From: Flammeovirgaceae bacterium | GTDB taxonomy: Bacteria; Bacteroidota; Bacteroidia; Cytophagales; Cyclobacteriaceae | NCBI GenBank assembly: GCA_044507775.1 | Contig: JBIQIY010000021.1 | Span: 22,766-86,765, forward strand | Length of the DNA: 64,000 nucleotides | Direction: 5' to 3' | In this document: positions 1 to 64,000 of the stretch, piece after piece | How the letters are laid out: the number at the start of each line of letters is the position of its first letter | How positions within the stretch are numbered: the first letter of the stretch is position 1 | Translations under genes and position numbers: made by a program | Notes under the pieces: generated by a model | Database searches by the model: none | What the model saw: the letters and a program-made list of their open reading frames with translations, nothing else | What the model was told of the DNA's origin: nothing

Positions 1-87
1 TTCAACCGGTCCAAGAAATACGAGAATGTTAAGCTTTACCTGAACAAGCCCCTTTCCCACGACAGCATTCTCAAGCTGGAAGTCTGA
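1..87 (+). CDS. C-terminal end of a response-regulator receiver domain protein (partial, runs off the window)
   Basis: Frame 1 reads FNRSKKYENVKLYLNKPLSHDSILKLEV*; 'YLNKPL' is the typical receiver KP motif near the C-terminus. Confidence 0.55.
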   Translation, partial: FNRSKKYENVKLYLNKPLSHDSILKLEV

Positions 88-125
88 GGCGCAGGTCACC
101 GGACCGATTGAACCCCTAGGGGTAA

Positions 126-1571
126 TCAGATTTCGGTAAGCAGTCTGATGAATTTTTCGTCGAGCTTGATCAGGCGCGTGGGGGCAAAATATCCCACCGA
201 TGTTGCGGTCAGCCGCGGAATGAGGCTGCCGATCTTCTTGGCCTTCTCCTTTTTCGCCTCGCTCGTTGCAATCTTAAGGATCTTCAGGAACAGCATGATG
301 TTCTCGCAGCTATCCTTTCCAAACAAGCGAATTTGCCGCTGAATGCTGTTCGATAACTGGTTGAAGAGCTCATAGTCTTTTAACAGCACGTATTGAAGGG
401 CGAGGAGTGATTTGATTTCCAGCTGGGCATAGGGGTACTTCTTCAGGCTGACCTCGTTCAGCAGGTTGTTGATCAGTTTTGCCGCCTCGTCGAACTTGTC
501 TACGTAATAACATGACAGTGCGCGGTAGAGAACGTAGATGATATGCTTGGGCACATCCTGCGCATCCACTTCAAAGTCCTCGAAGACCGTTTCATTTTCC
601 CCGTAGAGTTCCGCTTCCGTTCCATTGCGTAGATGCCGTTCAATCTTGGAGATGAGGAACTGCGCGGGGAACGTGTAGGTCGAGTAGTTGACCAGGAGGT
701 TGGCGCAGGCATCGTTTACCTCCTCAAAGTACTTCTCGGCCTGACGATAAACTTTATAGTGATTATAGTACTCGAGTTTCAGGAATTCGAACACGAGGTT
801 CAGGTGATAGTAAATGGAGTCGAGGTGGTAGCTTTCGAATATTTTCTGGACCTTGACGAAGATGTCCTCGATGGACTCGCCGTCCTGTTGCATGTTGTCG
901 TCGACTTCCACGAACAACCGGTGGAAGACATACATGCAGCTCTGGTAAACGTACAGCCGATGGGAGACGTAGAGGTTGGCCACATTCTGCATCTCCTTCA
1001 TGACGAGGGTCAATCCGAGTTTCTCGATCTCTCCACCGTTCAGGAGATAGTCCCCGAACTTTTTGAAGTAGTCGGCCAGGAGATCTTCCGCTTTGTCGAC
1101 AGCCAGCATATAAGCAACATGCCGGTTATACAGCTGCGAGTACTGGAAGTAGTCGGGCGAATTGATGTTGAGTCGCTTCAGTGATTTGTAAATGACGGTG
1201 AGCTCGTTGGCCAGGTCGTAGTCCAGGAGTTCCTTTTCCAGTTTCTTGAGGGTCGCCACCGAGATCGCCTTCTTCTTAGTGAAGAGCACTTCGTTGATAT
1301 TGGCGACCTTCCGGAGTACGTCTGTGCGCGGACTCTCCAGTTGCTCCATGAGGTACTCTTCGATCTTGAGGTTCAGCCGCGAACGCAAGGTATAATACGC
1401 GTTGGCGTTCACGTCCAGCTCCGTCATGATCTTGTTGTCAGACAGCGAGCGATCGCGAAGCGCTTTGAGGAGGTATGCGGATTTTTCTGCGTTACTTTCG
1501 ATGAGGGAGTTATAGATGGCGGTGAAATCTTTTTCCGAGAGTTGCTTGATGATATTCTTTAGCTTGGCCAT
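126..1571 (-). CDS. Conserved hypothetical helical protein (481 aa); possible N-terminal HTH-like segment and TPR-like C-terminal part
   Basis: Long ORF with protein-like composition and no signal peptide; ELDVNANAYYTLRSRL is HTH-like; helical, Tyr/Leu-rich repeats. Confidence 0.7.
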   Translation of the reverse strand: MAKLKNIIKQLSEKDFTAIYNSLIESNAEKSAYLLKALRDRSLSDNKIMTELDVNANAYYTLRSRLNLKIEEYLMEQLESPRTDVLRKVANINEVLFTKKKAISVATLKKLEKELLDYDLANELTVIYKSLKRLNINSPDYFQYSQLYNRHVAYMLAVDKAEDLLADYFKKFGDYLLNGGEIEKLGLTLVMKEMQNVANLYVSHRLYVYQSCMYVFHRLFVEVDDNMQQDGESIEDIFVKVQKIFESYHLDSIYYHLNLVFEFLKLEYYNHYKVYRQAEKYFEEVNDACANLLVNYSTYTFPAQFLISKIERHLRNGTEAELYGENETVFEDFEVDAQDVPKHIIYVLYRALSCYYVDKFDEAAKLINNLLNEVSLKKYPYAQLEIKSLLALQYVLLKDYELFNQLSNSIQRQIRLFGKDSCENIMLFLKILKIATSEAKKEKAKKIGSLIPRLTATSVGYFAPTRLIKLDEKFIRLLTEI

Positions 1572-1701
1572 GAAACGGTTTTTACAACGGAAAATTTACA
1601 AAAATTATTCTTGTAAGCAATAGAGTACGAGGGTAACATCGGGCGTAAAATTGCACTTTGGAAAGCGCTAAAACAAATAAAGGCAGGTTCAATTAACTTC
1701 G

Positions 1702-1709
1702 TATTTTTG
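1702..1709 (+). promoter_or_regulatory. Bacteroidota sigma-70 -7 element (TAnnTTTG)
   Basis: TATTTTTG about 20 bp upstream of the 1729 start. Confidence 0.45.
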
Positions 1710-1728
1710 TCTTTGGTAATATTCCGTC

Positions 1729-4326
1729 GTGATTGTAAAACCCATTTTTACATATCTGCTCGTCTTCTGCTCCGGGGTAAGTTTTGCCCAGTTCGGAGGA
1801 ATGCCCGAGAAAAGTGCCTTCAAGAACATGGAAAAACGCCGGTGGGAGAAAGCGGAACACCGGCTTCGGAAATCACTCGCCCGTGACACGCTAAACGCTT
1901 CGCTGCGTCATGCACTTTCGGTGTTTTACTTTCACCCGGAAAACCCGGCCTTTCATCTCGATTCTGCCTATCACTATGCGGTTACAGCACTTGCCGACTA
2001 TCAAGTGTCACCTCAGCGGGAGCGCGAGCGAGTGAGGCGGATGAACGTAGATTGCCTTGGGCTGACGGCGCTGCGGGCCCGGATCGACAGCGCCGCTTTC
2101 GAAGTCGCCCGGGAGAGAAACACGGAGGAATCTTACCTTGAATTTCTCAGCCACTTTCCGACAGCGATGCAAAAGGAACTGGCTGCGAAGCTGCGCGACG
2201 AAGTTGCATTTCAGGACGCGCTTGTCATTAACACACCCGAGGCATTCAACCGTTACCTTACGCGATATCCCGAATCTGTGCGGGTGCCGGAGGCGCGCGC
2301 ACGCTATGAACGCCTCCTGTATCAGGATGCGACAAGGGATCAGCGCCTCAGCAGTTTTGAAAGGTTCCTGGCTGAGCATCCGGAAACACCGTATCGCGAG
2401 GAGATCTATCGAAACATCTTTGAAATCTCGACCGCCGACGGTCACGTTGATAGCTTTCTGTCTTTTATGACGCGCTATCCTGTCAGCAATCTCGTGGCGA
2501 AAGCGGGACAGATCATCTTTTACATCCTCGCCGAGGAAGAGGAACCCAACTGGCCGGAACGCGTGCTCAACGACTCACTGCTGAATCTGCTGGATCTCAA
2601 CAAGACTTACCTGGTACCCTTCCTGAAGGACGACCGCTATGGATTCATGGATGACCGCGGGTTTGAGATCATTGAACCCGCCTACAAGACGATCCATCCG
2701 GACTACCTATGCGGACACATCACAGATGAGGTTCTGATCGTCGATAACCGCCTTGTATCGCGAAACGGGTCGACGATCTATGAGGGTGTCGTTACCGAAG
2801 TGACGGATATCGGCATCGGGTTTCTTAAAGTGGAGACCCCTCAGGGCACACGCGTTATCCACAAGGCCGGCTTTGCCTTCGCCGATAGTGTAGACGACGC
2901 GCGCATTGTCGGAAAAAACTTTGTTGCCCTTCAGAAAAATGACGCGTGGTCTCTTTATACCCTCGCGGGCAGGAAGCTCGGTGAACGCTCCTGGAACGAC
3001 ATCACGGCTATTCAGAATGTGATCGTGTTCGACGGTGGAAGGCACAAGTTTGTCTCCCTCCGGAGTGAACTTGGGAAAAGCGCAGATGGGCATCCGCTCC
3101 CGCTGTCCGAGCCCTTCGAGGAAGTAAAACACTGGACGAACGGGCTCATCTGGGGCCGGGCCGGCGACTATGAAGGTGTGCTCGACCAGTCTCTCCACGG
3201 AGTGATCCGGTTTGATAAACAACGACTGGCACAGAGCCCGTTCGGGGCGGTGGCCACGATGCCAAACGGGTTCGTTCTCTACAATTGGCAAGGAAGGAGA
3301 TCGACAATAGTCGAGCAGGTCAATATCATGGGTAAGCGCGTGGGTGTACGAAAAAACGGTGCTTGGTATCTCTTCGACCCCGCTGTGCAGGAATTCGCCA
3401 GTAAAGCATACGACACATTAACGGCTGAGGGTCCCTTCGTGATCGGCCGACGCGCTGATTCAGTTTACGTGCACTTTGCTGACAAACACTTGAAAATATT
3501 TTTCCGGCCGCAGAGCGTTGCCTTTGTCCCGGGATCGGACTCCACGTCATTTCTCGTCGTTCACGATCGCGGTAGTGACAAGATTGTCTTCGACCTCAAG
3601 GGAAGGAAGTTGTTTTCAGCGGCCTTCGACAAGATCGAGTACGCGGGAGCCGGAGTTTTTGTGGTCACGCGAAGAGACAAGAAAGGACTGCTGGGCATGA
3701 GCGGAGAGACGCTTCTCACTGCGGAGTTCGATGCCATTGGAAGCGCGCGGGACGAAGTGATCTCGCTCTTGAAGAATAAGAAGTTCGGCGCGTATCATAT
3801 TCCCGGGAGGAAACTTGTCAAGCCTAACTATGACCGGAATCTCCTCCCGTACGCAGGCTCATTCCTCATTACTTTCAAGGACGGGTACTACGGCCTTCTC
3901 GGATGGGACAGCAAGCCGGCGAGCCCGTTTGAGTTTGAAGAGATCAGCTTTTGGAACGACTCTCTTGCCCTGGTAAAAAAGGACGGCCTGTGGAACCTGT
4001 ACGACCTCGCCGCGCGCAAGACTACCGAAATTAATATGCGCAGCATCAACATGGTCCGGGATACCCGCGAAGAGAAGATCGCGATCATTCAGAAGGAGAA
4101 CCGCTATGGGGTAGTGAGCAACCACGGGCGAATTGTCATCCCGCCCACGTACTCTGATATTATAAACGTCGGATCTTCGGAGGCACCGTTGTACTTTACC
4201 GAAAGAAATATTCCGGAGGCATCCCTCTATATTGTGATCTACTATGATCGGACGGGAGAGATGCTTCGGAAAGAAATTTATGACGATTCAGCGGTTTATG
4301 ATAAAATATATTGCTCAGATCCGTAA
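1729..4326 (+). CDS. Secreted WG-repeat-containing protein
   Basis: N-terminal signal peptide; repeated YGFMD.RGFEIIEP.Y, KKGLLG.SGE.LL.AEFD and YGVVSNHGRIVIPPTY motifs. Confidence 0.8.
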   Translation: MIVKPIFTYLLVFCSGVSFAQFGGMPEKSAFKNMEKRRWEKAEHRLRKSLARDTLNASLRHALSVFYFHPENPAFHLDSAYHYAVTALADYQVSPQRERERVRRMNVDCLGLTALRARIDSAAFEVARERNTEESYLEFLSHFPTAMQKELAAKLRDEVAFQDALVINTPEAFNRYLTRYPESVRVPEARARYERLLYQDATRDQRLSSFERFLAEHPETPYREEIYRNIFEISTADGHVDSFLSFMTRYPVSNLVAKAGQIIFYILAEEEEPNWPERVLNDSLLNLLDLNKTYLVPFLKDDRYGFMDDRGFEIIEPAYKTIHPDYLCGHITDEVLIVDNRLVSRNGSTIYEGVVTEVTDIGIGFLKVETPQGTRVIHKAGFAFADSVDDARIVGKNFVALQKNDAWSLYTLAGRKLGERSWNDITAIQNVIVFDGGRHKFVSLRSELGKSADGHPLPLSEPFEEVKHWTNGLIWGRAGDYEGVLDQSLHGVIRFDKQRLAQSPFGAVATMPNGFVLYNWQGRRSTIVEQVNIMGKRVGVRKNGAWYLFDPAVQEFASKAYDTLTAEGPFVIGRRADSVYVHFADKHLKIFFRPQSVAFVPGSDSTSFLVVHDRGSDKIVFDLKGRKLFSAAFDKIEYAGAGVFVVTRRDKKGLLGMSGETLLTAEFDAIGSARDEVISLLKNKKFGAYHIPGRKLVKPNYDRNLLPYAGSFLITFKDGYYGLLGWDSKPASPFEFEEISFWNDSLALVKKDGLWNLYDLAARKTTEINMRSINMVRDTREEKIAIIQKENRYGVVSNHGRIVIPPTYSDIINVGSSEAPLYFTERNIPEASLYIVIYYDRTGEMLRKEIYDDSAVYDKIYCSDP

Positions 4327-4391
4327 TTTGCGGTTTAACCACCCCGGTATGTTTCAAAATTCTTATTAACTATATTGCTGTAAATTATCTT

Positions 4392-6038
4392 ATGAAATAC
4401 TTCATTCTATCCCTTGTCTTTCTCATCTCTACGACTGTACATGGTCAGCAAAAGAAATCCACCCAACCGCCTAAACTGGTTGTGGGTATTGTGGTAGACC
4501 AGATGCGCCATGAGTATTTGTTCCGCTTTCAATCCAAGTTTGGAAATGGCGGATTCAAAAGATTAATGAACGATGGCTTCGTCGTGAAGAACGGTCACTA
4601 CAACTACGTGCCTACCATTACAGGTCCCGGCCACGCCTCCGTTTACACAGGAAGCACACCGGCAATTCACGGTATCATCGGAAATGATTGGTATGATAAA
4701 GAAACGAAGGATGGTGTGAACTGTGTTGAAGACTCGAACTACCAGGTAGTGGGAGTGGAGAGTGGCAACGGAGACGTGGCACCTACGCGCTTGTTGTCGA
4801 CCACAGTGACGGATGAGTTGAAACTGTTTACCCAGAAACGGGCGAAGGTGATCGGAGTATCCATCAAGGATCGCGGCGCTGTTCTTCCCTCGGGCCACAT
4901 GGCTGACGGCGCGTATTGGTTCGACGGCAAATCCGGACGATTTATTACGAGCACATATTACACGACAAAGCTTCCTGACTGGGTAGAAAAGTTCAATCAG
5001 CAAAACCTTGCTGCAAAGTACGCCTCGCAAGTATGGAATACGGTTTTTCCCATCAGCCAGTACGTTGCGAGCGGACCCGATGATACCCCGTATGAGGGGA
5101 AACCGTCGGGCAAGGACAAGCCCGTTTTTCCCTATGACCTCAAGGCCCTGTCAAAACCGAATGACTACGGAATCATCTACGCAACGCCTTTCGGAAACGA
5201 CTATCTCACGGACATGGCGAAGGCCGCCATCGATGGAGAGAAGATGGGAGCCGATGAGATCACAGACTTCCTTACAATATCGTTCTCTTCCACGGATGCG
5301 CTGGGTCACGGTGTCGGACCGAATGCCGTCGAGATCGAAGACATGTACATTCGGCTGGACAGGAACATCGAGGATCTGCTGAAAACCCTCGACGCAAAAG
5401 TTGGAGCCGGAAACTACACGCTGTTTCTTACGGCGGACCATGCCGTGGCTGATGTTGCACAGTATATGATCGACAGCAGAGTACCGGCAGGAATTCTGAA
5501 CACTTCCAAATTGGGAGCCGCTCTGAATGAATATCTTCAAAAGTATTTCCCTGGGAAGAAAATAATCGAGACTGTCAGTGGAGGTCAGATATTCTTCGAT
5601 CAGGATATTTTTGAGAACGATCCCAAAGCATCGGGGGTCGAGTTGCTCATCGCCACCGAGCTTACTATCAATTTCCTGATGAAGCAGGAAGGCATTGCCA
5701 ACGCATACTCGGAGAACATTCTGCGTCAGAGTCAGTATGATGAGGGGGGTGTGAAGGGAATGGTCGTGCGCGGTTACCATCCGAAGCGCTGCGGCGATAT
5801 TGTGCTTGTGCTGGAACCCGGTTGGTATCCATCGTCAAGCACGACCGGCACAACCCACGGCTCGCCCTGGAAATACGACACGCACGTGCCGATGCTTTTT
5901 TTTGGCAACGGCATCCGCAAAGGGTCGACCGTTCAATATCATCCGATCACGGATATCGCGCCAACCATCTCAGCGTTGCTCAATATCAAATATCCTTCCG
6001 GGTGCACAGGGCAGCCCATCGCCGAAGTACTTGAATGA
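4392..6038 (+). CDS. pafA: Alkaline phosphatase, PafA family
   Basis: PKLVVGIVVDQMR, TITGPGHAS (Thr nucleophile region), SIKDRGA, SFSSTDALGH, TADH and GTTHGSP motifs; ATG at 4392 gives a clean signal peptide (ORF track starts at 4311). Confidence 0.92.
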   Translation: MKYFILSLVFLISTTVHGQQKKSTQPPKLVVGIVVDQMRHEYLFRFQSKFGNGGFKRLMNDGFVVKNGHYNYVPTITGPGHASVYTGSTPAIHGIIGNDWYDKETKDGVNCVEDSNYQVVGVESGNGDVAPTRLLSTTVTDELKLFTQKRAKVIGVSIKDRGAVLPSGHMADGAYWFDGKSGRFITSTYYTTKLPDWVEKFNQQNLAAKYASQVWNTVFPISQYVASGPDDTPYEGKPSGKDKPVFPYDLKALSKPNDYGIIYATPFGNDYLTDMAKAAIDGEKMGADEITDFLTISFSSTDALGHGVGPNAVEIEDMYIRLDRNIEDLLKTLDAKVGAGNYTLFLTADHAVADVAQYMIDSRVPAGILNTSKLGAALNEYLQKYFPGKKIIETVSGGQIFFDQDIFENDPKASGVELLIATELTINFLMKQEGIANAYSENILRQSQYDEGGVKGMVVRGYHPKRCGDIVLVLEPGWYPSSSTTGTTHGSPWKYDTHVPMLFFGNGIRKGSTVQYHPITDIAPTISALLNIKYPSGCTGQPIAEVLE

Positions 6039-6096
6039 GTTTTTGAGCGGGTCGCCGGAGCGACCCGTTAATTTTACTGACCCAGTAGCCTGACCT

Positions 6097-7527
6097 ATGT
6101 CGGAAGCGAAGTTCAAGCCAGTACTGACTCTTTGGGATGCGACGATGGTTGTAGCCGGCTCGATGATCGGCTCCGGTATATTTATTGTCAGCGCCGACAT
6201 TGTCAGAAACGTGGGAAGTGCCGGATGGCTCATAGCGGTTTGGACTATCACGGCATTCATGACGATGATCGCAGCGGTCAGCTACGGCGAGTTGAGCGGA
6301 ATGTTTCCTCGCGCCGGTGGGCAATACGTTTACCTGAAGGAAGCTTATAATCCCCTCGTCAGTTTTCTGTACGGCTGGAGTTTCTTTGCCGTCATTCAGA
6401 CTGCGACCATCGCGGCGGTAGGAGTGGCCTTCGCGCGGTTCTCCGCGTACATCTTTCCCTGGATGAGCGAAGGCAACATCCTGATCGACCTCTTGTGGTT
6501 TGACATCTCCGCCGCGCAGCTGTCGGCTATTCTTCTCATCATCTTTCTTACGTACGTGAATACGCGCGGGATCCGGGAAGGAAAGATTGTCCAGACCACT
6601 TTTACGATTTCGAAACTCCTCGCCTTGTTGGGGTTGATGCTTTGCGGATTCCTTTTTGTGGGCGATAGTTTCTGGAGTGAGAACTGGCAGACCGGACTTC
6701 ATGCGATGCAAGACCTCGGCGTGGGCGCGGCAGGCAAGCAACCCGTCGGCTGGACGGAGATCGGCGGAGTGACGCTGCTGGGTGCGGTGGCCGCTGCCAT
6801 GACCGGATCGTTGTTCAGCAGCGATGCCTGGAATAATGTGACGTTCATCGCGGGTGAAATCAGAAACCCGCAGCGCAACATCGGGCTGAGCTTATTCCTC
6901 GGAACACTCATCGTGAGCGTGCTTTACATGGCGACCAATCTCATGTACCTGCACGTGCTGCCACTGGATGCAATTGCCTTTCCAAAATCCGACCGGTTGG
7001 CGGTGGCTGCGGCTAACCAGATCTTCGGAAATCCCGGCATGCAACTGATCGCGGTGCTTATCATGATTAGCACATTCGGATGCAACAACGGACTGGTGCT
7101 CGCGGGTGCGCGCGTTTATTACACGATGGCCAAAGACAAATTATTTTTTCGTCAGGCGGGAGAGTTGAACAGGAATGCTGTGCCGGAGTGGGCGTTGTGG
7201 GCGCAATGTATCGTTGCGTCGCTGCTTTGCCTGAGTGGGGAATACGGCAACCTGCTTGACATGATATCCTTCGTGGTAGTTATTTTTTACACGCTGACGA
7301 TCGCCGGAATCTTTGTGCTCAGGAAGAAACGCCCGGATGCCCCGCGGCCTTACAAGGCTTTCGGATATCCTTTCCTGCCCGGACTTTACATTGTTATGGG
7401 AATTTCTTTCTGTAGTCTGCTGATGATCTACAAACCAACGTTCACCACGCAGGGACTGGTCATTACGCTGATCGGGATACCGCTTTATTTCATCGCCGTT
7501 GGGCGACGCCCGAAGCAGGAACCGTGA
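6097..7527 (+). CDS. APC-family amino acid permease
   Basis: GSMIGSGIF, ELSGMFPRAGGQYVYL, AGEIRNPQRN and RPYKAFGYP motifs; about 12 TM segments. Confidence 0.92.
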   Translation: MSEAKFKPVLTLWDATMVVAGSMIGSGIFIVSADIVRNVGSAGWLIAVWTITAFMTMIAAVSYGELSGMFPRAGGQYVYLKEAYNPLVSFLYGWSFFAVIQTATIAAVGVAFARFSAYIFPWMSEGNILIDLLWFDISAAQLSAILLIIFLTYVNTRGIREGKIVQTTFTISKLLALLGLMLCGFLFVGDSFWSENWQTGLHAMQDLGVGAAGKQPVGWTEIGGVTLLGAVAAAMTGSLFSSDAWNNVTFIAGEIRNPQRNIGLSLFLGTLIVSVLYMATNLMYLHVLPLDAIAFPKSDRLAVAAANQIFGNPGMQLIAVLIMISTFGCNNGLVLAGARVYYTMAKDKLFFRQAGELNRNAVPEWALWAQCIVASLLCLSGEYGNLLDMISFVVVIFYTLTIAGIFVLRKKRPDAPRPYKAFGYPFLPGLYIVMGISFCSLLMIYKPTFTTQGLVITLIGIPLYFIAVGRRPKQEP

Positions 7528-7542
7528 TCCGGGAATCTCAGA

Positions 7543-8442
7543 TCATGAACGCTGGAGCTGCCCGGCGAGAATTTTCAATCCCTCTTCAAAGGAGTGGGGT
7601 TCGTAGCCGAGTTCTTTCCGCGCTTTCTCGATAATGAATCCCGTTTTAAGCGGTCGCCTGGCGGGCTGCACAAACTTCGTGGAGTCGGTGGGCTTAATGA
7701 GGGATGAGTCCAGCTTGAAAAAATCCGCGGTTCGGATTGCGATGTCGTAAGGCGACATAAAATCTTTTCCTGAGATGTTGAAAATCCCGCTGGCTTTTTT
7801 CCGCGCCGCGAGGTAACAGCCCATCGCGAGATCTTCGGCGAGGGTTGGCGTGCGCCATTGGTCGTTTACGACCTGGATAGTCTTGTTTTGCTCGAGGCTG
7901 TTTTTGACCCAAAGGACGATATTCGACCGGCTCATGTCCTGGGTAATTCCAAACACGAGGACCGTGCGAAGGATGGCCCATGAAATCGAACTTTCCTGTA
8001 TGACTTTCTCGGCGGCGAGCTTGCTTTCGCCGTAGTAATTGACCGGTTTGGGTACTTCATTTTCATCGAGCGGACCGTGACTGCCGTCGAAGATAAAGTC
8101 TGTCGAAACATGCACCAGGTGAATATGCAGCGCCTGGCAGCATCGCACGAGATTTTCGACTGCGATGACATTTGCTTTCCAGCAGGCCTCGCGTTGCTGT
8201 TCGCAGTCATCTACCTGGGTCATTGCCGCGGTGTTAATGACTACATCCGGTTTGGTGAGCCGGAGAACTTCTTCTACGTTCCCGCGGTCGGAGATATCCA
8301 TCGGGTGATATTCGCCGCGCGCTATCCGGACAACGGACTTCCCACGTGCCGTAGCAATGAGATCTACATTCTTGTCCTGTTGCAGAAGCTGCGTAAGCTT
8401 CTGACCGAGGAGGCCGTTCGAACCTGTTACGAGTATTCTCAT
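7543..8442 (-). CDS. rfbD: dTDP-4-dehydrorhamnose reductase-like extended SDR
   Basis: MRILVTGSNGLLG, NTAAMTQVDDCE, HVSTDFIFDG, YYGESK, DQWRTPT and ARRP motifs; start reassigned to 8442. Confidence 0.85.
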   Translation of the reverse strand: MRILVTGSNGLLGQKLTQLLQQDKNVDLIATARGKSVVRIARGEYHPMDISDRGNVEEVLRLTKPDVVINTAAMTQVDDCEQQREACWKANVIAVENLVRCCQALHIHLVHVSTDFIFDGSHGPLDENEVPKPVNYYGESKLAAEKVIQESSISWAILRTVLVFGITQDMSRSNIVLWVKNSLEQNKTIQVVNDQWRTPTLAEDLAMGCYLAARKKASGIFNISGKDFMSPYDIAIRTADFFKLDSSLIKPTDSTKFVQPARRPLKTGFIIEKARKELGYEPHSFEEGLKILAGQLQRS

Positions 8443-8452
8443 CCGTCCGCTG

Positions 8453-9316
8453 CTAGTTGTCAGGATAAGTGTATCCGTAGGTCTTCTCAATTTTTCTCCT
8501 GGGCATTTCACGTACCGTGATCGTCATGCGCACGTCTTCGACAGGTCGATTGTTAGGACCGCACTCCACCGCTGCAATCCGGTCGATGACATCCAGGCCC
8601 TGGATGACTTTGCCGAACACGGTGTAGTCGCCGTCGAGCTGCGGTGTTCCGCCGACGGTCGTGTAAGCTTTGATGATTTCAGGGGAAACTTCGCGGTTAA
8701 TGGAAGTGCCGAGTTGTTGTTCGACCACGGGCTGAAGGCGTTCGAGGTACGCCTGAAATCCCTTCTCGTCGCGGTGTTGCATGAAGAAGTTGATCGAGTC
8801 GCGGTATCCCTGGTTTTCAGGTTTCTGAAAAAATTGCTGAAGTGCGCGATTGTATTTTTCCTGGTCTATCCGCAAGTGTGACTCTGATTGTTTGGTGCCT
8901 TGCACGATGTAAAACTGGCTTCCGCTGGACTCCTTTTCCGGGTTCATCTGATCGGAAAGCCGTGCTGCTGACAAGGCGCCTTTTTCGTGTATAAATTTCG
9001 GATTGAATTCCGCCGGAATGTTGTAGCCAGGCCCGCCATTTCCAAGGCGCTGACCAGCTGCCGCATGTTTGGAATCGGGGTCGCCACCCTGGATCATAAA
9101 TCCCTGAATGACGCGGTGGAACAGCAAGCTGTCATAGTAACCTTTCCCGACAAGCTTGAGAAAATTCTCTTTATGCTTGGGTGTTTCGTCGTAGAGAATG
9201 GCAATCATATCGCCATACTGCGTACTGATCGTGACCACCTGGTCCGTCTTTTGCGCGCAACCATTCACAAGTAAACTGGTTAGCGCCAAAACAACTAATA
9301 TGAATCGCTGCATCAA
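8453..9316 (-). CDS. Cyclophilin-type peptidyl-prolyl isomerase (probable lipoprotein)
   Basis: LYDETPKHKENF, FHRVIQGFMIQGGDP, SSGSQFYIVQG, LDGDYTVFGKV; lipobox-like LVNGC. Confidence 0.92.
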   Translation of the reverse strand: MMQRFILVVLALTSLLVNGCAQKTDQVVTISTQYGDMIAILYDETPKHKENFLKLVGKGYYDSLLFHRVIQGFMIQGGDPDSKHAAAGQRLGNGGPGYNIPAEFNPKFIHEKGALSAARLSDQMNPEKESSGSQFYIVQGTKQSESHLRIDQEKYNRALQQFFQKPENQGYRDSINFFMQHRDEKGFQAYLERLQPVVEQQLGTSINREVSPEIIKAYTTVGGTPQLDGDYTVFGKVIQGLDVIDRIAAVECGPNNRPVEDVRMTITVREMPRRKIEKTYGYTYPDN

Positions 9317-9328
9317 ACCTTAACTCTT

Positions 9329-9355
9329 TAACTTATAACTTATAACTTACAACTT
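9329..9355. repeat. Heptamer tandem repeat (TAACTTA)3 + CAACTT overlapping the hemC stop codon
   Basis: taacttataacttataacttacaactt read directly. Confidence 0.8.
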
Positions 9356-10273
9356 TCTCCTGATCTCACGGAGAATACGGTCTCCCCCCTTCGCCAAAAC
9401 TTCATTAGCAATCCCCTTGCCCAATTCCTTGCCTTCTTCAATCGGGGCTGATTTTTTTATTTTGATCAGTTCCTTGCCGTCAAGGGAAATAATGCCGGCT
9501 TTCAGGGTGACCGTCTGTCCTTCGAGCCATGCATAACCGAAAGAGGGTATGCTGCACCCTCCTTCGAGCGTTTTCAGAAAAGCCCGTTCGGCGCGGAGGC
9601 AATCTTCGGTATTAACATCGTTTACCCAGCGCCGGATAATCTCCTTTTTTTCGAAGCTGAGTTTCTTGTGGCACTCGACCGCGATGGTGCCCTGGCCCAC
9701 AGGTGGAACAAAGTAGCTGGTGTCGATCCGCTCGGTGATCAAATGGTCGTATTCCATCCGGTGCACGCCGGCGAATGCCAGGATCAGCGCATCGCACTCA
9801 CCGGCATCCAGTTTTGCCAGTCGCGTTTGTAGATTTCCCCGGATGGAGACGGTATTCGCTTGCGGATAAAAATGCTTCACAAAGGCAATGCGGCGGGTAG
9901 ACGAAGTGCCGATCGTCACAGTTTGCCGGTCGAGCGTGAGTTGCTTGTCGCGGCTGATGACGACGTCGTTGGGAACTTCGCGCTCCGTAAAGGCGATGAG
10001 TTCAAGTTCATCCGGCATGTAGGATGAGACATCTTTTGCGCTGTGCACGGCTACGTCAATAGTGCCCTGCAGAAGCTGTTCTTCGATCTCTTCCGTAAAT
10101 ACGCCCTTGCTTCCGATCTTGGCAATCGAAACGCTTAGCATTTTGTCGCCACGCGTTTCAATGGGAACGATCTCCGTGCGATAACCAGACGCGCGGATCA
10201 GGTCAGCCACGTGATTTGCCTGCCATAAGGCAAGCTTGCTGGCGCGGGTGCCTATGCGGATAGTCTCATTCAT
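9347..10273 (-). CDS. hemC: Hydroxymethylbilane synthase (porphobilinogen deaminase)
   Basis: IGTRASKLALWQA, GSKGVFTEE, AVHSAKD, GTSSTRR, RGNLQTRLAKLD, LEGGCSIP. Confidence 0.96.
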   Translation of the reverse strand: MNETIRIGTRASKLALWQANHVADLIRASGYRTEIVPIETRGDKMLSVSIAKIGSKGVFTEEIEEQLLQGTIDVAVHSAKDVSSYMPDELELIAFTEREVPNDVVISRDKQLTLDRQTVTIGTSSTRRIAFVKHFYPQANTVSIRGNLQTRLAKLDAGECDALILAFAGVHRMEYDHLITERIDTSYFVPPVGQGTIAVECHKKLSFEKKEIIRRWVNDVNTEDCLRAERAFLKTLEGGCSIPSFGYAWLEGQTVTLKAGIISLDGKELIKIKKSAPIEEGKELGKGIANEVLAKGGDRILREIRRKL

Positions 10274-10328
10274 GGTCGGAACGTGAAGCGTGAATCGTCG
10301 GTCGTGAATAGTTTCTCATTATCATTTA

Positions 10329-11450
10329 TTAATTCTTGAACATATTCGAGATACTCAGGGAGAGGTCCAGGAAGATCATTTTCGCGCTGCCGTTTCTTTC
10401 AAGGTGGTAGCCGGCATCGTTCAGTAAATTGAACGACTTCTCAATCTTGTTCACGTCGAGCACGGTGCTGAATTTTTGCACAAACTCACGTTCTTCGCCG
10501 CGCGTGCGGTTAATCGCTTCCGCTCCGGCCCTGAACAGCAAGGTCTCGCGCATCATATTCATGCTGTAGGAGATCACGTTTCTCTGCGCAAGCTTGTCAA
10601 GGGCGTGATACTGTTCCGCCATCGTGACGAGCGTATCGTATTTACGGGTGAAGCAGGCGCGCATCCAATCGGTGAAGAAAGCGGTGCTGTCATCCTTTTC
10701 CTGGCCGATAAGTTTTATTGCCAGGTTGATGTTGCCGTCCGCCAGCTGAGCGATCTTTGAGGCAGCTGATTCTTCCACTGAATGTTTGCGTTGAATATAA
10801 TTTTCAACGGCTACATCCGGCAGCAGCGGAACGTTTACGATCTGTGTGCGCGAGATGATCGTCGGCATCAACTGATCTGCCGCGTTGGTCACGAGTATGA
10901 AGTAGGTGTTAGGAGAAGGCTCCTCCAGTATCTTCAGAATTCCGTTCGCAGCGGAAGGATGCATCTTTTCCGGTTGCCAGATGATCATCACCTTGTTCCT
11001 GCTTTCGAACGGCTTGAGCGCAAGCGTCTTAATGATCTCGCGACTGGCGTCCCGCGAGATGATCGACAACTTGTCTTCTCCGCCGTAGAAGTTGCACCAG
11101 TCGTCGAGGTTGCCAAAAGGTTGCTCCAGCAGGAATGCGCGCCACGACTTTGTGATCTCCGCGCGGAGTCGATCCTCATCCTTCTCGCCTTTAACATTGC
11201 TAAGGGGAAACACGAAATGCGTATCCGGGTGAATATACTTGGCGCCCCGGGAGCACGCGGGACAAACCCCGCAAGAGTCATCACCTTTGTTTTCACAATG
11301 CAGGTACGTGGCGTAGGCAAGGGCAAGGGGCAGGTTCAGCGCGCCCTCGGCGCCCACAAAGAGTTGCGCATGGGCACTGTGATTCGTCTTTACCGCATCT
11401 GTCAGTAACTTCTTAACTTCCGTAAGAGCTGGAATTTCTTCGAACTTCAT
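10329..11450 (-). CDS. holB: DNA polymerase III subunit delta-prime
   Basis: HAQLFVGAEG, CGVCPAC zinc module, HPDTHFVFP, AANGILKILEEP, TIISRTQ. Confidence 0.9.
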   Translation of the reverse strand: MKFEEIPALTEVKKLLTDAVKTNHSAHAQLFVGAEGALNLPLALAYATYLHCENKGDDSCGVCPACSRGAKYIHPDTHFVFPLSNVKGEKDEDRLRAEITKSWRAFLLEQPFGNLDDWCNFYGGEDKLSIISRDASREIIKTLALKPFESRNKVMIIWQPEKMHPSAANGILKILEEPSPNTYFILVTNAADQLMPTIISRTQIVNVPLLPDVAVENYIQRKHSVEESAASKIAQLADGNINLAIKLIGQEKDDSTAFFTDWMRACFTRKYDTLVTMAEQYHALDKLAQRNVISYSMNMMRETLLFRAGAEAINRTRGEEREFVQKFSTVLDVNKIEKSFNLLNDAGYHLERNGSAKMIFLDLSLSISNMFKN

Positions 11451-11451
11451 G

Positions 11452-12639
11452 TCAAGCGGTGGCTTTGTGATCCCAAACCCGGTGTAGCGCAGTCATCTGA
11501 TAGACGTGCTCAAGAATACTTTTATCCGTATCATCGAAAGTTTTTCCTCTGCGTTCCATAGCTTTCCGGGCCGTTTCAAACGCCTTTTCCATTTGGTACG
11601 TGGCGATCCCCGCTGCGCCGCCCCATGCAAACGACGGAATGTATTTCCGCGGGAACCCCTCGCCAAAAACATTCGATGAAACATCGACAACTGTGCCGGT
11701 ATTAAACATCATATTAATGCTGCATTTACTGTGATCACCCATCATCAAACCGCAAAACTGCAGACCGGTCGGAATGAAAGTGTTCTCAGCGTGACTCCAC
11801 AACCTGACCTCGTCAAAAGTATTTTTCAGATTGGATGTGTTGCTGTCCGCGCCGAGATTGCACCATTCGCCGATCACCGAGCATCCCAGGAATCCGTCGT
11901 GCGCCTTATTGCTGTAGGCGAAGAGAACTGAGTTGCTCACTTCCCCGCCCACTTTACAGAACGGGCCGATGGTGGTGTCACCGCGCATCTTTCCGCCCAT
12001 GTTGATATGGCCGCCTTCGCAGAGTGCAAATGCGCCGCGGATCATGGCGCCTTCGTCCACCATGCTGTTTTTCCCCAGATAAACCGGTCCGTTTTCAGCG
12101 TTGATGATGGCTGCTCTTGTTGAAACACCCGGTTCAACAAAAACGTTTTCCTCGTTGTATACAACGGTATGGGTATCCGTAATTCCCGCCGACGTGCGGC
12201 CAGCCGTCAGCAAACGGAAGTCGACCCGGATCTGCGCGCCGTTTTCCCGGAAAATTTTCCACGGCCGGTCGATGATCGTCAGCGGCGTATCGTACTCAAT
12301 GGTATTGCCGCTCTCCATATCCCCTTCGGGATTGCGGGCGGCAATGAGCAACTTATCCTGGACCAGAAAATGATTGGCAGGAAGTGAGCGAATGGTATCA
12401 ACCAGCCTTTGATCGGGACATACCGCGCCGTTGACCAGCAAATTGTCGTCGGTACTGACATTCGGAAACTTCTTCAACAGATAACCGGCGGTTTGGAACG
12501 ACGGCTTCATGCCAAGCCATTTCTCCCACTTCTCGTCGATGGTAAGAATTCCTACGCGGATGTTGCCCACCGGTCGCGAATAAGTGAACGGAAGAAGGTG
12601 GATCCTGATGATGGGGTCGTCGAAGAGGATTAAATTCAA
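11452..12639 (-). CDS. GlmU-family putative sugar nucleotidyltransferase with left-handed beta-helix
   Basis: LLPFTYSRPVGNIRVGILTI N-terminus; hexapeptide region GPVYLG..GDTTIGPFCKVGGEVSNS, NKAHDGFLG, GLQFCG. Confidence 0.85.
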   Translation of the reverse strand: MNLILFDDPIIRIHLLPFTYSRPVGNIRVGILTIDEKWEKWLGMKPSFQTAGYLLKKFPNVSTDDNLLVNGAVCPDQRLVDTIRSLPANHFLVQDKLLIAARNPEGDMESGNTIEYDTPLTIIDRPWKIFRENGAQIRVDFRLLTAGRTSAGITDTHTVVYNEENVFVEPGVSTRAAIINAENGPVYLGKNSMVDEGAMIRGAFALCEGGHINMGGKMRGDTTIGPFCKVGGEVSNSVLFAYSNKAHDGFLGCSVIGEWCNLGADSNTSNLKNTFDEVRLWSHAENTFIPTGLQFCGLMMGDHSKCSINMMFNTGTVVDVSSNVFGEGFPRKYIPSFAWGGAAGIATYQMEKAFETARKAMERRGKTFDDTDKSILEHVYQMTALHRVWDHKATA

Positions 12640-12698
12640 ATTTCAGGATTTAAGGGTCAAAATCTAGAACTCATGAGCATACCCGCTAAAGCAGGCTT

Positions 12699-12726
12699 GC
12701 CTGCCGAAGCTTTAGCGCAGGCAGGC
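12699..12726. repeat. REP-like hairpin GCCTGCC-GAA-GCT-TT-AGC-GCA-GGCAGGC
   Basis: 7 bp outer stem, 3x3 internal loop, 3 bp inner stem, read directly. Confidence 0.7.
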
Positions 12727-12732
12727 AAAAAT

Positions 12733-12761
12733 AAAAAAGGTCTTCAGGACGAAGACCTTTT
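12733..12761 (-). terminator. Intrinsic terminator downstream of rpmE2
   Basis: AAAAGGTCTTC-aggac-GAAGACCTTTT stem-loop with A6 on the + strand (U tract on the - strand). Confidence 0.75.
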
Positions 12762-12784
12762 CACAGTGCTTATTTGAAGAATAA

Positions 12785-13033
12785 TTAAGCTTTCTTTTGA
12801 TACTTATTCTTGAATTTCTCAACACGGCCAGCGGTATCAACAAACAGCTTTTTGCCGGTGAAGAAAGGATGCGATGCAGAGCTTACCTCGACCTTTATAA
12901 CCGGGTATTCCTTGCCGTCTTCCCACTTGATCGTTTCTTTCGGGCTCTGGGTTGAGCGACTCAAAAACTTAAAATCGCTGGAAGTATCCCAGAAAACCAC
13001 GTCTTTGTACTCAGGATGAATGCCTTTTTTCAT
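12785..13033 (-). CDS. rpmE2: 50S ribosomal protein L31 type B (zinc-free)
   Basis: [35 protein letters not shown]; no CxxC. Confidence 0.96.
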
Positions 13034-13065
13034 GTCTTATAATGCTTTTTCCCTTAAAAGGACTG

Positions 13066-13073
13066 CAAAGATA
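13066..13073 (-). promoter_or_regulatory. Bacteroidota -7 promoter element for rpmE2
   Basis: CAAAGATA on + is TATCTTTG on -, about 33 bp upstream of the start. Confidence 0.6.
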
Positions 13074-13140
13074 GCCATCAAAGGCCATTATACAATGAGC
13101 GCTTTAATTATTTGTCGAGGATGATTTTTGGAGTATTTTT

Positions 13141-13157
13141 GGTTCCAAAATGGAACC
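13141..13157. promoter_or_regulatory. Putative autoregulatory operator of the toxin-antitoxin operon
   Basis: Perfect palindrome GGTTCCA-aaa-TGGAACC ending 3 bp before the antitoxin ATG. Confidence 0.55.
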
Positions 13158-13160
13158 GTT

Positions 13161-13406
13161 ATGGCCACAATCACCCTAAAAAACATCCCGGACCGGCTGT
13201 ACGAGCGCCTGAAATATTTTGCGAAACTACGGCGCAGGAGCCTGAACAGCGAAATTATCTTCAATCTTGAAAAATCTGTGGGTCTCGCCGAAGATGACCC
13301 TCAGAAGCTGCGGCAGGAAGGCAAGGCATTGCGCCAGCGCATGGGAAAGGATGCCCAATTGTCGGACGAAGAAATTGAAAGAGCTATCAACGAGGGAAGA
13401 CTTTGA
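13161..13406 (+). CDS. FitA/Arc-like ribbon-helix-helix antitoxin
   Basis: MATITLKNIPDRLYERLK..AKLRRRSLNSEII; overlaps the PIN gene by 4 nt. Confidence 0.88.
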   Translation: MATITLKNIPDRLYERLKYFAKLRRRSLNSEIIFNLEKSVGLAEDDPQKLRQEGKALRQRMGKDAQLSDEEIERAINEGRL

Positions 13407-13807
13407 TCGTCGTCGATACCAACATTATTGTGAATATGACTTTTCCCGCAAAGCACTCCTCAGCGGTCAATTCCCTTCATGAGAAAGATTCCGTCTGGGA
13501 AGCGCCGGTCTTGTGGAAAACCGAGTTCCTGAATGTGCTGTCCCTTTACTTCAGGAAGGGAATTCTAAATTATAGTGACGGACTAAACGCCCTGGACTAT
13601 GCGGAGCGGCTCATCGGAAGACGTGAGCACCGGACTGACGCCCGGCAGGTGATCGAAGTTATGGCAAATAGCACTTGTTCGTCGTATTCTTGTGAATTCG
13701 TTGCTCTGGCCCGACAGCTCGGCACGCAGCTCATTACGTACGACAAAAAATTGCTCAGCGAATTTACTCAACTGGCACTGACCCCCGAACAATACCTTGA
13801 ACAGTAA
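13403..13807 (+). CDS. vapC: PIN-domain VapC/FitB toxin
   Basis: IVVDTNII, LWKTEFLNVL, CEFVALARQLG, LITYDKKL; TTG start coupled to the antitoxin. Confidence 0.88.
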   Translation: MIVVDTNIIVNMTFPAKHSSAVNSLHEKDSVWEAPVLWKTEFLNVLSLYFRKGILNYSDGLNALDYAERLIGRREHRTDARQVIEVMANSTCSSYSCEFVALARQLGTQLITYDKKLLSEFTQLALTPEQYLEQ

Positions 13808-13808
13808 A

Positions 13809-15485
13809 ATGCGATTGTACTTCCTTTTCTTCGCGATACCGGTGGTATCCCTTGCCCAGAGCACGAACGCGCCGCTAAACGAAGGTTACTATCACCTGCT
13901 CGACCGGTACGAGGTGAAGTCAGGGATGATCATGCCACAGTTATTTACGACGATCAAGCCGTATCAGCGCTCTGGTATCGTTAGTTATGTCGATTCGCTC
14001 GGTGCGCTCGGTGTTTTCAATTCAGCTGCCGATGCATTCAACCGGGAGTACCTGACCAACGACAGCTGGGAATGGTCTTCCGCCAACACGAATGATAGCA
14101 GGCGCCCGTTTCTGAAACATTTCTATAAGAAGAAGTCCGACTTTTTTTCCGTGACCACGCCGGAATTTGACCTGCATGTCAATCCCGTTCTTTACCTGGG
14201 CGCAGGAAAGGATTCACGCCGCGATGAGATGCTCTTTATCAACACGCGTGGTGTGGAAGTCCGGGGCATGGTCGACAAAAAAGTCGGGTTCTATACTTAC
14301 CTCGCAGACAACCAGGCGATGCTGCCTGCTTATGTAGATGAGCGAAGAGGGTCAACCGGTGTCGTCCCGCATGAGGGGTACACCAAGAGATACAAGGACG
14401 GTGAGGGAGTTGATTTTCTCCATGCGCGGGGTTACATCTCCTTTGCGGCTACGAAGAACATCAATCTGCAATTCGGTCACGACCGTTTCTTTATCGGGAA
14501 TGGGTACCGGTCACTCGTGTTTTCCGACTACGCGCCACCTGCCCTTTTTCTGAAGGGCAATGTGAAGGTATGGAAGCTGAACTACTTGTTCATGTTGAAC
14601 CAGATGACCGCCAGCCGCGATCGGCGGGGCGCGAATGGCAATTTCAGGGGCTACCCGAACAAATTCGTGGCGCTGCATCATCTCAGCCTCAACATCGGCA
14701 GGAAGTTGAACATCGGCGTTTTCGAATCTGTGATCTTCAGTCCCAATGACTCAACCGGCACCGATCATTTCCGGCTCGAGTATCTGAATCCCATCATTTT
14801 CTATCGCGCGATCGAGCAGCAAAACGGCAGCACAGACAATGTTCTCCTCGGCTTTGACTTCAAATGGAATGCGCTCAAGCGAGTTTCTTTCTACGGGCAG
14901 TTCATGCTCGACGAATTCGTCATCAACAACATCCGGGATGCAAACGGATGGTGGGCGAATAAATTTGCCGTGCAGTTAGGTGGCAAGTACATAGATGCGT
15001 TCGGTCTGGCCAATCTCGATCTTCAGGGAGAGGTAAACGTCATCCGGCCTTACACGTATTCGCATCACACCATTTTCGGAAGCTACACGAATTATCTCCA
15101 GCCTATCGCCCATCCGCAGGGCGCTAACCTGAAGGAGATTGTCGCGATTGTGCGGTACCAGCCCCTGGGGCGGTTGAATGTTACCGGGAAGCTTGTATAT
15201 ACCGATGTTGGGCGCGACCGCGAGGGCGAAAACTGGGGCGGCGACATTTTGAAAGACAACAGCACGCGCGAAATGGAATACGACAATACCATCGGTCAGG
15301 GCGTCGCGAACGACATTTTGTTCGGAAGCCTGACAGCGTCCTGGCAATTGAAGCACAATCTTTTTGTGGATGCTTCCGTTGTCGTCCGGGAGAGCAAAAG
15401 CCCGGAACCCATGTACAACAATAATACTGCGATAACTTCTTTAGCTTTGCGCTGGAACATCGCGCAACGCCTCTACGATTTTTAA
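13809..15485 (+). CDS. Outer-membrane beta-barrel protein, capsule-assembly Wzi/RemB-like
   Basis: Signal peptide; QFGHDRFFIGNGYRSL, YLNPIIFYRAIE, DNVLLG.D, YGQFMLDEF and RPYTYSH motifs; C-terminal Phe. Confidence 0.7.
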   Translation: MRLYFLFFAIPVVSLAQSTNAPLNEGYYHLLDRYEVKSGMIMPQLFTTIKPYQRSGIVSYVDSLGALGVFNSAADAFNREYLTNDSWEWSSANTNDSRRPFLKHFYKKKSDFFSVTTPEFDLHVNPVLYLGAGKDSRRDEMLFINTRGVEVRGMVDKKVGFYTYLADNQAMLPAYVDERRGSTGVVPHEGYTKRYKDGEGVDFLHARGYISFAATKNINLQFGHDRFFIGNGYRSLVFSDYAPPALFLKGNVKVWKLNYLFMLNQMTASRDRRGANGNFRGYPNKFVALHHLSLNIGRKLNIGVFESVIFSPNDSTGTDHFRLEYLNPIIFYRAIEQQNGSTDNVLLGFDFKWNALKRVSFYGQFMLDEFVINNIRDANGWWANKFAVQLGGKYIDAFGLANLDLQGEVNVIRPYTYSHHTIFGSYTNYLQPIAHPQGANLKEIVAIVRYQPLGRLNVTGKLVYTDVGRDREGENWGGDILKDNSTREMEYDNTIGQGVANDILFGSLTASWQLKHNLFVDASVVVRESKSPEPMYNNNTAITSLALRWNIAQRLYDF

Positions 15486-15489
15486 CTGA

Positions 15490-17319
15490 ATGAAAGTTTA
15501 TTTCCGCATTCTCTCATACGCCCCGGGGCTGATATCACGACTCGTCCGGTTCCTGATCTTTTCCGTGCTCGGGATCCTTTTCAGCGTCGTGAACATTGCG
15601 CTGGTGATTCCCATGCTCAACATACTCTTCGGCTACCAGGAGGACGCATCGACGGCGGTATCAATCAAGCCCGAGTTTTCGCTATCGCCGGACTTCATCA
15701 TTGACACGTTTAATTACTATTTCACCACTATCATTCGTGAACACGGAGTGATGGACGCCATGCTGTTTATCTGTGGGTCTATTGTGCTCAGCATGATCCT
15801 GACCAGCCTGTTCCGGTATATGGAGCGAATGGTGGCATCGCGCGTGAAAGTGGACATTGTGAAAAACCTGCGCATGGATCTCTTCAGCAATGTGTCGCGG
15901 CTTCACATTGGTTACTTCAACAACCAGCGAAAGGGCGACCTCATTTCGCGGTTTACGAGCGACCTGGCGGAAGTAGAGAATGCCGTCGTGAACAGCCTCA
16001 AGTTTGTGATGAAGGAGCCGATCACCATCATTGTGTATTTCAGCGTCCTCTTTTTCATTTCGTTCAAGCTCACATTGTTTACCCTGATATTGCTGCCTGT
16101 AACGGGAGGCATACTAGCGGAGATCATCAAGCGCCTGAAGCGCCGGGCGGTGCAGAGCCAGGAGTCTATGGGAAGGATTGTCAATATCCTGGACGAAACC
16201 TTTTCAGGCATGCGGATCGTGCAGGCCTTTAATGCCAGGCCTTTTATTTTGAAGAAGATCGACGACGAAACAACCTTTCACCGCAGGGCCAATCTTTCGA
16301 TCGCGCGCAAGAACGAGCTGGCCTCACCCGTCTCGGAAACACTGGGTGTCATGATCGTCGCCGGGATCATCCTGTTCGGTAGTTCGCTGGTGCTGGGAGA
16401 TGACCCGTCCATTACCCCTGGAGAATTCATGCTGTTCCTCGGTCTCTTCGCCCAGGTCATTCAGCCTGCCAAGAATTTCTCGAACGGGATCACGTCCGTT
16501 CAGAAGGGAACGATTTCCGCACAGCGGATCTTTGATGTCATCGATACCGTTCCGGCGATTGTCAACAAGCCCGGGGCGAAAGTGCTCGCCGGCTTCGAGG
16601 GCGAGATCGAGTTTGAAAACGTGAGCTTTGCTTATGACACAGAGCCTGTGCTGGAGGACATCAACCTTCGGATCGCGAAGGGCAAGACCATTGCGCTGGT
16701 GGGGCCTTCGGGTGGCGGAAAGTCGACGCTTGCGGATCTCGTTCCGCGCTTCTACGATCCTTCGTCCGGTGTAGTGAAGCTCGATGGCATCCCGCTTCCC
16801 GACTATGACCTCACGTCACTGCGCAGTTTGATCGGCGTGGTCACGCAGGAATCCATTCTGTTCAACGATACGATCCTGAACAACATTGCATTCGGGATGG
16901 AGAGCGTGCGCAAGGAAGATGTCATTCATGCGGCAAAGGTTGCGAATGCCCACGACTTTATTATGCAGACCGAGCACGGTTATGAGACCACGATAGGCGA
17001 GCGGGGATCGAAGTTATCCGGTGGTCAGCGGCAGCGCATCAGCATTGCGCGGGCGGTGTTGAAGAACCCTCCGATCCTGATACTGGACGAAGCAACCTCG
17101 GCACTGGATTCCGAATCCGAGCGTTTGGTGCAGGACGCTTTGAACAACCTGATGCAGAACCGCACATCGCTCGTGATCGCGCACCGTCTCAGCACGATCC
17201 AGCACGCCGATGAGATCGTTGTCGTGCAGAACGGGCGCATCGTGGAGCGGGGGAGTCACGAGGACCTGGTGCGGGAGGGCGGCCTCTATCGAAAGCTGAG
17301 CGAGATCCAGAAGGCCTAG
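15490..17319 (+). CDS. MsbA-like ABC exporter (fused TMD-NBD)
   Basis: TM domain plus GPSGGGKS, LSGGQRQR, ILILDEATSALD, IAHRLST. Confidence 0.95.
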   Translation: MKVYFRILSYAPGLISRLVRFLIFSVLGILFSVVNIALVIPMLNILFGYQEDASTAVSIKPEFSLSPDFIIDTFNYYFTTIIREHGVMDAMLFICGSIVLSMILTSLFRYMERMVASRVKVDIVKNLRMDLFSNVSRLHIGYFNNQRKGDLISRFTSDLAEVENAVVNSLKFVMKEPITIIVYFSVLFFISFKLTLFTLILLPVTGGILAEIIKRLKRRAVQSQESMGRIVNILDETFSGMRIVQAFNARPFILKKIDDETTFHRRANLSIARKNELASPVSETLGVMIVAGIILFGSSLVLGDDPSITPGEFMLFLGLFAQVIQPAKNFSNGITSVQKGTISAQRIFDVIDTVPAIVNKPGAKVLAGFEGEIEFENVSFAYDTEPVLEDINLRIAKGKTIALVGPSGGGKSTLADLVPRFYDPSSGVVKLDGIPLPDYDLTSLRSLIGVVTQESILFNDTILNNIAFGMESVRKEDVIHAAKVANAHDFIMQTEHGYETTIGERGSKLSGGQRQRISIARAVLKNPPILILDEATSALDSESERLVQDALNNLMQNRTSLVIAHRLSTIQHADEIVVVQNGRIVERGSHEDLVREGGLYRKLSEIQKA

Positions 17320-17383
17320 CCGTTTTGACCGCTTTTATTTTTGGATTACCTTTAGCGCGGAGTCTTAAAATCCGCTATCGTTC

Positions 17384-17716
17384 ATGAAAAAGAGCAGACT
17401 TATTTTTTATCTCCTATTCGCTTTGTTTCACATCGCGGCTTTCATTTTTACCGTGGCGCTGGGGAACGATTCGGGTTTTCTGATGAGCATGTTCAAGTGG
17501 GTCCCGTATTTTAAATGGGTCACACTTATAGGGGTAGCCTTTGTGCTCGTCGACTTTGTCTGGTCGTGGATTGCACTAAAAGAGCGCAGTCATGAGAAAG
17601 AAGCATTGACGCACGAGGTGAATACTTTGAAGGCGAAACTTTTCGATTTGCAGGAGGATATTTCAAAGAAGGCATCGGCTCCGAAGCCCATCAATCCGCC
17701 TCCGGCGCAACCTTAG
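17384..17716 (+). CDS. Hypothetical two-TM membrane protein with C-terminal coiled coil
   Basis: Two hydrophobic segments followed by LTHEVNTLKAKLFDLQE. Confidence 0.75.
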   Translation: MKKSRLIFYLLFALFHIAAFIFTVALGNDSGFLMSMFKWVPYFKWVTLIGVAFVLVDFVWSWIALKERSHEKEALTHEVNTLKAKLFDLQEDISKKASAPKPINPPPAQP

Positions 17717-18053
17717 GGAAAAACTTTCGGGCGTGCCCTTTGATTTCGTAGATCGATATTTTTTCTTCAAGCCCGTCATGCAGCTCCACACCCATTCGCG
17801 GTGTCCGCCTGAACCTCTGTGGTGATGCAGCAGAAAGTAAAGGGCGTCCGTAATGGCATCGTCCGGGTCCACGTCTGATTTGGTTGTTTTATCTACGTCT
17901 TTTTTTCGTCTCCTTCCATAAGGTCCGCCTTCAACCTTTCATCACTCACAAAAAATGCGGGGAGCGCAGCATGGGACGCGGGTCCGTTTTCAGATAATAG
18001 AATTCCGGCGGGGCAGGATGGATGATGGAATGGGTAGCTGAAGAAACACCAGT

Positions 18054-20270
18054 GGAACGAAATTAAAGCAAACAGTTACAGAGAACAGCAACACAAAGGT
18101 TACGGATTATGTTAGGGGATTTGTTTATGAACGCGATACCTTGCGTTTCTTTTCGATTCCGAAAGGCAGAGTTGTCAACAATGACGGAGAGTTTGAGTAT
18201 CAGTTCATGTTAAAGGATCATTTGGGAAACATCCGGGTCCTTTATGGAAACCCTTTTGAGGGGAATAACCTCGTTGAGAATAGCGATTGCAACACGATCG
18301 ATTTTTTCCCACCTGTACAGAATGTCACGCAATCCCTGGAAACAATAGAAGGTGAGAGCTACATTAAATTTGTGGCAAACCAAACTTGGAGCACTCCTGG
18401 CATGCTAACGCAAAGCATCAGTGTCAAAGCCGGGGAAAAATATACGTACAAAGTCAAAGGTTATCGGGCCAATCACCCTGCGAGTGGGGCTTATCTTTAT
18501 GTATACACAAGCACAGGTGACCTTCTTTGGCCGGGCGCGAAGCTGCCATATGGACGTGAGAATGAAACCTGGGTTTCCAGTGATTTCACTATACCCGATG
18601 GTGTCACAGCAATTCAGCTCGGAGTACTTTGGACCTCTGGCGACGGCCTTGCTGTGGGTGATGTCTTCTACCTGAACGAAGTTGCCCTGTTTAAACATCG
18701 AGATGACGATTACATTGGAGGCTTTGAGGTCAGCGACCAAGAGCATGAATTTGACGAATTTTCTAACTATCACCCTACGAAGATCAACACCTCGGGGGCG
18801 TATTCGCGGACAGGCACCAGTGCTTACCGTTTAACCGGCTCCACTCAGGTTAGCAATGAGGTAGTCGGCGCAGCAAAAAGCCTTCGTGTGTTCCCGGGTG
18901 ATGCCGTATATCTGGAGGTTTATGGAAGATATCTAACCGCGACCGGTAATGGTACAGATGTTGGGTCAGTTATTGCGGGGGCGCTGCAAAATGCTTTCGG
19001 ACTGTCGGCAGGTGGCGCCACGGATGTTGCATATCAGTCAATTGGTAACCTTTTCGGCGAAGGGGCCATCATTGGTACGACTGCTTACGCTGTCGAGGAC
19101 GAGGTTTCACCAAAGGCTTTCTTAAATTACATTCTTTTTGATGACGACTATGTACCATACGACTTTGGTTATGACCAGATTGAAACCACCGGTGCAATCC
19201 CCGGTAGTAGCAGTGATAGAATGAATCTAGTGGCAAAAGTGCAAAAGCCCGGTTATATTTACATCTATATTAGCAACGAAAACGACGTAGAACAGGAGGT
19301 GTATTTTGATGACCTGGCAATTAAGCATGTAAAGGGAGTGGCGATACAGCAAAATGACTACTATCCGTTTGGGCTGACTTTTAATTCTTATCAGAGGGAA
19401 AATTCTGTTGACCAGCGGTGGAAATTCCAAGGGCAGGAGCATATTGATGATTTGGATTTAGGGTGGGACTCTTTCAAATGGAGAAACTACATGCCTGATA
19501 TTGGAAGGTTCTTTAATGTTGATCCTCTTGCACCTAAATACGTTTACAATAGTCCTTATGCTTTTAGTGAGAATCATGTTACTTCTCACATTGAATTGGA
19601 AGGATTAGAAAAGGTATCTATTCACGTAAGGCATTTTATACCAGAAGCTAGAGCAGGCGGTGGGTTCTACAGGGGTGACAATAGAGGATTCACTACACGT
19701 TCAAATGTGACATCAAGAGTCAGTCACACTGTTACAGTTGATACTCAAACTAAGGGATTTTCAACCTCTACAGTTAGTAGCCCGACTAAATTTTATCCTG
19801 CTGGCCCATTGTCGGACAAAGGAATCGAAAGGACCTCTGCCCCTGAAGTCAAAGATGTTTCTGTTTCCTCAGAAAATAAATCGATTAACGTTTCAAGTGA
19901 GTATTCTGCGGCTGATCCTTTAGCGCTAGGTGCAGCTCCTGATATAGACTTCAAAAACAGTTATAGTATCACACCAGATTATGAGAATGGATCGGTAACA
20001 GTAACGGGTGCTACAACAGGTGACCAATATCCGGCTGCCGAATCATTTGTTAGTGATGAAGCTGGGAACAGGGTTTTTGTTGGAGTAGCACCTGCTGAGG
20101 GAAGTATTATGGCTTCATATGGAACGGGCGATAAAAATTTAATTAATAATACGGTCAGGATAGCAACAGATGCCAACGGTAATTTTACGGGTGTCTATGG
20201 GAGTGATGGAAAAGTTATTCCAGTTGATGAATACAACAAGCAATATCAATCAACAAACACTAGTCAATAA
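18054..20270 (+). pseudogene. Orphan (5'-truncated) RHS toxin cassette 1: partial core, CBM-like insert, linker, RHS-associated core and unknown C-terminal tip
   Basis: RHS-like frame from GTKLKQ..TDYVRGFVYE through LKDHLGNIRV to DYYPFG..DIGRFFNVDPLA..SPYAFSEN..ELEGLE; in-frame TGA at 18039 and no ATG before the homology begins. Confidence 0.85.
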
Positions 20271-20740
20271 TGTTCAAGAGAGTTTCTTTGTACCTTTTAG
20301 TTTTATTAGCTCAAATTGTAATGTCGTGTTCAGGCAATAAAGACGGGCGGATAATCTTAATACCTAAGGGTTATGAGGGTATTGTGGTGATCATTTATGA
20401 CGTAAAAGACGGAGCTGAAAAGGAATATGAGAATGGTAAACAGGTTTTCAGGATACCTGTGAATGGCGTTTTAAAAACTCAATTTTCTTTAGACGCAACA
20501 TGGGTAGAGAGTGATGATATCAACTACTTTTATGAAAATGGTAGACGCACCGAAATCACTAGGGTAGACTTTCCTAGTGAGATACCGAGTAGTACTGTGC
20601 AAATAATTGGCGAGCAAGTTGGCGTTACATCGGGAATAGCAAATACCTATTTTAGTTTTTTAGTATGTCCTAACAATAAATCGGACAGTTTATCTCGATT
20701 ACGAGAGAGATTGGATTTTAAAGAATTAATAACAAAATGA
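20270..20740 (+). CDS. Putative immunity lipoprotein for cassette 1 (resembles DUF6843 proteins, from memory)
   Basis: TAATG overlap with the toxin stop; lipobox VMSC; ILIPKGYEGIVVIIY..GVLKTQ motif. Confidence 0.75.
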   Translation: MFKRVSLYLLVLLAQIVMSCSGNKDGRIILIPKGYEGIVVIIYDVKDGAEKEYENGKQVFRIPVNGVLKTQFSLDATWVESDDINYFYENGRRTEITRVDFPSEIPSSTVQIIGEQVGVTSGIANTYFSFLVCPNNKSDSLSRLRERLDFKELITK

Positions 20741-20744
20741 TCTG

Positions 20745-20774
20745 AAAAAAGCCCGGCAAGTTCCGGGCTTTTTT
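20745..20774. terminator. Bidirectional intrinsic terminator
   Basis: AAAAAAGCCCGG-caagtt-CCGGGCTTTTTT. Confidence 0.85.
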
Positions 20775-20775
20775 A

Positions 20776-20957
20776 TTAAAGAGATTTTAGCTTAATATTT
20801 TTGAGCATGGAGTCCAGCGCGAAAAGAATATGCTCCCGTTCTTTGGCCCCGATGCTGCGAAGCTCTTTAAATCGCTTAAGCATTTCCGGATCTTTAAATA
20901 AATCCTGATCATCATTTTCTCCCAGGAGATAACCCACCGTAGTATCGAGTAATACTG
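20776..20957 (-). pseudogene. C-terminal remnant of an XRE-family transcriptional regulator
   Basis: Minus strand reads LLDTTVGYLLGENDDQDLFKDPEMLKRFKELRSIGAKEREHILFALDSMLKNIKLKSL*; in-frame stop upstream and HTH half missing. Confidence 0.7.
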
Positions 20958-21210
20958 TGGAATTCTATAGTTTTGAATGCTACTAACTAAGGGAAGCTTT
21001 CAAAATGTTTTGACATTTCGAGGGTCGTTTAGGTTTATTGAAAATAGTAATGCAGTTTGATTTTGACTATCCTAAAGGATGGAACGGACACAAAAATTGA
21101 ATATTGCTCATTTGTTTTGTTGGGAAGGGATAGGTAACTTGGTATTAAGACAGTCGTTGCCAACTTTTGATGGCATTCGACTATAGGTTTCCCTCTCAAC
21201 CTGAATTATT

Positions 21211-22749
21211 ATGCTGGCAAAGACTTTCGGGTTTGCCGTCCACGGCGTGGATGCGCGAACTATCCTGATCGAGTGCAACGTCGGTCAGGGCACGCGGTTC
21301 TTCATGAGCGGTCTCCCCGACAACGCGCTGAAGGAAAGCCAGCTCCGCATCGAAACCGCTCTCAAGCATCTCAATTATTTCATGCCGCGGAACAGAACCG
21401 TTGTGAATCTCGCGCCTGCCGACGTTCGCAAGGAGGGCGCTGCGTACGATCTGCCCATCGCCCTGTGCGTGCTCGAAGCCTCGGAGCAGATCGTCACCGG
21501 CAAGCTCGAGAAGTTTATTATCATGGGAGAGCTCGCGCTTGACGGCGGTCTTCGTGCTATAAAAGGAGTTTTGCCCATCGCTATCCAGGCGCGGAAGGAA
21601 GGCTTTAAAGGATTGATCGTACCCGAGGCAAATGCGCGCGAGGCTGCAGTTGTCGACGGACTCGATGTGATCCCCGTCAGGACGCTGCCGGAAACTATCG
21701 CGTTTCTCCGCGGCAAAAAAACCATCGAGCCTCTGCGGATCAACGCCCGCGAGCTCTTTCGGTCTCAGTCGACCGCGTACGATACAGACTTCAAGGATGT
21801 ACAGGGACAGGAGAACATCAAGCGCGCCCTGGAGATCGCCGCGGCGGGTGGGCATAACGTTATCATGATCGGTCCCCCGGGAGCGGGGAAGACCATGCTC
21901 GCGAAACGATTGCCCACAATTCTTCCACCGCTTACACTGAGCGAAGCGCTTGAGACGACAAAGATCCATTCAGTCGCTGGCAAGCTTTCGCGCGATGTGG
22001 GATTGCTCACCACGCGTCCATACCGGTCTCCTCATCATACAGTATCCGATGTTGCGCTTGTCGGCGGTGGTGGAAATCCGCAGCCGGGAGAAATATCGCT
22101 CGCACACAACGGCGTTCTCTTTCTCGACGAACTTCCGGAATTCAAGAGAACGGTATTAGAGGTGATGAGGCAGCCGATGGAAGAGCGACGCGTGACCATC
22201 TCGCGCGCGAAGATTTCGATCGAATATCCCGCGAACTTCATGCTTGTGGCGAGCATGAATCCTTGTCCATGCGGGTACTACAATCATCCGGAAAAAGATT
22301 GCGTCTGTGGGTCTGCAGTCGTTCATCGCTATCTCAGCAAGATCAGCGGCCCGCTTCTCGACAGGATCGACCTTCATGTCGAGGTCGTGCCCGTCAGCTT
22401 TGATGAGATGACCGCGAACCGCAAGGCGGAAACCAGCGCCTGTATCCGCGAACGAGTTGTCCGCGCGCGCGATGTACAGACTGCGCGTTTTACAGATCAC
22501 CCGAATGTCTATTGCAATGCGATGATGCCGTCGAACCTGGTGAAGCAGATCTGCGCGCTTGATGTCGGCGGCACTGCGCTATTGAAGACTGCCATGGAGC
22601 GACTCGGACTGTCAGCCCGGGCGTATGATCGCATCCTAAAAGTTTCCCGGACGATCGCCGATCTCGGGGGAGCGGAGTATATCCGCTCGGAACATCTGGC
22701 GGAGGCGATTCAGTACAGGAGTTTGGATAGAGATGGGTGGGCCGGATAA
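21211..22749 (+). CDS. comM: YifB/ComM Mg-chelatase-like AAA+ helicase
   Basis: GLPDNALKES, NLAPADVRKEG, GPPGAGKT, RSPHHT, PGEISLAHNGVLFLDE, NPCPCG, LLDRID, LSARAYDRILKV. Confidence 0.95.
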   Translation: MLAKTFGFAVHGVDARTILIECNVGQGTRFFMSGLPDNALKESQLRIETALKHLNYFMPRNRTVVNLAPADVRKEGAAYDLPIALCVLEASEQIVTGKLEKFIIMGELALDGGLRAIKGVLPIAIQARKEGFKGLIVPEANAREAAVVDGLDVIPVRTLPETIAFLRGKKTIEPLRINARELFRSQSTAYDTDFKDVQGQENIKRALEIAAAGGHNVIMIGPPGAGKTMLAKRLPTILPPLTLSEALETTKIHSVAGKLSRDVGLLTTRPYRSPHHTVSDVALVGGGGNPQPGEISLAHNGVLFLDELPEFKRTVLEVMRQPMEERRVTISRAKISIEYPANFMLVASMNPCPCGYYNHPEKDCVCGSAVVHRYLSKISGPLLDRIDLHVEVVPVSFDEMTANRKAETSACIRERVVRARDVQTARFTDHPNVYCNAMMPSNLVKQICALDVGGTALLKTAMERLGLSARAYDRILKVSRTIADLGGAEYIRSEHLAEAIQYRSLDRDGWAG

Positions 22750-22962
22750 ATCAGTTGACAATTTCACTATCTGCTGAGTGTGTGCGCCACCGTGGTCTTC
22801 CTATACTCAGAAAGCTTGCAGGGCTCAGCGCCAATTGAGCCGCCTGCGCTTCCCCCGCACATCCTGCTCGAGCTTCGGCGTCTGCAGTTGACAATTAAAG
22901 TGGACTTGGGATCAAGAGTTTGTCAGACAAGTCTTGATTCAAAAACGCGAATGGATTTCCAG

Positions 22963-23044
22963 AACCCCGCGAGGGGTGAAAACATGAATAGCCACAGGTT
23001 GTACCTGTGGTAAAAGTAAAGGAATTCAAACCCTGAAGGGGTTT
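22963..23044. repeat. REP-like palindrome cluster
   Basis: AACCCC-gcga-GGGGT, CCACAGG-ttgta-CCTGTGG and AAACCC-tgaag-GGGTTT hairpins in series. Confidence 0.6.
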
Positions 23045-23223
23045 AACAGGCAGCGTCAATACGAAGCCAAATAGTAAAGTATAGAATTGATGATTTGCGA
23101 TTTACAATTATCCGGAATCGCTGCGTCCCGCATCACGGGGTATGGCTGCGCACTCAATTTTTTTTCTATCTTCATAAAACTTTCAGGCAGAACCGCTCAT
23201 CTCTAGGCCATAACCCTTCCTCT

Positions 23224-25623
23224 ATGTTCAAGAACCTTCTTAAGATCTCGCTAAGGACCATTGTCAAGGAAAAGACCTACAGCATCCTGAATATCGCAGG
23301 GCTGACGATTGGTATTACATGCAGTATGTTCCTGCTCATGTATATCCTGCATGAACTGAGCTATGACCGCTACCATGAGAATGCCCGGAACATCTATCGC
23401 GTGGTGTCCAACATCAAGGAGCCGGACAATGCGTTTACATGGGCCGTTGCGCAGATCCCGCTTGCGGAGGAATTGCGGGACAACTATCCGGAAGTAAAAA
23501 ATGCCGTCCGGTTTTTTGGAACCGGCCGGGCGCAGTACAAGAACGGCGACAAGCAGTTTTACGAGGAGGAATTTTACATGGCCGATTCCACGGTGTTCGA
23601 CATGTTCTCCTACAAGTTTCTCTATGGCGATCCGGGAACGGCGCTCGATGCGCCTTTCTCCATCGTTCTCACCGAGAAGACCGCACAGAAATATTTCTCC
23701 GACCTCCACACGGCTTTGGGCCAGTCGATCCAGAATCTGCAGGGAGAGGAATTCAAGGTAACGGGGATATTGGAGGACGTCCCGCTCAACTCGCACTTCT
23801 TGTTTGACGCGCTGATCTCGCGCAGCACACGCCCGGGCTACACGGGGAACTGGGGTGGCTTTGGTGTTTCCACGTACGTGTTGCTGCCGGAGGGCTATGA
23901 TCTGAATAAAATGTATGCAAGCCTCGACAAGATCATCAAGGAAAAAGTAGACCCGATTTTCGCGGAATTCGGTATCACGATCAAGTACGAGCTCCAGCCT
24001 ATCCTCGATATTCATTTGTACTCGAAGATCCAGGATGAAGCGGAGGAAGGCGGAGATATTACCTACATCTACATCTTTGCTTCTGTCGCCATCTTCATGC
24101 TCATCATTGCCTGCATCAACTACATGAACCTGGCAACTGCCCGCTCAGTCAACCGCGCACGTGAGGTGGGAGTGCGGAAAGTCATGGGCTCTCAACGAAT
24201 TCAGCTCATCGCGCAGTTCATCACGGAGTCGGTAGTGATAGCGCTGATCGCGATGACCATCAGTTTGCTGCTGATCTATGCATTGCTGCCGTTCTTTAAC
24301 GACCTGGCGAACAAGTCCCTTCCATTCAGCTTTATCCTTCAGGCGCCTGTGATATTAAGCCTGCTCGCCATTGTGCTGTTTGTCGGTATCGTGGGAGGAA
24401 GTTACCCGGCATTCTATCTGTCGGGGTTTAGTCCCGTGAATGTTTTGAAAGGAAAAATAACGGCACGTGGTGGCAACGCCTTATTCAGAAAATTTCTGGT
24501 TGCCTTCCAGTTTGCTATTTCCATCTTCATGCTAATCTCGACGCTTGTTGTGTTCGCCCAGCTGCAGTACATGCGGAACAAGGATCTCGGCTTTGTGAAG
24601 GAGCGGGTCGTGCGGCTTTCTCTGAACGAGCGGGCGCTCCAGGACCAGGCACAGGTGCTCGTTGACCGCCTGAAGCAGACGCCGGAAGTTGCGAGCGTTG
24701 GAATGGCATCAAGCTCGCCCGGCGACGGAATTGGAAAACTTCTTTTGAAAGTAGAGGACAATGATGGAAAACTTACGGATCGCGGTGTGGATCTCTTTTC
24801 TGCGGATTATGATTTTGTAAAGACGATGGGCATGACGATCGTGGAAGGACGGGATTTCTCGCGCGATATTCCGTCGGACACAACCTTTGCCGTATTGGTC
24901 AACGAGTCTATGGTCAAGCGCATGTCGTGGGATGATCCCATCGGAAAGAAATTTGTGTTTGCGGGGAATGGCCCCAACAATACGGACATTGAAAAGCGTG
25001 TTGTTGGAGTGTTGAAGGATTATCATCAGAACTCGCTTTACGATCCTATTGAACCGTTGATGATCCTGCTGGGCAAGCGCGATCGGCTGGTGTTTGTGAG
25101 GACCGTGGAAGGAGACGTGCGTCAATCTATTGCTGCGATCGGGAAAGCGTGGAAAGATATTTTTCCCACGTACGTGTTCGAATACGAATTTCTCGACGCG
25201 GACTTCAACTCCCAGTACAAGGCGGATGAGAAGCGCAGCCAGATCTTTACGGCATTTTCCGGATTGACGATCATCATCGCCTGTCTCGGCTTACTGGGTC
25301 TCGCGGCGTTCACAACGGAACAGCGAACAAAGGAGATTGGCGTGAGAAAGGTGATCGGTGCGACTGTCGGCAACCTGGTAGTGCTGGTGTCGAAAGAGTT
25401 TTTTATCCTCGTCGGAATCGGAATGGTTCTCGCGTTTCCCGTTGCATGGTATTTCACGAGCAACTGGCTTCAAAACTTTGCCTACCGTATCGAGCTTGAG
25501 AAACAATGGCCGGTGTTTATCATTTCAGCGCTGCTGGCTTTTATCATCACACTTGCCACGGTTGGATTTCACGTGGTGCGCGCAGCGTCGGCGAATCCGG
25601 TGAAGTCGTTGAGGGATGAGTAG
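23224..25623 (+). CDS. MacB/FtsX-family ABC transporter permease
   Basis: MFKNLLKISLR, LSYDRYH, IIACINYMNLATA, RAREVGVRKVMG, AFTTEQRTKEIGVRKV, ANPVKSLRDE; start set at ATG 23224. Confidence 0.93.
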   Translation: MFKNLLKISLRTIVKEKTYSILNIAGLTIGITCSMFLLMYILHELSYDRYHENARNIYRVVSNIKEPDNAFTWAVAQIPLAEELRDNYPEVKNAVRFFGTGRAQYKNGDKQFYEEEFYMADSTVFDMFSYKFLYGDPGTALDAPFSIVLTEKTAQKYFSDLHTALGQSIQNLQGEEFKVTGILEDVPLNSHFLFDALISRSTRPGYTGNWGGFGVSTYVLLPEGYDLNKMYASLDKIIKEKVDPIFAEFGITIKYELQPILDIHLYSKIQDEAEEGGDITYIYIFASVAIFMLIIACINYMNLATARSVNRAREVGVRKVMGSQRIQLIAQFITESVVIALIAMTISLLLIYALLPFFNDLANKSLPFSFILQAPVILSLLAIVLFVGIVGGSYPAFYLSGFSPVNVLKGKITARGGNALFRKFLVAFQFAISIFMLISTLVVFAQLQYMRNKDLGFVKERVVRLSLNERALQDQAQVLVDRLKQTPEVASVGMASSSPGDGIGKLLLKVEDNDGKLTDRGVDLFSADYDFVKTMGMTIVEGRDFSRDIPSDTTFAVLVNESMVKRMSWDDPIGKKFVFAGNGPNNTDIEKRVVGVLKDYHQNSLYDPIEPLMILLGKRDRLVFVRTVEGDVRQSIAAIGKAWKDIFPTYVFEYEFLDADFNSQYKADEKRSQIFTAFSGLTIIIACLGLLGLAAFTTEQRTKEIGVRKVIGATVGNLVVLVSKEFFILVGIGMVLAFPVAWYFTSNWLQNFAYRIELEKQWPVFIISALLAFIITLATVGFHVVRAASANPVKSLRDE

Positions 25624-25960
25624 GGTGGTGAGTGGTGAGTGGTGAGTGGTGAGTGGTGAGTGGTGAGTAGTGAGTAGTGAGTAGTGAGTGGTGAGTAGTG
25701 AGTAGTGCGGCTTAGGGGGTGTCTCTCTTTTCTTCGTGGGTGCGGCTTCTTTCGTGAGACGTGAGACGTCAAACGTGAGACGTGCGTGCAGCTCATCTTT
25801 TCGCTTTCTATTTCGGTGCTTCTGCTTTCTTTGGTGAGACGTCGAGGCCTACAAACTGATTCACGTCTCACGTTTGACGTCTCACGACAGGCGCGTGATG
25901 AGCTAAGAAGCAGCGAGCAACCCGTTCGGCCCTACTCACCACTCACCACTCACCACTCAC
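25624..25960. repeat. Nested inverted heptamer arrays (GTGAGTR outer arms, GTGAGAC inner arms) between convergent genes
   Basis: About 11 x GTGAGT(G/A) at 25628-25704 vs 4 x reverse complement at 25932-25960; perfect 25 bp inverted repeat 25760-25784 / 25862-25886. Confidence 0.88.
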
Positions 25961-25961
25961 A

Positions 25962-27476
25962 TCACGCGAAGGTGATCGTAAACGTCGTTCCTTTATCCAC
26001 CTCGCTTTGGGCGGAGATTTTTCCCCCGAGGGCTTCGATCTGGGTTTTCACGAGGAAGAGTCCGACCCCGCGTGCTTCCTGGTGCTCGTGAAAGGTTTTG
26101 TGTAGTCCGAAAAGTTTATCGCCGAATTTTTCGAGGTCGATCCCCTGGCCATTGTCCGTTACCTGAAGTTGCAGGCGGTTTTCATGCATAGACGTGCGGA
26201 AGTGGATGGTGGGCTTGCGATGCGGTGACCGGTACTTCACCGCGTTGGTGAGCAGGTTCTGAAAGATACTTTCGAGGTACGGTTTTGAGTAAAGAATGGA
26301 CGGGGCATCGTTAAAATCATAGGTCACGTCAGCCTGGGCAACGATCAGTTCTCCTTCGAAAGATTGGACGACCTTGTCCAGCACTTCCTTAAAGCGGACC
26401 TCCGTCAGGTCCATGTGTTGTTGTGTTTTTACTTTCAGCGTGTCCATGAGTTCGTTCATGGTTTCGCCGAGGTTCTTCGCCACATTCTTCAGCTTCTCGA
26501 AGATCAGTTTATAGTCGTTGATATCGCTGTTTTCGTTCAGCAGGTTTATCAGTGCCTGGATGTTGCTTATCGGCGAACGCAGGTTGTGCGAAATGATATG
26601 TGCGAATTCATCGAGCCGCCGGTTTTGCTCCTGGAGTTGAAGGGTTATCCCCTCCAGGTTCGATTTGCTGTCGAGAATATTTTCTTCGGATTTTTTTCGC
26701 GCTGATATGTCGATAGCGGAAGCGTAGATGGCGTTGTTCAATGCGTCGGGAGCCAGCGCCCAGAGAAGCCATCGGTATGATCCGTCTTTGCAGACAAGCC
26801 GGTTTTCAAAAGTGTTGATGTGACCCGATCGGGTGACGTAGTCAAGTTCGCTCTTCGCTCGTTCCGCATCGTCCGGATGGATGAAATGAAAGATCCGCTG
26901 TGATCTCAGTTCCCCTTCCGTCCACCCAAGAATCTTCTCCCAGGAGGGGCTGATGCGAACCAGGTCGCCGTCGAGGTTCATGACAGCATTCAGGTTCACC
27001 GGATTGTTGAAAAACCGCAGATTCTCTTCGGCGAGTTTCCTCAGTTTTTCTTCGGATGATTTCTGCAGGGTGATGTCCTGGAGGAACCCTTCCAGCATGA
27101 CGAGCTTATCGTCTTCGTAAAGTCCGATTCCCGTTTCGTGGATCCATATCCATTCGCCCGATTTGTGGCGCAACCTGTATTCGAGCTGAAAACTTTTTCG
27201 TTCTGCAATGCTGCGGTTTACTATTTCGAATATCGCCTTGCGGTCGTCAGGATGAAACAGGTTCGTAATCTCGATTTTGCCAGAAAGAAAATCACCGCTG
27301 GGATAGCCGGTGATTACTTCAATGTGATCGTTGATGTAGAGCATGGAATACGCTTCATCGTTGCGGCACAGGTAAACGGCCCCCGGAATATTCTCTGCCA
27401 GCAAGCGGAACTTCTGTTCGCTGCCGGCGGAAATTTCTGTGTGCATCTTTTTTTCGGGCGATGACCGTTGTGGCAT
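25962..27476 (-). CDS. PAS-domain sensor histidine kinase
   Basis: Two PAS/PAC domains; FAHIISHNLRSP (H box), IFQNLLTNAVKY, TDNGQGID, GVGLFLVK. Confidence 0.93.
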   Translation of the reverse strand: MPQRSSPEKKMHTEISAGSEQKFRLLAENIPGAVYLCRNDEAYSMLYINDHIEVITGYPSGDFLSGKIEITNLFHPDDRKAIFEIVNRSIAERKSFQLEYRLRHKSGEWIWIHETGIGLYEDDKLVMLEGFLQDITLQKSSEEKLRKLAEENLRFFNNPVNLNAVMNLDGDLVRISPSWEKILGWTEGELRSQRIFHFIHPDDAERAKSELDYVTRSGHINTFENRLVCKDGSYRWLLWALAPDALNNAIYASAIDISARKKSEENILDSKSNLEGITLQLQEQNRRLDEFAHIISHNLRSPISNIQALINLLNENSDINDYKLIFEKLKNVAKNLGETMNELMDTLKVKTQQHMDLTEVRFKEVLDKVVQSFEGELIVAQADVTYDFNDAPSILYSKPYLESIFQNLLTNAVKYRSPHRKPTIHFRTSMHENRLQLQVTDNGQGIDLEKFGDKLFGLHKTFHEHQEARGVGLFLVKTQIEALGGKISAQSEVDKGTTFTITFA

Positions 27477-27534
27477 GAATCGGGGTAGAATAACAGCCTA
27501 AATTAAGCAAAATTGGCAAAGTGTAACATCGGAT

Positions 27535-28347
27535 TTATGATTTCGGACCGCCGAGGTTGCCGCGCTGGCGCCTTGCTTCAAAAACGATTACCGCTGCCGC
27601 CGTCGAGACGTTCATCGAGTCAATTTTTCCGGCCATGGGTATAATGATCGGATTCTGGTCTTCGGTAATCCAGGTATCGGAAAGGCCCGTGGCCTCCGTT
27701 CCCATGACGATGGCGCTTGGCAACGTGAAATCGACGGTGTGGTAAGGCCGCGAGGCCTTCAGGTACGTACTGTAAGGCGTGATCCCATTGTCCTTAAGCC
27801 ATTGCAGGGTTTCTTCAGATGTCGCCGACGCAACCTGGTTTGTAAAAATGCATCCGACGCTTGACCGGATCACATTGGGATTATAGAAATCGGTTTTCGG
27901 ATCGCAGATGATCACGGCGTCAAGAGCCGCCGCATCTGCCGTGCGAAGGATGGCACCGAGGTTTCCGGGTTTTTCGACAGACTCCAGCACCAGGACAAGA
28001 GGGTTCTTACTCAACCGGAGGGCATCCAGGCGGTGGGTTTTCTGCTCCCCGACGGCGAGGATCCCCCCCGAATTTTCGCGGATCGCAACCTTGTCAAATA
28101 CCTCGCGCGATACCGGTATCAGCAGCTTGTCGGCGGGATGTAACTCTTCCAAATCATCTTTCGTGATGAGGTCTTCGCAATAGAACAGGTTTCCGATTTT
28201 GTATCCCGCTGCCAGCGCCAGGGCGATCTCTTTCCTGCCTTCCACGACAAACAAGCCCTGCTTTCTCCGTTCCCTCGGCTTCTCAAGGGCGAGCAGGTTC
28301 TTGATTTTCGGATTGTGAGTGCTGGTGATGGTGAAATGCACGGGCAA
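27535..28347 (-). CDS. TrmH/SpoU-family RNA 2'-O-methyltransferase
   Basis: ITSTHNPKIK, VEKPGNLGAILRTADA, MGTEATGL, IPMAGKIDSMNVS. Confidence 0.92.
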   Translation of the reverse strand: MPVHFTITSTHNPKIKNLLALEKPRERRKQGLFVVEGRKEIALALAAGYKIGNLFYCEDLITKDDLEELHPADKLLIPVSREVFDKVAIRENSGGILAVGEQKTHRLDALRLSKNPLVLVLESVEKPGNLGAILRTADAAALDAVIICDPKTDFYNPNVIRSSVGCIFTNQVASATSEETLQWLKDNGITPYSTYLKASRPYHTVDFTLPSAIVMGTEATGLSDTWITEDQNPIIIPMAGKIDSMNVSTAAAVIVFEARRQRGNLGGPKS

Positions 28348-28356
28348 GTTTAGAAC

Positions 28357-28555
28357 TCAAACTTCAAACTTCAAAGTTGTAAGTTGTAGGAGGTAAGTTG
28401 TAAGTTTGGTCCGCTTTCGACTTGGTACATTGTGCTTTTTTATACTTTCGACTTTGCGCTTTATGCTTTCGCCTTCAAAAAAAAACGGCCGCGATAAAGT
28501 GAGGTCGGGTCTAACTTATAACTTAAAACTTACAACCTACAACTTTGAATTTGAA
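28357..28555. repeat. Inverted heptamer arrays (AAGTTGT-type left arm, ACAACTT/TAACTTA right arm) between divergent genes
   Basis: tcaaacttcaaagttgtaagttgtagg..taagttgtaagtt vs aacttataacttaaaacttacaacctacaactttgaatttgaa. Confidence 0.75.
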
Positions 28556-29441
28556 TCAGCATCCGGACGCCTGGACAGAATATGAATTAATCGACTCGGG
28601 GGATTTTGAAAAACTTGAGCGCTTTGGTAAATACATTTTGATCAGGCCGGAACCGCAGGCTATCTGGAAGAAAGTATTGAGCGAAGATCAATGGAAGAAG
28701 ATGGCCCACGCGAGGTTTGTCCGGGAACAGAAGGACAAGTTCCGGTTTACCGATGATGTCAATGGCGGATGGACAAAGCAGCCTCAGATGCCGGACAGTT
28801 GGGAGATCACTTATCACTATGGTGAACTCACACTTCGATTGCGCCTGGCCCTGACGGGGTTCGGACATGTCGGTATTTTTCCTGAACAGGGAGCCAACTG
28901 GAATTTCATCTGGGATACGATTCGAAACTGGAAAGCTTCCGGGCCGAAGGTGTTGAACCTTTTTGCTTACACCGGTGCGGCGTCGATGGTGGCACGGACG
29001 GCCGGGGCACAGGTACTTCATTGCGATGCGTCGCGTCCCGGATTGAACTGGGCCAACCAGAACATGCAGCTCAATAACCTTTCCGATATACGCTGGGTAT
29101 ACGAAGACGCGTTAAAGTTTGTGAGACGGGAGGTGAAAAGGGGAAACCGGTATCAAGGCATCATCATGGATCCGCCTCCTTATGGCCGGGGACCCGACGG
29201 CGAAAAGTGGACTCTCCAGGAGCAGTTGGACGAGCTCGCGCACTTGGGCAGTCAGTTGCTTGAGGAGCGTGAATGCTTTTTCATTCTGAGCCTTTATGCC
29301 GCCGGATTCTCACCGATAGTCGGCTTCAATGTGGTGCGGAACTACCTGGATGCCGAAAATATCCAATACGGCGAGTTTTTCCTGAAAAGCTCCAACCAGC
29401 GGGATCTGCCGATGGGAACCTTCCTGCGATACAGCGCTTGA
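28545..29441 (+). CDS. Class I SAM-dependent rRNA methyltransferase (RlmI/RlmK-like)
   Basis: YELIDSGDFEKLERFG, RPEPQAIW, HVGIFPEQ, VLNLFAYTG, IIMDPPPYGRG. Confidence 0.88.
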   Translation: MNLNQHPDAWTEYELIDSGDFEKLERFGKYILIRPEPQAIWKKVLSEDQWKKMAHARFVREQKDKFRFTDDVNGGWTKQPQMPDSWEITYHYGELTLRLRLALTGFGHVGIFPEQGANWNFIWDTIRNWKASGPKVLNLFAYTGAASMVARTAGAQVLHCDASRPGLNWANQNMQLNNLSDIRWVYEDALKFVRREVKRGNRYQGIIMDPPPYGRGPDGEKWTLQEQLDELAHLGSQLLEERECFFILSLYAAGFSPIVGFNVVRNYLDAENIQYGEFFLKSSNQRDLPMGTFLRYSA

Positions 29442-29529
29442 CAAACACCGGCAGTGCCTCTATTCCTTCGATTGCACTGTGAGTTCCGCAATTTTCAGCG
29501 GCGCGGATTCATATTTTCTTAAATAGTAG

Positions 29530-29537
29530 TACCTTTG
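29530..29537 (+). promoter_or_regulatory. Bacteroidota -7 promoter element for typA
   Basis: TACCTTTG about 37 bp upstream of the ATG. Confidence 0.6.
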
Positions 29538-29574
29538 CGCCTCAATTATTTAAAATAGGGGCTTTTGACCATTT

Positions 29575-31383
29575 ATGGATGTAAATAAGATCAGGAATAT
29601 TGCCATCATCGCGCACGTCGACCATGGAAAAACGACGCTTGTGGATAAGTTGCTTATGGCCGGTAAACTTTTCAAGGAACACGAGAAGCCCGGAGAGCTT
29701 ATCATGGACAATAACGATCTGGAAAGGGAGCGGGGGATTACCATTCTGGCGAAGAATGTCTCAGTGCGCTATAAAGACTACAAGATCAACGTCATCGATA
29801 CACCGGGGCACAGCGACTTTGGTGGTGAAGTGGAGCGGGTGTTGAACATGGCCGATGGCTGCTTGTTGCTGGTCGATGCGTTCGAAGGGCCCATGCCGCA
29901 AACGCGGTTCGTTTTGCAAAAGGCACTACAATTGGGATTGAAGCCCATTGTCGTTATCAATAAAGTTGACAAGAAGAACTGCACACCCGATGAGGTGCAC
30001 GAACAGGTATTTGATCTGATGTATCAGCTTGATGCGACGGAAGACCAGTTGAATTTTCCGACCTTCTACGGCTCGGCAAAGCAGGGCTGGATGAGCTCCG
30101 ACTGGAGAAAACCCACGACGGATATTATACCTCTTCTCGAAGGGATCATTGAATTCATTCCCGTGCCGGTGGTGGAACAGGGCTCGACTCAGCTGCTGAT
30201 AACATCACTGGAATATTCTTCTTATATCGGTCGGGTTGCCATCGGACGCATGCACCGGGGGACGATCAAGTCCGGTCAGCCCATCGCGCTTGTCAAGCGG
30301 GATACAAAAGCCGTAGTAAAATCGCGTGTAAAAGATCTTTACGTCTTTGAAGGATTTGAGAAGGAGAAGGTCGATGAAGTGAAATCCGGCGAGATCTGCG
30401 CCATCGTTGGCCTTGAAGATTTTGAAATCGGAGATACCGTCGCCGATGTTGAGAATCCGGAGGGAATGAAGACGATCGCCATCGACGAGCCCACGATGAG
30501 TATGTTGTTTACAATCAACAACTCACCCTTCTACGGGAAGGAGGGAAAATTCGTCACCTCTCGCCACATCAAGGAGAGACTGGAGAAAGAACTCGAGAAG
30601 AACCTCGCACTCCGCCTGGGTGAAACCGGTTCAGCCGACTCCTTTATGGTTTATGGTCGTGGTGTCCTGCACCTTTCTGTATTGATCGAGACGATGCGCC
30701 GCGAAGGTTATGAGTTGCAGATCGGTCAGCCGCAGGTAATTTTCAAAGAGATCGATGGCGTGAAATGCGAGCCCGTAGAAGAACTGATGATAGATCTTCC
30801 GGAATCAGATGCCGGAAAGGCAATTGAGACGGTTTCTCAGCGCAAGGGCGAGATGACCAACATGGAGCCCAAAGGCGATCGCATGATCCTGAAGTTCATC
30901 ATACCCGCGCGGGGGATCATCGGCCTGCGCAACTACCTGCTGAACGTCACAGCGGGCGAGGCAATCGTAACACACAGGTTCAAAGAGTACCAGCCGTATA
31001 AAGGTGAAATACCCGGCCGTATCAACGGTTCACTTATCGTAATGGAGCAAGGCGAAGCCATCGCATATAGCCTTCACAACCTTCAGGATCGCGGAAAATT
31101 CTTTATCGATCCGGGAGACCCGGTCTACGAAGGACAGGTGATCGGAGAGAACACCCGAAGCGGTGATCTGGTGATCAACGTTACCAAGACCAAGAAGCTT
31201 ACCAACATGCGCGCATCCGGCGCGGATGAGAAGATGCGAATCGCTCCGGCGATAAAATTTTCGCTGGAAGAAGCGCTCGAGTATATTCAGGCAGACGAGT
31301 ACGTTGAAGTCACGCCGAAATCAATCCGGCTACGTAAAATTTACCTCAACGAGAACGAAAGAAAACGCTACAGCAAGGCGTAA
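29575..31383 (+). CDS. typA: Translational GTPase TypA/BipA
   Basis: IRNIAIIAHVDHGKTT, RERGITILAKN, DTPGHSDFGGEVER, GRGVLHLSVLIETMRREG, EYVEVTPKSIRLRK. Confidence 0.98.
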   Translation: MDVNKIRNIAIIAHVDHGKTTLVDKLLMAGKLFKEHEKPGELIMDNNDLERERGITILAKNVSVRYKDYKINVIDTPGHSDFGGEVERVLNMADGCLLLVDAFEGPMPQTRFVLQKALQLGLKPIVVINKVDKKNCTPDEVHEQVFDLMYQLDATEDQLNFPTFYGSAKQGWMSSDWRKPTTDIIPLLEGIIEFIPVPVVEQGSTQLLITSLEYSSYIGRVAIGRMHRGTIKSGQPIALVKRDTKAVVKSRVKDLYVFEGFEKEKVDEVKSGEICAIVGLEDFEIGDTVADVENPEGMKTIAIDEPTMSMLFTINNSPFYGKEGKFVTSRHIKERLEKELEKNLALRLGETGSADSFMVYGRGVLHLSVLIETMRREGYELQIGQPQVIFKEIDGVKCEPVEELMIDLPESDAGKAIETVSQRKGEMTNMEPKGDRMILKFIIPARGIIGLRNYLLNVTAGEAIVTHRFKEYQPYKGEIPGRINGSLIVMEQGEAIAYSLHNLQDRGKFFIDPGDPVYEGQVIGENTRSGDLVINVTKTKKLTNMRASGADEKMRIAPAIKFSLEEALEYIQADEYVEVTPKSIRLRKIYLNENERKRYSKA

Positions 31384-31440
31384 TCCTAAATGAAAATACG
31401 TAGAGACAAGGCATGCCTTGTCTCTACGTATTTTATTCCC

Positions 31441-34236
31441 CTATTTCCCCTCGTTCAATTTTCCCTTCGCGAAATCACCTGCCTTAATGATGTTGATCTT
31501 GTCCATGCTGATGTATTTCTTCATGGCGTTGTTGATCTGTTCAGGGGTGAGTTCCGCGACGCGTTTTTCAATGGACTCATCCCATTGGAGGTCCCGGTTG
31601 ATGAAGAGGTAATGGTTCAGCGTTCCCGCCAGTCCGGCATCCTGGGCGCGGCTCACGGTCCGGGACTGTGACCATCCCGACTTGGCGGCGGCGATCTCTT
31701 CCGCTGTGAATCCTTCCGTAATGACTTTGTTGATCTCTTCGGCGAAGGCGGTTTCGAGTTTGGCAGCATTCTCGGGAGCATAGATGGCGTAGGCGAGGAA
31801 ACTGCCGACAGGATCCAGTGCGCCTGCATTGAATTGCGATCCAACGCCGTAGCTCAGACCGTCTTTCTGGCGGATGCGGGTTGCAAGTCGTGAGTTAAGG
31901 AATCCACCTCCCAGCATATAGTTTCCAAGAACCAGTGCCGGATAATCGGGATTGTCGTCTCTGAATTCAAAGTTGAACGCGCCGACGAAGAATGCGTTCG
32001 GCTTATCCGGTGTCTCGAAAGTTTCGTTGATTGTCTTCACATCAAACGGCTTCATTTCGATGCGCGTGTAGGGGTTTGCATTTTTCCAGCTACCGAATAT
32101 CGACGTAACGAGGTTGGTCACTTCCGATTCATCGAAATCGCCGACAACGGACATGGTAGCGGACGAGGCACCGTAGAAGTCCTTATGAAATTTTTTTACT
32201 TCATCAATTGCGACGGACTTGATTGACGCGACTGCTTCGTCGAATGTTTCGATATATCGCGGATCGCTTTTCGAATACGGATAGAGATGTCGTTGCACAT
32301 AGTTGAACGCGATCGCCTGCGGATTGCTGCGTTGCGATTCTATCCCCGAAAGGCGTTCGTTCTTCAGCTTCTCAAATTCATCAGCCGGGAAAGTCGCCTC
32401 TTTTAACACCTCTTCCACAAGCTTGAGGACTTCCGGCAGGTTAGGCCGGGTTGTAGTTATATTCACCGATGCCTGGGTTGCGCTGCCGCCAATAAAGACG
32501 TTCGCTTTCAGTCGGTCGAACTCGTCTTTGATCTGCTGGCGCGTGTGTTTAGCAGTGCCTTTATCGAGCATGGCAGCAGCAAACTCCGCTGCAGTTGACT
32601 TGTTGGCCAGAGATTTAGCATCGCCGAAGCGGAGCGTAAGCCGGGCTTCGACGGATTGGCCACGGGTTCTCTTTGAGAGAAGCGCAAGCTCCATACCGTT
32701 GGGAAGCGTACTTCGCTTGGTACGCGAGTCGATGTTGTCAGGCGATGGGTCGAACTCTTCACCCGCGGCGATGTCCTGGTTGCCTTTGTAATCTTTCACG
32801 AGCGCTTCAACATCCGGTGTTTCCGGAATTTCCGCACGGTCGGGTTTTTCAGTGGGTATGAACAATCCCGTTGTGCGGTTGTCGGCCTTCAGGTAATGCG
32901 CCGCGACGCGTTTAACATCGTCTACGGTGACGGCTTTGATCCGGTCGCGTGTGAGGAACAGCAACCGCCAGTCGCCTGCGCCGATGGATTCGCTGAGCGT
33001 AAGCCCGATGCGTTCCGAAGAATTAAACATCAGTTCGATTGATTTCAGGATCTCATTTTTAGCGCGGTCGACTTCTTCCTGCGTCGGAGGATTTTTTACC
33101 ATATCATCGAGCGTCTGGCGCATGGTGGCCATCGCATCGTCCAATGATTTTTCTTTCAGCACCTGAGCATAGGTGATCAACAGTCCGGGTTCCTTCCACT
33201 GAAAGGCAAACGCCGACGTCGAACTTGCTTTCTTGGAGTCGACGAGCGCTTTATACAATCGTCCAGAAGGTTCTGATCCCAACACTTCCGTCAGCACCTC
33301 AACGGCCGCGAAGTCAGGATGCGACCCGGCGGGCACGTGATAAGCAGTCATGGCAATCTGCGTGTCGCCCACGCGCTTCAGCACCACGGAGCGCTCTCCA
33401 TCCTGAGTTGGGTCGAGCGTATAAGTCGGGTCGATTGTGCGTGTCGGCTTCGGTATGACACCAAAGGCGGCATTGATCATCTCGAGCGTCTTCGGCTCAT
33501 CAATCTTACCCACTACTGTTACCACTGCATTGTCGGGCTGATAGTGTTTCTTGTAGAATGCCTGCAGTCTTTCGATCGGCACGTTCTCCAGGTCGGCACG
33601 GGCGCCGATGGTTGATTTTCCATAGTTATGCCACAGATAAGCGGTGGACATCACCCGTTGCAGGAGCACGCGTGTGGGATTGTTTTCACCAGACTCAAAT
33701 TCGTTTCGCACTACGGTCATCTCACTGTCGAGATCTTTCTTCGAGATGTACGAGTTCACCATGCGGTCGGCCTCCAGGTCCAGGGCCCATTTCAGATTTT
33801 CTTCTGTCGCATTAAAGGTTTCAAAATAGTTTGTGCGATCAACCCAGGTAGTTCCATTGGGACGCGCCCCATGTTCGGTAAGCTCCTGTGGAATATTCGG
33901 ATGCTTGGGTGTTCCCTTGAAAACCAGGTGTTCCAGCAAGTGGGCCATTCCTGTTTCGCCATAGTTTTCGTGCTTCGAGCCAACGAGGTAGGTCACGTTC
34001 ACGGTGATCGTTTGCTTTGAGTTGTCGGGAAACAACAACACGCGCAGACCGTTTTGGAGGCGGTATTCTGTAATCCCCTCGACGGTTGCCACTTTGACCG
34101 GGGGAGTCAGTAATACTTTGTCTTCGGTTTTGACCATTTCAGGCCGCGACTCGGAGGACTTTGCTTTTTTCTTCTGGCTGATTGCCGGAGGGCCGAAAGC
34201 AAGGGCGGCGATGAGTAGGAGGACTTTTGTTTTCAT
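31441..34236 (-). CDS. M16 (pitrilysin/PqqL-like) zinc peptidase, secreted
   Basis: Signal peptide; GMAHLLEHLVFKG (inverted HxxEH), NGTTWVDRTNYF, VVRNEFE; duplicated M16 halves. Confidence 0.95.
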   Translation of the reverse strand: MKTKVLLLIAALAFGPPAISQKKKAKSSESRPEMVKTEDKVLLTPPVKVATVEGITEYRLQNGLRVLLFPDNSKQTITVNVTYLVGSKHENYGETGMAHLLEHLVFKGTPKHPNIPQELTEHGARPNGTTWVDRTNYFETFNATEENLKWALDLEADRMVNSYISKKDLDSEMTVVRNEFESGENNPTRVLLQRVMSTAYLWHNYGKSTIGARADLENVPIERLQAFYKKHYQPDNAVVTVVGKIDEPKTLEMINAAFGVIPKPTRTIDPTYTLDPTQDGERSVVLKRVGDTQIAMTAYHVPAGSHPDFAAVEVLTEVLGSEPSGRLYKALVDSKKASSTSAFAFQWKEPGLLITYAQVLKEKSLDDAMATMRQTLDDMVKNPPTQEEVDRAKNEILKSIELMFNSSERIGLTLSESIGAGDWRLLFLTRDRIKAVTVDDVKRVAAHYLKADNRTTGLFIPTEKPDRAEIPETPDVEALVKDYKGNQDIAAGEEFDPSPDNIDSRTKRSTLPNGMELALLSKRTRGQSVEARLTLRFGDAKSLANKSTAAEFAAAMLDKGTAKHTRQQIKDEFDRLKANVFIGGSATQASVNITTTRPNLPEVLKLVEEVLKEATFPADEFEKLKNERLSGIESQRSNPQAIAFNYVQRHLYPYSKSDPRYIETFDEAVASIKSVAIDEVKKFHKDFYGASSATMSVVGDFDESEVTNLVTSIFGSWKNANPYTRIEMKPFDVKTINETFETPDKPNAFFVGAFNFEFRDDNPDYPALVLGNYMLGGGFLNSRLATRIRQKDGLSYGVGSQFNAGALDPVGSFLAYAIYAPENAAKLETAFAEEINKVITEGFTAEEIAAAKSGWSQSRTVSRAQDAGLAGTLNHYLFINRDLQWDESIEKRVAELTPEQINNAMKKYISMDKINIIKAGDFAKGKLNEGK

Positions 34237-34282
34237 TGTTAAAGGATTTGGGTTAATGAGGTTACTAAAGTAACAAATACCA

Positions 34283-34352
34283 GCGAAAGCTTAAAGCTTA
34301 AAGCTTAAAGCAGAAAGCAGAAAGCGAAAAGCAAAAAGCAAAAAGCAGAAAG
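34283..34352. repeat. Heptamer tandem repeat (nnAAAGC), about 10 copies
   Basis: gcgaaagc-ttaaagc x3-agaaagc x2-gaaaagc-aaaaagc x2-agaaag. Confidence 0.85.
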
Positions 34353-34405
34353 AATGGGCCTAATGGAAGAAGGGTGCTATGGGGTGTTTAGCTAATGGGG
34401 GTGGA

Positions 34406-37400
34406 TTACATGTTTCTTCTGTATTGGCCGCCGACTTCGAAGAGGGCTTGTGTGATCTGGCCGAGGGAACAGACTTTTGTGGCTTCCATCAATTCCGCAA
34501 AAATATTTTTGTTGGTGACCGCGGCTTGTTGTACGCGCTGGATCTGTGTCTGCGCTGTCTGCTGGCGGAAGTCGTGAAGGTTTTTAAGCATGTGGATCTG
34601 ATATTCTTTCTCCTCCGTTGTTGCGCGGATCACTTCGCGGGGAAGGATCGTAGGCGATCCCTTTGAGCTAAGGAAGGTGTTGACGCCTACAATCGGATAT
34701 TGCCCCGTGTGCTTCAGCGTTTCGTAGTAAAGACTCTCTTCCTGGATTTTACCGCGCTGGTACATGGTTTCCATGGCGCCAAGTACGCCGCCGCGTTCTG
34801 TTATCCTGTCGAATTCCGAGAGGACGGCTTCCTCAACGAGGTCTGTGAGTTCTTCAATAATGAATGAGCCCTGGAGCGGGTTCTCGTTCCGGGCGAGACC
34901 CAGTTCCTTGTTGATTATAAGCTGGATCGCCATGGCGCGCCGCACGGACTCTTCAGTCGGCGTGGTGATCGCTTCGTCGTAAGCATTTGTATGAAGCGAG
35001 TTGCAATTGTCATAGATAGCATATAATGCCTGCAGCGTCGTGCGAATGTCATTGAAGTCGATTTCCTGTGCGTGCAGCGATCTGCCTGAGGTCTGAATGT
35101 GATACTTGAGCATCTGGCTGCGCGCATTCGCACCGTACTTGCGCTTCATCGCCTTGGCCCACAACCTTCTGGCTACACGTCCGATGACGGCGTATTCCGG
35201 ATCGATGCCGTTGCTGAAAAAGAACGAAAGATTCGGAGCGAATGCGTTGATGTCCATGCCGCGGCTGAGGTAGTATTCCACGTAGGTGAATCCGTTCGCC
35301 AGCGTGAAGGCCAACTGCGTGATGGGGTTGGCACCCGCCTCGGCGATGTGGTAACCGGAGATGGATACGGAGTAAAAGTTCCGCACGTCCCTGTCGATGA
35401 AATACTGCTGAACGTCACCCATGAGCCGCAAGGCAAACTCGGTGGAAAAGATACACGTGTTCTGCGCCTGATCCTCTTTCAGAATGTCCGCCTGCACCGT
35501 GCCGCGCACTTGCTTCAATGTCGCCGCCTTGATCTTTTCGTAAACGTCTGCCGGCAACACCTGATCACCGGTGACTCCCAGCAACTTCAGCCCCAGGCCG
35601 TCATTGCCTTTGGGAAGTGGTCCCTGGTATGCAGGCCTTTCGGCATCGCGGTACAGGCCTTCGATTTTGCGTTTCACTTCATCGTCTAGACCGTTTTGAT
35701 CGATGTATATTTCACACTGCTGGTCGATTGCCGCGTTCATGAAATAGCCGAGCAACATAGGCGCAGGACCATTGATTGTCATTGAGACGGATGTCCGCGG
35801 ATCCGCGAGGTTGAAACCGCAGTAGAGTTTCTTCGCGTCATCCAGGCAGCAGATGCTCACACCCGAGTTGCCGATCTTGCCGTAGATATCCGGGCGATAG
35901 TCGGGGTCGTGCCCGTAGAGCGTGACTGAATCGAAGGCGGTGGACAGCCTTTTTGCGGGCATCGAAAAACTCAGGTAATGAAATCTCCTGTTCGTGCGTT
36001 CGGGTCCGCCTTCTCCGGCGAACATCCGTGTCGGGTCTTCACCCTCGCGTTTAAAGGGATAGATGCCGGCGGTGTAAGGGAACTCCCCGGGGACATTTTC
36101 CTGGAGAGTCCAGTGTAGCACGTCACCCCACGCTTCGATCCGCGGCATGGCAACCTTCGGGATCTGCGTATGTGCGAGCGACTCAGAATGCGTTTCAATC
36201 GACACTTCGCGATCGCGCACCTGAAAGCGAAACACCGGCTCGCGGTATCGTTTCACTTTGTTGTCCCAGTCCTCGATAGACTTCAGATTTTTTGCGTCCA
36301 GGTTCAGTTTCAGTTTCTCGTATTGCTCTTCCAGTTTACTGATGGCTGCGTCGTTGTCGTTCGAAGACGCATCGCGCAGGGTTTCGATCGACTTGTATAG
36401 CGCATACATCTTCTGCGCCAAAGCCCGTTGGTCAAGAGCCCACTGATCATAAGCGCGATTGTTTTCTGCAATTTCGCTCAGATAGCGGGTGCGATGCGGA
36501 GGGATCACAAAGATCTTTTCCGACATCTCCGGCGTGGAGGCGAAGTGCGATGCAAGATCGCTTTCTGTTTTTGAAGCGATGACGTCCATGATCTTCCGGT
36601 AGAGCTGGTTGGTGCCCGGGTCGTTGAACTGTGAGGCGATGGTGCCGAAGACCGGCATCTCGTCCGGTGATTGCGTCCAGAGCTGATGGTTGCGCTGGTA
36701 TTGTTTCTTGACGTCGCGCAAGGCATCCATTCCTCCGCGTTTGTCGAATTTGTTCAACGCGATCACATCCGCGAAGTCGAGCATGTCGATCTTTTCCAGC
36801 TGCGTTGCCGCGCCATATTCGGGCGTCATCACGTAAAGGGAAACATCGCTGTGGTCGAGGATCTCCGTGTCACTTTGCCCGATGCCGGAAGTTTCCAGGA
36901 TGATGAAGTCGAACCCGGCCGCTTTCAGAATCTGCACGGCGTCCTTCACATATACCGACAACACCAGATTGCTTTGTCGCGTGGCGAGTGAGCGCATGAA
37001 CACACGCGGACTGTTAATCGCATTCATGCGGATGCGGTCGCCGAGCAAGGCTCCACCGGTCTTTCGTTTGGAAGGGTCGACGGAGATGATGCCGACGCTT
37101 TTATCTTTGAAGTCGATGAGAAATCTTCTTACAAGCTCGTCTATGATCGAGGACTTCCCCGCGCCGCCTGTCCCGGTAATTCCAAGGACGGGAGTTCGGG
37201 TAGACCGGGCACGCGCGTGAATCTGATCGAGAATTTCTTTGTGCTTGTCGTGAAAGTTCTCCGCTCCCGAGATGATCTTGGCAATAGCGAGTGGGTTGGA
37301 TGGCGAAAGTTCAGAGATGTCGTCAATCCCATCTTCGCCGGTCGGGAAGTCGCTTTTTTCCACCAGGTCATTGATCATTCCCTGAAGTCCCATAGCCCTG

Positions 37401-37837
37401 CCGTCGTCCGGAGTATAGATCCGGGTGATGCCATACTCCATCAGTTCACGGATCTCCTCCGGAAGAATCACGCCACCGCCGCCTCCAAAGATCCGGATGT
37501 GTCCGGCATTCCGCTCTTGTAGCAGGTCGTACATGTACTTGAAATACTCGTTGTGACCGCCCTGGTAACTGGTCATCGCGATCGCCTGCGCATCTTCCTG
37601 GATAGCGGTGTTCACAACCTCCTCGACGCCCCGGTCGTGGCCGAGGTGAATGACTTCACAACCCGTGGCCTGGATGATCCTTCGCATGATATTGATCGCG
37701 GCGTCGTGCCCGTCAAACAAACTCGCTGCCGTGACAATGCGAACCTTGTTTTTTGGCTTATATGGAGCCGGCCCGGGATGGCCGGTAAGCTGTGATGACT
37801 TATCCTTTTTTTCTGCGCTTGCGGTTTCAGTACCCAT
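34406..37837 (-). CDS. icmF: Fused isobutyryl-CoA mutase IcmF (B12-binding domain + MeaB-like GTPase + mutase)
   Basis: [78 protein letters not shown]. Confidence 0.93.
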
Positions 37838-37860
37838 GGATCACTTGATGTTTGCTCTAT

Positions 37861-37964
37861 TATAATTCAATGTCGCTTAGTCAAGCCTTTTTGATCACCT
37901 CACCTTAATCCCCTCCTAAAGGAGCGGAGATTAGCGGAGCTTGACTAAACGACATTGAATTATA
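37861..37964. mobile_element. MITE-like miniature element, family 1 (104 bp, 26 bp terminal inverted repeats)
   Basis: TATAATTCAATGTCGCTTAGTCAAGC / GCTTGACTAAACGACATTGAATTATA pair with 1 mismatch; second degenerate copy at 48179. Confidence 0.65.
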
Positions 37965-38053
37965 TATTAACAAAATTAACGATTATGAGGCGATAAAGCT
38001 AACAGATGGTAGGGTGCCTTTCGGGCGCCATCATTTTTCTATCTTGCATCCCG

Positions 38054-39412
38054 ATGCTGAAAAAGATTTCGCGGTATTTGATTCTCACGGTGGCAGGAGT
38101 GCTGGGTTTCGTGCTGTTGTTCGTTTTGATTTCAGTCGCACCGGTAGACCGCACGCCGGTATCCGAACTAAGTTCTACCCGGCGGACTCTGGAGCACTTC
38201 CGAGCGCTGGATGTGGCGATCCCCGAACCGCAAAAAGGATTTTCCGTGGGCTTTGGCAAAAGCAATATCACCCCTGCAGAGCCCACGTCGCTCGCGGGAT
38301 ATATCAAGCGAAAGAGCAAGCCGTATCTCGCCGTCCACGATTCGATTTTCGCGCGGGCCATGGTCATTACCAACGGCTCTGCGAAAGTTGCCATCGTTTC
38401 CGCAGATCTGTTAATCATACCCCCTACGGTTACGCGCGTTCTTCCTGCGAAACTGGCGGCGATTGGCTTCACGCTCGACAACACATATCTCAGCGCCAGT
38501 CATTCACACAATAGCATTGGTCATTGGGGGGAGGGAGCCACGCGTTTCATTTATGGCGCGTACCGGGATTCAATTGTGCAGTCAATCGCGGATGGGATCG
38601 TTGAAAGTATCGCGCGCGCGGATGCCGACCTCATCGACGCTTCAGTCAGGAGCGGTCGAATTGCCGTGCCGCAAGCCGTCAAGAACAGATTGATCGACGG
38701 CGGCGATGAGGATCCCTATCTTCGCGTTATAGAAGTGCAGCGAGCGGATAGCTCAAGTGCGGTGTTGGTGACCTATGCGGCGCATGCCACTTGCCTTTCA
38801 TCGGGCGAAAATCAACTGTCGCGTGACTACCCGGGCATGCTGGTCGACTTACTGGAAGAAGAGGGATACGATTTCGCGATGTTTCTGGCCGGTGCCGTCG
38901 GAAGTCACAAGGGCGCAGCTCCCGCGGATGACTGGGAGTGCATGGCGTGGATGGCAGATCAGATCACGCAGACGTTTATGGAGCACCGTGCTGACATGAA
39001 GCCGGTGGAAGACAGCACCCTCGTGATGATACGGGTTCCGTTGGCCTTGAGCGATCCGCAAGTGAAGATCACCCGTGACTGGAAGGTGAGGGCCTGGCTT
39101 TTTCGCTCCGCCCTCGGAGAATATGATGCCTATGCGACCGCACTGCGGATAGGCGACCTCGTCATGCTCGGGACGCCGTGCGATTTTTCGGGCGAATTCA
39201 TGACTTCCGTCGATTCAGCAGCTCAGGCTGACAGGCTTACTCCCATCGTCACAAGTTTCAACGGTGGATATATTGGCTACGTTACGCCTTCAGAGTACTA
39301 CGACATTGATCACTATGAAACGCGTGTAATGAACTGGTATGCACCGGGAACCGGAGAGTACATTCGCGAATGCCTTTTCAACCTTTTGACCGCTGTGAGC
39401 GACTCCAGGTAA
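38054..39412 (+). CDS. Neutral/alkaline ceramidase N-terminal-domain family protein
   Basis: N-terminal TM; VHDSIFARA, AIVSADL, SASHSHNS, TYAAHAT, FNGGYIGYVTP; alternative start at 38006. Confidence 0.75.
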   Translation: MLKKISRYLILTVAGVLGFVLLFVLISVAPVDRTPVSELSSTRRTLEHFRALDVAIPEPQKGFSVGFGKSNITPAEPTSLAGYIKRKSKPYLAVHDSIFARAMVITNGSAKVAIVSADLLIIPPTVTRVLPAKLAAIGFTLDNTYLSASHSHNSIGHWGEGATRFIYGAYRDSIVQSIADGIVESIARADADLIDASVRSGRIAVPQAVKNRLIDGGDEDPYLRVIEVQRADSSSAVLVTYAAHATCLSSGENQLSRDYPGMLVDLLEEEGYDFAMFLAGAVGSHKGAAPADDWECMAWMADQITQTFMEHRADMKPVEDSTLVMIRVPLALSDPQVKITRDWKVRAWLFRSALGEYDAYATALRIGDLVMLGTPCDFSGEFMTSVDSAAQADRLTPIVTSFNGGYIGYVTPSEYYDIDHYETRVMNWYAPGTGEYIRECLFNLLTAVSDSR

Positions 39413-39800
39413 TTCTTTTACCCGGGGGAACATTTTTAGAGTGATCCTTTCGCATCGACTCAAACGATTCTCTTACGAACCACACCCATGCAAACGGCCG
39501 CCGTTTCCGGAGATAAGTTTCATCCGGATCGTTCCTGAACGCTTCAATCTCAAAAGGGTTGTAGCGATAGGCGATGTAATGACACTGGCCATTCAGGCGT
39601 CCAAGTAAATAAAAAAGGCCGTAAAGGATCCAGTGAAAAATGAAGAGCATTTCCACTTGCTGCCAGAAGTGGATCTTTTCATGACGTACGAGTTGTGTCT
39701 GATCCTCGGCTTCCCGCCGGATCCAGATAAAAACGAAAAATGATAGTCCGGTGTAGTAATTAAAAATTTTCCCCCGGGTATAAATCTTATAAGGTAACAT
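39378..39800 (-). CDS. Small membrane protein with HExxH zincin motif
   Basis: LVRHEKIHFWQQVE followed by a TM segment and YRYNPFEIEAF; start reassigned to 39800. Confidence 0.7.
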   Translation of the reverse strand: MLPYKIYTRGKIFNYYTGLSFFVFIWIRREAEDQTQLVRHEKIHFWQQVEMLFIFHWILYGLFYLLGRLNGQCHYIAYRYNPFEIEAFRNDPDETYLRKRRPFAWVWFVRESFESMRKDHSKNVPPGKRITWSRSQRSKG

Positions 39801-40025
39801 ACTCAAAAAAAGTTGACAATTGTCCAATTCGCCCGTCAACGCTCCTTCACACATCCTTCGCGCGTCGGTGGCCAGTAGTTGACAATTGAAATAATCCACC
39901 GGGTCAATTTATGCTGAACGATTTCCCGGAGTCTGATATTTAAATAACGAGCGAGGAGGTCGTTTTAGTTCGAAGCGGGACTGACTTCGAAGAGACAATC
40001 CGTTGGAAAAACTTACCTGATTTTT

Positions 40026-40349
40026 TCATTCGAACTCGACGGATCCGGACGTCGTTTTCATCTCGTTTTTTTCCCGGGTTGATTGATGCGCTTTCTTGTA
40101 TCGAATGCCCAGTACGATAATGACGCCATTGATTATCAGTGAGAAGCCGTTGGTGACGATGATGGGGAGGTCTTCGCGAAGCACTCCATACCAGATCCAC
40201 AAACCGAGACCGACGAACAGAATCAGCAGGTAAAAAAGTGAGATATCCTCAGCTTTCTTATTTTTCAAAAGCTTTATCAACTGCGGAAGCAGGGAAATTG
40301 CGGTGCATATCCCCGCGGCGAGGCCTACGATCTGAGTAAATTCCGGCAT
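40026..40349 (-). CDS. SemiSWEET (PQ-loop) sugar transporter
   Basis: IVGLAAGICTAISLLPQ, AEDIS, LWIWYG, PIIVTN; three TMs; start reassigned to 40349. Confidence 0.88.
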   Translation of the reverse strand: MPEFTQIVGLAAGICTAISLLPQLIKLLKNKKAEDISLFYLLILFVGLGLWIWYGVLREDLPIIVTNGFSLIINGVIIVLGIRYKKAHQSTREKNEMKTTSGSVEFE

Positions 40350-40401
40350 GTTCACTCCCCTCAAAAATCTATGCCTGAAGCGGCGTTCGTTCGCCCTCGT
40401 G

Positions 40402-40611
40402 CTAGCCTCGTCCAAGTTTGCGAACGCTGTTCCTGCGCTCGCGGTCCTTGAGATGATTGATAACATCGAGACCAAGCCCTACCGTCGTGATAGCGCCGGT
40501 GAAGGTGAAGAAGAAGCCATACGAGTAATTTTTGACTATGCCATTCAGACCGGCATATAACATAACAATCACACCTAACAGAGCCAGGCTAAGCAACAGG
40601 TAATTTTTCAT
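40402..40611 (-). CDS. Small two-TM hypothetical protein
   Basis: MKNYLLLSLALLGVIVMLYAG..GFFFTFTGAITTVGLGL with a basic tail. Confidence 0.5.
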   Translation of the reverse strand: MKNYLLLSLALLGVIVMLYAGLNGIVKNYSYGFFFTFTGAITTVGLGLDVINHLKDRERRNSVRKLGRG

Positions 40612-40802
40612 GCGGGAAGGGAACAAATATTTATACAGAATGCGGATACAAAAAACTTGGTTCGAAAGATCAACAAAAAGGCCAGCTTCCGGGTTCCGGG
40701 ACTGCCAAACCGGAAGCACGTTTCGATGAATGGTCTTATTGTGCTTCAAATTATTCTTAAGTAATTGACATAAGTGGTTGACAAGAGTCTAAACGATTAG
40801 TT

Positions 40803-41402
40803 ATGAGAAAGCGCATGGTAGTTGTAATCATTCCGATGTTCATGGTCATTCTTTGCAATGCGCAGGAAGGACCACTTGCGTTCGGGGTAAAAGGCGGCCT
40901 TAACCTTTCATCACTGAATATCGATGATCCGGACCAGGCGTATGACATGCGCGCGGGATTCCACGCGGGGCTGTTTCTTCGAGGCAGGTTTGAAAAAATA
41001 GCAATTCAGCCTGAGCTGCTCCTGTCGGTTCAGAACGGTGATCTGGACGATTCCTTCCTCGGAACGGCCAAAGACCGCTTTACGTATCTGACAATTCCGC
41101 TTATGTTCAAATTCTATCCCATTGGCGGACTCAACATTCAGTTGGGTCCGCAGTTTGCGTTCCTGCTTGACGGCGAACGGAAATACGATAGCTTCCTGGG
41201 CAGCGGTTCGATTGATATTTCCGACGAATACAAGAACAGTGACGTCGCGGTTTCCGTCGGCGCAGGTTACGATTTTGACTTTGGACTGGGATTGGACTTC
41301 CGCTACAACATCGGAATCAAAGATATCAACGACGCCGTGGATGGGGAAAAGGCGCATAGTCGTATGTTCATGATCTCGGCCGGCTGGAACTTTCTCCGCT
41401 GA
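40803..41402 (+). CDS. Porin-family (OmpA-like 8-stranded beta-barrel) outer-membrane protein
   Basis: Signal peptide; FGVKGGLNLS, GFHAGLF, IQPELL, YLTIPLMFKF, DFRYNIG, SAGWNF. Confidence 0.88.
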   Translation: MRKRMVVVIIPMFMVILCNAQEGPLAFGVKGGLNLSSLNIDDPDQAYDMRAGFHAGLFLRGRFEKIAIQPELLLSVQNGDLDDSFLGTAKDRFTYLTIPLMFKFYPIGGLNIQLGPQFAFLLDGERKYDSFLGSGSIDISDEYKNSDVAVSVGAGYDFDFGLGLDFRYNIGIKDINDAVDGEKAHSRMFMISAGWNFLR

Positions 41403-41408
41403 GGTTAC

Positions 41409-41575
41409 TAGGGGAATATAGAGATATAGGGTAGAGGGGATATAGGGGATATAAGGGAAATAAGGGAAATAAGGGAGATAGGGAGATAAGGTTGTCCCCT
41501 ATATCCCCTACACCCTATATCCCCTATACCCCCTACACCTTATATCCCCTATACCCCCCTACACCCCATACCTCT
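41409..41575. repeat. Inverted arrays of 9-10 bp purine-rich (GGGGATATA) and pyrimidine-rich (TATATCCCC) repeats
   Basis: About 9 G-rich units at 41409-41491 followed by about 8 complementary C-rich units at 41495-41575. Confidence 0.8.
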
Positions 41576-41629
41576 CTCACTTTTTCACTATATTCCTGTC
41601 TCAAAAAAGTCACCTAACCATACCAGGCT

Positions 41630-42508
41630 ATGAAAAAAATTATTTTGCTGGCTTTCGCCGCATTGCTTGCCGTCTTGCCGTCCTATGGGCAGAACGCACC
41701 TCTACGAATCATTATGATCGGGGCTCATCCTGATGACTGCGACCAGGACGGGGGTGGTACCGCTATACTGTTTGCGAAGATGGGCTATGCTGTGAAGTTC
41801 GTCGCGGTCACCAACGGCGACGCGGGTCATCAGGAGATGGGTGGTGCTATCCTGGCAAACAGAAGACTTGCTGAGGCGAAGGAAGCCGGAAAACGGTTCG
41901 GTGTAGAATATGATGTTCTTCCAAACCACGATGGTGAGCTCATCCCATCATTGGATGTCCGGTTGCAGATCATCCGAAAGATCCGGGAGTGGAATGCCGA
42001 CATCGTGTTTGCGCCGCGGCCCAATGACTATCACCCCGATCACAGGTATACGGGAGTTCTGGTTCAGGATGCTGCGTATATGGTGGGCGTTCCAAACATA
42101 GCATCGGATACGCCACCGTTGAAGAAGAATCCCGTGTTCGTTTATTTCCAGGATTATTTTCAAAGGCCCAATCCCTTCAGACCTGACATAGCAATCGATA
42201 TCACGTCCGTCTTCGATCAGAAGATCCATGCTATGGATGCACATGAGTCGCAATTCTATGAGTGGCTTCCCTGGATTGGCGGATACCTGAACGAGGTACC
42301 GAAGGACAAGGCGGAGAGAAAGAAGTGGTTAGCGAATGACCGGTACGGGAAGATCACACCGGCGGTGCGCGCATCCTTGGAACGGTGGTATGGTGGCGCA
42401 GCGGCTGCAAGTGTAAGGAACGCGGAGGCGTTTGAAATATGCGAATACGGGACGCAGCCTTCAGACGAGGAAGTACGGAGACTCTTTCCCATGCTGCGTA
42501 AAAAGTAG
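41630..42508 (+). CDS. PIG-L-family deacetylase, exported
   Basis: Signal peptide; IGAHPDD, TNGDAG, HPDH motifs. Confidence 0.9.
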   Translation: MKKIILLAFAALLAVLPSYGQNAPLRIIMIGAHPDDCDQDGGGTAILFAKMGYAVKFVAVTNGDAGHQEMGGAILANRRLAEAKEAGKRFGVEYDVLPNHDGELIPSLDVRLQIIRKIREWNADIVFAPRPNDYHPDHRYTGVLVQDAAYMVGVPNIASDTPPLKKNPVFVYFQDYFQRPNPFRPDIAIDITSVFDQKIHAMDAHESQFYEWLPWIGGYLNEVPKDKAERKKWLANDRYGKITPAVRASLERWYGGAAAASVRNAEAFEICEYGTQPSDEEVRRLFPMLRKK

Positions 42509-42528
42509 AAGCTCCTAAAAAAAATAGA

Positions 42529-42733
42529 AGGCTGCTTCAGCGGTCAGGAAATAAAGGAAATAACATTTCAAAACGAGAGACAGTTGCGCGTGCTTGCGGG
42601 TGTCGAAAGCCCAGGTTTTCAATCCGGGAATTCAACTCTGGCAAGTGATGCCTGTCGTAAGACAGACAAGGTCGCAAAAGTCTAAGGTGATAATTCGTTT
42701 TCTCCCTTAAGTAATGACTTTTTGAAGCAGCCT
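42529..42733. mobile_element. MITE-like remnant, family 2 (205 bp) with IS-type terminal inverted repeats
   Basis: AGGCTGCTTCAgcgGTCA at the left end, TGACtttttGAAGCAGCCT at the right end (11 bp perfect inverted repeat); no ORF inside. Confidence 0.5.
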
Positions 42734-42937
42734 GTTGTTATTCTTGCTACCGGTATTACCCGGTTGAAAGCCTAACGCCTTATTGGTTACTATTCACGTG
42801 CCAGTCATTCCTGATGGCAAATGTTATTGAATTTGATGGTTTTCTGTGGAGCGCATGTCGCAGTTGCGTAAAAATGTATCCAATCCATCGATTGATATTT
42901 TCATTTAGCCACACCGTTGTGCAGTGCCGCCGGTTTG

Positions 42938-43309
42938 TTAGTTGCTGTATTCAAAAAGGACATCGTGGATCTTTCCGATCAACTCATTTCCCGTCACCGG
43001 CTTTTCGATATATTCATCCGCGTGGGCGGAGGCGGCCAGTATTTTGAGATAGGAGTCACTCGACAGAAAAATTACGGGTATGTTCCGGCTGCTATCGTGA
43101 GACTTAAGCCACTTGCAGATTTCAAGGCCGTTGATGTCCGGTAATTCGATGTCGATGAGAAAGAGATCCGGCCAGTTGTCCATCATGGAAACGATGGGAT
43201 AGCCGCTGTCAAATACCTGCACGTCAAAGCCGTTTCGTTTCAGTGTACTTTTCAATGTATCCTGAAGCGACTTATCTTCTTCGACGATATAAACGCGGCG
43301 ATTTTCCAT
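42938..43309 (-). CDS. Single-domain response regulator (receiver)
   Basis: VYIVEED, PDLFLIDIELPDINGLEIC, IPVIFLS, ADEYIEKP; start reassigned to 43309. Confidence 0.88.
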   Translation of the reverse strand: MENRRVYIVEEDKSLQDTLKSTLKRNGFDVQVFDSGYPIVSMMDNWPDLFLIDIELPDINGLEICKWLKSHDSSRNIPVIFLSSDSYLKILAASAHADEYIEKPVTGNELIGKIHDVLFEYSN

Positions 43310-43451
43310 TTTTTCAGTACGTAATGCTATATCCATGCCGCATAGCCCTTCGTTGGTTGTCCGGGTCGTTGTGAGTGGTTCTGCCTCGGTCAATGACAAG
43401 CGGCATTGCCTTCTAATCCGATTCTGATTACCTTGAGCCACAACCTGATCT

Positions 43452-44801
43452 ATGCCAACCTCAAAGTACTTTCCTTTATTTGCGCTTTTGCTTCTGGCTT
43501 CCTGCCGTTCGGCCGAAGTGAAACAGGAGCGCCTGGCGCTCGCTGAAACCATCGAGCATTCAGCCCGTACCGGCCTGCTGGACAAATGGTATCCCGCGTC
43601 CATCGACAGTGTGCACGGCGGATTTCTCAGCACGTTCACCTTTGACTTCAAACCGACCGGTGATCAAAACAAGATGATCGTTACACAGGCGCGTCACGTG
43701 TGGACCACAGCGCGGGCCGCTATGGCTTATCCGGAAGAAGATTACTTTATCAAAGCCTCTGCGCAGGGCGTCGCCTTTCTCAGAGACAAGATGTGGGATG
43801 ATGAATACGGTGGTTTTCACCAGCTCGTAAACCGTGAGGGGAATGTGATGGCCGACGGTGAGGAGCAGAAGACCGCTTACGGAAATGCTTTCGGAATTTA
43901 CGGCCTGTCGGCTTACGTCATGGCTACCGGAGATACTGCTGCGTTGTCGCTGGCGAAGAAAGCGTTTCATTGGCTCGAAGAGCACAGCCATGATCCGGAA
44001 CTGAAAGGTTACTTCCAGCATCTCAAGCGAGATGGTACCGTGATCAGGAGAGATGAAAGTGTGCCATCAACCTCCGATCTCGGTTACAAAGATCAAAACA
44101 GTTCGATCCATTTGCTTGAGGCTCTCACTGAGCTGTACCAGGTCTGGCCTGATCCGTTGGTAAAAGAGCGGCTCCTGGAAATGCTCGTACTCATCCGCGA
44201 TACCATCACGACTGAGAAAGGATATCTGACACTTTTCCTCCAACCCGACTGGACGCCGGTGACATTCCGCGATTCATCCGAAGAAGTAATCATGAAGCAC
44301 CACAATCTCGACCACGTCTCTTTCGGCCATGATGTGGAGACCGCGTACCTGCTCATGGAAGCGTCGCACGTCGCTGGAATTGAAAATGATACCACGACGT
44401 GGCGCATCGCCAGAAAAATGGTGAACCACGCGCTGGAAAATGGCTGGGACTCTGTAGCAGGCGGTTTTTATGATGAAGGATATTATTTCCGCGATAAACC
44501 CGGGATAACCATCACCCGCGATACGAAGAACTGGTGGGCTCAGGCGGAGGGACTTAACACGTTGCTCGTCATGGCCAACCTGTATCCGGATGACGATCAT
44601 CAATATTTCGATAAATTCAGGATGATGTGGAATTACATCGATCAGAATCTCATTGATCACGAACACGGCGAATGGTACTCTGGAGGATTGGACAAACAAC
44701 CCGAATTAAAGACAGCGCTGAAAGGTCACGTCTGGAAGGCCTGCTACCACCAGTACCGATCGATGGAGAATTGTGTCAAAAATCTAAAATCCAAAATATG
44801 A
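43452..44801 (+). CDS. AGE-family epimerase (cellobiose/mannobiose 2-epimerase-like), lipoprotein
   Basis: Lipobox LASC; KMIVTQARHVW, AYGNAF, DQNSSIHLLEA, SFGHDVE, WWAQAEG, WKACYH. Confidence 0.9.
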   Translation: MPTSKYFPLFALLLLASCRSAEVKQERLALAETIEHSARTGLLDKWYPASIDSVHGGFLSTFTFDFKPTGDQNKMIVTQARHVWTTARAAMAYPEEDYFIKASAQGVAFLRDKMWDDEYGGFHQLVNREGNVMADGEEQKTAYGNAFGIYGLSAYVMATGDTAALSLAKKAFHWLEEHSHDPELKGYFQHLKRDGTVIRRDESVPSTSDLGYKDQNSSIHLLEALTELYQVWPDPLVKERLLEMLVLIRDTITTEKGYLTLFLQPDWTPVTFRDSSEEVIMKHHNLDHVSFGHDVETAYLLMEASHVAGIENDTTTWRIARKMVNHALENGWDSVAGGFYDEGYYFRDKPGITITRDTKNWWAQAEGLNTLLVMANLYPDDDHQYFDKFRMMWNYIDQNLIDHEHGEWYSGGLDKQPELKTALKGHVWKACYHQYRSMENCVKNLKSKI

Positions 44802-44819
44802 AATTGGAATTCGCACCGG

Positions 44820-44938
44820 ACTTGTATTTAAACCTGCATTAAACCTGCATTAGACTTGTATTTTCAACCTGCATTTAGACCTGCATTAAACCTGCATTTA
44901 AACCTGCCTTTAGACCTGCATTTTAACCCTGAATTTTA
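44820..44938. repeat. Tandem 11-13 bp direct repeats, consensus ACCTGCATT(T)AR, about 10 copies
   Basis: acctgcattaa, acctgcattag, acctgcatttag, acctgcattaa, acctgcatttaa, acctgcctttag, acctgcatttta. Confidence 0.85.
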
Positions 44939-44956
44939 CTACTTTTACCGGCTATT

Positions 44957-45508
44957 ATGAAAAGGCGAACAGTATTCAAACATCTTGCGGCTGCGACGGC
45001 CGCGGCGTGGATTCTCCCTTCGTGCATCTCGGATCCCAAGAAAGTTTCAATTTCTCTGAACCGTCTGCGCATTGCGCCGGAAGAAGAGGAGTTGGTCGGA
45101 AATATCGCCGACGCGATAATCCCGCCGACGGAGACGCCGGGCGCGCGAGCGGTGGGAGCCCATCTTTTTACACTCGTGATGGTCGATGATTGCATGGCCA
45201 AGGATAGGCAGGAGAAGTATCTGGCAGGCATGCGGTCGTTCGATAGCGAAGTTCGGTCTGCGACCGGTCAATCATTTTCAGATGCCTCCGCGGAAGACAA
45301 GTCGCAGATCCTGGCGGCGTTCGAACAGAAACTTGACGATGCTTCCGAAGAAGTAAAGACATTCTACCGCACCACACGGCGCTATGTCATTCAGGGATAC
45401 ACATCTTCGCAATATTTTCTCACCGAAGTAAAACCTTATCAACTGGTGCCGGGTCCGCATTATGACGGATGTGCGCCTGTAAAATCTGACCAGGAAACAG
45501 CAGCATAA
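44957..45508 (+). CDS. Gluconate 2-dehydrogenase subunit-3 family small subunit (Tat lipoprotein)
   Basis: MKRRTVF twin-arginine leader with LPSC lipobox; ADAIIPPTETPGA, GYTSSQY. Confidence 0.85.
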   Translation: MKRRTVFKHLAAATAAAWILPSCISDPKKVSISLNRLRIAPEEEELVGNIADAIIPPTETPGARAVGAHLFTLVMVDDCMAKDRQEKYLAGMRSFDSEVRSATGQSFSDASAEDKSQILAAFEQKLDDASEEVKTFYRTTRRYVIQGYTSSQYFLTEVKPYQLVPGPHYDGCAPVKSDQETAA

Positions 45509-47211
45509 TGGCAAACATCAACATCGACGATATCAAGACACGAACCTTCGATGCCATCGTCATCGGCTCCGGCATCAGCGGAGGATGGTCGGCAAAGGAA
45601 TTAACTGAACGCGGTCTTAAGACACTCGTGCTGGAGCGCGGACGCGACGTCAAGCACAATGTTGATTATCCCACCACGCACATGATGCCGTGGGAGTTCA
45701 AACACCGCGGTAACATCCCGGAAGATATCACCAGCGCCAACCCTGTGGTTAGCCGCTGTTATGCTTTTCGCGAAGACGCGCAGCATTTCTTCGTGAAGGA
45801 TCAGGAGCATCCATACACGCAGGAGAAACCGTTTGACTGGATCCGGGGATACCAGGTAGGCGGGCGATCGCTGTTGTGGGCACGCCAGACTCAGCGTTGG
45901 AGCGATTTTGACTTTGAAGGACCGGCGCGCGACGGCTTTGCGGTCGACTGGCCTATCCGTTATAAAGATCTGGCGCCGTGGTACAGCCATGTGGAGAAGT
46001 TCGCGGGCATTTCCGGAAACAAAGACGGGCTGCCCAATCTACCCGACGGCGAATTTCTGCCCGCTTATCCTTTGAATTGTGTTGAAAGTTTTTTCAAGGA
46101 AAAAGTAGAGGCGAACTATAAGAATCGCAACGTGATTGTGGCGCGATGTGCGCACATCTCGGAGCCGCAACCCATTCATCTCGAGCAGGGGCGCGCACAG
46201 TGCCAGAGCCGCACCCTTTGTCAGCGCGGTTGTCCCTTTGGAGGTTACTTCAGCAGTAACTCGTCCACTTTACCCTGGGCGGCAAAGACGGGCAATCTCA
46301 CCTTGCGTCCTCAGTCGATCGTGCATTCGATCATCTACGATGACGCAAAGGGAAAAGTCACAGGCGTTCGCGTGATCGATGCGGTGACGAAAGAATCCGT
46401 TGAGTATTTTGCTTCGATCATATTTGTGAACGCAGGGTCGCTCAATACGAATCTGATCCTGCTGAACTCAACGTCGGCGAGGTTTCCCAACGGCCTGGGT
46501 AATGATACCGGTTTGCTCGGCAAGTATGTCGCATTCCATAATTACCGTGCGCGGGTCTCCGGATCGTTTGACGGGTTCGCCGACTCGACAACGAAGGGCC
46601 GCCGCCCGACGAGTGGATACATCCCCCGCTTTCGCAATCTCTATAAGCAGGAAACTGATTTTCTCCGCGGATACGCAGCAGGTTTTAGCGCGGGACGTTC
46701 TGAAGAGCAAGCGCGCGATGGTCTGGGCCTTTCTTTTAAAGAAGCGCTTGCCGCCAGCAAGCTCGGTCCGTGGCGTGTCGGATCTCACATGATGGGAGAG
46801 ACGATTCCCAAGGAAAGAAACCACGTCGGCCTCGACGCGGAGAAGACGGATGAATGGGGGATGCCTCTCCTGAAGATCTCCGTCGACTATGATGATAACG
46901 ATGAGAAAATGGTAGCCGACTACCTGGCGCAGCTGAGCGAAATGTTCGAGAAGGCGGGATTCACGGACATCCGGACCAGCGACAGCAAGCAGGCTCCCGG
47001 TCTCGATATTCATGAGATGGGGGGCGTGCGGATGGGACACGACCCTAAAACCTCATTGTTGAACAAATGGAATCAGATGCACGCGTGCAAGAATGTTTTT
47101 GTGACGGATGGTGCGTGCATGACTTCAACATCTACGCAGAATCCCTCGCTTACGTACATGGCGCTTTCCGCACGGGCAGCAGACTACGCCGTGAAGAACG
47201 TGAAGACCTAG
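45508..47211 (+). CDS. GMC-family FAD oxidoreductase
   Basis: DAIVIGSGISGGW, VLERG, GGRSLLWARQ, IHEMGGVRMG, VTDGACM, NPSLTYMAL; overlaps the small-subunit stop. Confidence 0.93.
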   Translation: MANINIDDIKTRTFDAIVIGSGISGGWSAKELTERGLKTLVLERGRDVKHNVDYPTTHMMPWEFKHRGNIPEDITSANPVVSRCYAFREDAQHFFVKDQEHPYTQEKPFDWIRGYQVGGRSLLWARQTQRWSDFDFEGPARDGFAVDWPIRYKDLAPWYSHVEKFAGISGNKDGLPNLPDGEFLPAYPLNCVESFFKEKVEANYKNRNVIVARCAHISEPQPIHLEQGRAQCQSRTLCQRGCPFGGYFSSNSSTLPWAAKTGNLTLRPQSIVHSIIYDDAKGKVTGVRVIDAVTKESVEYFASIIFVNAGSLNTNLILLNSTSARFPNGLGNDTGLLGKYVAFHNYRARVSGSFDGFADSTTKGRRPTSGYIPRFRNLYKQETDFLRGYAAGFSAGRSEEQARDGLGLSFKEALAASKLGPWRVGSHMMGETIPKERNHVGLDAEKTDEWGMPLLKISVDYDDNDEKMVADYLAQLSEMFEKAGFTDIRTSDSKQAPGLDIHEMGGVRMGHDPKTSLLNKWNQMHACKNVFVTDGACMTSTSTQNPSLTYMALSARAADYAVKNVKT

Positions 47212-47214
47212 CCT

Positions 47215-47913
47215 ATGAAAAATCTGCTGCGCTCTTTCTTGTTCGTGTTGCTTGCGTTTCCCGGGAACGCCATCGGTCAACTGCCGGGGCACATGCAGAT
47301 CAAGAAGACCGCAGATTTTGGAATCTCAGGGAACGGCGCAGCAAAGGAATGGAAGGAGGCCGACTGGATCTCACTTGAGAAAAGAAAGGGCGTGGCCGAC
47401 TACACAACACGGGCAAAGCTTCTCTATTCAGAAACCGGCATCTATGTTTTATATTCCTGCCAGGATAAGAAGATCACTGCAACACTGAAGGAAGATTTTG
47501 CCAATCTCTGGACGGAGGATGTCGTTGAGATCTTTTTCTGGCCCGACGAAAGTGTCCCGCTCTACTTTGAATATGAACTGTCTCCTTTGAATTACGAGCT
47601 GGCGATCCTCGTTCCGAACATGGATGGAAATTTTCTCGGATGGAGACCGTGGCAGTACGCCGGCGATCGAAAGACAAGGCACGCTACGAAGATTATCGGA
47701 AAGGGCAGCGCAACCAGTGAGTGGTTCGCAGAATTTTTTATCCCTTATTCGCTGCTGAAACCGCTGCGCAATGTCCCACCTGCGAAGGGCGATCAATGGC
47801 GAATGAACCTGTACCGGATCGACTATGACCATGAATACACGTCGTGGTCATGGCAGCCTGTGCAAACGAATTTTCACGACTACGAAAGGTTTGGCATCGT
47901 GCAGTTCGACTAA
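47215..47913 (+). CDS. Secreted CBM9/DOMON-like carbohydrate-binding protein
   Basis: Signal peptide; TRAKLLYSETGIYV, LWTEDVVEIF, YFEYELSPLN, WRMNLYRID. Confidence 0.8.
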   Translation: MKNLLRSFLFVLLAFPGNAIGQLPGHMQIKKTADFGISGNGAAKEWKEADWISLEKRKGVADYTTRAKLLYSETGIYVLYSCQDKKITATLKEDFANLWTEDVVEIFFWPDESVPLYFEYELSPLNYELAILVPNMDGNFLGWRPWQYAGDRKTRHATKIIGKGSATSEWFAEFFIPYSLLKPLRNVPPAKGDQWRMNLYRIDYDHEYTSWSWQPVQTNFHDYERFGIVQFD

Positions 47914-47936
47914 CTTTCGACTACCGGCGAAGCTCT

Positions 47937-48158
47937 TCAATAGCGCGCCTCGATGCCGAATACCCCCGCAAAGTAATCTTCCAGCGACCGCGTTTTTGTT
48001 TTGGGAAATCCTGGTTCCTCCGTGGTCACAATAAAATCGTTGTTTGATTGATCTTTCGTGATGATGTAGGTTTTGTCATCACTGTATGCGCGCACCGACC
48101 GGGCGCCCTCCTCGAAATGTTCGACGGTCTCAGTTATCAGATTTATCCAACTGCTCAT
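47937..48158 (-). CDS. Small hypothetical protein (73 aa)
   Basis: Non-overlapping ORF filling an intergenic gap, ATG start, globular composition. Confidence 0.5.
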   Translation of the reverse strand: MSSWINLITETVEHFEEGARSVRAYSDDKTYIITKDQSNNDFIVTTEEPGFPKTKTRSLEDYFAGVFGIEARY

Positions 48159-48178
48159 GCGGCAAAATTATTAAATTC

Positions 48179-48277
48179 AAATTCAATGTCGTTTACTTTG
48201 GCCTATTTTTTCACCTTACCAGTGCCCTCTTCTAAGGAAAGGACATTAGCGGAACTCAAGCAAACGACGCCGAATTT
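48179..48277. mobile_element. Degenerate second copy of MITE-like family 1
   Basis: Colinear with 37861-37964: aattcaatgtcgttta..gcct..tcacct..ccctc..aagga..attagcgga.c..aaacgac..gaatt. Confidence 0.55.
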
Positions 48278-48293
48278 TGGATTTAGCCCGTTT

Positions 48294-49583
48294 TCACATT
48301 CCATCTTTCATTTCGATAGTCAAGTCAGTGGATGGCTCCAGGCGAGAGACAATGGCCTCATAGAGTGTAGTGTTATAGTCCTTGTGAATAAAAAGAACTT
48401 CCTTACCGTGATACAGCTGTAGGGAACCGGCTTCGATGTCTGCCGGTGTTAACGAATCAAACCATTGGTTGGGATTGAAGGTGACCTTGGCCGCATTGTT
48501 TGGTCCGAGCAAAACCTGAGTGCCATCGTTCTGTCGCGCATGAAGCGACAATTTCTCGACATCAGTTGCTGCGAAGATCAATTGAATGGTTGAGTTGTCG
48601 CCCTCGTACATTGCGAACACCACCAGAGCCGGCCTGGCATTCCGGAAGAAGCCGTCCAGATCCACGATTTCGCTGTCAATGGCTTCCCTTCCATTTGGAC
48701 CCGGCTTTTTGTCATTTTTCTTATCACCTTTCTTATCGTCGTTCTTTCCTTTACCCTTGTCCTTGTCCTTTGTCTGATCCTTATCTTTATCGTTCTTCTT
48801 ATCGTCTTTGTCCTTTTTAGGGTCGTTATCCTTTCCTTTCTTATCGTCTTTTTTGTCTTTGGGGTTGTCGTCGTGCTTTTTATCGTCCTCGTCTTTCTTA
48901 TCGTCCTGATCTTTGTTATTGTCCTGATCTTTCTTGTCGTCCGGATCCTTTTTGTCGTCCTGATCTTTATTGTCGTCCTGATCTTTTTTATCGGGGTTAT
49001 CATCGACTTGATCGCCGCTTTCGGGATCATCGTTGCCCGTGTTTCCGTCTCCGTTGTTGGCAGGATCATCAGCGGGTTTATCGTCCGCATTATCCGGGCT
49101 GTCATCCTGGTCGCCCTGGTCTTCACCCTTATTGTCATCGGATTCGGTTGGGTCAGGAATATTTTCTTCCTGTGTGGGTGTGATTACTTCCCCGGCGGGA
49201 GAGGCTGTGAACGCGAGCGGGTAGTCATCCCCATTTAGAAAAAGGTGGAAGTCGAGTTGCTCGTATGTATAGGCAGGCAGCGTGAACTCCAGGCGGTTTG
49301 AATCAGCGTGTGCAAGCTGATACGGTGGTTCATCCGCGTTGATATCATACAGTATATTGGTGACGCGGTCGGCGGAATTTCCAATCACTCGGATATGATC
49401 GAGTTTAAGATAGGCTTGCTGGATGGAAATCTTTCCATCCATTGCCGACGACGTCGTCAGACCCAGGTTTGTTTCAACGCGCGCTTCAGCATCGGGCAAT
49501 GGCTGCTCCTCGCTGCAACGGAAAAGCATGAATGACATGCTGAAGACGAGAGCCTTTGCGCATACCAGCAGCATTTTTTTCAT
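48294..49583 (-). CDS. Lipoprotein with a central Asp/Lys-rich low-complexity repeat insert
   Basis: Start reassigned to 49583 (MKKMLLV..MLFRC lipobox); DKKDQD/DNKDQD hexapeptide repeats between two globular segments. Confidence 0.8.
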   Translation of the reverse strand: MKKMLLVCAKALVFSMSFMLFRCSEEQPLPDAEARVETNLGLTTSSAMDGKISIQQAYLKLDHIRVIGNSADRVTNILYDINADEPPYQLAHADSNRLEFTLPAYTYEQLDFHLFLNGDDYPLAFTASPAGEVITPTQEENIPDPTESDDNKGEDQGDQDDSPDNADDKPADDPANNGDGNTGNDDPESGDQVDDNPDKKDQDDNKDQDDKKDPDDKKDQDNNKDQDDKKDEDDKKHDDNPKDKKDDKKGKDNDPKKDKDDKKNDKDKDQTKDKDKGKGKNDDKKGDKKNDKKPGPNGREAIDSEIVDLDGFFRNARPALVVFAMYEGDNSTIQLIFAATDVEKLSLHARQNDGTQVLLGPNNAAKVTFNPNQWFDSLTPADIEAGSLQLYHGKEVLFIHKDYNTTLYEAIVSRLEPSTDLTIEMKDGM

Positions 49584-49701
49584 TTTTATTTGTAAGGACT
49601 TGGTGATTCGGCTAAATGCGGTTAAAAAACTACGCCAGCTTAGGTGAGCGCGCTCTTGGCAGTTGCCGGAAAAATTTGTAATTATCATTAAATAAACCCT
49701 C

Positions 49702-52011
49702 ATGTCGCTATTTCCCCGAATTTTCAACATCCTGTCCAAACTGTTGAAAGCTCTCTGGCTTTTCATCGCCGGGTTTATCGCTGTCGGGATGATCTACTAC
49801 CTGCTGACGGGCGTGGAGCAGGGGATCGATGTTGTCATCCAGAGCGGCGAGCTTCTGGACTCCGGCATACTGAGCATCCTTGCCGTATTCCTTTGGTCAT
49901 TCCTGGTGTGGTACAGCAGTCGCACACTGAGTTACATCAAGCAGCACAAGGATGACGAGATCTTTTCCAAAAAGGCATCGGACGATGTCACATCCGAGAT
50001 GCTATATCACAAGTATTGTATACCGTCGGTTTTCTATCAGCACATTCCGCGGATGTTGGCGTACAATTGTTTTGTCAGTATCCAGGTGGCCATATTTCAT
50101 CTGCCCACATTCCTGGGTTGGTCTGCGTTGGCGATGATCCTCGTTATCGCGGCACACAACGTGTTTTACTTTATGCTGCACGAGTGGCTTTCGGGCTCGC
50201 GACACCGGCGATTCTACAGCTTCGTCAATCCGTTGATCATTGCGGCGTATGTGGCATTCCTGGTTTACCGGCTACTTATTGCGGGAGACAATACCGATGT
50301 GATTCACGACCCGATGCGGCACCGGTTTTGGCTGAGTATTATTGCGCTGTCAATGTTTTTGCTTCAGGTCGTCATCGTGTTCCTGTTCATCATTCGTCGG
50401 AAGAGTATCGATGCTCGGCGGAATGATCCTTCACTCAGGCACTCGCGTGTGCTGGCGCTTCTGGGTTTCAATCCCGCCTACAATGCCGCCGAGGCGCCGT
50501 ATTTCAACTTGCTCAATGGCGTGGCGGCGGTGGCACTTGTCTTTTATTTGTTGGCGATCTTTGTAATGCCTTTTTCGGAACTCATGGGTCCGATGGCGCT
50601 TGCGTTGCTCGCGTTGGGAATTCTGGCGGGGCTTGCCAACCTGGTCACACTCGTGAGCATCCGGAGTTCGTTCAACGTATCGATCATCCTTGTTGCCCTG
50701 GCCATGTTGTTCGGCCATTGGCGCGATCCATACCCCGTCCGGCTGTTGCCTGCGCAACACGCGGAGAGTTTCGGCAGCCGGCCGTCGACACCTGGTTATT
50801 TCAGCAAATGGTTTGAGCGAAGGATGCCGCTGATCGCCGCGGCGGATTCATCCCAAAAATTTCCCGTGTACATTGTACTGGCCAATGGGGGCGCCTCGCG
50901 CGCGGGCAAGTGGACGAGCAGTGTACTGAGTCATCTCCAGGATACGAGCTTTCAGGTGAATCCGTCAGACAGCTTCAAAGATCACGTGCTATGCATTGCC
51001 GGGGCATCGGGAGGATCGGTAGGCAACTGCGCGTTTTACAGTTTGCTGAAAGCGGAACACGCCGGTGACATACACGGAGATGAATTCCGCGTGCATGCGG
51101 ATACATTTTTTGAATCCGACTTTCTTACGTATACACTCGCGCGCTTGCTCGGCCCGGATATGTTCCGGCATCTGGTACCCTTCAACATTGCATTGGACAA
51201 CCGCGCCGATGCGCTAGAGAAAGTGATCGAGTCCGGTTCGCGGGATACATTGCTGGGCAGTTATTTCGGAAAGCCTGTTACCGAAGTGTTTGACACCACG
51301 GGCGCGTTGCCGATCCTGCTCATCAATACCACGCAGGTTGATAATGGGATGCCTGGAGTCATCAGCACCGTGAAGCTCCCGAGGCATTCACAGCGCCAGG
51401 ATGTACTGAGTCTTGTTGACAGCATCAGCGCGCACGGCGGCTCCGGCGATCTACGCCTCAGCACGGCAGCGGTTCTCAGCTCGAGGTTTCCGTACGTTTC
51501 TCCCGCGGGAAAAGTCTTCGATCGCTATTACGTCGACGGTGGTTATTTCGACAACTCGGGCGCCGGCACCGTGCTTGAGTTCATCCAGGCGCTGAACGAG
51601 TTTTTGTCCGACAGCACGCAGTCGGAGATCATCCGTTACCGCGACCGGCTCACCTTTCACATCGTCCACATCACGAACTCCGAAGTGCTTCAACTTCCTT
51701 CACGCGATATCCATCCTCTGACGAACGATTTACTCGCACCCATCTTAACGCTGGCGGGTATGCAAGGCTCGAGCACCAGCATCGGCAACGGCATGCTCGT
51801 GAACGCTTTCACCCAGTTTAACACAGACACCACGAATGCGATGATTGTTTACAGTCTCTACGATGAAAGTTGGGATCTTGCGAAAAACACAGGTGAGTAC
51901 GAGGAGGGATATCCTATGAGCTGGGCGCTTTCGGATTATCAGCTTGACAGGATGGATCGGGCGTTGAAGCGCGCGAATGAACGGAATCTTGGGAAGCTGG
52001 TTGGACGTTAG
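49702..52011 (+). CDS. Polytopic membrane protein with a C-terminal patatin-like phospholipase domain
   Basis: About 8-9 N-terminal TMs; GGASRAG, GASGG nucleophile elbow and YVDGGYFDNSG. Confidence 0.85.
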   Translation: MSLFPRIFNILSKLLKALWLFIAGFIAVGMIYYLLTGVEQGIDVVIQSGELLDSGILSILAVFLWSFLVWYSSRTLSYIKQHKDDEIFSKKASDDVTSEMLYHKYCIPSVFYQHIPRMLAYNCFVSIQVAIFHLPTFLGWSALAMILVIAAHNVFYFMLHEWLSGSRHRRFYSFVNPLIIAAYVAFLVYRLLIAGDNTDVIHDPMRHRFWLSIIALSMFLLQVVIVFLFIIRRKSIDARRNDPSLRHSRVLALLGFNPAYNAAEAPYFNLLNGVAAVALVFYLLAIFVMPFSELMGPMALALLALGILAGLANLVTLVSIRSSFNVSIILVALAMLFGHWRDPYPVRLLPAQHAESFGSRPSTPGYFSKWFERRMPLIAAADSSQKFPVYIVLANGGASRAGKWTSSVLSHLQDTSFQVNPSDSFKDHVLCIAGASGGSVGNCAFYSLLKAEHAGDIHGDEFRVHADTFFESDFLTYTLARLLGPDMFRHLVPFNIALDNRADALEKVIESGSRDTLLGSYFGKPVTEVFDTTGALPILLINTTQVDNGMPGVISTVKLPRHSQRQDVLSLVDSISAHGGSGDLRLSTAAVLSSRFPYVSPAGKVFDRYYVDGGYFDNSGAGTVLEFIQALNEFLSDSTQSEIIRYRDRLTFHIVHITNSEVLQLPSRDIHPLTNDLLAPILTLAGMQGSSTSIGNGMLVNAFTQFNTDTTNAMIVYSLYDESWDLAKNTGEYEEGYPMSWALSDYQLDRMDRALKRANERNLGKLVGR

Positions 52012-52032
52012 TCATTAGGTGAGTCGTTATTC

Positions 52033-53165
52033 GTGAGACGTGAGACGTGAGACGTGAGCCTGCCTGCCTGTCGGACCGCGCGCGGGCAGGCAGGTGGTGA
52101 GTGGTGAGTTGTGAGTGGTGAGTTGTGAGTGATTCTATGTAAGCTCTGCATTTTAGTCCTGGAAGGGGTGAGACGCTGTGTTTAGGTTTGCTAATCGCAA
52201 ACCCGCTTGCCCGACGAAGCTAGCGCGAGGACAAGCGTTGGCGAGCGTAGTTGGTGCCTGCCCGACGAAGCCTGCGAGGGAGAAGAGGGGTGGAGGGTGA
52301 ATCGTGAGTGGTGAGTTGTGAGTAGTGAGTAGTGAGTAGTGAGTTGTGAGTGGTGAGTTGTGAGTGATTCTATGTAAGCTCTGCACTTTAGTCCTGGAAG
52401 GGGTGAGACGCTGTGTTTAGGTGAGCTGATCGCAAACCCGCTTGCCCGACGAAGCTAGCGCGGGGATATGCACTGATGAGCGTAGTTGGTGCCTGCCCGA
52501 CGAAGCTAGCGCGGGGATATGCGCTGATGAGCGTAGTTGGTGCCTGCCCGACGAAGCTAGCGCGAGGACAAGCGTTGGCGAGCGCAGTTGGTGCCTGCCC
52601 GACGAAGCCTGCGAGGGAGAAGGGGGTGAGGGGTGAATCGTGAGTGGTGAGTGGTGAGTTGTGAGTAGTGAGTTGTGAGTGATTCCATGTAAGCTCTGCA
52701 CTTTAGTCCTGGAAGGGGTGAGACGCTGTGTTTAGGTGAGCTGATCGCAAACCCGCTTGCCCGACGAAGCTAGCGCGGGGATATGCACTGATGAGCGTAG
52801 TTGGTGCCTGCCCGACGAAGCCTGCGAGGGAGAAGAGGGGTGGAGGGTGAGTGGTGAGTGGTGAGTGGTGAGTTGTGAGTAGTGAGTGGTGAGTTGTGAG
52901 TTGTGAGTAGTGAGTGGTGAGTTGTGAGTGATTCCATGTAAGCTCTGCATTTTTAGTCCTGGAAGGGGTGAGATGCTGTGTTCAGGTTTGCTATCGCAAA
53001 CCCGCTTGCCCGGGGAAGCTTGCGCCGGGATATGCGCTGATGAGCGTAGTTGGTGCGTGTCCGACGAAGCTAGCGCGGGGACAAGCGTTGGCGAGCGCAG
53101 TCTGGCCTGCCCAACGAAGCTGGCGCGAGGATAAGGGTTGGTGAGTGCAGTCGGGCCTTGCCCTA
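52033..53165. repeat. Hierarchical mosaic repeat array: 4 x [heptamer tract + 78 bp core + 1-3 x 51 bp hairpin module +/- terminal module]
   Basis: Cores at 52131, 52366, 52681 and 52930 (each 78 bp); 51 bp modules at 52209, 52444, 52495, 52546, 52759 and degenerate copies at 53008-53158; terminal modules at 52260, 52597 and 52810. Confidence 0.92.
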
Positions 53166-53246
53166 CGTACCTTTTCGAGTTGTGAGCGTTGGATTCAGAA
53201 CTTGAACTTCACAATAAACTGGAGGGTCATTCTGACGAGTCTCAAT

Positions 53247-53408
53247 AAAGCCCTGAAAGGGCGGGAGATAACAGCCCAGGGTGACGAGCCCGAACCATAT
53301 TGAGCTTGGCTGTCTCACAAAGCCGGCGTGGAAAAACAGGAATCCGAAGCGCACGGGCGAGGAGCCCTGGGTCAAAGGCGATGAAAAACCGAAAGCCCTG
53401 AAAGGGCG
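53247..53408. repeat. REP-like doublet GCCCTGAAAGGGC flanking a split CCCAGGG/CCCTGGG palindrome
   Basis: AAAGCCCTGAAAGGGCG at 53247 and 53392; AGCCCAGGG at 53273 and CCCTGGG at 53365. Confidence 0.7.
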
Positions 53409-53534
53409 TAATACGAGCCGCGGGACGTGCGGGTGGATTACGTGCCGTAACAATCCCATCAACGAAGTCCGTGGATTAAATGCAACCATCCAATTTCTTT
53501 ATATTTTAGCAAATTAAGTACCGCAAGCTTCCAG

Positions 53535-54482
53535 ATGGCAAATCCCGAGGTGTCCTTCATTATTCCCGTCTACAATGAGGTGGAAGTATTTTCTCTGCTT
53601 GTGGAAAGGATGGATGCGCTGGCGTCGCGAATGACCGAAAGCTGCGAAGTGATTCTCGTGGACGACGGCAGCACCGATGGTACGTCACTCCTCATGGAAA
53701 CCCTGGCGCTAAAGGATCCAAAATATCAATGTATTTTTCTCTCCCGGAACTTCGGCCAACAAAAGGCCCTGGGAGTAGGTTTGGATTTTGCGCGAGGCGA
53801 GTACATCATGCTGCTGGATGCTGACCTCCAGGATCCACCGGAACTGTTCTTTCAGTTTCTGTCGAAAATAAAGGAGGGTTACGATGTTGTTTACGGCGTC
53901 AGAAAGGGACGCAAGGAGGGATTATTAAAAAGAGGATCTTATAATTTTTTTTATAGGTTTCTTAACCATATATCCAACTACCCCATCCCAAAACACGCGG
54001 GTGATTTTGGAATGATAACACGTCGCGTTGCGAAAGCCATAAACCTGAACCGCGAAGAGAGCCGGTTCCTTCGCGGAATTCGAAGTTGGGTAGGATTCAA
54101 TCAAACCGGGCTGGAATACGAAAGACGTGGACGCGCGGCCGGAAGCGCCAAGTATTCGCTTGACAAACTTATCAAGCTCGCACTGGATGGCATCTTTAAT
54201 TTTACGACGATACCCATCAAAGTGCTGATCCTGCTGGGCATACTGTGCATCAGCGCTTCAGGAATCTATTTTATCGTGACGGTTGTCAGGAAGTATGTCT
54301 ACCATGACGTTCCAACGGGTTTTACCGCACTGTTGTTTGTCATCATCCTGTTTGGAGGCTTCCAATTTCTTTCCTTGGGGATTATAGGTGAATACATCCA
54401 GAGAATTTTTTTCCAGGTCAAACAGCGACCCTTGTATGTAATCAAAAAGAAAATAGTGAACGGGGTAACAATTCATGAGTAG
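53535..54482 (+). CDS. GT2 polyprenol-phosphate glycosyltransferase (GtrB/ArnC-like)
   Basis: SFIIPVYNE, ILVDDGSTD, LSRNFGQQ, DADLQDPPE, AGDFG, two C-terminal TMs, IIGEYIQRIF. Confidence 0.92.
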   Translation: MANPEVSFIIPVYNEVEVFSLLVERMDALASRMTESCEVILVDDGSTDGTSLLMETLALKDPKYQCIFLSRNFGQQKALGVGLDFARGEYIMLLDADLQDPPELFFQFLSKIKEGYDVVYGVRKGRKEGLLKRGSYNFFYRFLNHISNYPIPKHAGDFGMITRRVAKAINLNREESRFLRGIRSWVGFNQTGLEYERRGRAAGSAKYSLDKLIKLALDGIFNFTTIPIKVLILLGILCISASGIYFIVTVVRKYVYHDVPTGFTALLFVIILFGGFQFLSLGIIGEYIQRIFFQVKQRPLYVIKKKIVNGVTIHE

Positions 54483-55269
54483 GGGGATTATCACCATATC
54501 AAGTCCCGAAAAAGTGGATATGGCAGATGACTGGTATTTGTATGCCACGCTGAAGCATTTTTGGATCCGGGGCAGGTTTCGGGCAACCATGCGGAACCGC
54601 GCTCTTCGCGACCTGAAGGCGGCGCGCATTCTGGAAATAGGATGTGGAAATGGTCTGGTCATTCAGCAGTTTGAGAAACAACCGAACATAGTTGTCGATG
54701 GATCGGATCTAAACATGTTTGCGCTTGAGAAGGTTGGAGCGATTAAAGGAAGTCTGTATTGTCTGAATATCTTCGATAAGCCAGCCGAACTACTGAATAG
54801 ATATGACGCCGTTCTGTTAATGGATGTCATCGAGCATATCGACGACGACGCGGAATTCTTGCGGGCGGGAACGAACTACCTGAAGCCCGGCGGACTGGTG
54901 GTCATAAATGTTCCGGCATTGAACACACTTTTCAGCAAGTATGACGTCGCAGTTGGGCATAAGAGAAGGTATGATAAAAAAATGATCCGAAAACTATTTG
55001 CTCTATGCGACATTGAGGAGGTAAGTGTTCGGTATTGGGGATTTACGCTTCTTCCGGTTGCCATTCTTCGGAACGTTATATTGAAATTCACAAATGAGGA
55101 CCGGGTTATTTCGACCGGCTTCCGCCCCCCGAATAGCGTATTAAACTGGCTCATGGATAAAGTTTTCGCGCTCGAGAGCGCCGTGCTGCCATCTCCGGTT
55201 CTCGGAACATCCATCATTGCCATCGGACGGTATGCGCCTGGCAGGCGGGACACAAAAACAGCCAAATGA
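54475..55269 (+). CDS. Class I SAM-dependent methyltransferase
   Basis: HFWIRGR, ILEIGCGNG, LMDVIEHIDDD, LKPGG, NVPA, DVAVGHKRRY. Confidence 0.88.
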   Translation: MSRGIITISSPEKVDMADDWYLYATLKHFWIRGRFRATMRNRALRDLKAARILEIGCGNGLVIQQFEKQPNIVVDGSDLNMFALEKVGAIKGSLYCLNIFDKPAELLNRYDAVLLMDVIEHIDDDAEFLRAGTNYLKPGGLVVINVPALNTLFSKYDVAVGHKRRYDKKMIRKLFALCDIEEVSVRYWGFTLLPVAILRNVILKFTNEDRVISTGFRPPNSVLNWLMDKVFALESAVLPSPVLGTSIIAIGRYAPGRRDTKTAK

Positions 55270-56420
55270 AGAAACTTGTTGACCGATTTTATTTGGGTGT
55301 AGAAAATTTTGGCAAACGGAAGAACATTATCCGTTTGCTTCCTGTCTTTCTGGTGGCGATATCGTTGTTCGGAGCGTTTCCTTCTTATGATATTGCGCAC
55401 TCTTCCGAGTTCGCTGAGAACTGGGAGAGCGTCCTCGTTCAAACCGAGAACCCTTTCGTTCCCCAGGATTATGCTCCGGTCTCGCACGCGGCGAATATTT
55501 CCTTTCGGCTTGCGCCAGCTCTGTTTGGGAAGGCTTTGGGGATAACTTCCATAACCGGATATCTCGTACTGCAATTTATCGGACTAGTGTTTCTTTTTTT
55601 TCTTACAACCGCGTTGTTTCAGCGGGTAGTCGGCGACGGTCCCGAATTCGTGCTATTAAGCAGTTCCATGGCGTTCGTTTTCACGGGAAATGTACTTTGC
55701 TCGGATTACCGTGGTTTTTTTGATGTGTTCGCCTATACATTCATGATTGTGGCAATGCTTTCGAGGTTGCCGTTGGTAATTTTTGCAAGTGCGTTACTCG
55801 CGTTTTTTACAGATGAGCGGGCCCTTATAGCTTCATCGTTGATTTATCTTTTCTTCGTAATTGAGAGGGATTACTCTGCGCAACGAGCCATTAGCATAAA
55901 GGATTTTTTGAATCTCAATTCCAGAATGTGGGCTTTGGCCATTTCATGGATTGCATACTTTTCGATAAGGTTTGCGCTGGGTTATTTTGTTGGCTTGCGG
56001 ACAAATGTCGAAGGCATGATGGATTTCTTTTTGAACCACTCGCTCGGAAATATCAATTCGGCGCCGTTCGGCATCTGGAGCGGACTTGAAGGTTTCTGGG
56101 TAATTGTCGGCGTGTCGCATTTGTGCCTGGTTCTTCAAAGGCGATGGTCGCTGTTGTTTATTTACTCGGCGGTAGTTCTGGTGGTTGTGCTTGCGGCACT
56201 ATGGACTTTTGACATCACGCGAAGTATGGCTTACCTGACGCCGGCGATCTTTATCTCCTGTTATGTGCTATACCGGTCTGAAACACCGCGCGTGATCCGA
56301 TATGTTGTGCTTGTCAGTTTTATATTGTGTCTGTTTCCAACCTACTATGCGGGAGGGGCGAATACCATTATGTGGTTATATCCTTTGCCGTTGCAGATTC
56401 TTCGGATGTTGTTGATGTAG
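55266..56420 (+). CDS. Polytopic membrane protein, candidate GT-C-fold glycosyltransferase
   Basis: About 9-10 TMs, FTDERA acidic motif, ATGA coupling to the methyltransferase in a GT2 operon. Confidence 0.6.
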   Translation: MKKLVDRFYLGVENFGKRKNIIRLLPVFLVAISLFGAFPSYDIAHSSEFAENWESVLVQTENPFVPQDYAPVSHAANISFRLAPALFGKALGITSITGYLVLQFIGLVFLFFLTTALFQRVVGDGPEFVLLSSSMAFVFTGNVLCSDYRGFFDVFAYTFMIVAMLSRLPLVIFASALLAFFTDERALIASSLIYLFFVIERDYSAQRAISIKDFLNLNSRMWALAISWIAYFSIRFALGYFVGLRTNVEGMMDFFLNHSLGNINSAPFGIWSGLEGFWVIVGVSHLCLVLQRRWSLLFIYSAVVLVVVLAALWTFDITRSMAYLTPAIFISCYVLYRSETPRVIRYVVLVSFILCLFPTYYAGGANTIMWLYPLPLQILRMLLM

Positions 56421-56510
56421 TGCATGAAGGCTTATTATAGTTTTTCTTGTTGCGCTTTCAAGGATTGCTCCGGTGACAGGCCAGAAGATTCCAGAAAAAA
56501 GCGATCCCGT

Positions 56511-56736
56511 TTCGAGGGAATGCTGTTGCGCGATGGAGACAATGGCACAGGACCGAAGGCCTATCTCAATTGCCTGTATGTTGACCGCAACCTCGTCTTG
56601 GCATCAAGAGGGTGTTCAGTTTTATCGGGAAAACTCGGCGGCATGGAAGCCTGATTATGAGCGCCAATTAAAGCAAGGTAAGGTTAAGAACGAAGCGGAA
56701 TATATTCAGAAGAAGGTCAATGGGTTTATGAATTAA
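56511..56736 (+). pseudogene. Chimeric RHS relic: 81 bp linker fragment fused to the last about 44 codons of a toxin tip
   Basis: 56511-56591 aligns with 58040-58120 (FEGML.RDGDNGTGPKAYLN.LY.DRN); another frame then ends ..EAEYIQKKVNGFMN* 5 bp before an immunity-like gene. Confidence 0.65.
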
Positions 56737-56741
56737 GAGTT

Positions 56742-57290
56742 ATGTGCAGAATTATTTTAATCGTCTTCGCGATAACACTTACGAACTGTGATTCACAAAA
56801 TAGCAGTTATTGGTTTAGAGAGGTTGATAAAGGAAATGTGACGCTCGTTCCTATTAGAATTAACAAGGGACATGTGGAAGGTGATTCATTTTACTTTGTC
56901 TACGTAAAGAAAAATCACGATACTACTCGCTTTGTGTTGTCGTCTAGCGAAGATGGGTTGAATTATTTTATTGAAGACAGCGACACAACGAGACTTGCAC
57001 TAAAGGATAAGCGAACCTATCATATTGGGAACAAAGAGCATGGGGTGTATAAGCTGTATGGAAATGAAAAGGAAGCAGATGGGTTACTTGTGTATTTTTG
57101 GTCTCCGGAGTTTGGAATTCTGCTCTCAAGCATCCCCAATTGGAAAGAAAGTAGATTATTGATTTGCAATGAAACGAAGGATGAGTGCGAGACCATACAA
57201 GCCTTGCAGCAGTTGATTACGACCGATTTTTTTTCTCTTGAGGTACCAAGAAGAGAAATCGATTTTGTTGAACCTAAGGTGGAAAACTAG
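56742..57290 (+). CDS. Putative orphan immunity lipoprotein
   Basis: Lipobox LTNC; AT-rich; follows the toxin-tip relic. Confidence 0.7.
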   Translation: MCRIILIVFAITLTNCDSQNSSYWFREVDKGNVTLVPIRINKGHVEGDSFYFVYVKKNHDTTRFVLSSSEDGLNYFIEDSDTTRLALKDKRTYHIGNKEHGVYKLYGNEKEADGLLVYFWSPEFGILLSSIPNWKESRLLICNETKDECETIQALQQLITTDFFSLEVPRREIDFVEPKVEN

Positions 57291-57342
57291 TTTTGTGGGA
57301 AACTTATTGAATTAATATTGTCTCTGAAAGAGGTAGCCAATC

Positions 57343-57653
57343 TCACTTCGCGTAAGCCTTTTTCGTTTTAAAATCCCTCAGCGCCATATCGATCATGTTA
57401 AGCAGGAAGTTCTTATTATCCTCTGGCAGTGACGAAATATCTTCCATTCTGCGCATGGTGTCGGCGTCGAGCACCATTTTAGTTTTACCGATCAGGTAGT
57501 CAACGGAAAATTCCAGGGCATCGACAATTTTTGCAACCGCCTCGATGGAAGGCGTGATATTACCATGTTCATACCGGCTGGTCACATGGCCAGATGTGCC
57601 GATCTTTTTTCCGCGCCTTGGCTTTCGACAAGCCTTTTTTTTTTGCGCAGTAA
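57343..57653 (-). pseudogene. XRE-family HTH regulator, 5'-truncated and frameshifted
   Basis: KKIGTSGHVTSRYEHGNITPSIEAVAKIVDALEFSVDYLIG..ISSLPEDNKNFLLNMIDMALRDFK; LRKKKGLS lies in a different frame across an A10 tract; no start codon. Confidence 0.78.
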
Positions 57654-59185
57654 CCTTTACAACAAAAGAGGAGACCGACGAAGCTACGGCCACGCTGGAA
57701 ACGGCGCAGGCCAGTGAAGAAGAGAGCGAGTTCCTGAACTATGACGAAGTGCGCAAGATAGACAGCCGGTTGTTCGACCATACGGATAACGGAACGACCC
57801 ATAATTCGGTCCGACTGATGGGAGGTAACAGCACGGAGGTCTATGGATTAGCCAGATCGATCAGTGTCATGCCAGGTGACAGGATAAACGCTGAAGTGCA
57901 CGTCAAATACCTGGATCCTGAACCTGCGAACTGGAGTACATGGTTGCTAGACGCCCTTGCATCCCTTACGGGGGTGCCTGATCCGGAAGGCACGTTTGTC
58001 GATGGCGGCGCTGTTGGTAATATAGACGGAGTCTTTCCATTCGAGGGAATGCTGGTGCGTGATGGAGACAATGGGACGGGGCCCAAGGCCTATCTCAATT
58101 ACCTTTATTTTGATCGCAACTATGAATTCATTACCGGTGGCTTCCGGCGGGTAAGTACAGCGGCGCGAGAAGATGGGGCGGGAGAAGATGAGGTCGAAGG
58201 CATTGACCACGAGCGCCTGTTTTTTGAAAACATCTCCATAACGGAGCCAGGATATGTATATATTTACCTGAGCAACGAGAATGAAAGTCCCGTTGAGGTG
58301 TTCTTTGATGACTTTAGTGTGGAGCATATCAAGTCGCCAGTGGTGCAGGTGGATGATTACTATCCGTTTGGTTTAACGTTCAACTCATATCAAAGGGACA
58401 ATTCTGTGGATCAGCGGTGGAAATTTCAGGGGCAAGAGCACCTTGATGATCTCGGGTTGAATTGGGATTCATTCAAGTGGAGAAATCATCAGCCCGATAT
58501 TGGAAGATTCTTTAATGTCGATCCCCTTGCTAATGAGTACGTTTATAATAGTCCCTACGCCTTTAGTGAGAACCACGTCACATCACATATTGAATTGGAA
58601 GGGTTGGAAAAATTAAGTATAAAAAACATCGACAACTCACCCGGTATCATCCAAGGACCTTGGGCAAACGTTGCTACGGCACTGGCATATGGTACCACAA
58701 ACACAACCCCTGAAGGTTTCATAAGGAGTTCAACAATGCGACAGAGCCGAGTTACAAAACTGGAGAAAGGAAATTTCAAAGGCCACCCTGAGGGCATTGT
58801 CCTACATCGTACCGTAAATAGTTCAACCGACGAGACAATTGATGTTTTCAATAGCAGAGGTTTTGGGACTCACTTTGTAGTTGGGCCCGATGGGGAAGTA
58901 ACCCAAACAGCCAGTTTGGATAGATGGACACAACACGTTGGTAAACCTAAGGCGGGAAATCCAGGAAAAAGGAGTTCGAACACCGTTGGAATTGAAGTCG
59001 TTGGAAATTATGATTATGCGACAGAAAAGTGGGATCCCCTTACTGAGGAACAGGTAATGTCTGTATCCAACTTAGTAAATACTTTATATAAAATGTATGG
59101 ACTTTCCTACTCCGATGTCTATGGTCACGAAGATCTCTCGGCTAAAAACGCCCGGCGAGGGTGCGGTCGTAAAGGAGGCAATTGA
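57650..59185 (+). pseudogene. Orphan RHS cassette 2 with Amidase_2-like (N-acetylmuramoyl-L-alanine amidase) tip
   Basis: Linker, DYYPFG..DIGRFFNVDPLA..ELEGLE core, then IVLHRT, THFVVGPDGEVTQ, QHVG, NTVGIEVVG, VYGHED; no genuine start. Confidence 0.85.
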
Positions 59186-59214
59186 GTCATGTATAGATAA
59201 TTGCAGTAACGAAG

Positions 59215-59742
59215 ATGAAAACGATTAAGCGCCTTGCAGTTTTAATTTTGCCACTAATGATTAATTGCACTAGTGGACATAACGAACAAGAACAAGTTGA
59301 TTCAGGTATGACAAGGAATGACAATCACGCCCCCGCGGTTAATAACGTGGATACCGTCGACGTTGATGAGATTGAGATAACCCGATCGAACCTTCAGATA
59401 GTGAAAATTGATGATACCCCCACGCTCAAAGACTCTACGTCAGAGTATAAAGAGGCATGCGTAAACTGGCGACTGGATGAGGAGGAAATCACGAAAATAT
59501 TCACGATGTCTAGAGTAATATCGGGCTCCGAGATGCACGATTTATACTATGACCTACCTTGCCGAATTCACGGCGAAGTAAGAATCGGGAAAGTATTGTT
59601 CAATTTTATGATAAATGGCGGTTCTTTTGCTTATGTGTACAATTCAAACCAGAACTTCTATCTGGGGTGTTCCCAGGAGAAGTGCAAAGACTTGTTTATT
59701 GAGCAAGGCGGCAATATAGAAAGAGACGTACCGGATTTCTAA
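59215..59742 (+). CDS. Putative immunity lipoprotein for the amidase tip
   Basis: Lipobox-like MINC; directly follows the toxin. Confidence 0.75.
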   Translation: MKTIKRLAVLILPLMINCTSGHNEQEQVDSGMTRNDNHAPAVNNVDTVDVDEIEITRSNLQIVKIDDTPTLKDSTSEYKEACVNWRLDEEEITKIFTMSRVISGSEMHDLYYDLPCRIHGEVRIGKVLFNFMINGGSFAYVYNSNQNFYLGCSQEKCKDLFIEQGGNIERDVPDF

Positions 59743-59760
59743 AGGTTTAAACATACGTCT

Positions 59761-60738
59761 GTGATAATGCAGATAGCTAACTACCATCCGTTTGGACTGA
59801 CGTTTAACTCTTATCAACGCGAGAACTCTCTGGATCAGAAATATCTCTACAACGGAAAAGCGCGTCAAGATGAACTGCAACTCGGTTGGTACGACTACGG
59901 TGCGCGAACGTACATGCCTGATGTCGGACGTTGGGGCGTCACAGATCCGCTTGCTGATAAGTATTTCGATTTCAGCCCTTACAATTATGCCGCAAATAAT
60001 CCGGTAGTATTTATTGATCCCACGGGTGCATACATAACAATTTATTGCGAAGAAGATGGAAAAAAGAAGGAATACAGATATGAATCCGGGACAGCTTATG
60101 AGGGCAATAGCTCCTTCGTTGCTAATACAGTCGCTCAATTAGATTATTTGATCGCGAATGGCGCTGACGCGGTTGCTGAACTGGCAGGCAATCAGGAATT
60201 CAACTGGGGCATAAAATACGTTTCAATGGAACAGCTCCAAAAGAAAGAAGACCGCACACTAGGTGATGGAATAACAACAATGGGATTGGTGGGAACAAAT
60301 TATGCGCAAACATCTTATAATGATCTTGTCGGATTTGAAACGAATACCGGGGGCCATCAAAGCCCTAGCACAACTCTATGTCATGAGGCTGGACACGCAC
60401 GAATAAGTATGCAATACTACCAGCTTGCAAAGAAGTACGTTGAGACTGGTGATGAAAAGTATTTAACTCAAATGAACAGCTTGATGGTGGAAATGAATGA
60501 TAATAATTCACCTGGATTCTTAAGCAATGAAGAAAAGTATGTAAACGATACATACGAAACGCCTTGGGCGATCAAGATGGGTGAAGGAGTAAGGACTAGC
60601 GACTATGGGAATAGGGTATATCAGACGGCAGGCCCGTTTACTTCATATCCTGCTTCAACTCCAGGTCCGGTGAACTCACCCTTAGGGATAATACCGCCAA
60701 GCGTGTGGTTAAGAATTTACGGAAGCAAACAAAAATGA
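59761..60738 (+). pseudogene. Orphan RHS cassette 3 with HExxH metallopeptidase tip (M91/NleD-like)
   Basis: NYHPFGLTFNSYQRENS..WYDYGAR.Y.PDVGRW..DPLA..SPYNYAANNPVVFIDPTG, then SPSTTLCHEAGHA and NEEKYV..MGEGVR; begins just after the previous stop. Confidence 0.85.
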
Positions 60739-60742
60739 GGTC

Positions 60743-61123
60743 ATGAGATTATTCGCTTTTCTCTTTTTTTTGATGTCGGCTAATTGCAAAACGATTTCGC
60801 AGAACGAGAACGAATGCGATACTGTTTACCAAGTAGTTGATGAAGCACCTGTTTACAAGAACGGCCAAACTGATCTTATAGATGCCGTCAAGAAATTTCG
60901 GTTTTCAAAGTACTGCAAGCCTGAAGAAGTTAGGCAAATTACTTGGGTGCTGAATGCCAGTGGAAAAGTAATTAGTGTTGATGTGCTAAGTGCAAAAGGT
61001 GACTGTTTAAAAGAAATTGAGGAGCAGGCCAGACAGTTGTCGCCGTGGGCTCCAGGAAAACTTAAGGGTAAACCAGTGTGCGTGAAGGTGGTTATGCCGA
61101 TCAAAATCTGGCTGACGGATTGA
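60743..61123 (+). CDS. TonB C-terminal-domain-like exported protein in the immunity position
   Basis: Signal peptide/lipobox SANC; VYQVVDEAPVYKNG, WVLNASGKV, PWAPGKLKGKPVCVKVVMPI; lacks the TonB Pro-rich linker. Confidence 0.7.
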   Translation: MRLFAFLFFLMSANCKTISQNENECDTVYQVVDEAPVYKNGQTDLIDAVKKFRFSKYCKPEEVRQITWVLNASGKVISVDVLSAKGDCLKEIEEQARQLSPWAPGKLKGKPVCVKVVMPIKIWLTD

Positions 61124-61127
61124 ACCG

Positions 61128-61949
61128 GAGGGGAATAATTATTATCCGTTTGGACTGACGTTTAACTCGTATCAAAGAGAAAACTCTCTCGATCAGAGAT
61201 ATCTCTACAACAGCATGGAACTCCATGACGAACTCAGTTTGAATTGGTTCGATTATGGAGCAAGGATGTATATGTCGGATATTGGACGGTGGGGAGTAAT
61301 CGATCCGCTATCAGAAGTGAGTAGGCGCTGGAGTCCATATAACTATGCCTTCAATAATCCGATGCGATTTATCGACCCGGATGGCATGTTAACTTACGAT
61401 TGGGTTCATGGTATGTATGTGGATGAAAGTGGAGAACAAGTTAATCAGATAGATGCGATGCAGCAGATTCATAGTGTCGGGGAGAGAGTTCATATTTCGT
61501 CGGGTAATAGGGATCCGCGGGAAGTAAATGAAGGGCGGGATAGTGATTTTGCAAGAGGCCAAGCCCAACAAGGGAGTCTATCTGTATTACAAACTAATAG
61601 CGAGACATTCTTAATAGCTTCTGGCGATTGCTGTGGTGATGGAGAAAAGGCGATTCAATTATTAAAGAATGAGATAAATGAGCTTGAGAAACTTTTTGAA
61701 GAAAAGACGGAACCAGTTCGTAAGGTGCTTAATAATATTCATGAGTGGTACACGCCTGCCCATAAAGAAGCATTAGAAGAACTTGGTATCGATATTTTTG
61801 AAAACCTACCGCAGATTGATAAGTATTTCAAAAATGGGGACCAGGTGTACCATTTTTCCCGCCTCCTGGAAAAGATTCTTTTCGTCCGCCTTCGGATAAT
61901 ATTTTACAACTTGCACCAAAATAATAAAAATATAAGTCCTATTGTATGA
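61128..61949 (+). pseudogene. Orphan RHS cassette 4 with uncharacterised tip
   Basis: EGNNYYPFGLTFNSYQRENS in frame upstream of ORF 61215; WFDYGARMY..SPYNYAFNNPMRFIDPDG; tip 61386-61949. Confidence 0.82.
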
Positions 61950-62755
61950 GGATGGAGATTGATAAAAAGTACTTATCTTTTTTAGATGCAATAATAGCGT
62001 GTGTTGTCCTTGTAGTACTGGGCGTATTTTTAAAATCGTTCCTTCCATGGATTTATGGGGATATACTTTTATATCCTGTTTCAAAATTCCTAATATTCAG
62101 CGCAATAGTTTATGGAGCAATAAAGCTGAGAAATTTGGATACTTCATATCTCTTTCCAAGAAAGAGATATGAAGGTCGTGTCTGGTATTTTTTTGTGATA
62201 ACCGTCTCCCTGTATCTGCTTCAAAGAATTACAACTGACATCATTAATTTGTTAAGCACAAATTCAATAGATTTTATAAAATCAAAAGGCACAGGGTTTT
62301 ATGGATTTCAATCGCGAGGTATTAACCACTTGTTTAGCTTGGTAATTATCGGACCAATTATGGAAGAAATATTATTTAGGGGACTGATTTTGAGGAGTTT
62401 CTTAACGCGTTACAGTGTGCAAAAATCGATTATTCTTTCTTCGCTTCTTTTTGCTTTTCTCCATGTTCTAAGCCCAGATAAATACATTTTTTCGACCTTT
62501 ATTTTTTCGTTTTTGATTGCTGCTTTCATAGCGTGGGTCGCCCTAAAAACGGAAAATATAAAAATTGCAATAGTATGCCACATGTTTTGGAATTTGTCCA
62601 ACTACTTTTTGCTTCCGTTCACCTTCATGATTTTAGCCATTAGGACAGAGACTATTGCTGACGTTATCGTTGCATTGTCGACAATGTGTATTGTTGCGTT
62701 TATCCTATTATCTGTTGGGTTGATTTATTTAAAGAAAGATTTGGTAAAGAACTAG
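61946..62755 (+). CDS. CPBP (CAAX protease/Abi) intramembrane metalloprotease-family protein, putative immunity
   Basis: GPIMEEILFRG, SLLFAFLH, HMFWN motifs; ATGA overlap with cassette 4. Confidence 0.88.
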   Translation: MRMEIDKKYLSFLDAIIACVVLVVLGVFLKSFLPWIYGDILLYPVSKFLIFSAIVYGAIKLRNLDTSYLFPRKRYEGRVWYFFVITVSLYLLQRITTDIINLLSTNSIDFIKSKGTGFYGFQSRGINHLFSLVIIGPIMEEILFRGLILRSFLTRYSVQKSIILSSLLFAFLHVLSPDKYIFSTFIFSFLIAAFIAWVALKTENIKIAIVCHMFWNLSNYFLLPFTFMILAIRTETIADVIVALSTMCIVAFILLSVGLIYLKKDLVKN

Positions 62756-62936
62756 CCGCCCAACAAGGAGGTGGTGGCTGTCCTCCAGGGGTTGATTGTG
62801 ATTGGGTTGCCAATGTAGCCAAAGATGGATTGGACGCGGCGGGATATGCATCTGGTTTTTTAGGAGCGATTCAGATTGAGATGTTAGAATACCGGCAAAT
62901 CCTTTCAATAAAGTTTTAATCAGGTACATTTCCTAA
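62756..62936 (+). pseudogene. Toxin-tip relic (Gly-rich, AQQGGGGCPPGVDC..GLDAAGYASGFLGAI)
   Basis: Starts immediately after the CPBP stop; a second frame ends ..KVLIRYIS* with a TAATG overlap to the next gene. Confidence 0.5.
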
Positions 62937-63448
62937 TGGCTTATAAGATTGATTTTGTAAATCACTGGAAGGCATTGAATTTTTTCATTGTGTCGTCAAT
63001 TCTGATTCTTTTGGGATGCGCATTTATAGGTTGGAATTCGGAGGCTGTTTTGTTCGTTCTCATTTTTTACACTATACTTTCTCTACCTTCTTTTTACCTG
63101 CACCTTGAATACTATTTACAAAACCGAGGTCAACGCTTAGAGGTTTTAGAGCATGAAGTTATTCTCCATAAGAGGAACGGAGAAGTAAGAAGATATCAAA
63201 ATCAGGAGCTACAAAAAATAATACTATATAAATCAGCTAGCTTGGATAGGGGTGGCATTCCATTAACGCCGCTCGAATCTTACCATTATGCACGTATCAT
63301 ATCAAAGCAGGGTGAAGAAATTATTATGACGTGTTTAATGGCTGCTGATGTTGAAAAAGCTATAAAGCAAATAAGATGGGTTCCTTATGAAAGGAAGAAA
63401 CGATTGTTTGCAAGTTTAAATTTTTCATTGCGGTTGCTACCCGATTAA
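62936..63448 (+). CDS. Putative immunity membrane protein (two TMs + soluble domain)
   Basis: Two N-terminal TMs; AT-rich; coupled to the relic. Confidence 0.7.
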   Translation: MAYKIDFVNHWKALNFFIVSSILILLGCAFIGWNSEAVLFVLIFYTILSLPSFYLHLEYYLQNRGQRLEVLEHEVILHKRNGEVRRYQNQELQKIILYKSASLDRGGIPLTPLESYHYARIISKQGEEIIMTCLMAADVEKAIKQIRWVPYERKKRLFASLNFSLRLLPD

Positions 63449-63569
63449 ACGGCTTGGGAAAATTTAGCACAGCTACAAGGCCACAAGCGAGTATCAGGAG
63501 TGGAATAAAACTATCTTGGGCCTTTAAATTAAGCAACCGCTTGAGTAACTGTAAAAACGCAATATGAAT

Positions 63570-63760
63570 TGACAGAAAGTCGATATCACGGCCGAAGTCA
63601 ACAAACGTCGATTTGAAGTAGCTCAGGCATCGGGATTCATGCTAAACAAATTTATGGCGACGTCGTGAATAGTAAAAAGGAGATAGGCATAAAAAGAGAC
63701 CTAAGTGTCGGCTTATTTGGGGTTGTTGATCTTGAGGGGGGCGTTAGCGTAAAGTATTAA
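63570..63760 (+). pseudogene. Degenerate toxin-tip relic
   Basis: SSGIGIHAKQIYGD..IGIKRDLSVGLFGVVDLEGGVSVKY* with an in-frame stop upstream; ends 2 bp before the next ATG. Confidence 0.45.
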
Positions 63761-63762
63761 CG

Positions 63763-64000
63763 ATGACGGAAATAGTTTATTCAATTGTTCTAATTGGCGG
63801 CATAGGGTGTTTTTTATATGCTTTAATATATGATGCGTTTGCTTTGTATGTGATTCATCTGAAATCGTGCTTTGTGACCAAAGGATTTAATATAATAAGC
63901 ATTTCAAAAGTAAGTATTGACGAGGTGAAGGGTGTCAATCAAGAGGAAAATATCGGACCTCAGCCGTTTTTTCCTATTCATTATAGACGGGTGGAGTTCC
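63763..64000 (+). CDS. Putative immunity membrane protein (partial, runs off the window)
   Basis: MTEIVYSIVLIGGIGCFLYALIYDAFALYVIHLK..; open to position 64000. Confidence 0.55.
   Translation, partial: MTEIVYSIVLIGGIGCFLYALIYDAFALYVIHLKSCFVTKGFNIISISKVSIDEVKGVNQEENIGPQPFFPIHYRRVEF

Follow-up and report, generated by a model that had tools for sequence, protein, structure and literature searches.

A nested intergenic array of heptamer tracts, REP-like palindromes and a locus-unique core that probably grew in place at an island edge in a member of the Cytophagales

The interval between a patatin-like phospholipase gene and a family-2 glycosyltransferase (GT2) gene in a bacterium of the Cytophagales (Bacteroidota) holds an array of repeats nested within repeats, and raises the question of whether such an array is a dedicated genetic device or a cluster of simple repeats that has grown where it stands. 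The interval is 1.5 kb long and non-coding throughout. The host genome (5.34 Mb, 58 contigs, 50% GC) is rated 100% complete, and what we call the window is the whole stretch of 64,000 nucleotides that was analysed, C28:22766-86765.

We read the structure of the array from positions 51700 to 53500 of the window with Tandem Repeats Finder (TRF), a repeat finder and our own parsing, all of which agreed. The array consists of four units (52094-53160), each with a (GTGAGTN)n tract followed by a 78-nt core and then by 51-nt modules; as assembled, the modules run in the order X-T / Y-Y-X-T / Y-T / Y'-X'-X'', with a short relic at 53160. This layout, including the combinatorial X/Y series, reproduces the one proposed in an initial annotation made from the sequence. 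TRF reported a period of 51 (3.3 copies, 93% matches) and period-7 tracts of 5-12 units. The nested periods are 7, 51 and 235-315 nt. The features of the interval and its two flanking genes are the following.

49702-52011, + strand: patatin-like phospholipase gene, 769 aa, upstream of the array (Pfam PF01734)
52032-52058, + strand: leader tract (CGTGAGA) x 3.9, from a second dispersed heptamer family (TRF; many BLAST matches across contigs)
52059-52094, + strand: 36-nt GC-rich hairpin CCTGCCTGCC-N16-GGCAGGCAGG, immediately before tract H1 (inverted repeat I1)
52095-52130, + strand: heptamer tract H1 of unit 1, (GTGAGTN) x about 5 (TRF, parsing)
52131-52208, + strand: core 1, 78 nt; hairpin GGTTTGC-TAATC-GCAAACC intact (parsing, folding)
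52209-52259, + strand: module X1, 51 nt, REP-like palindrome (profile match; fold of -21.2 kcal/mol)
52260-52303, + strand: T1 unit junction, a truncated module (first ~19 nt) plus degenerate G-rich heptamers (nhmmer, model positions 1-20 only)
52304-52365, + strand: heptamer tract H2 of unit 2, about 8.6 units (TRF, parsing)
52366-52443, + strand: core 2, 78 nt, hairpin 5' arm GGTGAGC, stem broken (fold z +1.3; 77/78 identical to core 3)
52444-52596, + strand: modules Y1, Y2 and X2, 3 x 51 nt (TRF period 51, parsing)
52597-52639, + strand: T2 junction (parsing, nhmmer)
52640-52680, + strand: heptamer tract H3 of unit 3, about 5.6 units (TRF, parsing)
52681-52758, + strand: core 3, 78 nt (parsing)
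52759-52809, + strand: module Y3, 51/51 identical to Y1 (pairwise comparison)
52810-52846, + strand: T3 junction (parsing)
52847-52929, + strand: heptamer tract H4 of unit 4, about 12 units (TRF, parsing)
52930-53006, + strand: core 4, 77 nt, more diverged than the other three; hairpin GGTTTGC-TATC-GCAAACC intact (parsing)
53007-53173, + strand: distal modules Y', X' and X'' with a short fourth relic; X'' retains the family-typical 3' arm GTCGGGCC (parsing, profile)
53240-53410, strand not assigned: copy of a second REP family, GCCCTGAAAGGGC hairpins around CCCAGGGTGACGAGC...GAGGAGCCCTGGG, different from the module family (direct repeat D6, genome matches)
53535-54482, + strand: GT2 gene, downstream of the array, which opens a low-GC insert (Pfam PF00535, GC profile)

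In several details our reading departs from the initial annotation. The start it gave, 52033, sits in the separate CGTGAGA tract, while the GTGAGTN tracts begin at about 52095, and its description did not include the 36-nt hairpin at 52059-52094. The combination of this GC-rich hairpin with GTGAGTN heptamers recurs at a second site, C13:36009, and GGCAGGCAGG alone occurs 63 times in the genome. T had been presented as a distinct purine-rich module; instead, T opens with ~19 nt from the 5' end of a module, and the remainder are degenerate G-rich heptamers (GTGGAGG, GTGAATC). Accordingly, nhmmer matches T at the first ~20 module positions, and the remainder resembles the openings of GTGAGTN tracts elsewhere. 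X and Y are two versions of the variable centre of the module. An inner stem had been proposed for both of them: the one in X is sound (8 bp including a G-U pair, -21.2 kcal/mol, z -2.2), whereas the one in Y is weak (z -0.8), with one mismatch in Y1 and Y3.

The four units are not equally related. Units 2 and 3 are almost the same and share an exact repeat of 135 nt at an offset of 315 nt, the longest within the array; unit 1 is slightly more distant from them, and unit 4, at the distal end, is the most diverged. Pairwise, the cores agree at 70-77 of 78-79 positions, and the distal modules, which are the most diverged of their kind, are identical to their proximal counterparts at ~43-46 of 51 positions. 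The initial annotation had likewise noted decay at the distal end. Moreover, T differs little among its three copies, which have one junction in common, and private differences are found in each of the four units.

The 135-nt exact repeat is also an assembly warning. The number and order of copies given here for units 2 and 3 are those of the assembly, and a repeat of this length is a risk for short reads, which might have chained dispersed tracts and palindromes into a false number or order of copies. Such an artefact would agree with a draft of 58 contigs and with the assemblies of this genus, in which the congeners' heptamer tracts are often found at contig ends. However, the core is exclusive to this locus, which implies that the core-bearing units were not borrowed from elsewhere, every unit carries its own private differences, and the array lies well inside a contig of 103.8 kb, with coherent genes to its left and right. 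We regard an artefact as quite improbable.

We then compared each building block with the rest of the genome, beginning with the heptamers. Period 7 accounts for 343 of the 1128 TRF rows, which merge into 372 tracts; on the crude longest-ORF gene map that underlies all our statistics of tract placement, 78% of these lie outside ORFs, against a genome that is ~12% non-coding. The heptamer words are GTGAGTN (~86 intergenic tracts), GTAAGTT, AAAGCAN, CGTGAGA (~32 intergenic tracts), CTGGTTN and ATAGGGT. GTGAGTN forms 118 genomic tracts with at least three exact units and is also found in tracts in 11 of 26 congeners. Divergent promoter regions are avoided (4 of the 86 GTGAGTN tracts), and the median tract start lies 0-3 nt past a co-directional stop codon, a value that is partly a consequence of how ORF ends are defined.

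Being tandem with period 7, lineage-specific in word and strongly intergenic, the host tracts are members of the known class of heptameric long simple-sequence repeats. To our knowledge, there is so far no accepted mechanism for bacterial heptamer repeats. The STRR of cyanobacteria, TAACTGA (MacGregor 2015, PMC4679880) and the G-rich heptamers of Xanthomonas and Nostoc (PMC4692102) are likewise period-7 repeats, overwhelmingly intergenic, with words particular to each lineage. Heptameric repeats put stop codons in all three frames (review PMC4679880), and the host tracts share with the known ones that in forward orientation they stop all three frames and that they often touch stop codons. The host words GTGAGTN, GTAAGTT, AAAGCAN, CGTGAGA and CTGGTTN differ from those of the known repeats. 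Unlike the latter, the host tracts are physically linked with a REP-like palindrome, and they are the apparent homology for higher-order duplication.

The second building block, the module, is a 51-nt version of a 46-nt palindrome, GCCCGAC-GAA-GCY…RGC-GYA-GTCGGGC, with the consensus TGCCCGACGAAGCCAGCGGTGGCATGCGCGGTGAAGCGTAGTCGGG. An iterated nhmmer profile located ~37 copies, spread over 20 loci and almost all of them outside ORFs; this is a low number for a REP family. A loose regular expression had returned 970 mostly spurious matches and was discarded in favour of the profile. Thirteen of the 20 loci lie no more than 10 nt from a heptamer tract, where ~1 would be expected by chance, and at C20:21715, C48:3200, C57:136888 and C4:145381 two to four modules follow one another in tandem with interleaved tracts.

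Among 35 distinct copies, 88% of the cells of the 7-bp outer stem are paired, as are 96% of those of the second helix of 3 bp, and compensatory changes preserve both. Changes on both sides occur at 8 of the 14 module pairs; at one pair, 18 copies have C-G where 13 have U-A. Covariation scored 0.179, compared with 0.132 in shuffles, of which 1 in 500 was as high, and with at most 0.084 in slid registers. The 3x3 internal loop, with GAA facing GYA, is conserved in sequence, while the centre of the module varies freely. These data point to a true palindrome, imperfect but with a stem kept across copies that are many, dispersed and intergenic within one genome, as in REP elements. The family is almost private to the host species: outside of it we found two copies in one congener, and the matches in ~185,000 species genomes were single and mostly at chance level.

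In this draft, the likeness to REP elements does not appear to extend to a cognate flanking RAYT. A linked HUH/RAYT gene had been suggested as something to look for, and the genome has three PF01797 Y1 transposase genes, all on other contigs, which NCBIfam assigns to IS200/IS605 and scores below the REP_Tyr_transpos cut-off. In this draft of 58 contigs with masked stretches, none of the three is flanked by the module, and each has another repeat family beside it. REP elements have beside the palindrome a conserved GTAG/GTGG head, which RAYT transposases recognise. In the module, G(T/C)AG is at least 90% conserved, and its place is in the internal loop and the 3' arm (GCGTAGTCGGG), not in a 5' head outside the hairpin.

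The core is the sole building block unique to the locus. BLAST and nhmmer searches at low stringency found it nowhere else in its own genome; it was absent from 60 relatives, ~185,000 species genomes and a metagenome collection, and had no match to the five cassettes of intervening-sequence protein (IVP) genes. On these searches we rejected the core as a dispersed element or the relic of another element. Neither the core nor the purine part of T was found at other loci, the whole unit is not dispersed, and the array thus lacks the dispersal that is characteristic of a BOX-like element or a MITE. The array-specific module subtype had no match in the metagenomes, which yielded no related strain for a comparison of unit order. 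The alternative that the initial annotation had raised against itself, namely that core and modules are ordinary dispersed units, is correct for the modules and the heptamers but not for the core.

We considered whether the array encodes anything. Three minus-strand ORFs (72-94 aa) have a common start in the core, but the frame in which unit 1 runs through its modules differs from that of units 2 and 3, and the products are of low complexity and match no Pfam family. Coding was rejected on these grounds, in concordance with the initial annotation, which had seen no credible ORF. A CRISPR locus was rejected as well: the array resembles one in its regularly spaced direct repeats with hairpin potential, but every interval is itself repeated, so there are no unique spacers, and the genes around the array (patatin, GT2 and methyltransferase by Pfam) include no cas genes, as had also been stated before.

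The proposal of a multi-domain structured RNA found no support. Searches with cmscan against Rfam gave no match in the array, at the gathering threshold for the whole window or at E <= 1 for positions 51900-53600, and we rejected a known RNA family. The folding of a whole unit was close to that of shuffled sequences (z -0.13 on the + strand, -1.0 on the - strand). Units 1 and 4 keep the only good hairpin of the core, GGTTTGC/GCAAACC, but in units 2 and 3 its 5' arm is GGTGAGC with no compensating change. Covariation, which the initial annotation had proposed as a check, is present in the palindrome of the modules but not in the core, and the array shows neither a match to a curated family nor a stable, compensated fold. 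We found no sigma-70-like promoter inside the array. A single weak motif resembling the Bacteroidota -7 element lies in core 1, is not common to all cores, and no such motif overlaps any tract.

A humbler RNA function is a separate matter. The array, or rather its leader, begins 20 nt past the stop codon of the patatin-like gene and has the same orientation as both flanking genes, and it could form the 3' untranslated tail of the patatin mRNA, in which REP/BIME-like hairpins would be selected against 3'-5' exonucleases and/or as terminators. The modules fold far better on the + strand than on the - strand (-21.2 vs -10.7 kcal/mol for X), all five proximal modules have G-U pairs in the outer stem, whose pairing works on the sense strand only, the stems of the family are kept by compensatory change, and module and tract families lie mostly past gene ends. 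This preference for the sense strand may stem from selection on the RNA or simply from composition, the strand being G-rich (GC skew of the + strand 0.40). One module pair shows 9 G-U against 3 A-C, but, as both changes are CpG transitions in copies that are not independent of one another, we dropped this count as evidence for an RNA strand. On the other hand, the module hairpins have no trailing U-tracts, Y modules and whole units fold like shuffles, the other 19 loci make do with one or two hairpins, so that the eight of the array would be unneeded, and compensatory changes are equally expected of a DNA hairpin recognised by a transposase. Selection for such an RNA function is in our opinion unlikely to explain the array.

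The reading that we prefer is that the array is a non-coding repeat cluster grown in place, a BIME-like mosaic rather than a dedicated genetic device; we consider it probable, and we saw no sign that the array is a structured RNA or a new system. The initial annotation had already named a BIME-like mosaic as one of its options, and this part of it is supported: of the three building blocks, two belong to repeat families dispersed between the genes of this genome, and the composite of tract and palindrome recurs at ~13 other loci. Behind the patatin-like gene, a composite of this kind encloses the locus-unique 78 nt of the core.

We infer the steps of this growth from the anatomy of the array, with the heptamer tracts as the putative crossover substrate. 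An early tandem duplication would have had its breakpoints within a module on one side and where a heptamer tract starts on the other, giving the T junction; T has the form that would be expected when a segment ending in a module is duplicated beside a heptamer tract. Since the junction is common to all three T copies, it presumably arose once. The direct GTGAGTN tracts that flank the units would then offer homology for unequal crossing-over or replication slippage, and the copying of units by exchange between tracts would leave tracts of unlike length (5 to 12 heptamers). At a smaller scale, the 51-nt modules may grow and shrink likewise, resulting in one to three per unit. The three nested periods would therefore be three scales of one process. 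Continuing exchange would homogenise the interior units, while the unit at the distal edge would escape and drift; the near-identity of units 2 and 3 and the divergence of unit 4 fit unequal crossing-over between tracts. A cluster grown in this way could still have an effect: by analogy with the REP/BIME elements of E. coli, sense hairpins on transcripts reading through from the patatin gene could serve as 3' stabilisers or partial terminators, and would set the patatin-like gene apart from the glycosyltransferase operon of the island.

The initial annotation had placed the array at the border of an acquired region, and comparison with related genomes agrees. Patatin orthologs are present in eight congeners (57-74% identity), followed by 70-680 nt of unrelated spacer and by genes that vary among congeners; none of these eight syntenic spacers contains the array, the core or a module relic. 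In the congeners G022 and G021, a gene of 609 aa comes directly after the patatin ortholog. Its host ortholog, 77-81% identical, lies ~18.8 kb further on (C28:93609-95438), and because the 609-aa gene adjoins the patatin ortholog in two congeners, we conclude that the ~18.8 kb were gained by the host. The array comes first in the insert, and behind it lie low-GC glycosyltransferase, methyltransferase and RHS-type cassettes, the GC content falling to 0.36-0.47.

This position invites the suggestion, made before, that the cluster is a platform for recombination, either the capture site of the island or a site of cassette exchange. When compared with G022 and G021, the array coincides exactly with the left junction of the insert, the GC shift occurs at the array, and the downstream neighbours of patatin vary among the congeners, all as a platform would have it. 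Yet the right border of the island has no repeat, att-like direct duplication or module, the flanking genes tested with Pfam include no integrase or recombinase domain, no tRNA was found in the window, and the three Y1 transposases are on other contigs beside other repeat families. A role of the array in island capture is a conjecture, and we hold a recombination platform to be very improbable.

Another possible function of tracts before a glycosyltransferase/methyltransferase operon is phase variation, with changes in tract length switching the downstream genes. Heptamer tracts are prone to slippage according to Mrazek (2007), as that work is cited in PMC4679880, and the downstream genes plausibly modify surface glycans. 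Nevertheless, the last tract ends ~600 nt before the GT2 start and is separated from it by two unrelated REP copies, no promoter-like motif falls on any tract, and ~290 similar tracts sit after unrelated genes; we give phase variation hardly any credence.

Turning back to growth in place as the preferred reading, the array has close analogues among described elements, and the statement in the initial annotation that no known element has this architecture was too strong. BIMEs, the clusters of REP palindromes in E. coli and other enterobacteria, are also intergenic and non-coding, usually lie past gene 3' ends, and like the array combine an imperfect palindrome with other short motifs in tandem iterations whose copy number varies between loci. 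The array differs from them in its unrelated sequence, its palindrome, which is longer (46-51 nt) and has a 3x3 internal loop that is conserved, the lack of any Y1 transposase found flanked by the module family, the inclusion of heptamer microsatellites and of a locus-unique 78-nt piece, and the fourfold repetition of the entire mosaic at a single locus. The BOX element of Streptococcus pneumoniae has the structure boxA-(boxB)n-boxC and is dispersed in more than 100 copies that behave as mobile units. BOX and the array alike consist of a head, a variable number of modules of ~45-51 nt and a tail, but in the array the head (core) and the tail (T) are found at one locus only, in tandem. Within the Bacteroidota, the minisatellite-bearing MITE of Porphyromonas gingivalis is a dispersed element with terminal inverted repeats (PMC4596501); it shares with the array a non-coding tandem repeat nested in a larger unit, while the array is a single-locus amplification.

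The coupling of tracts and palindromes leaves room for a more active process. Four of the five genes for Avd-like '23S rRNA intervening-sequence proteins' in this genome are bracketed by inverted heptamer arms, and the word of each arm matches a different genome-wide tract family. Because of these inverted-arm cassettes, and because 13 of the 20 module loci adjoin a tract, far above chance, tracts and palindromes seem to be linked, and they might be two halves of one propagation system that the array has caught in the act of amplifying. The small Avd-like proteins, four-helix bundles, would seed or bind the tracts, the palindromes would be targeted to, or made at, tract ends, and nested arrays would record active copying, by template switching or HUH-type nicking, and not the passive process of unequal crossing-over. 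We offer this as a long shot.

In itself the array matters little, as a vivid, probably neutral case, at the edge of a strain-specific island, of a nested higher-order array made from simple repeats and REP-like hairpins by repeated unequal exchange, although it is likely hypervariable and could serve as a marker for strain typing. Of more interest is the wider pattern of heptamer families at stop codons, word-matched Avd-like cassettes and tract-coupled palindromes, which bears on the mechanism of bacterial heptamer repeats.

Finally, a copy of the second REP family separates the array from the GT2 gene. The GCCCTGAAAGGGC hairpin of this family has 74 copies genome-wide and brackets one of the three Y1 transposase genes, on contig C3, and Rfam reports a sub-threshold match to Acido-Lenti-1 at 53249-53281, within this copy.

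An insert of ~18.8 kb distinguishes the window from the two congeners G022 and G021, extending from window position 52012 to ~70843 (contig C28:74777-93608) and bordered by the patatin-like gene on one side and a conserved 609-aa gene on the other. GT2, a methyltransferase and RHS tip/immunity cassettes lie in the low-GC part of the insert (0.36-0.49); among the genes tested, no integrase was found.

Heptamer tracts such as those of the array are spread over the whole genome, where we counted 372 period-7 tracts of at least six word families.

Period-7 tracts, examples in the window
52032-52058, period-7 tract
25611-25703, period-7 tract

Every word family contains a stop triplet on the gene-following strand, so that three units place stops in all three frames. 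Genome-wide, the median distance from stop codon to tract start was 0-3 nt on a crude ORF map, a value that partly follows from how ORF ends are defined, and divergent promoter regions were avoided. At all of the approximately nine AAAGCAN-associated loci of the module family in this genome (for example C20:21640-21905, C57:136880-137080 and C41:63500-63600), the tract lies directly 5′ of the module and on the same strand; the C57 locus shows two rounds of tract/module alternation and so resembles a reduced array that lacks the core.

The genome also encodes five 23S_rRNA_IVP proteins (Avd-like four-helix-bundle, PF05635).

23S_rRNA_IVP genes (PF05635)
C47:126206-126523
C52:27408-27719
C16:313933-314250
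C49:51830-52144
C52:62769-63047

Four of the five have inverted heptamer arms on both sides, with a different word at each (AAAGCAG; GTGAGT+GTGAGAC+GTGAATC; CAATTG-type; GGGATATA), and each word is the counterpart of one heptamer tract family dispersed genome-wide. A ATAAACCCTCTC-N5-8-ATG motif precedes three of these genes (C52:27408, C16 and, as a variant, C47).

Three Y1 transposase genes (~150 aa) were identified. In a RAYT-like arrangement, each has on its flanks a different family of dispersed palindromes.

Y1 transposase genes (IS200/IS605-family)
C45:29355-29696
C3:193-534
C53:52516-52857

The family around the C3 gene, GCCCTGAAAGGGC, has 74 copies and is represented in the window at 53240-53410. 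Its hairpin (53249-53281, minus strand) matched Acido-Lenti-1, an sRNA motif in Rfam (RF01687), below threshold, with 28.8 bits (E = 4e-4) where the gathering score is 37; Acido-Lenti-1 may itself be a REP-like repeat.

Finally, two module copies adjoin tRNA genes (C24:1-200 and C10:3600-3850). On C24 the tRNA is followed by the module and then by a 23-nt duplicate of that tRNA's 3′ end (GGTTCGACTCCGATATTCTCCAC), as if the module had been inserted with target duplication or marked an old attachment site.

Follow-up and report, generated by a model that had tools for sequence, protein, structure and literature searches.

An orphan Rhs C-terminal module from a Cytophagales bacterium, with a divergent M91-type tip and a stand-alone TonB_C-domain protein as candidate immunity factor

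Gene content of the cassette and of the array around it

We analyzed a 64,000-nucleotide stretch of the genome of a Flammeovirgaceae bacterium (the window), in which positions 59761–61123 hold an Rhs-type cassette ORF and a small gene directly downstream. The translation of the cassette ORF, which contains the stretch GGHQSPSTTLCHEAGHA, passes from a remnant of the Rhs-associated core into a C-terminal tip. The features of the cassette and of its two neighboring modules are as follows.

57545–59185, forward strand: preceding module, a truncated Rhs core (Rhs_assc_core, 36.8 bits) with an Amidase_2 tip (1.9e-17)
59215–59742, forward strand: lipoprotein, immunity candidate of the preceding module
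59761–60738, forward strand: orphan Rhs C-terminal cassette ORF, 325 aa
59761–60027, forward strand: Rhs-associated core remnant (TIGR03696), the 5' part of the cassette
60016–60027, forward strand: DPTG autocleavage-type motif that ends the core remnant (residues 86–89)
60028–60738, forward strand: toxin tip of divergent Peptidase_M91 type, 236 aa (residues 90–325 of the ORF)
60382–60396, forward strand: HEAGH in the tip, position checked in the sequence
60553–60597, forward strand: YETPWAIKMGEGVRT in the tip, position checked in the sequence
60556–60558, forward strand: conserved Glu of YETP, candidate third zinc ligand
60592–60594, forward strand: near-invariant Arg of GEGVR in the tip
60736–60738, forward strand: TGA stop codon of the tip
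60743–61123, forward strand: partner gene, 126 aa, immunity candidate (ATG at 60743)
60785–60787: Cys15 of the partner, the end of its signal or lipoprotein leader (residues 1–15)
60824–61111, forward strand: single diverged TonB_C domain of the partner (residues 28–123)
61136–62755, forward strand: following module, from its Rhs core remnant onward (Rhs_assc_core, 44.2 bits)
61136–61234, forward strand: copy of direct repeat D1 in the following module
61215–61949, forward strand: ORF with the tip of the following module, of unknown type
61946–62755, forward strand: CPBP/Rce1-like membrane protein (Rce1-like, 1.6e-19), immunity candidate of the following module

The core remnant (YHPFGLTFNSYQRENS...NNPVVFIDPTG) scored 60.6 bits against Rhs_assc_core TIGR03696 (cut-off 32.5) over residues 8–89 of the ORF. 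No YD-repeat shell lies upstream of this remnant (59761–60027); the ORF begins inside the core. Position 60028, from which a preliminary description of this locus had started, is the first codon past the DPTG motif. That description had named an HExxH peptidase sequence in the tip, a downstream EE..GEGVR motif, a 4-bp gap between the tip stop and the partner ATG, and TonB_C signatures in the partner, and all of these were found at the places it gave. A search of PDB sequences with the tip profile returned Rhs/TcC cores only, with the matches confined to the core part of the ORF (59761–60027).

The cassette belongs to an array of modules in which Rhs cores are joined to differing tips, each accompanied by a small exported or membrane partner. 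The core remnant of the following module begins just 13 bp past the partner stop. A 99-nt direct repeat is embedded in the Rhs cores, with three copies, at 58354, 59778 and 61136, that are 67–81% identical. The genome contains 12 Rhs core matches, five of them on the cassette's own contig. Upstream of the array lie glycosyltransferase and membrane genes, and no parent full-length rhs gene was found there. When the core was compared with the assembly by blastn, only the next cassette was recovered (72% identity), and no full-length rhs gave a close match; the assembly consists of 58 contigs, and a parent rhs could be missing from it. The full-length Rhs proteins of the genome bear Sec signal peptides. 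A search of the genome for the T6SS sheath gene (VipB/TssC) found none, and delivery by a T6SS was rejected on these grounds. Without an Rhs shell, a close recombination partner in the assembly or a T6SS sheath gene in its genome, the toxin may be silent here. We conclude that 59761–61123 is an orphan Rhs C-terminal toxin/immunity (rhs-CT/rhsI) module, a spare end-piece that is undeliverable as it stands.

Domain assignment of the tip and of its partner

On its own, the tip scored 14.4–15.2 bits against Pfam Peptidase_M91 (PF14891), below the gathering threshold of 25. A profile of the tip only found 626 cluster representatives, and 39 of 50 sampled relatives matched Pfam M91 at E ≤ 0.001 (best 8e-21). 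Alignment of the tip-clade profile with the M91-positive relatives by hhalign gave a probability of 99.9% (E 1e-34). The H, E and H of HExxH are invariant across the 50 relatives, and R193 is conserved in at least 90% of them. Throughout the relatives found by the profile, in proteins of 200–2800 aa, the M91-type domain is invariably C-terminal, a placement that, as read from sequence, is that of polymorphic toxins.

The YETP Glu lines up with the 'EN' motif of the M91 family. Yet the cassette's tip clade lacks the 'HAxD' of the M91 consensus and carries a helical insert of ∼40 residues after HExxH, and the third zinc ligand is uncertain for this reason. An AF2 model of the tip, for which 9 sequences were aligned, was poor (pLDDT 47), and Foldseek run with it gave noise only (best E 1.8). 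Since the model was poor, the M91 fold is assigned here from sequence profiles. The preliminary description had called the tip an HExxH peptidase toxin, and these data support that view; they make it a toxin domain of zinc-peptidase type that belongs, as a divergent member with putative catalytic activity, to Peptidase_M91.

The partner begins with MRLFAFLFFLMSANC, followed directly by K, and continues through VVDEAPVYKNG to WAPGKLKGKPVCVKVVMPIKI. Its leader is of lipobox type (LMSANC here; LLISC, FVGC and FCGC in orthologues), and cysteines C25, C58, C88 and C113 are invariant across the family. Against Pfam TonB_C (PF03544), the partner scored 19.2 bits (E 0.0017) and did not reach the gathering threshold of 24.6; the same model matched 8 of 10 partner-family members at E ≤ 1, the best at 4.6e-6. 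Comparison of the partner-family profile with seven TonB_C domains of the same genome by hhalign gave a probability of 98.9% (E 1.3e-17), over 96 columns that cover residues 1–101 of a 103-column template. Direct comparison with the genome's own TonB C-domains gave 27% identity (tblastn E 2e-9). The AF2 model of the partner had a pLDDT of 82, and above 90 within the domain, with helices at residues 42–50 and 86–97 and strands at 65–70, 76–82, 105–107 and 110–119. About 20 of this model's top Foldseek matches in the PDB were TonB-CTD, HasB, FusB or TolA-III, with weak scores (E 1.4e-2, TM 0.3–0.5). As a search of PDB sequences with the partner profile found no TonB, homology is argued here from the hhalign comparison with the genome's TonB_C domains and from the fold search.

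In the real TonBs of this genome (among them ORFs C4:56674–57705, C15:55811–55020 and C53:46140–45361), RNKxYGAY is found together with a TM helix and a PPPPIDKPKPPPP spacer. No membrane anchor is present in the partner, and its Pro content is 4.8%, versus 8.5–9.5% in the real TonBs, with no Pro-rich region. Lacking both anchor and linker, the partner cannot transduce energy. No other TonB_C domain of the genome is as divergent (42 bits for the partner versus 75–172), and the partner's YP..A...G.EG segment (the YP...G.EG motif) is replaced. The evidence supports a true but diverged stand-alone TonB_C domain, predicted to be exported and devoid of an energizing linker. This agrees with the preliminary description, which had seen in the partner a short exported protein with TonB C-terminal signatures and no Pro-rich linker; the TonB-C fold it had assumed is matched by the model and, at weak scores, by the structural hits.

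Conservation of the pair and its interpretation

The tip–partner pair is kept in five independent loci (the window, L001/L002, L003, L007 and L012). Tips in these loci are 63–71% identical and partners 38–46% (89% in L012). The partner is thus less conserved than the tip and evolves faster, as immunity genes usually do. Partner copies without a tip occur at L008 and L010, the partner of L013 is a frameshifted pseudogene, and in L012 the partner stands behind a tip with a premature stop. Orphan and decayed copies of this kind are typical of immunity genes. In L001/L002 the same tip follows its own Sec signal peptide, so that self-protection in the periplasm would be required. Further searches for related loci yielded one MAG with a close tip alignment, already found in genome contigs, and two metagenome loci with the partner alignment; a wider alignment of tips contained no conserved stretch. 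The 4-bp gap, the synteny in five independent loci, and the orphan and decayed copies uphold the earlier proposal that the partner is the apparent immunity factor.

A check proposed with the preliminary description was whether TonB-C genes consistently follow tip homologues. They do within a narrow tip clade, at identities of at least 63%, and not behind the other tips compared. The L004 tip is 53–56% identical and has the same architecture, insert and motifs, yet an unrelated exported protein is encoded downstream of it. The same is true of the tips of L005 and L006 (32–38% identical), of a second HExxH tip in this genome, and of 25 M91 tips taken from 20 other Bacteroidota genomes: each has an exported partner of unrelated type. 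Beyond the narrow clade, none of the ∼28 partners examined was TonB_C-like, while the positive control was recovered at E 1.8e-13.

These data favor, with a probability of roughly 80%, a module of a parentless rhs-CT array in which an M91-type tip is paired with a cognate, TonB_C-derived periplasmic immunity lipoprotein that neutralizes it by binding. That tip and partner form a toxin–immunity pair is well supported. Delivery would require a recombination at the conserved core repeat that joins the tip to a full-length Rhs shell, and the tip would then probably act in the periplasm or envelope of the target cell. The partner, predicted to be a periplasm-facing lipoprotein with a single TonB_C-derived domain, would serve as cognate immunity protein and may neutralize the protease by direct 1:1 binding; its four invariant cysteines suggest that it is stabilized by two disulfides. 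The immunity candidates of the neighboring modules are likewise lipoproteins or membrane proteins. Most likely, the TonB_C domain was recruited in one narrow tip lineage as a small, stable and abundant periplasmic protein-binding scaffold. Nothing certain about the toxin's substrate follows from this recruitment.

The partner could instead be a pseudo-substrate or decoy of the TonB C-domain, along the lines of the substrate decoy offered in the preliminary description. The tip clade would then cleave or sequester TonB or SusC-type TonB-box regions, disabling the TonB C-domain or the TonB/TonB-box interface in the victim's periplasm and halting TonB-dependent nutrient uptake, and the partner would be a non-cleavable mimic of that substrate. 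True homology to the organism's TonB C-domains, combined with the loss of anchor and linker and hence of energy transduction, is in keeping with such a role. By analogy with Salmonella, moreover, the tip should act in the periplasm, the compartment of TonB C-domains, and antibacterial M91 tips have no known substrate (PMC13556075). Nevertheless, we regard this explanation as speculative and unlikely. The pairing is restricted to a narrow clade, the L004 tip shares insert and motifs but has an unrelated partner, and the partners of other tips are not TonB_C-like. As the most diverged TonB_C domain in its genome, with a replaced YP..A...G.EG segment and four gained cysteines, the partner does not suggest faithful mimicry. 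Immunity proteins of polymorphic toxins are, besides, usually unrelated to the substrate of the toxin (Zhang et al. 2012, PMC3482391).

It is quite improbable that the partner is not an immunity protein at all, but a chance small TonB-family neighbor or an accessory factor, the real immunity gene being in another place or missing. Stand-alone exported TonB_C proteins of 124–159 aa are indeed common in Cytophagales and usually lie in toxin-free surroundings. In the 29 top-scoring loci, about a dozen of them with short proteins of this kind, neither an Rhs core nor a homologue of the tip lies within 1.5 kb, and a solitary 4-Cys relative (L051) is flanked by housekeeping genes. However, the partner starts 4 bp behind the tip, in the position occupied by the immunity candidate in every other module of the array, and no other candidate ORF fits between the tip and the next cassette. 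Its family, which scored 197.6 bits versus 71.9 for the nearest generic TonB_C domain, stands directly behind the tip clade in five independent loci.

Hardly credible is a colicin-like scheme in which TonB pulls a TonB-box-like strand of the tip across the victim's outer membrane and the partner captures that strand to abort import: the lack of a T6SS sheath gene and the Sec signal peptides of the full-length Rhs proteins would call for an import route, and a tip cleaved at DPTG would start with the β-strand AYITIY, but this strand is part of the conserved M91 core (Pfam profile positions from 5) and relatives that share it have unrelated partners. TonB-mediated import of the tip was accordingly rejected as unsupported, the tip having neither a strict nor a loose match to the TonB-box consensus of the genome's transporters (L.EVVVVGYGTQ, from 27 long ORFs).

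In the literature searched, we found no description of a TonB_C-fold immunity protein or of a TonB-cleaving toxin, and 'TonB' is absent from the polymorphic-toxin survey of Zhang et al. 2012 (PMC3482391). This is consistent with the preliminary remark that no such toxin target had been characterized, and the TonB_C-derived immunity family seems to be undescribed. The cassette itself is of a well documented, ordinary orphan toxin–immunity kind. To the Rhs-M91 antibacterial toxins, for which action in the periplasm was demonstrated only recently, the locus adds a divergent M91 sub-clade from Cytophagales together with an immunity family that re-uses the TonB C-terminal domain. If the partner binds the active-site cleft, it would be a tractable small inhibitor, and a co-structure could reveal what M91 tips recognize. 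Should it prove to mimic the substrate, TonB would be implicated as the toxin's target, an uncharacterized one at the hub of nutrient import in Bacteroidota.

Comparison with known systems

The founding protein of Peptidase_M91 (PF14891) is the type III effector NleD. The tip shares this family with NleD by transitive profile evidence, and both have HExxH and a downstream E(N/T) motif, although the likeness in sequence is remote (15 bits). NleD is a stand-alone injected effector that acts on host kinases, whereas the tip is a predicted interbacterial Rhs tip with an immunity gene.

The TonB C-terminal domain (PF03544; PDB 1U07, 2GSK, 6SLY, 6I97) is homologous to the partner across the whole domain, with the same α/β order, and the W.PGK..GKPV.V...P motif is kept. 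Unlike TonB, the partner lacks an N-terminal membrane anchor and a Pro-rich spacer, its YP...G.EG segment is replaced, and it bears four invariant cysteines and a lipoprotein or Sec leader. BlaR1-like M56 peptidase/TonB_C fusions of Bacteroidota, two of which are encoded in this genome (C57:62151–63716 and C4:17043–18794), show that TonB_C serves in this phylum as a free-standing periplasmic module with no part in energy transduction, and that it already occurs next to an HExxH peptidase domain. There, both domains are part of one membrane protein with a presumed signaling role. The partner is no closer to these fusions (E 2e-7) than to true TonBs (E 2e-9).

The nearest functional parallel is in Salmonella Dublin, where the M91 tip of the Rhs protein SED_RS06335 proved toxic upon periplasmic targeting only and the downstream, periplasm-facing SED_RS06340 neutralizes it (PMC13556075, 2026). 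SED_RS06335 and the cassette have in common an Rhs core, an HExxH M91-type tip and an immunity gene directly downstream with a periplasm-facing product, as predicted here. SED_RS06335 is a full-length SPI-19 PAAR-Rhs delivered by a T6SS, whereas the cassette is a shell-less orphan and its genome lacks a T6SS sheath gene. The tips differ too: that of the cassette belongs to a divergent sub-clade below the Pfam cut-off and has the helical insert after HExxH. SED_RS06340 is membrane-anchored and was described via its transmembrane domain, whereas the cassette partner is a lipoprotein-type TonB_C domain.

In its organization, the array resembles the orphan rhs-CT/rhsI modules of Enterobacteria (Poole et al. 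2011, PMC3150448; Koskiniemi et al. 2014, PMC3967940). It differs from them in its Cytophagales host, in its immunity candidates, which are mostly envelope proteins, and in that no full-length rhs parent adjoins it and none with a closely matching core is present in the assembly. As in Enterobacteria, truncated core, tip and immunity gene are arranged in tandem, tips and immunity genes vary from module to module, and a conserved core stretch, here the 99-nt repeat, is usable for recombination.

An orphan cassette within an Rhs array

The cassette ORF starts within the Rhs-associated core (TIGR03696, 60.6 bits versus a cut-off of 32.5, residues 8–89), which terminates in NNPVVFIDPTG. The preliminary description placed the beginning of the tip at 60028, and this is the first codon past DPTG. 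Every motif quoted there is present, and so is the 4-bp gap between the tip stop and the ATG of the partner, the candidate immunity gene, at 60743.

Features of the array (coordinates, strand, description)
57545–59185, +, preceding module: truncated Rhs core and Amidase_2 tip; then lipoprotein gene 59215–59742
59761–60738, +, orphan Rhs cassette ORF, 325 aa
60382–60396, +, HEAGH, in the tip (the 236 aa that follow DPTG)
60553–60597, +, YETPWAIKMGEGVRT, in the tip
60736–60738, +, tip stop TGA
61136/61215–61949, +, next module: Rhs core remnant and tip of unknown type; then CPBP/Rce1-like membrane protein gene 61946–62755

The tip–partner pair is one module of this plus-strand array, between the Amidase_2 and CPBP/Rce1-like modules. 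A 99-nt core segment occurs in three copies (58354, 59778 and 61136; 67–81% identity). This is the kind of homology used for tip swapping in known Rhs systems, where core homology is the basis of exchange (PMC3967940). An 81-nt direct repeat (56511–56591 and 58040–58120, 88% identical) encodes the Rhs linker FEGMLVRDGDNGTGPKAYLN. Its first copy is a stranded fragment preceding a lipoprotein gene (56742–57290), and marks an older, more truncated module heading the array. On the minus strand, a 116-aa HTH ORF (57343–57693, Xre-like by eye) runs across position 57545, the annotated start of the amidase cassette, which casts doubt on where that cassette really begins. In this stretch of the array, the leaders of all three small partner genes (56742–57290, 59215–59742 and 60743–61123) end in x-N-C (LTLTNC, LMINC and LMSANC, respectively). 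Measured against the E. coli rule, an Asn at –1 of the apparent lipobox is unusual; it may reflect a habit that is local or specific to the lineage.

The window corresponds to C28:22766–86765 of a Cytophagales assembly of 5.34 Mb in 58 contigs. Rhs-core matches in the genome number 12. Among them are long open frames (contigs C19, C52 and C16) and another orphan array (C4). No full-length rhs gene in the assembly has a core close to the cassette's at the DNA level, VipB/TssC was not found in the genome, and the long Rhs proteins of C52 and C16 carry Sec signal peptides. These findings make the cassette an orphan that lacks both a parent gene and an evident delivery route. Judged by its N-terminus, the long C19 Rhs protein looks TcB/SpvB-like. 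The second array (C4:147220–157350) lies at a contig end, outside the window. It contains another HExxH tip (C4:155075–155980, ...AIFHEMNAHIEN...), followed by an unrelated lipoprotein gene (155964–156533), and two tips whose C-termini are hydrophobic and rich in Ala/Gly, followed by small membrane proteins.

Family assignment of tip and partner

As a single sequence, the tip matched Peptidase_M91 (PF14891) alone in Pfam, below threshold (14.4–15.2 bits versus 25). A tip-only profile retrieved 626 proteins at E ≤ 0.001 among 1.84 billion cluster representatives. In every case the tip domain is C-terminal, in proteins of 200–2800 aa, which is the architecture of polymorphic toxins. Pfam M91 was matched at E ≤ 0.001 by 39 of 50 sampled tip relatives (best, 8e-21). 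With the query limited to the close clade (four sequences) so as to avoid circularity, hhalign aligned this clade to the M91-positive relatives with 99.9% probability (E = 1e-34). Among tip relatives, no column is invariant other than the H, E and H of the HExxH motif; conservation of the GEGVR Arg is ≥90%. The Glu of YETP, which aligns with the family 'EN' motif, is a candidate third ligand. In the clade of the window's tip, the 'HAxD' of the consensus is missing and a helical stretch of ~40 residues is inserted. The AF2 model of the tip is poor (pLDDT 47) and a fold search from it gave noise, so the fold assignment stands on sequence profiles. These indicate that the tip is a divergent M91 sub-clade.

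The partner (126 aa) begins MRLFAFLFFLMSANC-K and holds VVDEAPVYKNG and WAPGKLKGKPVCVKVVMPIKI. Against Pfam TonB_C (PF03544) it scores 19.2 bits (E = 0.0017), under the cut-off of 24.6. Its family is tiny (ten proteins among 5.8 billion), and eight of the ten touch TonB_C (best, 4.6e-6). By tblastn, the genome's TonBs are 27% identical to the partner (E = 2e-9). Aligned with seven of the genome's own TonB_C domains, the family profile gave an hhalign probability of 98.9% (E = 1.3e-17) over 96 columns, spanning residues 1–101 of the 103-column template. The AF2 model (pLDDT 82, >90 in the domain) has the order helix-strand-strand-helix-strand-strand. Some 20 of its top Foldseek matches in the PDB were TonB-CTD, HasB, FusB or TolA-III, albeit weak (E = 1.4e-2, TM 0.3–0.5). 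These data agree with the earlier view of the partner as a stand-alone exported TonB-C-like protein, with leader and domain but no spacer.

TonBs of the source genome comprise an RNKxYGAY box, TM helix, PPPPIDKPKPPPP spacer and C-domain. In contrast, the partner's leader is cleavable and of lipoprotein type, with canonical lipoboxes in its orthologues; the protein lacks anchor and spacer, has the YP..A...G.EG segment replaced, and contains four invariant cysteines (C25, C58, C88 and C113). From the latter we infer two disulfides, consistent with a periplasmic protein. Of the genome's ten TonB_C ORFs, only that of the partner is short and of lipoprotein type, and none is more divergent (42 bits versus 75–172). 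Two BlaR1-like M56 peptidase membrane proteins (C57:62151–63716 and C4:17043–18794) each have a C-terminal TonB_C domain; hence TonB_C already stands beside an HExxH peptidase outside a toxin context here.

Across 400 other Cytophagales genomes, the partner profile found no true family member: the window's own copy scored 197.6 bits, and the next match, a generic TonB_C, 71.9 bits. No Rhs core or tip homologue lay within 1.5 kb of any of the 29 best loci. About a dozen of these encode ordinary stand-alone exported TonB_C proteins (124–159 aa), a ready recruitment reservoir. One solitary 138-aa exported TonB_C-like protein (L051:1480–1896, minus strand; genome G449, contig C16) has the partner family's four-Cys pattern (KCDTIY..., SDCYK, DKCKEEL, TPVCCK). 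Its gene is flanked by clpP on one side and an amine-oxidase-like gene on the other, and no toxin lies close by. Either this is an orphan immunity gene of long standing, or it hints at another role for the four-Cys subtype.

Co-inheritance of tip and partner

The expectation that tip homologues are consistently accompanied by a TonB-C gene held in a narrow clade and failed for distant tips. Adjacent tip and partner genes form a small number of independent pairs (five): that of the window and those at four related loci.

Related loci with an adjacent pair (identity to the window's proteins)
L001/L002, tip 67%, partner 43%
L003, tip 66%, partner 41%
L007, tip 63%, partner 43%
L012, partner 89%, intact; in-frame stop at the tip's end

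The stop at L012 (1–176; …DYGN*ANQAAGP…) falls within the last ~55 codons of the tip homologue, upstream of the partner. The toxin is disarmed here and the immunity gene retained. Partner homologues at L008 and L010 are tipless. The homologue at L013:1300–1739 (44% identical) is frameshift-split into two overlapping frames, has no upstream tip, and is a decaying orphan immunity gene. Orphan immunity genes are commonly found in such tipless or frameshifted form.

At L001/L002, from a Bacteroidota MAG, the tip belongs to a 353-aa secreted protein, P0005 (L001:152–1213 / L002:619–1680). Here the tip follows not the usual Rhs core remnant but a ~90-aa N-terminal region with a Sec signal peptide (MKSVYACLLLVILLLSFSVSAQQ...), which suggests that it is deployable without an Rhs shell. 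A TonB_C-like partner is still downstream.

The L004 tip (53–56% identical) has the same insert and motifs, and the next gene encodes an unrelated exported protein. Exported proteins unrelated to the partner also follow the tips of L006 (38%) and L005 (32%), and the second HExxH tip of the source genome is likewise paired. Our survey of 401 Bacteroidota genomes yielded 25 M91 tips, from 20 genomes, followed by genes for small signal-peptide proteins or lipoproteins of >15 unrelated families. TonB_C and partner HMMs matched none of these downstream products (best E = 0.41, versus 1.8e-13 for the positive control). Co-inheritance of tip and partner is thus real, but narrow.

Proposed mechanism and known systems

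We consider it likely (probability ~0.8) that these genes encode a toxin–immunity pair, in which the M91-type metallopeptidase tip is predicted to act in the periplasm or envelope and the TonB_C-derived, periplasm-facing lipoprotein would block it through direct binding. The 4-bp gap, the pair in five loci, and the orphan and decayed copies all favor the preliminary description's reading of the partner as immunity factor. The Sec signal peptide ahead of the P0005 tip points to the periplasm as the site needing self-protection. The module may be retained both as a spare and to protect against neighbours that deploy this toxin. That description further proposed TonB or TonB-box proteins as the substrate, with the partner as a decoy; this seems improbable, given the narrow tip–partner pairing and the divergence of the partner from real TonBs. 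A variant in which the partner blocks TonB-dependent toxin import finds no support, as the genome's TonB-box consensus, L.EVVVVGYGTQ, was not matched anywhere in the tip.

The cassette is of the same kind as orphan rhs-CT/rhsI modules (PMC3150448, PMC3967940), and the toxin–immunity pair of the same kind as a periplasmic Rhs-M91 toxin (PMC13556075). That toxin, the Rhs protein SED_RS06335 of Salmonella Dublin, carries an M91 tip that is antibacterial, toxic only if periplasm-targeted, and neutralised by a downstream periplasm-facing protein; the substrate of the tip is not known (PMC13556075). No description of a TonB_C-derived immunity family was found in the literature searched, and TonB is not mentioned in the 2012 polymorphic-toxin survey (Zhang et al., PMC3482391). 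The kind of system is already known; the novelty lies in the divergent M91 sub-clade and the TonB_C-derived immunity family.
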